Assembly (NCBI GenBank): GCA_017609945.1
Contig: JAFCCZ010000001.1
Span: 1 to 40,068 of the forward strand
Length of the DNA stretch: 40,068 bases
DNA from: Candidatus Iainarchaeum sp.
GTDB taxonomy: Archaea; Iainarchaeota; Iainarchaeia; Iainarchaeales; GCA-2688035
Direction of reading: 5' to 3'
Shown: positions 1 through 40,068 of the stretch, piece by piece
Position numbering within the stretch: the stretch's first letter is position 1
Layout of the letters: each line of letters begins with the position of its first letter
The notes under the pieces: model-generated
Told to the model about the DNA's origin: nothing
Databases searched by the model: none
Seen by the model: only the letters and a program-made list of their open reading frames with translations
Translations under genes and position numbers: made by a program

Positions 1-1
1 G

Positions 2-274
2 CAGGGGCTTGAGTACATCCTTGAAAACGACCAACGCGAAACCATAAGAATCAGGGTTGCAAACTGGCCAGGGCAACAGAACCTAAAAATCCTCCCAAAA
101 GAGGACAGGGAAAGACTCGGGTGGAAAAGGGCAACATATCCGGGCAATAAAAATATAAATGTGGATTATTTCTTAAGCAACCTCGGAGGGGACTATGAAA
201 AATATCAATATAGGGAATATTATTCAATAAATGTCGGCGGGGCAAAAATCCTCGGGGTGTACAAGCTAACGTAA
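2..274 (+). CDS. C-terminal fragment (90 aa) of a CDS entering from the left edge; hypothetical protein
   Basis: Frame 2 is open from base 2 to TAA at 272-274 (...NVDYFLSNLGGDYEKYQYREYYSINVGGAKILGVYKLT*). It is absent from the ORF track because it has no start in the window. Convergent with the radical SAM gene. No family recognised. Confidence 0.4.
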   Translation, partial: QGLEYILENDQRETIRIRVANWPGQQNLKILPKEDRERLGWKRATYPGNKNINVDYFLSNLGGDYEKYQYREYYSINVGGAKILGVYKLT

Positions 275-284
275 GAGCGCAGAA

Positions 285-1667
285 CTACTTGCGGGCCCAG
301 GCAAGAAACTTCAGCGCAGCCAAGGGAAGGGAAAGCAATTTTCTCACGGACACTGATGACAGCAGGGAGTAAACGGCGTAAGGCCTGAGGTAAAAGCTCA
401 TGTATGCTCGGCTTTTCCACTTTCTAATTTGCTCTGCGGAAAAATTTGGATAGGACACTACCGCAGTGCCCTGCTCCACCTTGCTCCAGTCTTCTGAAAC
501 AAACCACTTGTTTTTGACAGCCTCCCTGTAAAATTCGCTTCCAGGGAAAGGGGTTGCGACATAGAACTGGGCAAAGTTCAGCTTCAACTTCTTGGACAGC
601 TCAATAGTTGCCCTTGCCGTTTCAGGGCTTGAGCCAGGCAGGCCAATTATAAAATGCCCAATTGTTTTAAGGCCCTGGCCCTTTGCGGCAGCAACCGCCC
701 TTGCAGCCTGCCCAACTCTTGTTCCCTTCCCGTTTCTGTCAAGAACGGACTGTGAACCGGACTCAAAGCCAAAGGAAATCATTCTGCATCCGGCCCTGCG
801 CATGCCTTTGGCCAGTTCCACATCAAAGCAGTCAACCCGCGTTGTGCAGAACCACCTGCATTCCCTGTGCAGCCCATCTCTGACAATCTTTTCACAAAGC
901 TCAAGCATTCTTTCTTTGTTGAAGGTGGCCAGCTCATCCCAGAACATGAAAAGCCTTGTGTTCAGCTTTTTGGCGAGCCACTTCATCTGGTTTACCATGT
1001 AATCGGGTGAATGATAACGCAGCTTCCTTCCGGACATTAAGGGCATTACGCAGTAGCTGCAACTGAAGGGGCAGCCCCTGCCGCTCCTTACAAACATCCA
1101 TTTCTCATCGGTCAAGGGGTAAGTATAGGATGGCAAGAGATCGTATGCAGGGAAGGGCAGTGCGTCAAGATTGGGTTCCTGCCATATACCCCCGTTAAAG
1201 CCAGGCATTGCGACCCCCCTCACTTTCGGCTTTCCTGAAAGAATGCTCATCACAGGGGTTTCAGGCTCCCCCAAAACAGCGAAATCAATCTGCGGGAAAT
1301 CCTTCAACACAGCCTTGCTGCAGGCGGTTATGTGCACGCCGTACGCAATAATTTTTGAGCCAGTACTTTCCTTTATCGCTGCCGCGATTTCCAAGTCAGA
1401 GGCAATGGTTGGGGTAGCGGTATTCAAGATTGTGAAATCTGGCTTGAAACTTGAGGCCCTGGCAATGCACCCCTTGTAGGAGAGCCTGCTGCCAATGCAG
1501 TCCAGGAGCAGCACCTTGTGCTTCTCACGCACAGTACCTGCAACGCTTGCCAATGTTGTCGGGGGGAACGTGTCCAGCCAGGTGCTTTCATCACTCTGGC
1601 ACCTGCCGTCCCTGCTGAACCGCAAATTTCCAGCAGGCGGATTCAACACAAGAACCTTTTTGCTCAT
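285..1667 (-). CDS. Radical SAM enzyme with B12-binding-like N-terminal domain (class B type), substrate unknown
   Basis: ORF 285..1715. Start placed at ATG 1667 (MSKKVLVLNPP...), which overlaps the upstream stop as ATGA. Rossmann-like N-terminal half is followed by a CxxxCxxC cluster motif in GRGCPFSCSYCV. Confidence 0.8.
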   Translation of the reverse strand: MSKKVLVLNPPAGNLRFSRDGRCQSDESTWLDTFPPTTLASVAGTVREKHKVLLLDCIGSRLSYKGCIARASSFKPDFTILNTATPTIASDLEIAAAIKESTGSKIIAYGVHITACSKAVLKDFPQIDFAVLGEPETPVMSILSGKPKVRGVAMPGFNGGIWQEPNLDALPFPAYDLLPSYTYPLTDEKWMFVRSGRGCPFSCSYCVMPLMSGRKLRYHSPDYMVNQMKWLAKKLNTRLFMFWDELATFNKERMLELCEKIVRDGLHRECRWFCTTRVDCFDVELAKGMRRAGCRMISFGFESGSQSVLDRNGKGTRVGQAARAVAAAKGQGLKTIGHFIIGLPGSSPETARATIELSKKLKLNFAQFYVATPFPGSEFYREAVKNKWFVSEDWSKVEQGTAVVSYPNFSAEQIRKWKSRAYMSFYLRPYAVYSLLSSVSVRKLLSLPLAALKFLAWARK

Positions 1668-2356
1668 ACCAGATTCCTTAACACAGTCCAGGCATATTTC
1701 CAGCCGTGCTTCCACAGGCTAATGTTTGATTCCCCAAAGCGCCTTTTCAGCTCCCTGCTCGGCACTTCAAGAATTGTGTAGCCTTTCTTAAGAGACTTCA
1801 TAACCATCTCTGTTTCTACCTCAGTGTGCTTTGAGCACAGTTGCAGGGATTTGGCGGCGGGAGCAGTGATTGCCCTGAAACCGTTTTGCGTGTCCATTAT
1901 CTCTGAACCAAAACGCAGGTTTATGATCAACGCTATGCACTGTGAAAAGAACATCCTCAAAAACTTGTCAAGGTCGCCGTGCAGCTCCTCTGATCCGCCA
2001 AGAAACCTGGAGGCAATTACCATCTGGGCATCGCCGGCGGTTATCGGCGCAACAATCTTTGGAATGTCCTCCGGAAGGTGGGAACCGTCAGAGTCAATGA
2101 AAACAATTGTTCCATCGGAAACTTCATCTATTGCGCACCTCAAAGCGTCTCCCTTTCCAACCCCGTTGTCCACAATTAGCTTGACTTTCTTGCCCTGCGC
2201 TATTTCGCGAGAGCCATCGCTTGACTTTTTTGAAAGCACCACAAGGACACTGCTGCAGAAAGGCCTGGCGCGGTCAATAACCTCTGCCAGGGTTTTCTCC
2301 TCGTTAAGAACGGGAATTACAACAGTAATGTTTTGTTTCTGGAAAGCAGGCACCAT
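1664..2356 (-). CDS. Family 2 glycosyltransferase (dolichyl-phosphate sugar synthase-like)
   Basis: 230 aa with ATG at 2356. N-terminal VVIPVLNEEKTLAEVI and FIDSDGSH (DxD-type) motifs are typical of GT-A fold GT2 enzymes. 4-nt overlap with the downstream radical SAM gene. Confidence 0.8.
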   Translation of the reverse strand: MVPAFQKQNITVVIPVLNEEKTLAEVIDRARPFCSSVLVVLSKKSSDGSREIAQGKKVKLIVDNGVGKGDALRCAIDEVSDGTIVFIDSDGSHLPEDIPKIVAPITAGDAQMVIASRFLGGSEELHGDLDKFLRMFFSQCIALIINLRFGSEIMDTQNGFRAITAPAAKSLQLCSKHTEVETEMVMKSLKKGYTILEVPSRELKRRFGESNISLWKHGWKYAWTVLRNLV

Positions 2357-2426
2357 ATATTTTTATTCGCCGGAAACCCTTATTAGTGTTTTGCATTCTC
2401 ATGGGAAAATGGAAAAAAGGAAGAGG

Positions 2427-3761
2427 TTAACTGACTTCAACGGCGCCGATTTCAGAGAGTTGGCCCCTTACAATTGAGTAGGTTACGCTGACCTGGGCTT
2501 TGTCTCCAACAGAGTGCGATTTTACAAAGCCCGAATCAACAAGCCCTGAATCTATCTCAAATGACCCAAACTCTGTTTCAACTTCCGCAAGGGAAATCTT
2601 TCCAGGTTGCACGCTTGAAAACTCGTCAAAGCCGTTTGCCGCAAGCAGTTCCTCAATTTCAGCAAGCGGGGCTGATTCGCCGCTGACAAGCTCAAGCTCA
2701 AGGTAAGCGTGGCCAATTGATTCGCGGAGGGTGATTTCACCCAGCCCAAGCTCTTCAAGCTTTGCCTCAAGGGAATCCCTCACAGGCTGCAGGCCTGTTC
2801 CCTGCTCAAAGAAAAGCGAGGCGTTAAAGTTGGAGAGGTTGTAGAAAATTACGTCGTCACTGAGGCTGTGAAGGAAAGCGTTGAGGTCTGAAGCTGTTTC
2901 TTCCGAAATGTTTCCGTCGGCGGAGAGTGAGAGTTTTGCATCAAGGAAGGGTTCTGTAAGGTTTAGGTCCGAAACCTGCGCAAGAGAAGCAATGCCCTGC
3001 TCAACTGCCTCAAGCCCTGCAAGCCCGGAGTAATCGGTTTTAATGTCAACAAGCATTATTGTGTCAAGCGAGGCAACCTCCGCCTCCAGCGTTGACTCAC
3101 CAAAGCTTGGCGCGGCGGCAAGGTTCTCCACTTCAAACGCTACAACATCTATCGCATCAAGCCCGATAAATGTTGCAGAAATGCTGACCAAAATCTGGTC
3201 CTCCCTGATTGTTTCAAACGAAACCAGCGCCTCTGTTTCGTTTCTCTTCAGCGACTGAAACTTTGAAACATTCAAATCAGGGTTTGTGAACTCAATTTCC
3301 TCTGGAATGGAAACTAGGGCAGATGCAAACCCGTCAACCGCCTCCAGCGACTCTATCTGCTGCACCTGTGAAAAAACCTGCTCGGCATCGGCATCACCTG
3401 AAAGCTGGACGTCTGCAATGTAAATAAGGCCTGTCCCAAACTCAGTCTCATCTGACATACTGTAACGACTTACAACGCGCTTTACCCCCTGGATTGCGTA
3501 AATGCTTGAGTCAATGCTGGAAATGTCATTTGTTTCCTTTGCTGCCGCGCCAACCCTTAGCTTTGGAAGAAGCAGAACTACCCGCGCCTCCACATTCTCT
3601 GCCTGCATTGAAATCTGCGTTGGGTTAATGTCAGGAAGCTGGTCTGTGGGCTCCTTGTCAATTGGCGGTGGGGTGTAAAGGAAACCGGAGGCAATAATGC
3701 TGACTACAAAGAAAACGGAAATAAATAGCGCGCCAAACTTTAGCTTGTCCATTGAAACCAT
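2427..3761 (-). CDS. Membrane-anchored, highly acidic extracellular protein, unknown function
   Basis: 444-aa ORF. One N-terminal TM helix (FGALFISVFFVVSIIASGFLY), then a D/E/S/L-rich body with no Cys. No family recognised. Confidence 0.6.
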   Translation of the reverse strand: MVSMDKLKFGALFISVFFVVSIIASGFLYTPPPIDKEPTDQLPDINPTQISMQAENVEARVVLLLPKLRVGAAAKETNDISSIDSSIYAIQGVKRVVSRYSMSDETEFGTGLIYIADVQLSGDADAEQVFSQVQQIESLEAVDGFASALVSIPEEIEFTNPDLNVSKFQSLKRNETEALVSFETIREDQILVSISATFIGLDAIDVVAFEVENLAAAPSFGESTLEAEVASLDTIMLVDIKTDYSGLAGLEAVEQGIASLAQVSDLNLTEPFLDAKLSLSADGNISEETASDLNAFLHSLSDDVIFYNLSNFNASLFFEQGTGLQPVRDSLEAKLEELGLGEITLRESIGHAYLELELVSGESAPLAEIEELLAANGFDEFSSVQPGKISLAEVETEFGSFEIDSGLVDSGFVKSHSVGDKAQVSVTYSIVRGQLSEIGAVEVS

Positions 3762-3815
3762 CCAAAATTGCGTTGAATAACTGTTTTAAGGATTAGTAGT
3801 AAGTAAGGTTTTAAA

Positions 3816-5111
3816 CTAATTGTCTTTTCCAAGCCCTGCGATTGCCAGAACCCCAAAAGCCACAAGAATTACGACCAGGGGACTAACTTCAGGAATGCTT
3901 ACGGGCTCTGCCACCGGAACAACCGAAAAGATTGCACTCATCTCGCAAATTCCACAGGGCGGATCAATAGAAGCAACAACCTTAAAATTGCCCTCCAGGC
4001 CAGCGGTGTCAAATGAAAGATTGTGCGTTGTACGTGGAATTGCACCAAACAAAACATCTGCAACAAACACGTTTGTTAGGACATCACGAATCTCAACAGC
4101 TTTCGGAACACGTTCCTTAGAAATCACCAACTCAATGTTTACAGTGTCACCAGAATAAACAGGCGAATCAGCAGTCAGGGAAACAATTGAAGCAAGTGGG
4201 CCGGATGAGGACACACACATGTTTGAAATACAACTCTCACTAGGCAAGCAGGTTCCACACGAGGCAACGCAGCCGGACGGGGAAGGGCCACACTCTCTTG
4301 CACCGCAGTCATTTGGGATTGGCGGATGGTCACAAACCCCCACAACACAAATATCCAGCGTGCAAACGTCTCCGTCATCAGAGCAAGATGTTGGCGGTAA
4401 ATCGGGAACAGGAGTGGAATAATCGCACACCGAAGAAGGAAGCCCTGGATCAATACAAATGTTATGCGTACAAGGGTCAAAATCGTTGCACTCTGAATCA
4501 TCGTTACATGTAATTGCACAAGGAAGGCCGCAATTCAAAGTGCCTCCACAACCGTCAGGCCAATCGCCACAAGTCTTTCCAAGGGAAACGCAGGTTTCCG
4601 GAACACAAACGCAAGAATCGTCACCGCCCCCCACACAATACCCTTTGCCTTCCAACCCATTGCAGTAATGCCTTCCAATCTCTTCAATCGGTAAAGCGTG
4701 GTCCCAAATCGCAACCTCGTCAATCAAACCATCAAAATAATGCCCCCCTAAGTCATATTCGTCCCCATAACCAATTGATACGTCTTCTGCCCCTGGAAGA
4801 TCGCGGGTCTCAGTACGAGACTTCAGCAACACTCCATTTGCAAAAATGCTCCATTCATCCCCTTCTCTCGTAAGCGTAACAAACGTCCACTCTCCTGCTT
4901 CCGTGCTTGTACAGCCAGGGTCGCTATCACATTCCTGCACAAAAGTATTGAATGGGTCGTCGTTATCCTGATCAAACGTCCACCCCGTATCATGGTCAAA
5001 GTAGAGCAGCGTCCACCCAGAATCAGAAAATTGCACTAAAGTTTTATCCTCAGAAACATCATTCAATTTGCCCAACCAGTAATGGAAAAATCCTCGTCTG
5101 TAAACGCCCAA
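3816..5111 (-). CDS. Downstream fragment of a frameshift-split adhesin-like gene: C-terminal two thirds of a LamG domain, Cys-rich modules, Ig-like region, C-terminal TM anchor
   Basis: ORF track 431 aa, with only TTG starts available. LamG_3-like core (...EWTFVTLTREGDEWSIFANGVLLKSR...FDGLIDEVAIWDHALPIEEI). Cys-rich stretch follows (CNDDSECNDFDPCTHNICID, DDGDVCTLDICVVGVCD). C-terminus is VPVAEPVSIPEVSP + hydrophobic helix + GKDN. The reading frame continues the upstream ORF after a 1-nt shift at 5063-5072. Confidence 0.7.
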   Translation of the reverse strand: MGVYRRGFFHYWLGKLNDVSEDKTLVQFSDSGWTLLYFDHDTGWTFDQDNDDPFNTFVQECDSDPGCTSTEAGEWTFVTLTREGDEWSIFANGVLLKSRTETRDLPGAEDVSIGYGDEYDLGGHYFDGLIDEVAIWDHALPIEEIGRHYCNGLEGKGYCVGGGDDSCVCVPETCVSLGKTCGDWPDGCGGTLNCGLPCAITCNDDSECNDFDPCTHNICIDPGLPSSVCDYSTPVPDLPPTSCSDDGDVCTLDICVVGVCDHPPIPNDCGARECGPSPSGCVASCGTCLPSESCISNMCVSSSGPLASIVSLTADSPVYSGDTVNIELVISKERVPKAVEIRDVLTNVFVADVLFGAIPRTTHNLSFDTAGLEGNFKVVASIDPPCGICEMSAIFSVVPVAEPVSIPEVSPLVVILVAFGVLAIAGLGKDN

Positions 5112-7096
5112 TCACTACTTGTTACAGTTACGCTGTTCTCTGCACTGCCACTGAAACTAAATGCCTTCCCAACCTGTCCAACCTGGTCCAATGTCGCACC
5201 ATTTATCGTTGCGTCATGACTATTCCCAGAGGAATCGGTAGCCGTGCCTCCCACCCCCTCTTCAAACTTCCAATAGCTAAGCAGCCCGTAGGCCGGGTCA
5301 GGAATCAATCCACAGTAAGCCGAATTTGGGCTACCGAGGACGCATTGGATTGTACCGCAGAGATTTGAACCAGAGCAATCCTCCACAAGCTCTTCCACAT
5401 CAGTAGTGGTTTCATAACACGAACCAGAAGGTACCTGGCAGCCCCTTGCAGTATCTGTTCGCTTCCTGTAAACGTCACCGCTCTTACAATAATTGTCACC
5501 CCACGTGCCCTGCTCTGCCACACCGCAATCAGTTGCAACCTTGTGAAGCTCCAGTCCAACAGCCTGGCAAGCCCAACTGTCGGTACCCTCCCCCCCGGCA
5601 GCCGGGACACAGCCGGTCTCTCCCAGGGAGCACTGGCACTTGCTTGGCGCGACGGCACACTGTTCGGTTGGCTCAAACGGGCAAAATCCAGCATTGGTCC
5701 TTGTTTGATACATTTGGCCTGCTGCACAGCCCCCTTGCTCGCATCCCGCATCAACCCAGGCCCCTGGAGTACAGCCAAGGCAGCTTCCCCCAAAACAGAG
5801 CAAGCCGAAACCACACGGGACAGTAGCCAAGTCCAAACAAGGGTCTGCATCAAAATAGCCACACTGAATCACAGAAGTGGAAGGAAAGCCAGGGGAACAG
5901 ACATCGGGGTCACCGGCAGAACAATCATCCGTACAAGGAATACAACTCGGATCGTTTACGCAGTGCGGCACAGAAGCCGAACACTTTTGCTCAGCAGAAC
6001 AATTCTGAATTGTGCTTTGGGTAACCCACCCACTCCAACCGCCTGTGCAATTGGCATTGCCCCCAGTGCAGGTGCGTGTTTTCCTTTGAGATACCCAATC
6101 ATTCCCACACGCGCCCCCGGCACAAACATTCTGGTTTTGGGTGTCACAAACCGTTCCCGCTGACCTGAAATTGCAACCGTCACAGCACACCCCACTTGTA
6201 CACTGGCAAACTACGCAAGGGTCAGAAGTGTCAATAACCGGCGGGGCCGGACAGGTCTGAGTGTTAGAACAAAGGGCGTCTCCCATTGAATCACTAGCAT
6301 AAGAACAGATGCGGGGCAGGGCCTGAGAATTAAAAACCTTCCAACAAGCCTTACCAGTACTAGCGCACTCGGCATTGCCACTGGAAAAATGACCAGACCA
6401 ACTCACCGGGGAACCAACAACAGACGAAGAACATACGGCATTGCCAATCGCATAACTACGATTATTACAAAGAATCGGCATACCCTGAGAAGTAAAAGCC
6501 TCTATGCAACACCTTCCAATCTTAGTGCAGGCATGGTCACCAGAAGAAAAAATACCAGACCAAGAAGTGGGAGAACCGGAAGAAGCCAAAGAACACAAAG
6601 CGTTTCCAATCGCATAACTACGATTATTACAAAGAATCGACAAACCCTGAGAAGTAAAAGCCTTCAAGCAACACCTTCCAATCTTGGTGCAGGCATGGTC
6701 ACCAGAAGAAAAAATACCAGACCAAGAAGTGGGAGAACCTTCAGCATTCAAAGAACACAAAGCAGTTCCAATCGCATAACTACGATTATTACAAGCAAGG
6801 GCCTCTCCCTGAGCCCTATACGCCCTTATACAATTCCTTCCAATCTTGGTGCAGGCATGGTCACCGGAAGAATACAAACCAGACCAGATAGTGGGGGACC
6901 CAGCTACACTGTCTGAACAGGTGGCACTGCCACTGGCAGTCCTGGCTGAACAGTTGCTTAGGCAGTCCCTGCCAACCTTGGCGCACTCGGCACCGCCTGT
7001 GGAATAAAAACCAGCCCAATTCACAGTGTACGCAAACGCCCCGGTGGCAAGAATTAATAGTGCGAAAGCCAGTAGAAAAACTTTTTTGAAATTCAT
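5063..7096 (-). CDS. Upstream fragment of the same split gene: signal peptide, five ~54-aa Cys-containing tandem repeats, disintegrin-like Cys-rich region, first strands of the LamG domain
   Basis: ORF 5063..7105, with ATG at 7096 giving MNFKKVFLLAFALLILATGAFA (signal peptide). Repeats are of the form SPTSWSGIFSSGDHACTKIGRCC...NNRSYAIGNALCS. Also contains GVCCDGCNFRSAGTVC. It ends ...GKAFSFSGSAENSVTVTSSDWAFTDEDFSITGWAN*, which is the start of a LamG_3 fold. Confidence 0.75.
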   Translation of the reverse strand: MNFKKVFLLAFALLILATGAFAYTVNWAGFYSTGGAECAKVGRDCLSNCSARTASGSATCSDSVAGSPTIWSGLYSSGDHACTKIGRNCIRAYRAQGEALACNNRSYAIGTALCSLNAEGSPTSWSGIFSSGDHACTKIGRCCLKAFTSQGLSILCNNRSYAIGNALCSLASSGSPTSWSGIFSSGDHACTKIGRCCIEAFTSQGMPILCNNRSYAIGNAVCSSSVVGSPVSWSGHFSSGNAECASTGKACWKVFNSQALPRICSYASDSMGDALCSNTQTCPAPPVIDTSDPCVVCQCTSGVCCDGCNFRSAGTVCDTQNQNVCAGGACGNDWVSQRKTRTCTGGNANCTGGWSGWVTQSTIQNCSAEQKCSASVPHCVNDPSCIPCTDDCSAGDPDVCSPGFPSTSVIQCGYFDADPCLDLATVPCGFGLLCFGGSCLGCTPGAWVDAGCEQGGCAAGQMYQTRTNAGFCPFEPTEQCAVAPSKCQCSLGETGCVPAAGGEGTDSWACQAVGLELHKVATDCGVAEQGTWGDNYCKSGDVYRKRTDTARGCQVPSGSCYETTTDVEELVEDCSGSNLCGTIQCVLGSPNSAYCGLIPDPAYGLLSYWKFEEGVGGTATDSSGNSHDATINGATLDQVGQVGKAFSFSGSAENSVTVTSSDWAFTDEDFSITGWAN
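6257..7030 (-). repeat. Five in-frame tandem coding repeats (one 44-aa, three 54-aa = 162 bp, one 52-aa)
   Basis: The central copies are near-identical at DNA level. For example ggcatggtcaccagaagaaaaaataccagaccaagaagtgggagaacc occurs at about 6531 and 6693 (period 162 bp), and a third more diverged copy follows at about 6855. Confidence 0.85.
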
Positions 7097-7258
7097 GTAA
7101 ATCAACGGTGTGCAAAAATTACGCTTTTGTTGATTATAATTGTTCTGGTGGGTGGTTTTTGGCCGGTTTCGGGGGCAATGACTTGGTTTAAATAACTTTG
7201 CCTGCAGAAAATAGTTAATTGGAAATTCTCATTTTTTGAATTTTTTTGGTGGTTTTAT

Positions 7259-7984
7259 TTGAAAGAGGGAAGCATTGTTGCGGTCAATTACACAGGAAGG
7301 ATTGTGGCAAGCAACGAGGTTTTTGACACAACCGTTGAAAAGAAGGCGGTTGACGCAGGCGTCTTCAGCCCAAAGGCAAGGTATGTCCCGGTAATCGCGA
7401 TTATTGGTGAGGGCGAGCTGCTGAAGGGGCTTGATAGCGCGCTGAAGGAAATAAAGGTTGGAGAGGAGGGGAAAACTGTTAAGCTTTCTCCGGCCGACGC
7501 CTACGGGGAAAGAAACTCAAAGCTTATTGCTGTTATTCCGCTGCGCGAGTTCAAAAAGCAGAAGATGCAACCAGTCCCAGGCCTTATTGTTGAAATTGAC
7601 GGAAGACAGGGAAGGGTGCAGAGCGTAAGCGGTGGAAGAGTAAGGGTTGATTTTAACCACCCGCTTGCTGGAAAGGAGCTGGAGTACGAGGTAAAGATTG
7701 AGAGAGAGGTAAAGGGCGCAAAGGAACAGGTTAACGCGCTCTTTGAAAAGTACTTTGGAGTGATTCCAAAAAAGGGAAGAAGCATTAAGGTGAAAGAGAA
7801 GACAGTTGAGATAGGGCTTGACGCAAAGTACACTGCCGCGCTTGCCCCAATAAAAAAAAGGTTTTCAGACCTTGTCACAAAACACGTTAAGGGAATTGAC
7901 AAGGTAAGGTTTGTGGAGGAATTTGAGAAGGAACAGGGCAAAAGTGAGAAAAAAGAGACCGCAAAAGAAGAGAAAGAAACCTAG
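7259..7984 (+). CDS. FKBP-type peptidyl-prolyl cis-trans isomerase (long archaeal SlyD-like type with IF insert and C-terminal domain)
   Basis: TTG start at 7259 preceded by GGTGG 5 nt upstream. Motifs: VNYTGR...EVFDTT, GERNSKLIAVIPLREF, GRVRVDFNHPLAGKELEYEVKI. K/E-rich tail. Confidence 0.8.
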   Translation: MKEGSIVAVNYTGRIVASNEVFDTTVEKKAVDAGVFSPKARYVPVIAIIGEGELLKGLDSALKEIKVGEEGKTVKLSPADAYGERNSKLIAVIPLREFKKQKMQPVPGLIVEIDGRQGRVQSVSGGRVRVDFNHPLAGKELEYEVKIEREVKGAKEQVNALFEKYFGVIPKKGRSIKVKEKTVEIGLDAKYTAALAPIKKRFSDLVTKHVKGIDKVRFVEEFEKEQGKSEKKETAKEEKET

Positions 7985-8005
7985 GGAAAAGCGGGAAACA
8001 ATCTT

Positions 8006-8014
8006 TTTTAAATA
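8006..8014 (+). promoter_or_regulatory. TATA-box-like element (TTTTAAATA) upstream of psmB
   Basis: AT-rich octamer-like box sits in the only non-coding stretch between FKBP and the proteasome active-site region. It is about 55-65 nt upstream of the candidate GTG/TTG starts. Confidence 0.3.
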
Positions 8015-8069
8015 TTTGCCTTTAGAAAGTAAATCAGAGGCTCAGCTGATTGTAAATCAGGTTTTTTGG

Positions 8070-8711
8070 GTGAATTACTTGGAAAATGACTTAAAAACCG
8101 GCACCACAACCGTAGGGTTGATAACAAAGGATGGAGTTGTGCTTGCAGCAGACAAAAGAGCAAGCATGGGCCACCTGGCTTACGACGAGGACAGCAAAAA
8201 GCTGTACAAGATAACTGACAAGATTGGCGCAACAAACGCCGGCTCTGTTGGAGACAGCTTGACGGTAATAAGATTCCTGAGAAGCCACGCAGGACTGTAC
8301 GAGATTGAAAGAAACACACATATAACGCCAAGGGCGCTTGCAAGCTATCTTGCAAACGTGCTGAATTCAAACAGGTATTTTCCGTTCTCAGTGCAGTTCA
8401 TTCTCGGCGGACTGAACAAAAAGCCAGAGCTTTTTGAGCTCACGCCCTACGGTGGGGTTCTTGAAAGAAACACTTACGCAGTAAGCGGATCTGGAACAGA
8501 GCTTGCTTTGACAACCCTTGACCAAAACTACAAGAAGGGAATGAGTGAAGCAGAGGGAATTGCCCTTGCAATAAAGGCAATAAATGCGGGAAAGAAAAGG
8601 GACATATATTCCGGCGGAAAAGGCGTAAGCGTAATGGTCATAGACGAAAAGGGAACAAGAGAACTGAGCGAAAGCGAAGTTCAAACTTTTAACCAGCCAG
8701 AGAAAGCATAA
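8070..8711 (+). CDS. psmB: Proteasome subunit beta (start uncertain: GTG 8070 or TTG 8079)
   Basis: GTTTVGLITKDGVVLAADKRASMG shows the propeptide/Thr1 junction and Ntn-hydrolase core. The ORF-track start at 7911 overlaps FKBP and encodes a K/R-rich artefact, so a short propeptide start is preferred. Confidence 0.85.
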   Translation: MNYLENDLKTGTTTVGLITKDGVVLAADKRASMGHLAYDEDSKKLYKITDKIGATNAGSVGDSLTVIRFLRSHAGLYEIERNTHITPRALASYLANVLNSNRYFPFSVQFILGGLNKKPELFELTPYGGVLERNTYAVSGSGTELALTTLDQNYKKGMSEAEGIALAIKAINAGKKRDIYSGGKGVSVMVIDEKGTRELSESEVQTFNQPEKA

Positions 8712-8783
8712 GGGAATTGGGTTTTCCTGGCCAGGTAATGCCTTTAGGTATTATTTCTCAGAATTTAAGGAGAATGGCTTACC

Positions 8784-10676
8784 ATGAAGATACTAGAAGA
8801 TGTAAAACGGGTAGTGGAAAGCACCCTTCCAAACAAGTCAGAAGTAACCAAAATTGAGATGGAGGGGCCAGAAATTGCCATCTACACAAACAACCCAAAA
8901 ACTTTTTTTGAGAACGAAAGATATGTTGCAAACATAGCATCCGAGCTCAAGAAAAGGATAAACATCAGAACAGACAAAAGCCTGCTCATTGAAAAAGAGG
9001 AGGCAAAGGAAAAAATAATGAAAATAATCCCAGAGGACGCAGACGTAAAAAATGTAAGCTTTGAAGCGCCGTTCTCAGAAGTAACAATTGAGGCAATAAA
9101 ACCAGGCCTGGTAATTGGAAAACACGGTGAAACCAGCAAGAAAATAACTCTTGAAACAGGCTGGACGCCAAACATAATCAGGGCTCCAACACAGAACTCT
9201 GATATTTTGAGGGGAATAAGGCATCACCTGCACTCGCACGCAGCGGAAAGGAAAAAGATTCTGAAGGAAACCGCGGAAAAAATTTACCGAGACATTGAAC
9301 CAAGCAGGGACGACTGGGTAAGGCTAGAGGCACTTGGGGGATTCAGGCAGGTTGGAAGAAGTTCAATATTTGTTGAAACTCCGCATACCAAAATACTAAT
9401 GGACTGCGGGATAAACGTTGCCTCAAGGGAAAAACCATACCCCTACCTTGAAACACTTCACTTCCCCCTAACAGAACTTGACGCAGTAATAGTAACGCAC
9501 GCCCACATGGACCACTCAGGCTTTGTACCATACCTTTACAAAAGCGGGTACCGCGGCCCGGTCTACTGCACAGCCCCAACCCGCGATTTGATGACACTAC
9601 TGCAGTTTGACGGAATAGATATCTCAGTAAAAGAGGGAAAGGAACCGGTCTACAACGAAAAGGACGTTAAGGAAACAGTAATTCACTGCATTCCACGCGA
9701 TTACCGCGAAGTAACAGACATTGCCCCAGACATAAGGCTTACCCTGCACAACGCAGCGCACATTCTTGGAAGCAGCTCAGTGCACCTGCACATTGGAGAG
9801 GGTGCCCACAACCTGGTTTACAGCGGAGACTTTAAATTTGGATTCACAAGACTGTTCAACAACGTTGACATAAAGTATCCAAGGCTTGAAACACTAATAC
9901 TTGAAAGCACCTACGGTGGAAAGAACGGAGTGCAGCCAGACAGGCAAGAAGCGGAGGACAGGCTGCTAATGGTTCTCAAGGAAACACTGCAAAGGGACGG
10001 AAACGTTCTGATTCCGGTTTTTGCAGTTGGAAGAGGCCAGGAAATAATGCTTGTTCTGGAAAACTTCTACAAACAAGGCCTGCTTGACGCAAAATGTTAC
10101 GTTGACGGAATGACAAGAGAGGCAAGCGCAATCCACACCGCTTACCCTGAAAAACTCAGAAAGGGCGTTCAGAGAAGAGTGCTGCAGAACGACAGCCCGT
10201 TCAACGCAGAAATCTTTGAAAGCGCGAACGGAAAGAACAGGGAAGAGCTCGCCGCAGAAAAGGGCGTGATAATAATTGCCTCAAGCGGAATGCTGACAGG
10301 GGGCCCAAGCGTTGCATACCTGCACATGCTTGCCGAAAACCCTGACAACTGCCTGATATTTGTTGGATACCAGGGGGAGGGAAGCCTTGGAAGAAAGATT
10401 CAGTCAGGCGTAAGCTCAACCCCAATAACCGACAAGAACGGAAAAACAAGGGCAATGAACATCCAAATGAGGGTTGAAACAATAGAGGGCTTTTCAGGGC
10501 ACAGCGACAGAAACCAGCTGATAAACTTTATAAGGTCATTGAAACCAAAGCCAAAAAAGATTCTCTTAAACCACGGCGACAAAACAAGCGTTACCGATTT
10601 CTCAAGATTCATTTCAAGCAAGCTGGGAATAAGCGCAACCGCAATGAGAAACCTGGACGCAGTAAGGCTGAGATAA
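8784..10676 (+). CDS. fttA: aCPSF1/FttA-type beta-CASP ribonuclease with two N-terminal KH domains
   Basis: 630 aa. KH-like N-terminus (GLVIGKHGETSKKI), metallo-beta-lactamase motif VTHAHMDHSG, and a beta-CASP C-terminal part (SGHSDRNQL). AAGGAG lies 12 nt upstream of the ATG. Confidence 0.9.
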   Translation: MKILEDVKRVVESTLPNKSEVTKIEMEGPEIAIYTNNPKTFFENERYVANIASELKKRINIRTDKSLLIEKEEAKEKIMKIIPEDADVKNVSFEAPFSEVTIEAIKPGLVIGKHGETSKKITLETGWTPNIIRAPTQNSDILRGIRHHLHSHAAERKKILKETAEKIYRDIEPSRDDWVRLEALGGFRQVGRSSIFVETPHTKILMDCGINVASREKPYPYLETLHFPLTELDAVIVTHAHMDHSGFVPYLYKSGYRGPVYCTAPTRDLMTLLQFDGIDISVKEGKEPVYNEKDVKETVIHCIPRDYREVTDIAPDIRLTLHNAAHILGSSSVHLHIGEGAHNLVYSGDFKFGFTRLFNNVDIKYPRLETLILESTYGGKNGVQPDRQEAEDRLLMVLKETLQRDGNVLIPVFAVGRGQEIMLVLENFYKQGLLDAKCYVDGMTREASAIHTAYPEKLRKGVQRRVLQNDSPFNAEIFESANGKNREELAAEKGVIIIASSGMLTGGPSVAYLHMLAENPDNCLIFVGYQGEGSLGRKIQSGVSSTPITDKNGKTRAMNIQMRVETIEGFSGHSDRNQLINFIRSLKPKPKKILLNHGDKTSVTDFSRFISSKLGISATAMRNLDAVRLR

Positions 10677-10678
10677 AA

Positions 10679-11602
10679 TCAGCACTCTTTGCAGGGCCCG
10701 CCGCAATCCACGCCCACTTCTTCGCCATTCATTACCCCATCATTGCAGTTTGGCTTGAAGCACTCCCCTGCCTCCGGGTCAGTTTCGTCCCCGTCGGTCC
10801 AGTAACAATCCCAATCACAGTAGTAGTCATCATACTCTGAATTGCAAATATCGTCCTCGGCATAAGCATCAGTGCAATCGCTTGGGCAGGAGAAAAAGTT
10901 CTCGTAGCTGTCGCAAACAGAATTGCTATTGCACAATAAGAAAGGAATATTCAAAGAAAGCCTTTCAGAACCCTCAAAGTCAACATCAATTGTTCGAGCC
11001 CCGAAAAAGGGAATGCTAACAGGATAAATGGTTTCGTCAAGGATTATGGGGGGGTTTGTGAACAGCATAAATTCCGGCTTAAACGAATAGTAACCTATGC
11101 CGGTTGCAGTGGTAACAGCCAAGGAAAAATAGCCATCATCGTTTACTGGGGCGCCAGACAACTCATCAGTTGGCAGGGAAGGTGATGCCATTAAAGAGGA
11201 CAGCGTCACTTTCCCTGCATCGGAAACCAGCAACCCAAGCTCGATTGACTCCGCCTGCGCAGCGGAAGGAAGTCCAAGGAAACAATCGGCATCAACCGAA
11301 CAACCACTAATTCCAGGTTCACTCACCAGCACGCATTGGTAATCTATGCACTCAGAATGCGTTTCCGGCTGAACGCAATCCTCTGGGCAGTTATCGTGGT
11401 TTTCACCTGAAACGGTATCGCACTGGCCATCACCACACAATTCTGGCGGGGGGCAGTCCCCCCCACTCTCAACAGGACAGTTCTTATAACTCTCCCCCAG
11501 CTCACAAATGCCGTTGCCGCACACCGATGGATTTACGCAGCCGCTTAAGACAACTGCAAACAACAACAGGGAAACAAGCAACGCAATGTGAACTGGTTTC
11601 AT
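10679..11602 (-). CDS. Secreted/lipobox-type Cys-rich protein, unknown function
   Basis: Signal MKPVHIALLVSLLLFAVVLSGC. Modules VCGNGICELGESYKNCP...DCPP and CGDGQCDTVSGENHDNCPEDC. C-terminal CNDGVMNGEEVGVDCGGPCKEC. The ATG overlaps the upstream stop (ATGA at 11599-11602). Confidence 0.7.
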   Translation of the reverse strand: MKPVHIALLVSLLLFAVVLSGCVNPSVCGNGICELGESYKNCPVESGGDCPPPELCGDGQCDTVSGENHDNCPEDCVQPETHSECIDYQCVLVSEPGISGCSVDADCFLGLPSAAQAESIELGLLVSDAGKVTLSSLMASPSLPTDELSGAPVNDDGYFSLAVTTATGIGYYSFKPEFMLFTNPPIILDETIYPVSIPFFGARTIDVDFEGSERLSLNIPFLLCNSNSVCDSYENFFSCPSDCTDAYAEDDICNSEYDDYYCDWDCYWTDGDETDPEAGECFKPNCNDGVMNGEEVGVDCGGPCKEC

Positions 11603-13332
11603 CCAATCACCTCATCGTATGGCTTGCAGTTGATTACAAGAGGGGCGGGATAAACATAGCCCGTGAATATCGATGGGTCACAGGAAGTTAAATTTCCCGC
11701 TCCCATAATGCTTCTTTCGGTGCCGTCGGTGCCGAACCTTTTGCCCGCAAAAAGCATACCATTAAACGGTGGGTTACAAGGAGCCACAAAATCGCCAAAC
11801 GGGTCTGTCAGTATCCTACTATAACAGGGCCTGTTGCCCAACGCATTATCTATTAGGGTATAACCCTCCGTTGGAAACTCGTTGTACTGGGCACCCAATA
11901 ATTTTTGTGCATCCCAGACGGATTCCAAATACTCATCTCTGAAACTAAAGAAATGCCCAAGCTCGTGAAGAACAATGGGAATAAACTCGTCCTCGGTGGA
12001 ATCAACAAATATGTCGCTGTTGGCAATTGAAGAACCGCCTAACAAGCCAGGGGTGCCGCCGACAAAGATATATGGGTCATACAAGTAAGACCGGTTATCT
12101 ACCCTTTTGCCAGCCAGATTCCTCAGCTTAAGCCTTGACCCGTTTTTAAGAATCTCTGCTTCCACCTGGATATACTCTACAACGCCACCGTCCCCTAATT
12201 TTATGCTGGCCTTTAACTTCGTCCCCCGCCTATTTTCAAATTCCAGATTATCAACACCCTTCATACAAAAAAGCTCAGTGTTCTTAGGCAACTCGGCAGT
12301 AGTTTGTTTTGTTGTTATAATCTCATAATCACTGTTTTTTAAATCAAATTTGAATTTAGTAAAAGGAACTGGCTTTATGTCCTCGCCGCCAAGATTAGGG
12401 TTTTTAGGCCTTGCAAAGTCAATGAATTCACCAACTACAAATTCTGAAAGCCAGGAAATTGCGCCACCAGGGTAATTCACCGGGAAAAAGTAAAAGTTGT
12501 GCTTTGCAACAGCAAAGGTCTTCTCGCTGGTCATCTCATGGTAGGCGTCTTCACTGGGAACTCTATAGATAACTAGTGCTGCGTCGCAACGAATGTTCTC
12601 GCCGCGCTCGATTTTTTCCTGGGGAATTTCTGCCCTGCAATGATACTTGTAGTCTTTGTAGATACAGCTCTTGTCAAGTCTCTCCGCCACGTCAAGGTTC
12701 TTCGTCCAGAACTCTTCTCCATCGCCAAAATCGCCCCCGTTCTCGGCAGGATCCTGATACTCCACGATAAAAGAGAGTACGTAATTGACGGCAGGCGGTC
12801 CACTACTAGCATCAACAATGGCTTCGCACACCAATTCATCAGACCCCTTACCAGAAAGTCCCACAGCCCCCCTAATCAAACCGTCAACATCCTTCCATCC
12901 ATTGCAATTTGCGCACTTTGTCCGATCCGAACCTAAACCAATCTTAAGGTAGTCGCTTGGAAAACCTCGGTTCTTCAGCCAGTTCTCCTGGCTTTGCTCA
13001 GGAATACCCTTTTTCTTAGCAGTGCCCTTTTTCTCAAGAGTGCCCAACCGAATAGTAACCTTTTCAATTGGATTTATGAGCTCACAGTCATAGCCGTCAC
13101 AACCATAACCATCACAATCATAACCATCATCGTAATAGCCATCACAGCTATAGCCATCACAGTCATAACCATCATCGTAATAGCCATCATAGCCATAGCC
13201 GTCACAACCATGACCATCACAGTCATAGCCATCATAGTAATTAGGAGGAGGCACAATCACCCCATGCACTAAAAAGAACAAGATTGAAAAAAACACCAGC
13301 AGCGCAAGATCCTTAAACAACAGTTTCACCAA
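11599..13332 (-). CDS. Secreted putative zinc metalloprotease (HExxH) with N-terminal (D-G-Y-D-C)n repeat region
   Basis: TTG 13332 or GVG-adjacent GTG 13329 start. Signal/TM LALLVFFSILFFLVHG. About 55 aa of DGYDCDGHGCDGYGYDGYYDDGYDCDGYSCDGYYDDGYDCDGYGCDGYDC. The only HExxH is in IVLHELGHFFSFRDEY. Confidence 0.7.
   Translation of the reverse strand: MVKLLFKDLALLVFFSILFFLVHGVIVPPPNYYDGYDCDGHGCDGYGYDGYYDDGYDCDGYSCDGYYDDGYDCDGYGCDGYDCELINPIEKVTIRLGTLEKKGTAKKKGIPEQSQENWLKNRGFPSDYLKIGLGSDRTKCANCNGWKDVDGLIRGAVGLSGKGSDELVCEAIVDASSGPPAVNYVLSFIVEYQDPAENGGDFGDGEEFWTKNLDVAERLDKSCIYKDYKYHCRAEIPQEKIERGENIRCDAALVIYRVPSEDAYHEMTSEKTFAVAKHNFYFFPVNYPGGAISWLSEFVVGEFIDFARPKNPNLGGEDIKPVPFTKFKFDLKNSDYEIITTKQTTAELPKNTELFCMKGVDNLEFENRRGTKLKASIKLGDGGVVEYIQVEAEILKNGSRLKLRNLAGKRVDNRSYLYDPYIFVGGTPGLLGGSSIANSDIFVDSTEDEFIPIVLHELGHFFSFRDEYLESVWDAQKLLGAQYNEFPTEGYTLIDNALGNRPCYSRILTDPFGDFVAPCNPPFNGMLFAGKRFGTDGTERSIMGAGNLTSCDPSIFTGYVYPAPLVINCKPYDEVIG
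13075..13250 (-). repeat. Low-complexity coding microsatellite-like repeat encoding the DGYDC/DGYY tract
   Basis: Repeated catagccatcaca / ataaccatcatcgtaatagccatc units on the plus strand. Both antisense frames give artefactual ITI/MVM ORFs. Confidence 0.8.
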
Positions 13333-13352
13333 TAGAACATAAGTAAAAGTGA

Positions 13353-13360
13353 TTAATTAA
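13353..13360 (-). promoter_or_regulatory. TATA-box-like element (TTAATTAA) for the metalloprotease operon
   Basis: Palindromic AT box 21-28 nt upstream of the TTG/GTG start at 13332/13329. The spacing fits a leaderless or very short-leader archaeal transcript. Confidence 0.35.
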
Positions 13361-13371
13361 CCTATCGCCCC

Positions 13372-13621
13372 TAAATTGGCGCTTTTGCACAGTGGCGTCA
13401 AAGAATAGTTTATTTTAAGCAAAATATTGTTTCCTAAGGAAATAGATTATTCCCTATACGATAACATCTACATAACGCCAATTTTTGGAATTTTTTCAGA
13501 AAAAAAATTTCGCCAAAAAAAGGTAAATCTACATAAAAAACAAGGCCAAATTGGGCTTTTTTTTCTTCATAAATCCCTAATAAACTGGTAAAGGTGAAAA
13601 GAAGGTCAAATTGGGCTTTTT
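13372..13621. promoter_or_regulatory. Cluster of repeated motifs (AAATTGG[G/CG]CTTTT x3 direct, 1 inverted; ATCTACATAA x2) in a 546-bp non-coding region
   Basis: Motif copies: taaattggcgctttt 13372-13386; cgccaattt (inverted) 13476-13484; aaggccaaattgggctttt 13543-13560; aaggtcaaattgggctttt 13603-13620 (exactly 60 bp apart). atctacataa occurs at 13466-13475 and 13527-13536 (61 bp apart). Confidence 0.4.
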
Positions 13622-13674
13622 CAAGCGAAAAGTATATAAATAACTTAGTATATTATATAACCGAGCGGATTGCA

Positions 13675-13812
13675 ATGAGGACAAACTTTGTTTCAGAAAA
13701 TGGCAAATTGTCTTTTCAAAAGGCATCCGAGCTAGGCAAGACTCTGAGTAGAGGGGGCATTACCCTGACTGATGCACAGACTGCTTTTTCCAAGAAGTGC
13801 GTTGGCAGGTAA
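13675..13812 (+). CDS. Possible 45-aa small protein (MRTNFVSENGKLSFQKASELGKTLSRGGITLTDAQTAFSKKCVGR)
   Basis: ATG 13675 is preceded by tatataaata (13634-13643) and tattatataa (13651-13660). It is followed directly by a hairpin plus T-tract. No homology recognised, so this could instead be a non-coding transcript. Confidence 0.3.
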   Translation: MRTNFVSENGKLSFQKASELGKTLSRGGITLTDAQTAFSKKCVGR

Positions 13813-13852
13813 TTCCCCTCTATCACCCCATTAGAGGGAATTCATTTGTTTT
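13811..13852 (+). terminator. Hairpin plus T-tract after the small ORF
   Basis: aattcccctcta (13811-13822) pairs with tagagggaatt (13832-13842): 11 bp with one bulge and a 9-nt loop. It is followed by catttgtttt. Confidence 0.4.
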
Positions 13853-13856
13853 AAAG
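13849..13856 (+). promoter_or_regulatory. TATA-box-like element (TTTTAAAG) for the Fap7-like gene
   Basis: Lies 23-30 nt upstream of ATG 13879 with no SD-like sequence between, which suggests a leaderless transcript. Confidence 0.35.
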
Positions 13857-13878
13857 GATTTCTGCCAGAAAGCATAAT

Positions 13879-14370
13879 ATGCGCATAATGGTAACCGGGT
13901 CCCCTGGAGTTGGGAAAACACGCATTGCAAAGGCCCTTGGCAAAAGCCTGAAATGCAGGGTTGTGAACGAGAAGGAATTTGCCGTAGAGCAGGCAATTGG
14001 AAAGTGGGATTCCCAAAATGAAGAGCTTGTTGTTCCGCTTGGAAAACTGCAAAAGGCACTTAACCAGGTTCTGGGAAGGGAAAAGAATCTGATTGTTGAA
14101 GGGCACCTGCTCTGCGAGACCAAGCTGAAGGTTGACGCTGTTGTTGTGCTAAGGCTTCACCCTGAATTGTTGCAGGCAAGGCTGGAGGGGGGCGGATATA
14201 TTGCTGAAAAAATCCAGGATAATGTGTTCTGCGAGGGCATTGACTACTGCAAAAAGCACATTTTGAGGCGCTATCCTGAGAAAAAGGTGCTTGAGGTTGA
14301 GTGCAAGAAAACTATTAAAGAAACAACCAACCATATAATTAGAGAGTTGGAAAAGAGATGGAAGTTATGA
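13879..14370 (+). CDS. Fap7/AK6-like adenylate kinase / NTPase (ribosome small-subunit maturation factor family)
   Basis: 163 aa. P-loop MVTGSPGVGKTRIAKALG; IVEGHL; DAVVVLRLHPELLQARLEGGGY (LID-like). Size and layout match archaeal Fap7. Confidence 0.7.
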   Translation: MRIMVTGSPGVGKTRIAKALGKSLKCRVVNEKEFAVEQAIGKWDSQNEELVVPLGKLQKALNQVLGREKNLIVEGHLLCETKLKVDAVVVLRLHPELLQARLEGGGYIAEKIQDNVFCEGIDYCKKHILRRYPEKKVLEVECKKTIKETTNHIIRELEKRWKL

Positions 14371-15587
14371 ATAAGTGGCATTTTTTGCTTTTGGGGCTGT
14401 TGGTCCTGGCAGGTCAGTGTTTTGGGGCAGTGGTTTTTGAGAGAAGCTTTGGGGAAATGGGGTATCCCGATTTTACTGTTGACGGCCCTGAAACAAGGGA
14501 ATGCACAGAGATAAGGTTTGTGTTTCCAAATGATGCTGATTTTAATGCAGAGGGCAATTATGCCATTGCCTCGCTGCACATGCTGCTTCTTCCGATAAAG
14601 GGCAAGAAATTTTATGTTGAAACTGAGCTGAACGGTGAAAAGGTTAGTTCTTACCTTACTGAGGAGTTTGCATGCGAGGCAAGCTGCTGGTTAAGGGCCA
14701 GCCTTCCAAAAGAGTTGTTGAAAGAAGGGGAAAACAGGCTTGAGCTCTGCTTGAACAACAGCGTTGACGTTACCAAAAGCGTGCTGAAGGCCGAATCAAA
14801 GGTAGGAATTTACAGGCTGGCTGACTTCTCGCAGGACGGGGCCTTTGTGGAACTGGCGGACAACGCAACCCCGCTAATTGGCGAGAGAGTGGAGATTGCA
14901 TTACTTCTACATAATTATGGTAGTGATGCCGGCTTGGTTGAAATGAAGCACGCAAGAAAGCTTGCCGAGGACAAAGAGGCCTATGTGGTGGTGGACGGCA
15001 GCACCCAGTTTGTTGGAAGCATTGGGGCCGGCGAAAGTGTTGAGCTTAGGTATTCAATCAAGCCAAGAGTTCTTGGAAGCATTTCGCTCCCGCCCGCAAT
15101 TCTGTACTATGACAACGGGTTTGGCGAGCAGAAGCAGAAGTTTGGCGAAATGGTCACAATCAATGTAAAGGAACCCGAGAGGAAGGTAAACGCTTTTGTG
15201 ATAAAGGACAGGGAAATAAACCTTGTTGGGGACACAAGCGAGATGCAGCTTGCCGTCAAGAACGAGGGCAGGGACGCTTTGTTCAATCTGGGAGTTTATT
15301 TGGAGCTCCCTGAGGGGATTTCACTTGTTGAAGAACCCGAAAGCATGATAGACGTCCTCTTCCCGGGGGAAACAAAAAACCTTGGATTCAGCGTGAGGGG
15401 AAACCAGGAAGGCGACTACAAGATTGGCTGCAGGGTGGTGTACAGGGATTTGAACCTCAGCGAAAGTAAGTGCAACCAGGCCTCCCTAGTGTTTGAAAAG
15501 CAGGAAATCCCGCTTGAATTCTGGGGCGGGATCGCGCTGCTGATAGTGGGAATTGCGGTTTACCTGTACATCCAATTTGGGAAATAG
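14367..15587 (+). CDS. Secreted protein with C-terminal TM anchor; CARDB/COG1361-like beta-sandwich domains
   Basis: Start taken at ATG 14367 (MNKWHFLLLGLLVLAGQCFG), overlapping the Fap7 stop as ATGA. Motifs AGESVELRYSIKPRVLGSISLPPAILYY and LAVKNEGRDALFNLGVYLELPEGISLV resemble archaeal surface-protein domains. C-terminal helix GGIALLIVGIAVYLYI. Confidence 0.6.
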   Translation: MNKWHFLLLGLLVLAGQCFGAVVFERSFGEMGYPDFTVDGPETRECTEIRFVFPNDADFNAEGNYAIASLHMLLLPIKGKKFYVETELNGEKVSSYLTEEFACEASCWLRASLPKELLKEGENRLELCLNNSVDVTKSVLKAESKVGIYRLADFSQDGAFVELADNATPLIGERVEIALLLHNYGSDAGLVEMKHARKLAEDKEAYVVVDGSTQFVGSIGAGESVELRYSIKPRVLGSISLPPAILYYDNGFGEQKQKFGEMVTINVKEPERKVNAFVIKDREINLVGDTSEMQLAVKNEGRDALFNLGVYLELPEGISLVEEPESMIDVLFPGETKNLGFSVRGNQEGDYKIGCRVVYRDLNLSESKCNQASLVFEKQEIPLEFWGGIALLIVGIAVYLYIQFGK

Positions 15588-15603
15588 GTTAGGTGGATTA
15601 AAA

Positions 15604-15843
15604 TTAGTAAAGGCGGTCGATCTGGGCATGGAGCTTCGCCAGCTCCCGTTCTAAAGCCCTCACCTTCGAGATATATTTTTGGCGGTTTTTTCCAGGCCCT
15701 TCCGTCCGAAGCACCTCCAAAGCAGTACGTTTGTGGTCAATCTTTGCCAAAATCGTATCGCGAACGCCCTGCGTTACCTTTTTTCTCGCTCTACGGGCTG
15801 CCCCTCGCCTCCTGCTACCGTCTCTCCTAGTTCGATACGCCAT
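15604..15843 (-). CDS. Small (79 aa) Arg/Lys-rich protein with C-terminal coiled coil, unknown function
   Basis: ATG start. MAYRTRRDGSRRRGAARRARKK... then KVRALERELAKLHAQIDRLY. Visibly more G+C-rich than its flanks. Lies 46 nt downstream of the 1261-aa gene on the same strand. Confidence 0.45.
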   Translation of the reverse strand: MAYRTRRDGSRRRGAARRARKKVTQGVRDTILAKIDHKRTALEVLRTEGPGKNRQKYISKVRALERELAKLHAQIDRLY

Positions 15844-15889
15844 TCAATTAAAATATGAGCTTGCCAGCTTTTTATTCCTTTGCCCGGCG

Positions 15890-18800
15890 TTAACCTTCCC
15901 ATGCACGGAGAACCCGCTTGAGCTTCTGGGTTTTTACCTCATCCTTTTTCTTTCGCTTGAAGCGGACTGCGAAGACGAGAAGCCCTGCGGCAATTATTGG
16001 CAAGAGGAAAATTGGAAGTGGTTGAAGGGGGGCAAGGGAGAGCATTCCAACAGCGGTCCTTGAAAGGGTTATTGATCGAAGGAAATCCTTGCTCTTTAGT
16101 GCAAGCTCGCTTTCCTCAAGCATTGCAATGGCTTGCTCGCCAGGGTTGTTTCTGTTGAAAAGGTTTGCGGCAGAGTTGAAGCTTGAGAATGCGTCCTCCT
16201 CCAAATGCTTAAGAGAATTAGACAGTTCGCTATCTATAGCAAGGGCTTTTTCCTCTTTTTTGGTGAGCTCGGCAGCAAAGCCTTCAGCAAGCGAAAGCGC
16301 TTCTGAGTAGCTTTTGGCATTGTAAAGCGAACTGAATTCGTTAAACTTTTCCTTAAGGCTTGGTGAAAGAAACTGCTCTATCTCCAGGCCAATTCCATCC
16401 AGTCTTGAAAGGCTTGTTGGAGAAACATACTTTGCCTTGATTATGTCCATCTCTTGAACGCTTTCAAGCAAAGCGGTTAATTGAATAATCTTTGAGGGAA
16501 TGGAAAAAAACAAAAGCGAATTTAGGGCGTCAATTCTTTTTGCGGTGGAATCAAGCCTTTCCATAGCTTCAGCACCAGGGGCCCCTGAGAACGTTTGTTC
16601 TTTCTTTTCCACGGCCTCGGGCAAGCTGATTGGTTTGAGAAGATTAAATTCTACTTCAAGCTCGTCCAATGATTCCCCTATTGCAGCAAGCTCGTTTATT
16701 TTTTCCCTGCTCTCAAAAAAGCTTTCCTGGAAATAGGAAAGCTTTTCAAACTGGGATTGGGCTTTGCCGCTGATTTCTTCGGACCGGGAAGTTGAAAGTG
16801 ATTGGGCACGGTCTCTCTGGGATTCAAGCTGCTGCTGCCAAAAAGAGGCAATGTCCTCAACTTCAAGAAGCAAAAAGAAGTAGTAGGACTCCTGGCCAGG
16901 GAAAAGGGTATCCGGCCAAAAGGCGATATTTTTGCCTGAAAGAGTGTTAAATTTCACGTCTTTTCCGCTTTCGTCAACAAATTCCATCACGGTTATAGTG
17001 TTTCCTGTTATTTCCAGCGGAACTGTTATCTGCACATTTTCAAGGGGGATAGGGAGGTTGTTTGCGGCAGATAGCTTAAAGCGGTATATCGTATTGGTTT
17101 CAGTTACCTTGCTTGATTCCAGAAGCTCGGTTTCAAGAGAGATTGGATTTTGCACGGAAAAGTAAAACAAAATCTCTTCCCCGTTGGAAACGTTCTCCAA
17201 ATCAAGTGAGACAACATTTCCTTGCTTCAGGAAACCAAGAGACCTTTCCTTGAAGTAGGCCCTCACATCTTTTGTTTCAAGTGGGCTGTCCAAAAGCAGA
17301 ATTTCTGCCCTGAGCTTTGAGATTGCGACATCGGAATTTATTGAAATAGTTTTCTTAAAAACTGCCTGGAAGCGGTCAACGCTCAAAAGTTCAGTGTGTT
17401 CCGTGAAAGAAGTTTCAACAACGCTCGCAAAGTCAAGAACTGTGAGACCGGGAGGAAGGTGTGAAACGGTTATGAAAACATCGCTTCCTGAAACTCTTGC
17501 AGAGGTTACGTGTGAGGGAGCCTCAATAAGGCCACCAAGCTCAAAACCCAGTGGAAAAACTAATGTGTGTTCTCCCTGCAAATCAAATCCTGCGGGATTT
17601 TCAATGACAAGCCGTGCAACTGCCTTGGAGCGTTCCCCAAGCACAGGGATGGAATCCTGAACAATTTTTGCGGAAAAACTTTCGGCAAGGGCATTGCTAA
17701 TGGAGGAGAAAAGAAGGCTGTTAATCTCAAATTCGAGGCGGTCCAGTTGCAGTTCAATTTCTGGAAGAGCGGGCAGAGCAATTTCAAGGACCACGTCGTT
17801 TTCTGTGAAATATTTCTCAAGACCGGAAAGCTTTTTGGAAAGGGCGGTTAAATCTTTTTCTTCAACGGCATTTGGGAAACTGCTTTTCAGTGCAGTAATG
17901 TCCTGAAATGCCTTTCTGCAGGAAAGGTATTTTTGGAAAACGCTCTGCAGAGAATTATCATTGCGAAGGAAATTGCCTAAATCCCCTTCAAGGATTCTGC
18001 AGAAATGATTTAGGCTTGAAATGTTTTCCTCTGACGGCTTTATTGATTTGATTGCCTCAAAACGCCTTGCAAAATCTGATAAATCAAACTCTGAAGCAGG
18101 TAAAAGAATTGCTTGAACTTTGGCCATGCACTCCTCAAAAGAGGCGTTTTCGGAAGCTGTAAAAGAATAAAAATCGCTTAAGGCAAGCTGCAACGAATCA
18201 AACTCAAGCAAAACGTCTCTGCAGATGGGGAGGGATTTTCCACTGTCCGCCTTGTTGAAAAGCCCTATCTTGAATTTAATTCTTGCCCTGAGGTCGCTTG
18301 CGGTGGATGCAGCGCTTTCAGGAAACTCCAGATCGGAAACAGAGGTGCTTATTTGGGCTATTCTTTCCCTGCAAATTGCTGCCGTTCCTTCAATAAACTC
18401 TGTTGAAAGATAGTGAATGTTTTCGTTCAAGAGCTCTGAGTTGGAAACAAGTTCCTTAAGCCGGGCTGCCTTCTTTCCCAAAGAAAGCTCGTTCAAAAAG
18501 CTTGCCCTCTGCAGTTTAAAAAACTCTGACTTAAGCGCGCCCAATTCCGCGTTTGCTTTTTCGTTAAATCCTGACAGGTTTTGGATTCCAAAGCGTTGCG
18601 CCTCAATTGAGCTGTCCTTCCCAAGAAGGGAGTAAATGCTTTGGAAAAGGCCCTGGTCAGAACTTGCAAAAGATTTGGCGGAGAGCTCCGCAATCCCTAA
18701 TTCGGTTTCGGTAAAGTTTTCCTGCAACTTCTGTTCCAGCTCAGTGTTTCTTTGTATTAGACCAGCTCTATTCCGCGCATTTGCCTTAACCAGAAGGGCA

Positions 18801-19675
18801 AACCTTTCAGCAGAGCTGTTCTCCGTCCCGCAGAGGCCGCTGTAAATCTGAAAGAATTCAAAGGACGGAAATTCGGGCAGAACCAGTGCGGCCTGCCTTA
18901 GCTTAAGCAGTTGGTTTAAGTAAGTGATAAATGAATCAATCGCGTCGCTGAGGAAAGGGAGTTCAAGTGAATGGGATTTTGCCTCCTCTGAAACAAATTT
19001 ACCCTTGCCCTCAAGCAGGTCAAGCAAATTCTTTTCCTGGACTATTTTTGAGGAAAAGCCGGTTCTGCCAACAAGCTGTTGAAAAGCGTGGATGTTATCC
19101 AAATAATACCCGGCAAAAGTTTGCGGGCCAGATTTGCCTGACTCCAAATCGTTGAGGTTGTTGTTTATTGCCACAAAGGAATCAAAAAGCGGCTCCTCGG
19201 TAATTAATTCAACGTCTTCCCTTTCAAGATCCTGTTTTTCAAAAAGAACAAACGAAAAAGCGTTTTCAAAGGCCGAATCAGAGTGCTTAAAGGCCATTCT
19301 GAGTGAATGATTTAGTTCATTTATGTGAACGGGAATGCTGCCAGTGTTTTGCAGTGAAGAGCAAGCCTGCTTTATTGCCAAAACACTCTTGTTTGCCTTA
19401 TTGAAGTAAAGCCAGCTTGCCGCAAGATTGTTTTTGAATGAGTAAATCTCTTCCCTTGGCTTGGAAGAGAAAACAGTTTCGTTAAATCCAAAGAATTCCT
19501 GCTCAACCTTTGCAAAACACTCCTGCTGGCTTTCACAGCGAGGGACGTGTGCATAGGCCCTACTACTAAGCTCAATGCACTTTTGCCTCTGTTGAATTGA
19601 AAGTTCAGAGCTAATGCAACCGCTGAAGGAAAGCAGAACCAGTATAACAATTGCAAGTATTGTTTTGCTAAGCAT
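15890..19675 (-). CDS. Large (1261 aa) envelope protein: lipobox-like signal, long alpha-helical/coiled-coil regions, central beta-rich region, C-terminal TM + basic tail
   Basis: ORF 15890..19717. ATG at 19675 gives MLSKTILAIVILVLLSFSGC. C-terminus is LPIFLLPIIAAGLLVFAVRFKRKKKDE. No enzymatic motif seen. Confidence 0.7.
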   Translation of the reverse strand: MLSKTILAIVILVLLSFSGCISSELSIQQRQKCIELSSRAYAHVPRCESQQECFAKVEQEFFGFNETVFSSKPREEIYSFKNNLAASWLYFNKANKSVLAIKQACSSLQNTGSIPVHINELNHSLRMAFKHSDSAFENAFSFVLFEKQDLEREDVELITEEPLFDSFVAINNNLNDLESGKSGPQTFAGYYLDNIHAFQQLVGRTGFSSKIVQEKNLLDLLEGKGKFVSEEAKSHSLELPFLSDAIDSFITYLNQLLKLRQAALVLPEFPSFEFFQIYSGLCGTENSSAERFALLVKANARNRAGLIQRNTELEQKLQENFTETELGIAELSAKSFASSDQGLFQSIYSLLGKDSSIEAQRFGIQNLSGFNEKANAELGALKSEFFKLQRASFLNELSLGKKAARLKELVSNSELLNENIHYLSTEFIEGTAAICRERIAQISTSVSDLEFPESAASTASDLRARIKFKIGLFNKADSGKSLPICRDVLLEFDSLQLALSDFYSFTASENASFEECMAKVQAILLPASEFDLSDFARRFEAIKSIKPSEENISSLNHFCRILEGDLGNFLRNDNSLQSVFQKYLSCRKAFQDITALKSSFPNAVEEKDLTALSKKLSGLEKYFTENDVVLEIALPALPEIELQLDRLEFEINSLLFSSISNALAESFSAKIVQDSIPVLGERSKAVARLVIENPAGFDLQGEHTLVFPLGFELGGLIEAPSHVTSARVSGSDVFITVSHLPPGLTVLDFASVVETSFTEHTELLSVDRFQAVFKKTISINSDVAISKLRAEILLLDSPLETKDVRAYFKERSLGFLKQGNVVSLDLENVSNGEEILFYFSVQNPISLETELLESSKVTETNTIYRFKLSAANNLPIPLENVQITVPLEITGNTITVMEFVDESGKDVKFNTLSGKNIAFWPDTLFPGQESYYFFLLLEVEDIASFWQQQLESQRDRAQSLSTSRSEEISGKAQSQFEKLSYFQESFFESREKINELAAIGESLDELEVEFNLLKPISLPEAVEKKEQTFSGAPGAEAMERLDSTAKRIDALNSLLFFSIPSKIIQLTALLESVQEMDIIKAKYVSPTSLSRLDGIGLEIEQFLSPSLKEKFNEFSSLYNAKSYSEALSLAEGFAAELTKKEEKALAIDSELSNSLKHLEEDAFSSFNSAANLFNRNNPGEQAIAMLEESELALKSKDFLRSITLSRTAVGMLSLAPLQPLPIFLLPIIAAGLLVFAVRFKRKKKDEVKTQKLKRVLRAWEG

Positions 19676-19735
19676 AATTGAGACACGAAAGAAAAAATTT
19701 ATTAAGCGCAGCAGCAATTCGACAAAAAGCGAATA

Positions 19736-19743
19736 TTAAAATA
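19736..19743 (+). promoter_or_regulatory. TATA-box-like element (TTAAAATA)
   Basis: Lies 22-29 nt upstream of ATG 19765 in the divergent spacer between the 1261-aa gene and the 216-aa gene. Confidence 0.3.
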
Positions 19744-19764
19744 GTTTCACTTCCAGTTTCTATA

Positions 19765-20415
19765 ATGGCTCGGAGAAAGCGCGGGGAGCAAAAAGGCCCG
19801 AGGCCGAAGAGAGCGAGGCGCTTAATTAAGCTAAAGATGAACCTGCTCTCTTTTTCCAAAAAAAGTTCGACGAGATTGCTTTCCACGTTTATTGGAAGGC
19901 CTGCGCTAACAAAACGCATATTTGCAAAGAATAAAGATTTAGAATCAATTATGTTTTACAGTGGCAATCTGGCATTTGTAAGTCGGGAAGAAGTTAAAGT
20001 AATGGGCGGGAAATGGAAAAATAGGCCGATTCCTCAAAGCCTTAAGCGCTTTCGCATATTTACGAGGGAAGAGATTGAATCATTGAGAGAAAACATGAGA
20101 AATGTAGGCAGGGGAGGAATGACTGTTAAAAAGGTAGAAGCAAAGTATACTGAAATGTGCAAAGAAAAAGAGAGAGTGCTGGATATTGCACACGCTGATC
20201 CCAATCTTACAGCCTATCTCTTCAAGGAAGCGCGGCAGGCAATAGAAGCGGACCCAAGAATACGAAAGATAGTTATTGAAGCTATAGAGTCCACAATAAG
20301 AAGTGAAGAAAAATCGCACTTTTTTGGATTTAGATTAAAAACTGGGAAACTTGCCCATATCGATGCTACCAGAGACGGCCGCGGTGGTTGGACATTCCGC
20401 AAGCGTATTTCCTAA
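19765..20415 (+). CDS. Hypothetical basic protein (216 aa)
   Basis: In-frame ATG 19765 (MARRKRGEQKGPRPKRARR...) within ORF 19678..20415. No family recognised. Confidence 0.5.
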   Translation: MARRKRGEQKGPRPKRARRLIKLKMNLLSFSKKSSTRLLSTFIGRPALTKRIFAKNKDLESIMFYSGNLAFVSREEVKVMGGKWKNRPIPQSLKRFRIFTREEIESLRENMRNVGRGGMTVKKVEAKYTEMCKEKERVLDIAHADPNLTAYLFKEARQAIEADPRIRKIVIEAIESTIRSEEKSHFFGFRLKTGKLAHIDATRDGRGGWTFRKRIS

Positions 20416-20454
20416 AAGAAACTGTAAAAAACTCTTTCGTTGAAATGTTTTAAT

Positions 20455-21054
20455 ATGAACGAAAAATTTTCATTAAAGGACGGGTCAGAGCTTATAGCTC
20501 TTGCGCGAAAGAGTATTAGATACACTTCGGCAAGCGGCAAAAAGCTGAGTGAGAAAACTGGGAAGAAAAGGCTTTTGGAGAAAAGGGGCTGCTTTGTAAC
20601 GCTCAACACTTTTCCTGACAGGGAATTAAGGGGCTGTATTGGATTCCCCTACCCCATACTGCCAGTTTGGAGTGCGATAATTGAGGGAGCGGTACAGGCC
20701 GCTTTCAACGACCCAAGGTTTCCAAAGCTGCAGGCAAGCGAGCTTGACAAGGTTGTGCTGGAGATAAGCATTCTGACTCTTCCTGAAGAAATTACCGGGG
20801 GAAAAAGCGGAATTGCTGAAGATATTATTGTAGGAAAAGACGGGCTTATAGTTAAGAAAGGGGGCCACTCGGGACTGCTACTTCCGCAGGTTGCAAGCGA
20901 GTACAGCTGGAGCCCGGAAACGTTCTTGGATGAGTGCTGTAGAAAAGCAAGTATTATACCGGGAAGCTGGCGGCAGGCAGGGTGTTCAGTGTTCAAGTTC
21001 CAGGCGCAGATTTTTTCAGAGAAAGAACCAGACGGAGAAGTTGAAGAACATTAG
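20455..21054 (+). CDS. AMMECR1 domain protein
   Basis: GCFVTLNTFPDRELRGCIGFPYP and FNDPRFPKL motifs, and LLLPQVA. ATG 20455 (MNEKFSL...) is preferred over TTG 20440. Confidence 0.85.
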   Translation: MNEKFSLKDGSELIALARKSIRYTSASGKKLSEKTGKKRLLEKRGCFVTLNTFPDRELRGCIGFPYPILPVWSAIIEGAVQAAFNDPRFPKLQASELDKVVLEISILTLPEEITGGKSGIAEDIIVGKDGLIVKKGGHSGLLLPQVASEYSWSPETFLDECCRKASIIPGSWRQAGCSVFKFQAQIFSEKEPDGEVEEH

Positions 21055-21062
21055 CTTGCAGG

Positions 21063-21344
21063 TTAACCCTGCTGGCGGTAAAGCCCTAAATTGCGCTCGC
21101 ACTCTTTTAAGAGCGTGTTCAAATCATCATTTTGCTGGTAGCAGGCATTATTTTCTTCGTCCAGAACTAAAACTTGTGTTTTGCAGAAGCGCAAATCGTC
21201 AATGCACTCGTCTGAGAGAAGCGGCTCAAGGTAATAGTGCTGGACAAGCATTCCGACAAATATTCCAAACAGTATGAGGAAGAAGGTGATAATTCTCTTG
21301 CTTGACCAGAACTTTCTTGCAACCTTTTCAGCCACGTTAATCAA
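21063..21344 (-). CDS. Possible small single-pass membrane protein (about 93 aa)
   Basis: The ORF 21063..21506 N-terminus overlaps Taw1 and is unlikely to be coding. TTG 21344 or GTG 21335 lie just after the Taw1 stop. One TM (IITFFLILFGIFVGMLV) precedes an acidic tail with 3 Cys. Confidence 0.35.
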   Translation of the reverse strand: MINVAEKVARKFWSSKRIITFFLILFGIFVGMLVQHYYLEPLLSDECIDDLRFCKTQVLVLDEENNACYQQNDDLNTLLKECERNLGLYRQQG

Positions 21345-22278
21345 TCCCTGTTTTCTTTTTACCGCTTGAAAGCAAAACCACACGGGAGGGTTTGCTTTCT
21401 CCAGCAATAGTATAACCAAGGTGCTTATTAATTTTTTCTGCAAACTCCAAAACCTGGGGGTGAAAAGGCATGTTTTCCTCCAAAAGGCGTTGCCTTGAGT
21501 ATCCAATAAACATGTATGCCTTTACCTCTAAAAAATCGGGTCGCGCCTTTTCGATGAGAGAGGCAAATTCCTTTTCGTGATTCATGTTCAGGCCGTTGAT
21601 TGCTGTAATGCGAATTGCTTTCCTAGTTTTAATTGAGGGCATTGCCTCAAGGGAAGTATTGATTTTTTCCCAGGAGCCCTTAATTGAGGGGGCATTGATT
21701 TTGCGGTGAAGTCCTTCATTCGGGGCCTCAAGCGAAAGGTAAAGCTGGGTTGGCTTGAGCTTGGAGAACATTTCAGTGTCAAGACCGTTGGAAACAACGA
21801 ATGATGTGAAGCCGTTCTTCTTGTATTCTTTCACGAGCTCAGGGAGTTTGGGGTAGAGAGTGGGTTCGCCCGCAAGGGAAATGGCCACCTGGTTTGGGTT
21901 CATCACCTCCTCAAGCTTTTTCTCCCCAATTTGCTCTCTCAGAGCACCGTATCCTGAAAGGAGAACGCGCTGCTTTGCAATGCTCTCCCCAACAATCTCC
22001 CTTGGTTCAGAGAAATCATTGGGAAAGGGCTCTGGTTTGGTTAGGGGACGCCAGCAAAACTGGCAATTCTGCTGGCACCATGCAACTGCCGGAGTCATCT
22101 GGAGGCAGCGGTGGGATTGAATTCCGTAAAACTTTTGCTTGTAGCAAACCTGGCCTTTGGTGAGAGAGGCCTTGGTCCAGTGGCAGAGCTTGGAAGCTGA
22201 GTGGCCATAGAGACCATAGTGCTGCCTCTTGAGCATTGAAATTGTTTGCTTTGGGATATAGTGTTCTGGGGCCTTCAT
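21337..22278 (-). CDS. taw1: tRNA 4-demethylwyosine synthase (Taw1/TYW1, radical SAM)
   Basis: CHWTKASL...CYKQKFYGIQSHRCLQMTP...WCQQNCQFCWRP shows the auxiliary cluster Cys residues plus CxxxCxxC. ATG 22278 (MKAPEHY). Confidence 0.85.
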   Translation of the reverse strand: MKAPEHYIPKQTISMLKRQHYGLYGHSASKLCHWTKASLTKGQVCYKQKFYGIQSHRCLQMTPAVAWCQQNCQFCWRPLTKPEPFPNDFSEPREIVGESIAKQRVLLSGYGALREQIGEKKLEEVMNPNQVAISLAGEPTLYPKLPELVKEYKKNGFTSFVVSNGLDTEMFSKLKPTQLYLSLEAPNEGLHRKINAPSIKGSWEKINTSLEAMPSIKTRKAIRITAINGLNMNHEKEFASLIEKARPDFLEVKAYMFIGYSRQRLLEENMPFHPQVLEFAEKINKHLGYTIAGESKPSRVVLLSSGKKKTGID

Positions 22279-22402
22279 ATTCAAAAGAAAAGGGCAAATA
22301 TTTAAAAAAACCCTTTATGTAGAATTGCTTTTCGCGATAAATTTATAAAGAAGTTAGGCTTTTATCTATTAGAATTCTAAAAGGTTAACGGGTGAAATAG
22401 GA

Positions 22403-22681
22403 ATGTACAAATACACTATCGCAAGGCAGCTTGCAACAAAGAAGGTAATAACCAATAGGGGGGACGAGGTCGGAAAGCTTTCAGACCTTATGATTGACGA
22501 GAACAACGGCGAGATAGAGCACCTTCTCGTTGAACTTGACAGGGACAGCAAGTTCCTAAAAAGGATTAGTTCAAAGGACCGCGTAATAAAAATCCCATAT
22601 TCTGCGGTAACAGCTGTAAGCGACGTATTCATAGTAGACGAAAGAGAGATAGAGGAAGCAGAGACGGCAGAGGAAAAGTAA
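22403..22681 (+). CDS. PRC-barrel domain protein
   Basis: 92 aa. KKVITNRGDEVGKLSDLMIDENNGEIEHLLVE is typical of archaeal PRC-barrel proteins. GGTGA lies 8 nt upstream of the ATG. Confidence 0.7.
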   Translation: MYKYTIARQLATKKVITNRGDEVGKLSDLMIDENNGEIEHLLVELDRDSKFLKRISSKDRVIKIPYSAVTAVSDVFIVDEREIEEAETAEEK

Positions 22682-22721
22682 ACCTCTGCAACTCCTTTGC
22701 CTTTTCCGGCCAAAACAGATA

Positions 22722-23819
22722 CTAATTCCTGAGCTTAACCACAAGCTTCTTGTTCTTCAAATCAATTTCCTTTAATTCAAAACCAAGCTCTGACAACTTA
22801 TACATAATTTCTTTTTTATTAATTTTGCCCCCTGAAAAAGCCCTGGCCAGCTCAATGGCCTGGCTGATGGCCTGGTAGTTTGCGTAAATTGCCTCAGCGG
22901 CCTGCCTTGAATCCACCGCCTTGCCCTCAAAGACCCCTTTTGACTTGAGCTGTGCATTGAGGTTTTTCTCAAGCTTGTCCTCTTTGGGGGATTTTTTTGG
23001 CTGATCGCGCTTCTGGACAAAATCCTTGGAGAAGAATTCATCTACTGCTCCGTTGAGGGAAGGAACCGGTTCAAAATCTGGAAGAGAGGATGCTTTGAAG
23101 GGAAGCAGCCGTTCGTTGGAAATGCCTGGCTTTAGCTTTTTCAAATCAACTGAGTAAATTGCCTTGAGTTCTGAGAGAAGCCTTTTCAGTTTGGAATCAG
23201 ACAATTTGGGCGCAGAAAGGGTTTTCTCAACACCCGCCCTAATGCAGGCTTCCTCGCCTGCAAAGGGGGCAATGTTTAATGAGGAGACAAGGGTTCTAAT
23301 GCAATCGGAGCTGGAAGAGGAAAAAATCTTTTTGAGCTCCGCAAGTGAGACCTCGGAGGGGTTCAGGCCCTTTGAGGAAGGGAACTTGTAGGGCTGGCCC
23401 TTTGAGATTTTCCTGTCCTTCCACTGTTCCTTGCGGTAAGCCGAAACAATTTCCATTTCCTTTGTGGTTAAGATAAGATTGCCCTTTGCAAAGAGCTCCA
23501 GCACGAGAAAGTACTCATCAAATTCAAGCAGGGTGATTCTGTCAAGGGAGTGCTGCTTGAGGGAAAGAATCTTTTTGTTGGAAAGGCGCTTGCGGAGGAA
23601 TGCCCCAAACCCCGAGGTGGTTTGTTTGGCTGGCAGGGAGTAAGAGGTAACGAAGAATGCGTTTGGGGTAATGATTAGGTCTTTGGTGCCCTGCCTTGTC
23701 TGAAGCTTTAGCTTCAGCCAGTTGTTTGATAGTTCCTGCACCTTGCGAAGAATGCTGTCCTCAATCAGGGGGGAGAGCTCTGCGATCTCGTAAGCCAGGG
23801 AAATGTTTGGGATTTGCAT
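22722..23819 (-). CDS. NFACT-N (FbpA/Rqc2 N-terminal) domain protein, short form lacking NFACT-R
   Basis: 365 aa. Motifs AFLRKRL, LDRITLLEF, LELFAKGNLIL, then an HhH-like segment and a K/E-rich coiled coil. It ends without a DUF814/NFACT-R-like region. Confidence 0.7.
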   Translation of the reverse strand: MQIPNISLAYEIAELSPLIEDSILRKVQELSNNWLKLKLQTRQGTKDLIITPNAFFVTSYSLPAKQTTSGFGAFLRKRLSNKKILSLKQHSLDRITLLEFDEYFLVLELFAKGNLILTTKEMEIVSAYRKEQWKDRKISKGQPYKFPSSKGLNPSEVSLAELKKIFSSSSSDCIRTLVSSLNIAPFAGEEACIRAGVEKTLSAPKLSDSKLKRLLSELKAIYSVDLKKLKPGISNERLLPFKASSLPDFEPVPSLNGAVDEFFSKDFVQKRDQPKKSPKEDKLEKNLNAQLKSKGVFEGKAVDSRQAAEAIYANYQAISQAIELARAFSGGKINKKEIMYKLSELGFELKEIDLKNKKLVVKLRN

Positions 23820-23892
23820 AGAAAAGAGTTAAGGAAAAGTTAGTTTAAATAGTTAAGGGAGTCCCCCTAAAACATTAAACCGTCCGAATTTT

Positions 23893-24099
23893 TTAGAACG
23901 GCAAGCTTGGCGGGCCTTCACCGTTTTCCGCGTCAGGCAATTGGGGCATTGGTGGCTGGCCACAGTCAGCCGGGCAACTCTGCTCTGTTTCGCCTGCGTC
24001 ACAGATTCCATTGCCACAAGACTGTTGGATTGGGCCAACGCATCCGCTTAAGAGCAAGGCAATTGCCAGCACAGCGATTAAAACAATTTTTTTATTCAT
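23893..24099 (-). CDS. 68-aa lipobox-type secreted protein with a single CGNGICD...CPADCG module
   Basis: MNKKIVLIAVLAIALLLSGC then SCGNGICDAGETEQSCPADCG and a Pro-rich tail. The ATG lies 2 nt after the giant gene's TAA, and GGAGGG is 7 nt upstream. Confidence 0.65.
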   Translation of the reverse strand: MNKKIVLIAVLAIALLLSGCVGPIQQSCGNGICDAGETEQSCPADCGQPPMPQLPDAENGEGPPSLPF

Positions 24100-24101
24100 C
24101 T

Positions 24102-27100
24102 TTATCCCTCCAAACCGGGCAACGTTGGTGGCACTAGCGGGCCTACTGGGCTGCTTACAAGGCCAAAACTGCAGGCCTTGTTTGCATACACTGCAAATGC
24201 CTTTCCGAGATCGCTCGCACTAATGGTTCTGTCCATCGCATTCTGCCAGTTCCTACCAGCTGCGTTGTAGAAGTAAGCTGCCTTCAGATCACACTGTGCG
24301 CCAATGTCGCGCATCTTGCTTCCAATCATGTCCACGGTAACCGGAACAAAGTTCCAGCCAACGACAAGCGGGTCAATTTCGCTCATTGAAACCGCTTCCC
24401 TTACAATTGCCTTAACTGAACAGGTTTTGCCCGGATTGTAAAGCCAGTAAGCCTTTCCTTTCTCCGGGGTTTCCACTTCAACAAATGTATTTTTCTTGGG
24501 AATGTACTCAAACAGCTTTAGGTTACTGGAATCGCATTCTGAGGATGAAATAACGTCAAGGTCTCCGGGAATTGAAAAGAGATTCCAGCCATTGTGCAGT
24601 TCAAGCTTCATTTCTATATTACTGCCCCTCTTTTTTACGACAAATTCAGCGCTGTTGTAGCCAATGCCCAGAACTGTTATGACAAAATCGTTTACCGTAA
24701 CGCTTTCGCCCTCCACAAGCCTGTAAACATTGAACGGCTTTGGGGGAACAGGCATGCCAATGCTTTCTGAAACTCCGGAGCTTACAGAAATCGAACCAGA
24801 TTCACTCATGGCCTCTGTTAAAACCTCTGTTGCCTCCTCTTCCACAACAGTCTCAAGGTAATCGCTTTCCACAAGCTTCTTGCCGGTCAACTCCTTTGAG
24901 AACAGGTAGTTGCTTACGCTTATTTCAACTATCTTGCCTCCCCTGCAGTCCTCATCAATACCACAGATCGGGCTCACTATGCTAAGCAAATCAATGCGCA
25001 TATTGGCTTCCAGAACACGAGCTGCCTGGCTTTCCTCCAGCTTAAATGGTTCGTTAACGTGCACGTTTATTATGTTGCTTGCTCCCTTCCTTACAACAAA
25101 CGTGGCTTTGCCAGAGTCCAGGTCAAGCAAAGTAATCCTCAAACCGTACAGCTTCAGGGTGTTTCCCACCCTAACCTTGTGCAGCCCAATAGTGGAGTTG
25201 GCCCTGTTTTTCCAGACACTTACAGTTGCATAGCTTCCGCCAATGCACCTTGCATCCTCTTCAGCACATCTTACCAGCTGGATGCCCTCAAGCTTAATGT
25301 AAAGCCCTTCCTCTACAACAAGCGCTGTCTGGGCTTTAGAAAGCCTGAATTTCTCATCCAGCCGGACCTTTATGACATCTGAAATCGCTTTCCTTACAAT
25401 AAATACTGCTTTATTTCCTGAGATGTCAAGCAGCCTTACGGTGTAGCCACCCACTGCCCTTTCCTCACCTTCCCTCAGGGTGAGCATTCCATTGAACATC
25501 TCTGACTCTATTGAAAGCTTTGCAATCGGCCTTGCACTGCACAGCTTTTCTTCGCCAGATTCTGAGGTACCCACTTCTGCGGCCGTGCACGTGGGGTAGG
25601 CAATTCCAAGGAGGTTGATTCTCATTGCCTCATAGCGCGGAACATAGTCCTCGCTGTGATCCACAAGATTCTCGGAGCGTATTCCTCCCCTTGTTGAATC
25701 CAAAACAATTGCCGTTTGCTGCACATCCAAATCAAACTTCTGGTTCAGGTAAACTGTCTTGGTACCCGGCCCTGTTTCCTTTGTGACTGTGAAGTTTGCC
25801 AGGTCACTGGCACCAACACAATCAACCTCTTCCCCACAGTCCGGGTAGAGGATCTCGTTCAGCGTAATTTCGTGTCCGTAGACCTTCTGCGTTTGCCCAA
25901 CGCGAATCTTTATGTACGGCGTGTGAAGAGCCTTCTCTTCTCTAATCCTAATTTCCGCCGTCTCAACAATTTGGGCCCTCTCAGTGCTGCTTACCAGCAC
26001 TGGCTGGTCTGCGGCGTTACTTGGCCCCTGATAACCGGGTACAGAGTCTCTTGCGGCCGTTCTTGCAACTGCTGGAGACGAAACAGGTTCACCGGCACCG
26101 CCACCTGATGAGGTGCTTGGGGTAATTGGCCCCCAAACCTCCACAAGCGCTACGTCGTTGCCAATATCAACAAGCCTAAGCTGCAGCCTTGTTTCCTTTA
26201 CAATTGCCTTCTGGCCCTGCTGCAAATTGAATGGCTGGCCAAGGTACGCAATAACCGTTTCCTGTACTGTCTTGTCCCTTACAACAAGGTTAACGGTATA
26301 TTTTCCACTGCTGGTTTGGTTTAAGGAAAACACAGAAATCTCGTAATTATTTCCAATGTTTTCCGTTTGCCCTGGTCGCAAGCGAACATAAGATTGCCCG
26401 CCCGAAGCAAAGCTTACGTGCAACTGCGCATACTCTGCAACCCAACAACTGGATACCTTCCCTGAGGCCATTTCATCTTCTGTATAGGTTCTAGCACGCT
26501 CTTTTGCAGTGCACGTTCCGGAAGAAATAACACCGTCAAAATTGATTTTCATTACGTCTTCGTTGCCTTTCATTACATACGCGGTCTGGTTTTCAACAAG
26601 CGAGAACCTCTCATTCAGCTTTACTCTGATGTAGTCAGGCCTGGATTCCTTTTCAGTAAGCAACACAATTTGGGATTCAGTAATTTCCAGTGCTGAAAAT
26701 ATTATTCCAAAAACCTCAGCTGAACCGCCCTCCTGAGTATTTATCCAAGTGCTTGATGCAGTGTCGCCCTCTGTTTTTGTTACCTGCAAGCGCGCGGTCA
26801 GGGCCGAATACGGGGGAATCTCTTCTGGGCGGGCTTCCTCAGTTGAATCGTAATCTGCCCTATAAGTTGCCCGCTGGATGTCAACAAGCGTTATCTCTAC
26901 TCCTGTTGAGGTTCCGTTTTCAAGCAGCAAAGCTGTCTGCTTTTCATTCAGCTCAAACTTTTCACCAATCTCAACCCTTATGCTGTGAGACCTGCATTCC
27001 CCCTCATAGGCCACTTCAACGTTTTCGCAGGCAGCAACACACTTGTTTGAGTAGGTTCTACCGTCAACGCCACAAACAGGCGCATAAATCAATGGGCAAA

Positions 27101-27977
27101 TGCATCCTTGCTCGCAGTCTTTCTGGCAGTTGCACTTGTCTTCGCCCCCACTGCACTTGCCGTCTCCACAGGTTCTCCACCAGCTGTCTACGCAGGTTCC
27201 TTTGGAACCGTCTGGCAGTGCAATGCACTGACCGCTTTCAGGATTCAAGAAGGATGATGGCTTTATCCCTGCATTCTTGCTGCAACAGTAAGTGGGACCA
27301 AACTCGGTTCGGTAATAAACCTTTTCACCATTTTCTGCGCACTCTTGCTCTCCGCAATCCACAGGGCAATTGTAAGCGCTCTCAAGTCTAGTATCACATT
27401 CACCATTTCCACATTTTGCAGTGCAAATTCCCGCAGTGCCAACAGGGCAGGCTTCAAGGCCGTTTGGGTCACATTTTGGCGGAATTAGCTTCAAACCCTC
27501 ACAACACACTTCAGATGGCCCTGGCAAAACAGGAAGTGACTCGCCTTCCCCATAACATTCTTCCACTTCCCCACAATCTTCCGGGCAGTTGCATTTGTTT
27601 TCCAAATCCACATCACAAATTCCGTTTCCGCACGGCGCGCAAATGCTCCAGCCTGTTCTAAAACCACAACTTCCATTTTCTCCCAATACTGCTGGCTGAA
27701 TTGGAACAAGTCCGCTGCAACATTCATGGCCTGGCAGGTTGGGCTCCCCTGACTCAGTACAGGACAGGTCCTTCACATATTCCCGACCGCAGTCGCCGTT
27801 ATAAAAAGCCCACTGGGCGCATCTCTCACCGTCATCAAAAACGCAGTCCTCACCTTCAACAGTGTAACCCATTTCCTCACAGTATACCGGGGCCGGGTTT
27901 GGGATAGCGTAAGCAAAACTCATTAGAAAAATTCCTGCAATTACAAACAGAACAAAAAATTCATTTTTCGCAAACAT
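24102..27977 (-). CDS. Giant (1291 aa) secreted multi-domain protein: DUF333-like, three Cys-rich units, Kazal-type module, six tandem two-part beta-rich repeats
   Basis: Signal FVLFVIAGIFLMSFAYA. NPAPVYCEEMGYTVEGEDCVFDDGERCAQWAFYNGDCG. CGNGICDVDLENKCNCPEDCGE / CGNGECDTRLESAYNCPVDCGE / CGDGKCSGGEDKCNCQKDCE. CICPLIYAPVCGVDGRTYSNKCVAACENVEVAYEGEC. Six copies of F-x-L-x3-Q-[TKA]-A. GAGGTG lies 7 nt upstream of ATG 27977. Confidence 0.85.
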   Translation of the reverse strand: MFAKNEFFVLFVIAGIFLMSFAYAIPNPAPVYCEEMGYTVEGEDCVFDDGERCAQWAFYNGDCGREYVKDLSCTESGEPNLPGHECCSGLVPIQPAVLGENGSCGFRTGWSICAPCGNGICDVDLENKCNCPEDCGEVEECYGEGESLPVLPGPSEVCCEGLKLIPPKCDPNGLEACPVGTAGICTAKCGNGECDTRLESAYNCPVDCGEQECAENGEKVYYRTEFGPTYCCSKNAGIKPSSFLNPESGQCIALPDGSKGTCVDSWWRTCGDGKCSGGEDKCNCQKDCEQGCICPLIYAPVCGVDGRTYSNKCVAACENVEVAYEGECRSHSIRVEIGEKFELNEKQTALLLENGTSTGVEITLVDIQRATYRADYDSTEEARPEEIPPYSALTARLQVTKTEGDTASSTWINTQEGGSAEVFGIIFSALEITESQIVLLTEKESRPDYIRVKLNERFSLVENQTAYVMKGNEDVMKINFDGVISSGTCTAKERARTYTEDEMASGKVSSCWVAEYAQLHVSFASGGQSYVRLRPGQTENIGNNYEISVFSLNQTSSGKYTVNLVVRDKTVQETVIAYLGQPFNLQQGQKAIVKETRLQLRLVDIGNDVALVEVWGPITPSTSSGGGAGEPVSSPAVARTAARDSVPGYQGPSNAADQPVLVSSTERAQIVETAEIRIREEKALHTPYIKIRVGQTQKVYGHEITLNEILYPDCGEEVDCVGASDLANFTVTKETGPGTKTVYLNQKFDLDVQQTAIVLDSTRGGIRSENLVDHSEDYVPRYEAMRINLLGIAYPTCTAAEVGTSESGEEKLCSARPIAKLSIESEMFNGMLTLREGEERAVGGYTVRLLDISGNKAVFIVRKAISDVIKVRLDEKFRLSKAQTALVVEEGLYIKLEGIQLVRCAEEDARCIGGSYATVSVWKNRANSTIGLHKVRVGNTLKLYGLRITLLDLDSGKATFVVRKGASNIINVHVNEPFKLEESQAARVLEANMRIDLLSIVSPICGIDEDCRGGKIVEISVSNYLFSKELTGKKLVESDYLETVVEEEATEVLTEAMSESGSISVSSGVSESIGMPVPPKPFNVYRLVEGESVTVNDFVITVLGIGYNSAEFVVKKRGSNIEMKLELHNGWNLFSIPGDLDVISSSECDSSNLKLFEYIPKKNTFVEVETPEKGKAYWLYNPGKTCSVKAIVREAVSMSEIDPLVVGWNFVPVTVDMIGSKMRDIGAQCDLKAAYFYNAAGRNWQNAMDRTISASDLGKAFAVYANKACSFGLVSSPVGPLVPPTLPGLEG

Positions 27978-28012
27978 TGGAAAGCACCTCTCGTTGTTTA
28001 AAGACTTTTTTC

Positions 28013-28020
28013 ATATATAA
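28013..28020 (-). promoter_or_regulatory. TATA-box-like element (TTATATAT on minus strand) for the giant gene
   Basis: Lies 36-43 nt upstream of ATG 27977, with the GAGGTG SD in between. Confidence 0.35.
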
Positions 28021-28126
28021 CCTTTCTTTGTTTGAATTCCGACATTGAAATCCTGCAAAACTTAAAGATCTAAACCCGTATAAAAAGAGCTTTTTTGTTA
28101 GGCGAAAACCTAAGGGAGGGAAAAGC

Positions 28127-29317
28127 CTATTTCAAATACTTTAGCATTACCTTTACAAGGCCGGGGCTTTTCATAAGCTTTTTTGTGACAACCTTTGCCG
28201 CCTCAACAAGGTCTCCGGCGGAAAGCTTCATAACGTCCTCTCCGGAGATGTTAGCCGCAAGGGTTTCAAAATCCTTGTCCTGGAGGTTCTCAAACATGCG
28301 CCTTTTCTTGAGAACTGCCTTTAGCTTGTTTCCACGCGCCTCATACCACAGGTCATTGTACTGCTTTAGGAAATCGTGCGAAAAGTCGTTTTCCTCAAAG
28401 GCCCTGATTGCCACCCCGCTTGCAATGTCAGCTCCCTCCATTGCAAGCCCAATTCCGCCCCCGTGAATTGGATTAACCTGGTGGGCTGCATCCCCTGCAA
28501 TAAGCAAATTGTCGGCAGTCATGTCGTCCAAAAAGCCGCCAACCGGAACGCAGCCGCAGTTTACCTCAATAATGCTGCCCTTCTTAAGGCCTGGCTGTGA
28601 CTCAATAAACTTGTCCAAATAGTACTTGGCGGTCTTCTCGCTGGTTCCGCCAATTCCAATTCCAACGTTTGCCTGGTGCTTGCCCTTTGGAAAAATCCAG
28701 AGATAGCCGCGCGGGGCAATTTCTAGCCCGAAGAAAATGTTTATGAGGTCAGAGTTCTCAAAATCAATGTTTGCCATCTCATACTGGTAACCGGAGTCAT
28801 AGTCAGCAAGCGGCATTGTGGTGTTAACGCCAAGCCTGCGCGCGGTCAAGGTTTCAACGCCGTCGCACGCGAAAATCAGCCTTGCCGAGTACTCAACAAC
28901 CTCGCTGCCCTCGCGAACCTTTACATTAACCCTGCCCCCGCTTCTCTCAAATTCAAAGGCGTCTGCCTTTGTTTTGATTAGGGCCCCGTTCTCAGATGCC
29001 TGCCTTGCAAGCTCTTTCTCAAAAACGCGCCTTTCAAGAACAAAGCCGTTTGTTTCAGGAAAGCGCATTTCAACCACCTTTCCGCTTGGCGCGTAAAGGG
29101 CAGCCCCCCTGATTTCCTGCACCGCCCACTTTGGATCAGGCTTTAACCCAAGCCTCTTAAACCAGCCCAGGCCAAGGCCCTCAGCGCAGCGCTTTGGGAC
29201 CCCAATCTCCTGCTTCTTGTCCACGCAGAGAACTCTTAGCTTGGCCCTTGCAAGCCTGTCTGCAGCACGCAGCCCGGCAGGGCCTGCGCCAACAATTATT
29301 ACGTCAAACTCCTGCAT
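28127..29317 (-). CDS. Geranylgeranyl reductase family flavoprotein (digeranylgeranylglycerophospholipid reductase-like)
   Basis: ATG 29317 gives MQEFDVIIVGAGPAGLRAADRLA (FAD GxGxxG). Motifs LIFACDG and AGDAAHQVNPIHGGGI. Size about 396 aa. Confidence 0.85.
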   Translation of the reverse strand: MQEFDVIIVGAGPAGLRAADRLARAKLRVLCVDKKQEIGVPKRCAEGLGLGWFKRLGLKPDPKWAVQEIRGAALYAPSGKVVEMRFPETNGFVLERRVFEKELARQASENGALIKTKADAFEFERSGGRVNVKVREGSEVVEYSARLIFACDGVETLTARRLGVNTTMPLADYDSGYQYEMANIDFENSDLINIFFGLEIAPRGYLWIFPKGKHQANVGIGIGGTSEKTAKYYLDKFIESQPGLKKGSIIEVNCGCVPVGGFLDDMTADNLLIAGDAAHQVNPIHGGGIGLAMEGADIASGVAIRAFEENDFSHDFLKQYNDLWYEARGNKLKAVLKKRRMFENLQDKDFETLAANISGEDVMKLSAGDLVEAAKVVTKKLMKSPGLVKVMLKYLK

Positions 29318-29322
29318 TTGCC

Positions 29323-29499
29323 TCACTTCTCCAGCTCCATTGCCGCAACAGGGCAAATTTTAACACAGTTCCCGCAGGAAGTGCACTTTTCCACGTCAAC
29401 AACAATTCTGCCGTCCTTAAGCTCTAGGGCCTGCACCGGGCAGCTTCCAACACAGCCCCCGCAGTAACAGCATTTCTCAGCGTCATTCCTTACAACCAT
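29323..29499 (-). CDS. 2x[4Fe-4S] ferredoxin (58 aa), not in the supplied ORF track (<60 aa)
   Basis: Hand translation gives MVVRNDAEKCCYCGGCVGSCPVQALELKDGRIVVDVEKCTSCGNCVKICPVAAMELEK*, with two CxxCxxCxxxCP motifs. The TGA is 5 nt before the reductase ATG, and GTGAGG serves as SD. Confidence 0.75.
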   Translation of the reverse strand: MVVRNDAEKCCYCGGCVGSCPVQALELKDGRIVVDVEKCTSCGNCVKICPVAAMELEK

Positions 29500-29532
29500 T
29501 GAACCACTCTAAAAAAAATACCTTAATAAGGG

Positions 29533-29540
29533 TTTTAAAT
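29533..29540 (+). promoter_or_regulatory. TATA-box-like element (TTTTAAAT)
   Basis: Lies 21-28 nt upstream of ATG 29561 in the divergent spacer between the ferredoxin and the 379-aa gene. Confidence 0.35.
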
Positions 29541-29560
29541 CATTCTTTTTTGGGGAAAGC

Positions 29561-30700
29561 ATGGCTGGAAAAGCTCCAAAACCACCAGGGCAGCCTGGAA
29601 AGCCGTCAGGGCGATCTGGAAAGCCGGGAGAAAGGAAACCAAAAAAACCAGGACCCGGGGGCAGGGGGGCAAAGAAAAAGCCAGCTCCTGAAGTTAGGGT
29701 AGTATCACGCCCGAAAGATATTCTGGCAGTTGCCATGGTCACAAGAACGGCTGTTAAAAGGATTGAGACAAAAGGACTAAGCATTGAAACCCTGAGAATG
29801 GGCCTTGACTCAAGCGCAATCAGGGGCCTTTTTGACAAAAAGCTGTTTCCAGCACAGACGCATGATACAACTGTTGGAAGGCTTCAGAACTTTCTTCACA
29901 CCTGGGTGAACAGAAACGCAGGGCTGAACGTGAGAATGCACGAGGAAGCACAAGCTATGGCCAAAGCAAAGGGAATTTCAAATGTTAAAGCATTCAACAT
30001 TGTTCTTGGGCAAAACAGGGAGATTATTCAGAAAAGGCTTGTTAAGAAAGCTGCGCTGGAGCAACTGCTGTTTGTGTGGAGCTCGCACAGAGCTGCAAGG
30101 CGGAGAGAGGAAATAATTGACTCGGTTAAGCCAACAGCCGTAACCAAGAGTTTTGGAAAAACTTATTATGGCCCGAAAGACAAGCCAGGCTCAGTTGTAA
30201 AGCTTGCAGAGGCGGTTGCAAGAATTCCAATGCATCATGCCCCAAGCCAGGTTGCGGAAGCATACTATGGCCTGCCAACAGCCAGCGAAACACTGATGGC
30301 AAACGGAATTCTAACCTTCTTCAAAAGCAAGAACCCGTTGTGGGGCTGTGGAATGCGGTGCGACGTAATAAATGCCGTTTTGAACGGTTGGGGGATGGAA
30401 AACTACCACGTAAGAACTAAGACCTGGCAGGGGGATGTACACTCCGTTGTTCTTGTAAGGCCTGAGAAGGAACGAGGGCTTTGGCTTTTGGCAGACCCTT
30501 TTAGAAATGGCAGATTATTTTTACACGACTTTGAACGCTATAGCCCCCTAAGAGGACGGAGGACAAGTCTGGTTGTTTCACAGGTTGGGCAGGTACTCGG
30601 GGACCACATAAAAAAGCTAGAGGGAAAAGGCGAATGGAGAAAGGGAAGAGGCCTCACAGACCACGTGAAAAACTTCGTACAGTATTATGGGGGAAACTAA
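29561..30700 (+). CDS. Hypothetical protein: Lys/Pro/Gly-rich disordered N-terminus, C-terminal transglutaminase-like (Cys-His-Asp) domain
   Basis: N-terminus is AGKAPKPPGQPGKPSGRSGKPGERKPKKPGPGG. C-terminal LWGCGMRCDVINAVLNGWGMENYHVRT...DVHSVVLVRPEKERGLWLLADPF matches the G-C...H-x-W/V...W-x-x-D-P pattern of transglutaminase-like cysteine peptidases. Confidence 0.55.
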   Translation: MAGKAPKPPGQPGKPSGRSGKPGERKPKKPGPGGRGAKKKPAPEVRVVSRPKDILAVAMVTRTAVKRIETKGLSIETLRMGLDSSAIRGLFDKKLFPAQTHDTTVGRLQNFLHTWVNRNAGLNVRMHEEAQAMAKAKGISNVKAFNIVLGQNREIIQKRLVKKAALEQLLFVWSSHRAARRREEIIDSVKPTAVTKSFGKTYYGPKDKPGSVVKLAEAVARIPMHHAPSQVAEAYYGLPTASETLMANGILTFFKSKNPLWGCGMRCDVINAVLNGWGMENYHVRTKTWQGDVHSVVLVRPEKERGLWLLADPFRNGRLFLHDFERYSPLRGRRTSLVVSQVGQVLGDHIKKLEGKGEWRKGRGLTDHVKNFVQYYGGN

Positions 30701-30925
30701 ATGTGCCTGACAATTCCAGCAAAGGTTGTTGGGTTGCGGGAGAAGGGGCAAAAGGCGGTTGTTGAACAGCTGGGCGTGAGGCGGGAAGTGTTCAACAATG
30801 TGATAAATGCGGAGAAGGGGGAATTTGTGCTGGTGCAGCAAGGGTTTATTGTTGAAAGAATTGAGGAAGAAGAGGCAAAAGAAACCTGGAGGATTTTGAA
30901 TGAGAATCAGAAAAATACGCCGTAG
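30701..30925 (+). CDS. hypC: [NiFe]-hydrogenase maturation chaperone HypC/HupF
   Basis: MCLTIPAKVV (N-terminal Cys) and GEFVLVQQGFIVERIEEEEAKE. The ATG immediately follows the upstream TAA. Confidence 0.85.
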   Translation: MCLTIPAKVVGLREKGQKAVVEQLGVRREVFNNVINAEKGEFVLVQQGFIVERIEEEEAKETWRILNENQKNTP

Positions 30926-31100
30926 GCTGGTGCCCCCGGTTGCAAAGGTAACAGGGCCGGCAAAGGTTGGGGCAAAACCAAAGGGAAAACCACAGGTAAA
31001 TAAGAAAAAGATGATGGTAAAGAAAGAGCCAAAAGAGAAATCGAGGAAGAGGCGGCCTTTGGATCCCGATGCAGGGCATATAATTAATATTAAGGCTTGA
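30900..31100 (+). CDS. Possible 66-aa highly basic small protein (weak call)
   Basis: The ATG ORF overlaps the hypC 3' end by 26 nt and the convergent gene by 11 nt. Sequence MRIRKIRRRLVPPVAK...KKKMMVKKEPKEKSRKRR. No homology recognised, and it may be a purine-rich spacer. Confidence 0.25.
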   Translation: MRIRKIRRRLVPPVAKVTGPAKVGAKPKGKPQVNKKKMMVKKEPKEKSRKRRPLDPDAGHIINIKA

Positions 31101-31878
31101 CCCCTGAAAGCGTTAGCTCGGTGTACTTTTTTAGCTGCTTTGCCTGCTGCTCGGAAAGCTTTTCAACTGCGTTTCCCCAGTGAATTGAGATTAAGTCGCC
31201 TTGGTTTAGCTCAAGCTTGAACGGGTTCTTGAGAGTCTTTTCTTTTTCGCGAAGCTTGAATTCGCCGGACTCGGATAAAAGGGAGACCCCGTTTGCAACA
31301 AGTCCCTTCCCTGTTTCTTTTTTTACCGTGGCCCAGTGCACCATGCAGTTCCCAAGGTTTTGAATTATGGGCTCAACCTTCTGCGAAATGAAGTTAACGT
31401 AGAGCACGTGAAAGGAATGGTGTGGAAGCAAATCGTTTGGGAGCTCTGCGGCCTTTCTCTCCGCAATGCTCCTCGGCAGGCCAAGGTTCTGGAAGGAGAG
31501 AACAGTTTTCTGCAGTTCCCTCTTTGGAACACTCTCAAGCAAACTGTTTCCAATCCAATAGGCTTCAACTACCTGCTCGTGGAAAGGGGTCAGGGAATTG
31601 CACCTGGCAATCAAGTCAAGGTAGGGAAAGAGTGCGTTGAACTTGTGCAGGAGGGGCTTTACTTTTTCGGCTCCCTCTGGGGAAGGAGAATCAATGAATT
31701 TGAGAAATTCCCTGAAGCTTCCCTCCGGGCCGCAGTACCCAAGCTCGTTTGGGATAAGAGAGTACTTGCAGGCCCTGATTAAGGGACTAAAATCGGGTTC
31801 CGGCAAGGGAAACCCCTTTTCTTTTAACGGTTGAAAGCACAAGGCTGAAACCGGTGACAAGGATTGCGCCGGCAACAA
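31090..31878 (-). CDS. Uncharacterised protein; C-terminal ~85 aa resemble a HypC/HupF-type domain (start uncertain: TTG 31878/31842/31809)
   Basis: The N-terminal part has IPNELGYCGP and LPHHSFHVLY. The C-terminal part has GNCMVHWATV...QGDLISIHWGNAVEKLSEQQAKQL, versus the HypC pattern MC[IL]x[VI]P[AG]x[VI]...GD[WY]VLVHVGFA...EA. Confidence 0.55.
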   Translation of the reverse strand: MLPAQSLSPVSALCFQPLKEKGFPLPEPDFSPLIRACKYSLIPNELGYCGPEGSFREFLKFIDSPSPEGAEKVKPLLHKFNALFPYLDLIARCNSLTPFHEQVVEAYWIGNSLLESVPKRELQKTVLSFQNLGLPRSIAERKAAELPNDLLPHHSFHVLYVNFISQKVEPIIQNLGNCMVHWATVKKETGKGLVANGVSLLSESGEFKLREKEKTLKNPFKLELNQGDLISIHWGNAVEKLSEQQAKQLKKYTELTLSGVKP

Positions 31879-32701
31879 TCAGTGAAAGGCCAATCGCTTG
31901 ATTGAACGCAATCTGCTTGCCCAAAAAGGCAAAAGAGAGGATTGCGGTAATTGGCTGCGCTAGGAGCAGGATGGAAGTGGCCTTGTGAACCGGAATGTGC
32001 TTCAGGCCGGAGTAGTAAGTGAAAACAAAGAGGAACAGAAGTGATGAAGTGAGCAGCAGCCACTGGATTTGCGGAAATGAAAGCGAAAAGGCGAAATGAA
32101 GCTGGTTTGAGAGGGCAAGGAAGGCAAGAATGAATGCAGATCCAAAGAACATTCTTCCAAACGCAACCACCCTGGCTTGGGTGTCTTTAAGCACGTGCTT
32201 TGACAGAACGTTTTCAGCGGCCCAGAGAAGGGTTGCGGCAAGAACAAGAAGTTCGGGGAAAGCAAAGGAGACCGGGCCAAAAAAGAGGAAGTTGCCTGCA
32301 AACAGGAGCAAAGCCCCTGCCAAAAAACCCTTTGAAATCTTTTCCCTGAGGAAGACAAGCGCTAGAACGGTTGCCCAGATGAAAAGGGTTTTGTGGACAA
32401 AGCCGGCTGTTGCAGGGGTTGAAAGCTTTAAAGCGTAAAAGAACAGGAGGAAAGGAATGCTTCCGCCAATCAGGCCGATTGAGGCAAGCCTAAGCCACTG
32501 GCCCCTTGAAAGGGATTTAAGGGAGCTGGCTTCCCTGAGAAGCAGGAGAAGGGAGAGCAGGAAAACCGCCACAAGCGCGTTCTTCAGAAAAGCGAATGCA
32601 AAAGGGTTAAACCCTGCTACCGCAAAGCTGTTCAGGAAGATTGCGACCCCGCTTACAAGAGCGGTGCACAAAACAAGTAAAATTCCCCTAAGTTCACTCA
32701 T
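31787..32701 (-). CDS. DMT-superfamily (EamA-like) transporter, about 10 TM
   Basis: ATG 32701 (MSELRGILLVLCTALVSGVAIFLN...). Two EamA-like halves, hydrophobic throughout. The ORF-track extension to 33148 overlaps the plus-strand endopeptidase gene and is rejected. Confidence 0.75.
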   Translation of the reverse strand: MSELRGILLVLCTALVSGVAIFLNSFAVAGFNPFAFAFLKNALVAVFLLSLLLLLREASSLKSLSRGQWLRLASIGLIGGSIPFLLFFYALKLSTPATAGFVHKTLFIWATVLALVFLREKISKGFLAGALLLFAGNFLFFGPVSFAFPELLVLAATLLWAAENVLSKHVLKDTQARVVAFGRMFFGSAFILAFLALSNQLHFAFSLSFPQIQWLLLTSSLLFLFVFTYYSGLKHIPVHKATSILLLAQPITAILSFAFLGKQIAFNQAIGLSLIVAGAILVTGFSLVLSTVKRKGVSLAGTRF

Positions 32702-32738
32702 AGAATAGTTTAAAACTAAAAAGCATTTTAAATGTTTC

Positions 32739-33122
32739 ATGAAGCAGGTGTTTGTTGCAGGAAACCCCCTGGTTAAAGAGGACAGCCTTGCGCTGAAGGT
32801 TGCAAAAGAGCTTGGGAAAGAACTTGGGGGAGTGGAGTTTAAGGCAATTGATTCGCTGGCAGAAATTGGAGAAATTCCGGACAACTTATGCATAATTGAT
32901 GTTGCAGAGGGCATTGAAAAAGTGGAGGTAATAAGGGATCTGGGAAAGCTGCAGGAGCTAAAGCTTGTTTCGCTACACGATTTTGACCTTGGAACAGAAC
33001 TGCTTCTGTACAAGAAGATTGGAAAGATAAGGAACGTGGCAATAATTGCGATTCCGTTGGGATACGATTTGGGGAAAGCGGTTGAGGAAACAACAGAATT
33101 AATTAAGTCCAGTTTACCTTGA
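32739..33122 (+). CDS. Hydrogenase maturation endopeptidase (HycI/FrhD/HybD family)
   Basis: 127 aa. VFVAGNPLVKEDSLALKVAKEL, CIIDVAEG and VSLHDFDLGTEL supply the Asp/Asp/His metal ligand pattern of the family. Adjacent to hydA, whose C-terminus has a cleavable extension. Confidence 0.65.
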   Translation: MKQVFVAGNPLVKEDSLALKVAKELGKELGGVEFKAIDSLAEIGEIPDNLCIIDVAEGIEKVEVIRDLGKLQELKLVSLHDFDLGTELLLYKKIGKIRNVAIIAIPLGYDLGKAVEETTELIKSSLP

Positions 33123-34389
33123 GGAAGTGCACGCTGCAGCTGATGCACGGATCATAGGCGCGGATCAGCTTTTCCATCTCAAGAGCCGCCTTTTCCCTTG
33201 GCTTTGAGAGAATGGTTGGAACAAAGTCGTGCAAATCAAGCTCAATGCTCCTAATGTTCTGCTGGGTTGGAATAACCATATTGCTTTCGGTAATAAATCC
33301 CTTCCCGTCAAGAGTGTAAGAATGATAGAGCAGGCCGCGCGGGGCCTCTGTTACCCCAACTCCGGAGCAGGCCTTTGGCTTTATTTTGGGAGCAGGCTCG
33401 TTCCTGGGGGAAAGATCTTTTGCAAGGTCTATTGCCGACTCAACGCAGTGCACCAGCTCAATTGCCTGCGCAAGGTTTGTTGAGAAAGGGCTCTTGTTCG
33501 GAAGCTTTGTGCTGCAGCCCTTCAAAGCCTTTCTTGCTTCTGGATGCAGCTGGTTTTTGTTTAATGCAATTCGCGCAAGCGCGCCAACAACATAATCCTT
33601 TCCGTTGAAAACGGCGTTCTTTGCAGTGCTGTAGGGAACAACAACCTCTTGCAGGTGCTGCATTAGCCCGTCCTTTTCAACAGACGTTTTGTCAGAACAG
33701 TGGATGGCCTGCCCCTCCATTAAAGGGTAATTTTTTCCCTTGAGGGCAACAAAATTTGTTTTTCTCTCAAAAGGGTGCTTTGCGGCAAACGAATCAAAGA
33801 GGTGCACGGTTTCAAGCGCCTTTTCCCTAACAGATTCAAGGCCCTTGAGAATTGCCACCAGCTTTTCCGAGTTCGGGCCCTTTGTAACGTGGCCAACGCG
33901 ATAATTCACTGTGTGATGCGGACGCCCGCCCAAAGCGGTTAAAATGTCGGTGCCTGCCTTCTTCAAATTAAGGCCGTCGTGAATAAAGTGGTGCTCTTTT
34001 TCACCAAACTTTAGAACAGATTCCTTGGCCAGATAGTCCGGCAGGGCAAGCATGTAAAGGTGCAGGGAATGGCTTTTGAGAAACTCCCCAAAAATGCTCA
34101 AACGCCTAAGGCTCTTTGTTTGCTCGCTTGGCTCCACCTCCAAGGCATCCTCAACAGCCTCAAGAGCGGTTGTAAGGTGAGAGCTGCTGCACAGGCCGCA
34201 GATTCTTGAAACAATCAACGGAATTTGGGAGAAATGCCTCCCGTTAACCATGTCCTCAAAAAAGCGGTGGGATTCGGTTACGCGGAACTCGCAGGATTCA
34301 ACCTTTCCAGACCGAACCTTCAAGTCAAGGCTTGCGTGGCCCTCAATTTTTGTAATGTTTTCAATGCTAAAGTCCTCATCCTGGTGCAT
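33103..34389 (-). CDS. hydA: [NiFe]-hydrogenase large subunit, group 3b-type (sulfhydrogenase alpha-like)
   Basis: N-terminal RICGLCSSSH and C-terminal DPCISCSVH Ni-Fe ligand motifs, followed by the short extension FLKVNWT. 428 aa. Confidence 0.9.
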   Translation of the reverse strand: MHQDEDFSIENITKIEGHASLDLKVRSGKVESCEFRVTESHRFFEDMVNGRHFSQIPLIVSRICGLCSSSHLTTALEAVEDALEVEPSEQTKSLRRLSIFGEFLKSHSLHLYMLALPDYLAKESVLKFGEKEHHFIHDGLNLKKAGTDILTALGGRPHHTVNYRVGHVTKGPNSEKLVAILKGLESVREKALETVHLFDSFAAKHPFERKTNFVALKGKNYPLMEGQAIHCSDKTSVEKDGLMQHLQEVVVPYSTAKNAVFNGKDYVVGALARIALNKNQLHPEARKALKGCSTKLPNKSPFSTNLAQAIELVHCVESAIDLAKDLSPRNEPAPKIKPKACSGVGVTEAPRGLLYHSYTLDGKGFITESNMVIPTQQNIRSIELDLHDFVPTILSKPREKAALEMEKLIRAYDPCISCSVHFLKVNWT

Positions 34390-35141
34390 TATTTTTCCTC
34401 CATTTTCTTGGTGAACGGGTCAGGGTTAAAGTAAGTGAAGAGGTTGTAGATTTCTTTTTTGGGGATCCCCATTTCTTGGAATTTCTTCCTGAGCGCTTCA
34501 AAATTCCCGTCCTCTGTGAAACCGCGGCAGCCAATGCACTGGGCTCTCTCGCTTGGACAGAGGGCTTTGCAGCCGGCATAGGTTACAGGCCCAAGGCAGG
34601 GAATTCCCTCAAAAAGAAGGCAGGGGTTCTCGCGTTCCCTGCACTCGCTGCAGACGGGGACTTCCTCAAGCTTTGGGACAATTCCGTGGTAGAGCTTTAC
34701 AAAAACATCAAGGATTTCGTGGGTAAAGGCGGGACAGCCCTGGAGCAGAGCGTCAACCTTCACAAACGCGCTGATTGGAAAAGCCTTGTCCTTAACTGGA
34801 ATTATTGCCTTTCTCTTGAGCTTTTTCTGGATCTCCTTTGGCAGGGCATTCCTAATCCCCGGAATTCCGATAATGGTGGCGCATGCCCCAAAAGCAACAA
34901 GGTATTTGCAGCGCTCGCGAATCTCAAGCAAGTGCTTTTTGTCAACCTCGCTTTCAACGCAGCCCTCCACTATCGCAATATCAAGCTTTTCCCCAGGGTG
35001 TTTCCCGTTGAACAAACGAGCGTCAACAATTTCAACAAAATCAAGGGCCTTGAGGAAATTTTCCTCCAAATCAAACATTACAATCTCACAGCCCTCGCAG
35101 CAGGCGAGTGAGTAAAATCCGGCCTTTAGCTTTTTGGGCAT
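34389..35141 (-). CDS. hydD: [NiFe]-hydrogenase small subunit (delta-like)
   Basis: FYSLACCEGCE, GACATIIGIPG, and C-terminal Cys clusters (CSECRERENPC, CLGPVTYAGCKALCPSERAQCIGC). TAATG overlap with hydA. Confidence 0.85.
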   Translation of the reverse strand: MPKKLKAGFYSLACCEGCEIVMFDLEENFLKALDFVEIVDARLFNGKHPGEKLDIAIVEGCVESEVDKKHLLEIRERCKYLVAFGACATIIGIPGIRNALPKEIQKKLKRKAIIPVKDKAFPISAFVKVDALLQGCPAFTHEILDVFVKLYHGIVPKLEEVPVCSECRERENPCLLFEGIPCLGPVTYAGCKALCPSERAQCIGCRGFTEDGNFEALRKKFQEMGIPKKEIYNLFTYFNPDPFTKKMEEK

Positions 35142-35142
35142 T

Positions 35143-35979
35143 TTACTTCTCCTCCAAAGGCATTTTTGCTAAGTCTACCCCATTGAATACCGGGCCGTCA
35201 ATGCAAGCGTATTTTCCCGCAATATTGCAGTGGGCGCACTTTCCCATTCCGCAGTGCATTAATCGCTCAAGGGAAGCGTAAATCTGTTCGTCCCTGAAGC
35301 CGTGCTTTTTGAGTTCTTTCAGCACAAAGTGAAGCATTACCGGGGGCCCAACAATGCAGGCAATGGAATTATCGGGATTTATTTCTGTTTTGTTGAACAA
35401 AGTTGTTACAGGCCCGCAATTTCCTTTCCAGTCAGGAGTGCACTTGTCAACTGTGAGAAGGACCTCAAGGTTCTCTGTTTGCCCCCATTTCTTTAAATCC
35501 TCCTTGAAAAGAAGGTGGTCAGAGTTTTGGCAGCCGTACAAAAGCTTGAGCTTGCCAAATTCCTCTCTCCTGTCAGCGATTGCATAGATCACCGGGCGAA
35601 GCGGGGCCATGCCACAGCCCCCTGAGATAAATAAAACATTCTTTTTCCTAAAGCGCGCAACGGGAAAGCCTCTCCCAAAAGGGCCGCGCAGCCCAATCTT
35701 GTCCCCCTTCTTTAACTGAAGCATTGCGTGGGTTATTACACCAACTTCCTTTATTGTCAACTGCAATGAATCTGTTTTAAGCGGAGAAGATGAAAGGCTT
35801 ATTGGCATCTCCCCAAAACCAAAAACACTTACCATCAAAAACTTTCCTGGCACAAAGTGGAACCGTTTCTGCTTTTGCCTGTCAACGTACTTTATTGTAA
35901 AGGTCTTTATCTTTTTGGTGTCCTCTCTTACCTCAACTATTTCCGCAAGAGCTGGAGTGGTCAACGAGAGTTCCTTCAC
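35143..35979 (-). CDS. hydG: Hydrogenase gamma-like subunit: FAD/NAD(P)-binding oxidoreductase with C-terminal [2Fe-2S] (AsrB-like)
   Basis: GTG start overlaps the hydB stop (GTGA). Ferredoxin-reductase-type fold motifs (GPFG, FISGGCGMAPL) and CGMGKCAHCNI. Confidence 0.8.
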   Translation of the reverse strand: MKELSLTTPALAEIVEVREDTKKIKTFTIKYVDRQKQKRFHFVPGKFLMVSVFGFGEMPISLSSSPLKTDSLQLTIKEVGVITHAMLQLKKGDKIGLRGPFGRGFPVARFRKKNVLFISGGCGMAPLRPVIYAIADRREEFGKLKLLYGCQNSDHLLFKEDLKKWGQTENLEVLLTVDKCTPDWKGNCGPVTTLFNKTEINPDNSIACIVGPPVMLHFVLKELKKHGFRDEQIYASLERLMHCGMGKCAHCNIAGKYACIDGPVFNGVDLAKMPLEEK

Positions 35980-36980
35980 TTTGAATCGCCCCTAATTGTT
36001 GAAGCTATTTCAGTTAAATCAATTCCAACAGGGCAGACCATAATGCAGCGGCCGCATCCAACGCAGAGGGGGAATCCAAAATTTTCCTGGAAATAGGAGA
36101 GCTTGTGCATTACAAACTGCCTTAATCTGGATTCGCGGCTTTCCCTAAAAAAGAAGTCGTGAGAAACTCTTGTAAAGCGCTTTAACTGGCAGGAATCCCA
36201 GGCACGGAACCTTTCAGAGTCACCGGTGTTCAGAATAAATTTGTCAAATGAAAGAAAGCAGTAGCAGCTCGGGCAAACCTGGGTGCAGGAAGAGCAACTC
36301 AAACACTTTTTGGCCTCCTGCTTCCACTTTTTGTGAAAAAAGTTTTTGTCAAGAATTTCTTTGAGGTTGGTTGTTTCAAGCTCCTTGCTGCATTTGAATT
36401 TTGATTCCGGCTTGGTGAAATTGGTCTGGTTAAATAAATCACGGTACTTCTTCACCAATTGCTCGCCCCTTTCGCTTGCAATCTCAACAAAAAAGCTCTT
36501 TTCCTTTTCAACCAAAAGAAGGTCGTGTCCAACAGGCTTGTCAGTTCCCATGCTCTGGCAGAAGCCGTTCTCACAGGGCTTGGAGCACTGAAGTGCGATA
36601 ATTGTAAGGTCCTCCCGAATCGCCTTATACCATTTGTCCTCAGTAAAGTACTCAAGATAGAGTTTGTCAAGCACTTTGATTGCATGCGTGTCGCAGGAGC
36701 GGACCCCGAAGAAAACCCTCTTCTTATTGTCAAGCAAATGCTCAATTTCAAAGGAAGAACTTTTTTTCCTAAAGATAAACTCTTTTTCTAGGGGTGGGGA
36801 GAGTATTTTTTTGGGTGAATATTGGGTTCGCTCTGCAAGGTAAAGTTCTTGGGAGTTGTATGGAAGAAAGCAGGTTGCGTTGTTTTCGTTGAGAGAGGGA
36901 ACAAAAACCTCTGCTTCCTTAGACAGAGCAGTAAGAAACTCGCCTAACTTTTCTTTCTTCAGCAAAAAATTCTGTTGCAT
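35976..36980 (-). CDS. hydB: Hydrogenase beta-like subunit: 4Fe-4S protein (AsrA-like)
   Basis: CLSCSSCTQVCPSCYCF and CVGCGRCIMVCPVGID. The ATG lies 15 nt after the pgk stop, with a GTGAT SD-like sequence. Confidence 0.8.
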   Translation of the reverse strand: MQQNFLLKKEKLGEFLTALSKEAEVFVPSLNENNATCFLPYNSQELYLAERTQYSPKKILSPPLEKEFIFRKKSSSFEIEHLLDNKKRVFFGVRSCDTHAIKVLDKLYLEYFTEDKWYKAIREDLTIIALQCSKPCENGFCQSMGTDKPVGHDLLLVEKEKSFFVEIASERGEQLVKKYRDLFNQTNFTKPESKFKCSKELETTNLKEILDKNFFHKKWKQEAKKCLSCSSCTQVCPSCYCFLSFDKFILNTGDSERFRAWDSCQLKRFTRVSHDFFFRESRESRLRQFVMHKLSYFQENFGFPLCVGCGRCIMVCPVGIDLTEIASTIRGDSK

Positions 36981-36995
36981 TCAATCACTTTACAA

Positions 36996-38210
36996 TTATT
37001 TGTTCAGAGCCTCTAGCCCAACCAGTGGCTTTCCCGAAACATACTGCAAAAAGGCCTTTCCTGCAAGGGACACGTGAGAAAATTTTTCTTTTGAAAAACC
37101 AGCTCTGTCTGCCGCGGCCTCAGTATTCCCGCCACCAATAACATCATAGACTTTGGACTCAACCATCGCCCTTACAACAGCAAACGTACCCTTCTCAAAA
37201 TTCTTTTCCTCATAGACCCCCATTGGGCCGTTCCAGATTACGGTTTTTGCTTCCTTAATCTTTTCGGAAAACAGTTCAATGGTTTTGTCTCCAATGTCCT
37301 TTATCATAAACTCCGAGGGAAGGTCTTTTACTGCAAGATTCTTTCGCTCGCCGTCTGCATCAACCGCCACATCGGGAGGCAGCACAATCTTTTCGCCAAA
37401 CTCCTCAAGAACTTTTTTTGCGTCGTCAACCAGATCAGTAAACTCAAGGTAATTCTTTTTCTCAATCCATTCATCTTTCTTACCAAACTCTGTTCCCCTG
37501 GCTTTCAGGAAAAGCTCCCCGAGAAGCCCGCCAACCAGCACCAAATCCACTTTGTCGTTTTTCAAAAAAGAGGGAATTAGCTTTACGGAGTCCTCATTTT
37601 TCATCCCCCCAAAAAGAAGCACGCGGGGCCTCCCCTTAACCTGAATTGAGTCCAAGCTCTCCATCTCCCTCTTCAGTGATGGCCCAACAAGGCAGGGCAA
37701 AACAGGGGTAAAGCCAATTACAGAGCACTCATTCCGGTGGCTCTGGGAGAGCGCGTTGTTGCAAAAGTAATCGGCAAGCGGGGCAAGCTGCTTCACAAAC
37801 TCTGTTTTGGAGTAATCCTGCGCTGTCTTGTCATCCCCAAGGTTCTGGTCATCCCTCATTCTAACATTGTCCAGGAAGAGAATGTCCCCGTTTCCCATTT
37901 GCTTTATTGCGGGACCAAAATCCTGCCCCCAATTAAACTGCTTTATCTTTTTTCCAAGCCTTTTGCCGATTTCTGCAGCATGCTGGTCCAAATGCAGAAA
38001 ATCCTTTTTTCCCGGCCTGCTCTGCCAGGTGAAAACAACCAGCTTTGCCCCCCTCCCAGACAACTGCTTTAAGTCCTGCGAGTCGGCCAGAAAACGGCTT
38101 GATTCAGTGTCAATCTTTCCATCAATTACCGGAAGGTCCATCATGGAATGAAAAAGAATTGTTTTTCCCTTAACATCCACATCAGAGACAAATTTGTAAG
38201 CCAATTTCAT
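36996..38210 (-). CDS. pgk: Phosphoglycerate kinase (archaeal-type sequence)
   Basis: ATG 38210 preceded by GGAG. DVKGKTILFHSMMDLPV, LVVFTWQSRPGK, FGGMKNEDS, IWNGPMGVYE and IGGGNTEAAA motifs. Confidence 0.85.
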   Translation of the reverse strand: MKLAYKFVSDVDVKGKTILFHSMMDLPVIDGKIDTESSRFLADSQDLKQLSGRGAKLVVFTWQSRPGKKDFLHLDQHAAEIGKRLGKKIKQFNWGQDFGPAIKQMGNGDILFLDNVRMRDDQNLGDDKTAQDYSKTEFVKQLAPLADYFCNNALSQSHRNECSVIGFTPVLPCLVGPSLKREMESLDSIQVKGRPRVLLFGGMKNEDSVKLIPSFLKNDKVDLVLVGGLLGELFLKARGTEFGKKDEWIEKKNYLEFTDLVDDAKKVLEEFGEKIVLPPDVAVDADGERKNLAVKDLPSEFMIKDIGDKTIELFSEKIKEAKTVIWNGPMGVYEEKNFEKGTFAVVRAMVESKVYDVIGGGNTEAAADRAGFSKEKFSHVSLAGKAFLQYVSGKPLVGLEALNK

Positions 38211-38221
38211 CACTCCAATAA

Positions 38222-38248
38222 GAGAAAAAGAAAATAGAAATAAAAAGG
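38222..38248 (-). terminator. Oligo-T-rich tract between gap and pgk (possible intrinsic archaeal terminator/attenuator)
   Basis: The minus-strand reading is cctttttatttctattttctttttctc, immediately downstream of the gap TAG. Archaeal RNAP terminates at T-runs, but function here is unproven. Confidence 0.25.
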
Positions 38249-38261
38249 AATGGCTTTTTCC

Positions 38262-39266
38262 CTAAAATCCCTTCTCTGCAAGGAAAAGCATGAATTCACC
38301 AAGCAGTGAGGAGTATCCCCACTCGTTGTCATACCACCCAAGAACCTTAACCAGCTTTCCGTTAACCTTGGTAAGGGCACTGTCAAGAACACAGCCGTGC
38401 TGGTTCCCAATAATGTCGGTGCTCACAAGCTCTGACTCAGAGTACTCAAGGTTCCTGCCCAAAGGGCCTTCACTGGCCTTCTTGAAAAGCCCGTTTACCT
38501 CCTCAACAGTTGTTTCCTTCTTCATTACACAGGTAAGGTCTGTTAAGCTTCCCGTTGGGACTGGAACGCGAACAGCCATTCCGTCAAGCTTTCCCTGCAA
38601 ATCAGTAAAGATGGAGGTAATGGCCTTGGCCGCGCCGGTGGATGTTGGAATCATGTTTATTGCTGCCGCCCTTGCCCGCCTTGGGTCAGAGTGCGGTCCG
38701 TCAACAATAACCTGGTCAGCGGTGTAAGCGTGCGTTGTAGTCATAAACCCCTGCTCTATTCCAATGCCCTCGTGCAAAACCTTTACCATTGGAGCCAAAC
38801 AGTTTGTTGTGCAGGAAGCCATACTCACAACATGCTCATTTTTCGGATCATACTTTTCCGTATTGATGTTTAGAACGTACTGGCCGCAAATCGCTCCCTT
38901 TGGAGGCGCACTAATAACAACCTTTTTTGCGCCGGCTTTAAGATGCGCTTTTGCCTGGTCAGGATTCCTAAAAACTCCTGTTGCCTCCAGCACAACCTCT
39001 ACTCCAAGGTCTTTCCAGGGAAGCTTTGCAGGGTCCTTTTCGGCAAGAGACTTTATCTTCTTGCCGTTAACAACAATATGGTCGTCATAGGCCTCAATCG
39101 CCCCCTTGAACTTTCCGTAAACGCTGTCAAAGGCAAGGAGCCTTGCAAGAACGTCATCACTCGTCAAATCGTTTATTGCCACAACCTCAATGCCCTTCTT
39201 TTCAAGCATTGCCTTAAAGGCCTGCCTTCCAATCCTTCCAAAACCGTTTATTGCGACCTTAACCAT
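38262..39266 (-). CDS. gap: Glyceraldehyde-3-phosphate dehydrogenase, type I (bacterial/eukaryotic class)
   Basis: MVKVAINGFGRIGRQAF, the active site SCTTNCLAP, and WYDNEWGYS. Confidence 0.9.
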   Translation of the reverse strand: MVKVAINGFGRIGRQAFKAMLEKKGIEVVAINDLTSDDVLARLLAFDSVYGKFKGAIEAYDDHIVVNGKKIKSLAEKDPAKLPWKDLGVEVVLEATGVFRNPDQAKAHLKAGAKKVVISAPPKGAICGQYVLNINTEKYDPKNEHVVSMASCTTNCLAPMVKVLHEGIGIEQGFMTTTHAYTADQVIVDGPHSDPRRARAAAINMIPTSTGAAKAITSIFTDLQGKLDGMAVRVPVPTGSLTDLTCVMKKETTVEEVNGLFKKASEGPLGRNLEYSESELVSTDIIGNQHGCVLDSALTKVNGKLVKVLGWYDNEWGYSSLLGEFMLFLAEKGF

Positions 39267-39413
39267 AAAACCACTGCAACTATTTAGGATTATGTTCTTA
39301 AAAGGGTTTTTGAAACGCGCAGGGAGTGGGGAAAAGGGTCTTTTTATTCCTTTACGTTTTCAGCAAAGAATAAAAAGCCATCAAGGCTAAGTAATAACTA
39401 TTGGTGTTCCTGA

Positions 39414-40068
39414 TTGCACGAGCTTAGGAAAAGCTATATTCTAAACTGCTGGGTAATAATTAATACCGAGCGGTCCAAACGGCCGCAGGATTTCATAAAG
39501 GACAGGCCAAAGGCCAAGGAGGAAGGGAGTTGCCCCTTCTGCCCTGGAAACGAGAAATTAACTCCGCCGGAGATAACCAGAATTGAGGAGAACGGGAAGT
39601 GGCAGATGCGCGTTTTCCCGAACAAGTACCCGGCTGTAACGCTTGACGGAAACAGCGAAACAGAGAAGGACGGGCCTTTTTTTACGCGGGGAGACGGCTA
39701 CGGAAAGCATGAGATTATTGTGGAAACGCCAAACCACGAGGAGCTGCTTGCCGAGCTTCCGGCTGAGAGAATAAAGCAGCTGCTGGAACTCTACGTTCAA
39801 AGGATTAAGGCGCTTAAGAAGATTAAGGGAATAGAGCATATTGCGGTGTTTAAGAATTTTGGACCAGAGGCAGGCACTTCAAGAAGCCATGAGCACTCGC
39901 AGATTATTGCCTACAACAGGCCAAGCACAAACGTTGACAGGGAAGCCAGGGCTGTTTCATCCTACTGGAGAAAACACAAGAAATGCCCGTGGTGCGAAAT
40001 AATTGAGGTCGAAAGGAAGGGGCCTCGCAGGTGCTTTGAGAACGATTCGTTCATCGCTTTCTGCCCAT
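39414..40068 (+). CDS. galT: Galactose-1-phosphate uridylyltransferase, 3'-truncated by the window edge
   Basis: Hand-translated frame is open from TTG 39414 to the edge: (M)HELRKSYILNCWVIINTERSKRPQDF, zinc motif CPFCPGNE, RVFPNKYPA, and HEHSQII (HxHxQ active site). Not in the ORF track because it has no stop. Confidence 0.8.
   Translation, partial: MHELRKSYILNCWVIINTERSKRPQDFIKDRPKAKEEGSCPFCPGNEKLTPPEITRIEENGKWQMRVFPNKYPAVTLDGNSETEKDGPFFTRGDGYGKHEIIVETPNHEELLAELPAERIKQLLELYVQRIKALKKIKGIEHIAVFKNFGPEAGTSRSHEHSQIIAYNRPSTNVDREARAVSSYWRKHKKCPWCEIIEVERKGPRRCFENDSFIAFCP

What the first reader, a model, noticed from the sequence alone, without database searches (positions are those of the whole stretch)
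29561..30925. Transglutaminase-like Cys-His-Asp protein with a Lys/Pro-rich tail directly abutting hypC
A 379-aa protein of unrecognised family ends at a TAA immediately followed by the hypC ATG (30698-30703), so the two are almost certainly co-transcribed. Its first ~45 aa are a GKP/KKP-rich disordered tract. Its last ~90 aa show LWGCGMRCDVINAVLNGWGM...DVHSVVLVRPEKERGLWLLADPF. This matches the catalytic Cys / His / Asp spacing of transglutaminase-like cysteine peptidases. I know of no such enzyme in the canonical HypA-F / endopeptidase maturation pathway. It could be a lineage-specific maturation, processing or regulatory factor for the neighbouring hydrogenase. The adjacency could also be coincidental.
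Basis: partly seen in the sequence, partly recalled or inferred. Interest (0 to 1): 0.6.

Follow-up and report, generated by a model that had tools for sequence, protein, structure and literature searches.

The report
Accessory transglutaminase-fold gene upstream of hypC
A small-genome (DPANN-type) archaeon carries a real, previously unclassified cysteine enzyme of the transglutaminase/papain-like fold as the first gene of its hypC transcription unit. Close relatives run the same hydrogenase cluster without it, so it is most likely a lineage-specific add-on and not a hydrogenase maturation factor.

Summary
ORF 29561-30700 (379 aa) ends in a TAA that directly abuts the hypC ATG. Its first 46 residues are a disordered Lys/Pro/Gly tract. 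Cys263, His294 and Asp312 are essentially invariant in 57 relatives.

AlphaFold models (pLDDT 83 for the whole protein, 93 for the domain) retrieve almost only transglutaminase/NAT-fold Cys-His-Asp proteins, with weak scores (best E 9e-4, TM up to 0.48). No Pfam model reaches threshold. I read it as an undescribed family within a known superfamily.

The hydrogenase-maturation reading is not supported:
- The family is multi-copy and confined to one archaeal order. It occurs in 15/38 genomes of a sister family that has no hypC and no hydrogenase.
- In the window's own family, 11 of 15 resolved ferredoxin|hypC sites are empty. One belongs to a same-genus genome in which the 1.14-kb ORF alone is missing.
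- A HycI-like endopeptidase gene is already present in the cluster.

One caveat remains. The N-terminally extended "long form" is a single clade, always found at this locus, and translationally coupled to hypC in 6 of 8 contexts. A facultative link therefore cannot be excluded (about 20%).

Side result: in this phylum DUF6390 (58 genomes) and HypD (5 genomes) never co-occur.

The parts
29518..29545 (+). Conserved promoter-like element (ATACCTTAATAAGGGTTTTAAATCATTC) in the 61-nt divergent spacer between ferredoxin and this gene. It includes a TATA-like TTTTAAAT at 29533-29540.
   Evidence: The same element (ATAGGTTAA.AA.GGGTTTTAAA.CATT) lies upstream of hypC at empty sites and upstream of the TGase-like gene at occupied sites. 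The spacer is 90% identical to the Fd-hypC spacer of same-genus genome G074.
29552..29558 (+). Left copy of the SD-like direct repeat GGGGAAA, just upstream of the ATG at 29561.
   Evidence: Read. G074 has a single GGTGAAA at the corresponding place, directly before hypC.
29561..29698 (+). Residues 1-46: Lys/Pro/Gly-rich, disordered, strongly basic N-terminal tract. It is found only in the three closest relatives.
   Evidence: pLDDT <50. Composition. Present only in P0001-P0003. dN/dS 0.47.
29699..30112 (+). Residues 47-184: all-helical N-terminal extension that defines the 'long-form' clade. No recognisable family.
   Evidence: Helices 51-181 in the model. Absent from the short paralogues. 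No Pfam or PDB sequence match for this region. dN/dS 0.28.
30113..30697 (+). Residues 185-379: transglutaminase/NAT-fold catalytic domain. Catalytic codons: Cys263 (30347-30349), His294 (30440-30442), Asp312 (30494-30496).
   Evidence: Domain model pLDDT 92.8, pTM 0.91. Foldseek PDB top hits 3isr, 4xz7, LapG, PeiP/PeiW, NAT, PNGase, XPC and vasohibin. Triad conservation. dN/dS 0.19.
30690..30696 (+). Right copy of the SD-like direct repeat GGGGAAA, inside the last codons of the gene and 4 nt upstream of the hypC ATG.
   Evidence: The second BLAST segment of G074 starts here (GGTGAAATTACGTG aligned to GGGGAAACTAAATG).
30701..30925 (+). hypC (74 aa, starts MCLTIP), the second cistron of the unit.
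   Evidence: PF01455 E=1.1e-17; TIGR00074 50.5 bits against a cut-off of 48. It is the only hypC in the genome.
30900..31100 (+). Small basic ORF (66 aa) overlapping the hypC 3' end. Probable third cistron.
   Evidence: Conserved after hypC in G074 (47% identity) and as a 48-58-aa ORF in L080-L082 and L004. It directly follows the TGase-like gene where hypC is gone (G067, MRIR...).
31090..31878 (-). Context: DUF6390 protein, the constant convergent partner of hypC.
   Evidence: PF19927 E=8e-36 with a weak HypC-like C-terminal hit. Next to hypC in every cluster, and it moved together with hypC in G067.
32739..33122 (+). Context: 127-aa divergent HycI/HybD-type hydrogenase maturation endopeptidase.
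   Evidence: 6 of 13 orthologues hit PF01750 (best E 0.0038). Invariant GN..D15..D54..H80. The large subunit ends DPCISCSVH-FLKVNWT, i.e. it has an extension to be cleaved.
33103..36980 (-). Context: group-3b-type [NiFe]-hydrogenase genes (alpha, delta, gamma, beta).
   Evidence: NCBIfam sulfhydrogenase Shy/Hyd subunits, E 1e-81 to 1e-43.

Best explanation
ORF 29561-30700 is a genuine gene under purifying selection. It encodes a cytoplasmic enzyme whose C-terminal 195 residues adopt the transglutaminase/arylamine-N-acetyltransferase (papain-like) fold. The nucleophile Cys263 sits at the N-terminus of a helix. His294 and Asp312 sit on the two following strands.

It belongs to an undescribed, multi-copy protein family confined to one order of small-genome (DPANN, reportedly Iainarchaeota) archaea. 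Most members are about 200-290 aa, have basic N-termini, and are scattered among unrelated housekeeping genes.

The window's protein belongs to one clade, the 'long form', which gained a helical N-terminal extension. In this genus it also gained a Lys/Pro-rich tail. This clade sits between the conserved ferredoxin/hypC divergent promoter and hypC. It is therefore transcribed as the first cistron of the hypC unit, ahead of hypC and a small basic ORF.

Inferred mechanism: Cys263 forms a thioester (acyl-enzyme) intermediate, with His294-Asp312 as general base. The enzyme then hydrolyses or transfers an amide or isopeptide bond on a protein or peptide substrate. The basic N-terminus would provide docking to an acidic partner or a nucleic acid.

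The link to hypC is positional and inherited. The gene is dispensable for the hydrogenase cluster and is repeatedly lost (or gained) as a precise single-ORF indel flanked by a 7-nt SD-like repeat.

Shown: gene reality, fold class, triad conservation, operon position, patchy distribution. Inferred: chemistry, substrate, cytoplasmic location.
For: Gene reality:
- dN/dS against the 74%-identical orthologue is 0.25 overall and 0.19 in the catalytic domain.

Fold:
- Models have pLDDT 82.9 / pTM 0.80 (whole) and 92.8 / 0.91 (domain).
- Foldseek top hits in the PDB are 3isr (8.9e-4, TMq 0.48), TGase 4xz7, LapG, PeiP/PeiW, NAT, PNGase, menin, XPC, vasohibin and FXIII.
- In BFVD the top hits are NAT-like acetyltransferases, PeiP and a TGase-like proteinase.
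- Weak Pfam echoes: DUF553 (TGase-like) at 8e-4 in 2 members, Transglut_core at 0.11, and Transglut_core at 0.05 on the genome's own C59 paralogue.

Triad:
- C263 57/57, H294 54/57, D312 51/57.
- C263 is the first residue of helix 263-277. H294 lies in strand 293-302. D312 follows strand 307-311.

Family scope:
- 39 representatives among 1.84 billion proteins.
- Present in 40/215 genomes of the phylum, all in one order, with up to 3 copies per genome and tandem copies in some.
- Neighbours of the paralogues are unrelated housekeeping genes.

Not tied to hydrogenase:
- Family f14 has the protein in 15/38 genomes but hypC in 0/38 and [NiFe] in 0/38.
- In f1 the Fd|hypC site is empty in 11 genomes and occupied in 4.
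- Same-genus G074 (neighbours 80-93% identical) lacks exactly the ORF.
- When hypC+DUF6390 relocated in G067, this gene stayed behind.
- A HycI-like protease is present.

Operon position:
- The conserved promoter element precedes whichever gene is first.
- The spacing to hypC is 0-1 nt or an overlap.

Location:
- No hydrophobic segment in any of the 57 members. Median net charge of the first 30 residues is +6.
Against: - Structural matches are weak (best E about 1e-3, TM 0.34-0.48).
- No Pfam or NCBIfam model passes threshold for the window protein.
- hhalign against a bona fide Transglut_core domain of the same genome aligned only 20 columns around the Cys (probability 2%).
- Triad geometry could not be measured because coordinates are not exposed.
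- Protease, transamidase and acetyltransferase chemistry cannot be told apart. No substrate is known.
- Against 'unrelated to hydrogenase': all 8 distinct long-form contexts lie at the hydrogenase/hypC locus. Six of 8 keep translational coupling to hypC at 40-50% protein divergence. In one (L083) the gene is followed directly by the HycI-like gene.
- The lineage lacks HypD/E/F, so its maturation pathway is non-canonical and may contain unknown players.
Confidence: 0.62

Rival explanations
1. The long-form clade is a facultative, lineage-specific accessory of the HypDEF-less hydrogenase maturation system. For example, it could be a cysteine peptidase or acyl-transferase that processes or modifies HypC, DUF6390 or the large subunit, or a regulator of the unit. 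It would be beneficial but not essential.
For: - The long forms are one clade (100/100 support).
- Every known context (8 distinct) is at the Fd|hypC-hydrogenase locus.
- Six of 8 are translationally coupled to hypC.
- P0009 is followed directly by the HycI-like gene.
- A clade-specific N-terminal extension suggests a new function.
- The whole family lacks HypD/E/F although it keeps the hydrogenase, so unknown maturation players are expected.
Against: - The gene is absent from 11 of 15 resolved sites in the same family, including a same-genus genome with an otherwise 80-93% identical cluster.
- The whole block from GGR through GAPDH is syntenic, so position reflects vertical inheritance and not selection for linkage.
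- The gene did not follow hypC+DUF6390 when they moved in G067.
- Short paralogues have no hydrogenase link, and f14 has no hydrogenase at all.
- The endopeptidase slot is filled.
- The hypC-EamA-DUF6390 set reported elsewhere in the scan occurs without any such gene.
- Constraint is more relaxed than on hypC (dN/dS 0.25 vs 0.10).
Confidence: 0.2
2. The family is a selfish or conflict-related cassette (mobile ORF, defence component, or host-interaction effector of an episymbiont) that inserts between a promoter/SD and a resident gene.
For: - Patchy, multi-copy distribution with tandem arrays (three in G071:C2, two in G131:C11). Many copies lie near contig ends.
- Small GIY-YIG and LAGLIDADG endonuclease genes are nearby in several loci.
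- The presence/absence difference is a precise single-ORF indel flanked by a 7-nt direct repeat.
- Structural neighbours include phage pseudomurein endoisopeptidases PeiP/PeiW.
- It evolves faster than its neighbours.
Against: - No transposase, integrase or inverted repeats.
- No PADLOC or PHROG family hit.
- No signal peptide or TM segment in 57 members.
- Long-form divergence (38-51%) is on the same scale as the flanking genes, which fits vertical descent with losses.
- The flanking 'repeat' is simply the SD that each cistron needs, and equally fits a microhomology deletion.
Confidence: 0.12
3. The Cys-His-Asp pattern is fortuitous. The protein would be a non-enzymatic scaffold or nucleic-acid-binding protein (like XPC/Rad4 or menin, which share the fold without catalysis), or not a functional gene.
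For: - XPC/Rad4 and menin appear among the fold hits.
- The N-termini are strongly basic.
- No activity data exist.
Against: - The triad is the most conserved feature of a family with 26% mean column identity, whereas the non-catalytic relatives have lost it.
- dN/dS is lowest in the catalytic domain (0.19).
- The triad lies on the canonical structural elements.
Confidence: 0.05

Closest known systems
Microbial transglutaminase-like cysteine proteases (Pfam Transglut_core PF01841 / archaeal DUF553 PF04473; structural example PDB 3isr, Cytophaga hutchinsonii putative cysteine protease)
   Same: Same alpha/beta fold class by Foldseek (3isr is the best PDB hit, E 8.9e-4, TMq 0.48). Cys at a helix N-terminus, with His and Asp on successive strands. 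H-to-D spacing is 18 residues. Weak DUF553 and Transglut_core echoes from some members.
   Different: No member reaches the Pfam gathering score, and the window protein gives no hit at all. C-to-H spacing is only 31 residues. The family has its own invariant features (WGCG, VRT, HS, ADPF, a C-terminal W-x-x-G). It has a basic N-terminal tail and, in the long form, a 140-residue helical extension.
BTLCP / LapG-type bacterial transglutaminase-like cysteine proteinases (PDB 4fgq, 4fgp)
   Same: Fold hits at E 4e-3 to 1e-2, with the highest TM normalised to the target (0.41-0.45). Cys-His-Asp triad. Similar domain size (about 180 aa).
   Different: LapG proteins are exported, Ca-dependent periplasmic proteases of Proteobacteria. 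This family has no signal peptide or hydrophobic segment, is archaeal, and has no sequence-level match.
Pseudomurein endoisopeptidases PeiW/PeiP of methanogen proviruses (PDB 8jx4, 8z4f)
   Same: Archaeal-world TGase-fold Cys-His-Asp isopeptidases. They are recovered in both the PDB and the viral libraries.
   Different: Weak similarity (E 1e-2 to 4e-2, TM 0.24-0.36). Pei enzymes carry pseudomurein-binding repeats and act extracellularly during lysis. Neither applies here, and there is no viral context.
Arylamine N-acetyltransferases (NAT, PF00797; PDB 4nv7, 3d9w) and NAT-like amide synthases (GdmF)
   Same: Same Cys-His-Asp fold. TMq 0.43-0.44, comparable to the best TGase-like hits. The top BFVD hits are NAT-like. 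This leaves acyl-transfer chemistry open.
   Different: No Pfam NAT hit. It lacks the three-domain NAT architecture and its conserved sequence signatures (the latter from general knowledge, not tested here).
Canonical [NiFe]-hydrogenase maturation set (HypA-F plus HycI/HybD endopeptidase) and the hypC-EamA-DUF6390 set of Hyp-poor small genomes
   Same: Co-transcribed with hypC and located in a 3b hydrogenase cluster that also holds EamA, DUF6390 and a HycI-like protease.
   Different: No homology to any Hyp protein. Absent from most clusters of the same family and from all hydrogenase clusters outside it. Present in hydrogenase-free genomes.

Membership tests
Transglutaminase-like / papain-like Cys-His-Asp superfamily | Nucleophilic Cys at the N-terminus of an alpha-helix | tested here: met
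   Cys263 is the first residue of helix 263-277 (79-92 in the domain model). It is invariant, 57/57.
Transglutaminase-like / papain-like Cys-His-Asp superfamily | His on a beta-strand and Asp/Asn on the adjacent strand about 15-25 residues later | tested here: met
   His294 lies in strand 293-302. Asp312 comes directly after strand 307-311, a spacing of 18. Conservation is 54/57 and 51/57, plus 2 Asn.
Transglutaminase-like / papain-like Cys-His-Asp superfamily | Significant structural similarity to solved members | tested here: met
   The domain model hits 3isr at 8.9e-4 (prob 1.00). The next roughly 45 hits are almost all members of the superfamily. TM-scores are only 0.34-0.48, so the similarity is at fold level and distant.
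Transglutaminase-like / papain-like Cys-His-Asp superfamily | Triad side chains within hydrogen-bonding geometry | not testable with these tools
   Model coordinates are not exposed to the Python box.
Pfam Transglut_core (PF01841) / DUF553 (PF04473) | Profile match above the gathering score | tested here: not met
   The window protein gives no hit. The best among 27 family members is DUF553 at 8e-4 (2 members) and Transglut_core at 0.11 (1 member). hhalign to a true Transglut_core domain gave probability 2%, with 20 columns around the Cys.
BTLCP / LapG family | N-terminal signal peptide and periplasmic location; Ca-binding site | tested here: not met
   No hydrophobic stretch in any of the 57 members, and the N-termini are strongly basic. 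Ca ligands were not examined.
Arylamine N-acetyltransferase (PF00797) | Profile match and three-domain NAT architecture | tested here: not met
   No Pfam NAT hit at E<=1 in 27 members. There are only fold-level hits at E 1e-2 to 1e-1.
[NiFe]-hydrogenase maturation machinery (functional membership) | Co-occurrence with hydrogenase/hypC across genomes | tested here: not met
   Family f14: protein in 15/38 genomes, hypC 0/38, [NiFe] 0/38. Family f1: hypC 21/22, [NiFe] 20/22, and the long form at the locus in only 4 of 15 resolved sites.
[NiFe]-hydrogenase maturation machinery (functional membership) | Conserved operonic linkage with a maturation gene | tested here: inconclusive
   For the long-form clade only, 6 of 8 contexts are translationally coupled to hypC. 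All of them are in one archaeal family, where the whole 12-kb block is syntenic. Linkage is broken in G067 and in P0009.
HycI/HybD hydrogenase endopeptidase | Homology to PF01750 with metal ligands Asp/Glu, Asp, His | tested here: not met
   The target has no such hit. The separate 127-aa ORF (32739-33122) does: 6/13 orthologues hit PF01750, with invariant D15/D54/H80.

The most novel reading that the evidence does not exclude
The long-form clade is a recruited, optional component of a HypD/E/F-independent [NiFe] maturation route. It would be a thiol enzyme, co-translated with HypC, that processes or acyl-modifies HypC, DUF6390 or the large subunit, or controls expression of the unit through its helical, basic N-terminus. 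Such a route appears to exist in these archaea, built around hypC, EamA, DUF6390 and a divergent HycI.
Probability: 0.13. Interest if true: 0.7.

Novelty: new member of a known kind. Interest (0 to 1): 0.3.

Why it matters
- It defines an unannotated, order-restricted family of transglutaminase/NAT-fold cysteine enzymes in DPANN archaea, with no Pfam, NCBIfam, PHROG or PADLOC model. Such lineage-specific expansions in reduced genomes often mark lifestyle-specific biology.
- It removes a tempting but unsupported candidate from the list of 'missing' hydrogenase maturation factors in these organisms.
- The comparison sharpens a more important question. This phylum keeps 3b hydrogenases with hypC, DUF6390, EamA and a HycI-like protease while almost universally lacking HypD/E/F. 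DUF6390 and HypD are mutually exclusive.
- If the minority reading were true, the gene would be a handle on that unknown pathway.

Tried and rejected
Sequence searches that gave nothing useful:
- The whole protein against Pfam, NCBIfam and PDB sequences gave nothing meaningful.
- A PDB profile search with the family alignment gave nothing.
- The search for homologous proteins with the broad alignment returned only 2 proteins because of the word-index limit.
- The search for related loci on viral contigs failed because the broad alignment has no sufficiently conserved stretch.
- The genome-contig scan returned only two uninformative record titles.

Ideas tested and dropped:
- I suspected an XRE-like helix-turn-helix in residues about 50-110 of the N-terminal extension. 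Pfam and PDB profile searches of that region gave only scattered insignificant hits. The idea is dropped as unsupported, though not excluded.
- hhalign of the family profile against a true Transglut_core domain from the same genome aligned only the Cys helix.
- The PADLOC and PHROG libraries gave no family-level hits, so there is no support for a defence or phage origin.
- Neighbour analysis of 20 paralogue loci found no recurrent functional theme.

Tools and literature:
- Literature searches for DPANN+HypC+HypD, for DUF6390, and for transglutaminase-like+hydrogenase maturation returned nothing. The Cell 2024 archaeal hydrogenase paper (PMC11216029) does not address this.
Full report
OBSERVATION

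The ORF at 29561-30700 (+) encodes 379 aa. Its TAA stop (30698-30700) is followed without a gap by the ATG of a 74-aa ORF beginning MCLTIP. That ORF is HypC (PF01455 E=1.1e-17; TIGR00074 above its cut-off) and is the only hypC in the assembly.

Residues 1-46 hold 14 Lys/Arg, 11 Pro, 10 Gly and 2 acidic residues. They are modelled as disordered. The tract is coding, because two relatives that are 74-75% identical keep it in frame with an in-frame indel.

Two corrections apply. The basic tract is N-terminal, and it is the C-terminus that abuts hypC.

The nearby hydrogenase is group-3b-like.

WHAT THE PROTEIN IS

There is no hit in Pfam, NCBIfam or PDB sequences.

Homologues:
- Ten close homologues exist among 5.8 billion clusters.
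- An exhaustive profile search of 1.84 billion representatives finds only 39 proteins. About 30 of them are 200-290-aa proteins that share only the C-terminal half.
- In a 27-sequence alignment with 26% mean column identity, the invariant columns are Y235, G262, C263, H294 and W359. R285 and D312-P313-F314 are nearly invariant, and C267 is not conserved.
- Over 57 collected members, C263 is 57/57, H294 54/57 (the rest are gaps) and D312 51/57.

Structure:
- AlphaFold2 gives a confident model (pLDDT 82.9, pTM 0.80). It has a disordered 1-46, an all-helical 50-220 and an alpha/beta 224-362.
- C263 opens helix 263-277. H294 lies in strand 293-302. D312 ends strand 307-311.
- A domain-only model (residues 185-379) reaches pLDDT 92.8 and pTM 0.91.
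- Foldseek against the PDB returns, for both models, almost only transglutaminase/NAT-fold proteins: 3isr (8.9e-4, TMq 0.48), TGase 4xz7, LapG, PeiP/PeiW, NATs, PNGase, menin, XPC/Rad4, vasohibins and FXIII.
- The viral library gives NAT-like acetyltransferases, PeiP and a TGase-like proteinase.

Sequence-level echoes are weak:
- DUF553 at 8e-4 in two members and Transglut_core at 0.11.
- Transglut_core at 0.05 on the genome's own C59 paralogue.
- hhalign to a true Transglut_core domain aligns only the Cys helix.

The conclusion is a divergent, unclassified family inside a known superfamily. The chemistry (hydrolase, transamidase or acyl-transferase) is undetermined.

The gene is under purifying selection. 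dN/dS is 0.25 overall and 0.19 in the catalytic domain, against 0.10 for hypC and 0.08 for GGR. No member has a hydrophobic segment, and N-termini are basic with a median of +6 over the first 30 residues.

DISTRIBUTION AND THE HYDROGENASE QUESTION

The assembly is 0.97 Mb in 107 contigs and 79.6% complete.

Across the 215 genomes held for the phylum:
- The family occurs in 40, all in one order, often with 2-3 copies.
- hypC occurs in 68 and the [NiFe] large subunit in 72.
- Family f14 has the protein in 15/38 genomes and hypC and [NiFe] in 0/38.
- Paralogue neighbourhoods in 20 loci hold unrelated genes: HAD, NUDIX, GT2, CoaBC, an aaRS, ThyX, XPD, Kae1/Sua5 and small homing endonucleases. Some loci have tandem copies.

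In the window's own family f1, hypC is 21/22 and [NiFe] 20/22. A gene-order map shows a conserved block in nearly all genomes: GGR-Fd | hypC | DUF6390 ... HycI-like | HydABGD-PGK-GAPDH.
- The TGase-like gene lies between Fd and hypC only in G000, G062 and G069.
- In G067 it lies at that site without hypC, because hypC+DUF6390 have moved together to another contig.
- Eleven genomes have Fd and hypC directly adjacent.

The same-genus genome G074 has neighbours that are 80-93% identical, and its Fd-hypC spacer is 63 nt. That spacer is 90% identical to the window's Fd-TGL spacer. The alignment resumes at GGGGAAACTAA|ATG of hypC. The difference is therefore the ORF alone, flanked by GGGGAAA at 29552-29558 and 30690-30696.

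A conserved element (ATAGGTTAA.AA.GGGTTTTAAA.CATT) precedes hypC at empty sites and the TGase-like gene at occupied sites. Where the gene is present, it is the first cistron of the hypC unit. This supports co-transcription. It equally shows that the hypC unit functions without the gene.

The protease role in maturation is already covered. The 127-aa ORF 32739-33122 and its orthologues hit HycI (6/13, best E 0.0038) and keep GN..D..D..H. The large subunit carries a 7-residue extension after DPCxxCxxH.

THE CAVEAT

A maximum-likelihood tree of the shared domain places all N-terminally extended proteins in one clade with 100/100 support.

All eight distinct contexts of that clade lie at this locus:
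- Six have a 0-1-nt gap or an overlap with hypC (window, L080, L081, L082, L004/G062, G069).
- One is followed by the small basic ORF (G067).
- One is followed directly by the HycI-like gene (L083).

All of these are from one archaeal family in which the whole block is syntenic, so this can be explained by descent. It still leaves room for a facultative link.

The lineage has no HypD (0/23), no HypE over cut-off (0/23), no HypF (0/23), and in this genome no HypA or HypB. Its maturation pathway is therefore non-canonical.

SIDE RESULT

Phylum-wide, DUF6390 occurs in 58 genomes and HypD in 5 (G055, G060, G180, G183, G214). The two sets do not overlap. In f11 the two genomes without DUF6390 are exactly the two with HypD.

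Earlier notes of this scan reported a hypC-EamA-DUF6390 set in other HypDEF-poor small genomes. The same trio is present here.

VERDICT

- The fold and co-transcription readings are supported.
- The maturation-factor reading is not supported.
- The gene is a new family within a known superfamily, of modest interest in itself.

LIMITS

- The N-terminal extension remains unidentified.

Noticed in passing
window 31090-31878 (-) and phylum-wide: DUF6390 and HypD are mutually exclusive among hydrogenase-bearing genomes of this phylum. DUF6390 is in 58 genomes and HypD in 5, with no overlap. In family f11 the two genomes lacking DUF6390 are exactly the two with HypD. DUF6390 is always next to hypC and moved with it in G067. 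This suggests DUF6390 stands in for HypD (and perhaps HypE/F).
   Followed up: partly
whole genome G000 and its archaeal family (23 genomes): A group-3b [NiFe]-hydrogenase with hypC, EamA, DUF6390 and a HycI-like protease is present. HypD is 0/23, HypE over cut-off 0/23 and HypF 0/23. HypA and HypB are absent from this genome. Five of the 23 genomes are at least 90% complete.
   Followed up: partly
window 32739-33122 (+): This 127-aa ORF has no Pfam hit of its own but is a very divergent HycI/HybD-type maturation endopeptidase. Six of 13 orthologues hit PF01750, with invariant GN, D15, D54 and H80. The large subunit ends DPCISCSVH+FLKVNWT.
   Followed up: partly
window 30900-31100 (+): A small, very basic ORF (66 aa, MRIRKIRRR...) overlaps the hypC 3' end. 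It is conserved as a 48-77-aa ORF after hypC in G074, L004 and L080-L082. It directly follows the TGase-like gene in G067, where hypC is gone. It is probably a real third cistron.
   Followed up: partly
window 29518-29545: A strongly conserved bidirectional promoter-like element (ATAGGTTAA.AA.GGGTTTTAAA.CATT) lies between the ferredoxin-GGR unit and the hypC unit. It is present in at least 12 genomes of the family.
   Followed up: partly
G000:C59:7227-7919 (-) and G000:C67:1158-1787 (-): The same genome holds two short paralogues of the family. They lie next to a Tyr/Trp-tRNA synthetase gene and an RpiB-NUDIX fusion gene respectively. The C59 copy keeps Cys, His and Asp. In the printed alignment excerpt of the C67 copy, Cys and His are visible and the Asp region is not aligned.
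   Followed up: partly
L004 7415-9745 and L082 1561-3891: In two relatives the geranylgeranyl reductase gene carries a LAGLIDADG domain (776-aa product), i.e. a probable intein inserted in GGR. The window's GGR (409 aa) lacks it.
   Followed up: no
G071:C2 (L071 636-3719) and G131:C11 (L068 7646-11013): There are tandem or near-tandem arrays of short family paralogues: three in G071 interrupted by coaBC, and two in G131 flanking a 695-aa gene. This indicates local duplication.
   Followed up: no
G000:C94 (L086 1015-2709): A 564-aa secreted or membrane-anchored protein with a bona fide Transglut_core domain (E 5.7e-24). It is unrelated to the family studied here.
   Followed up: no
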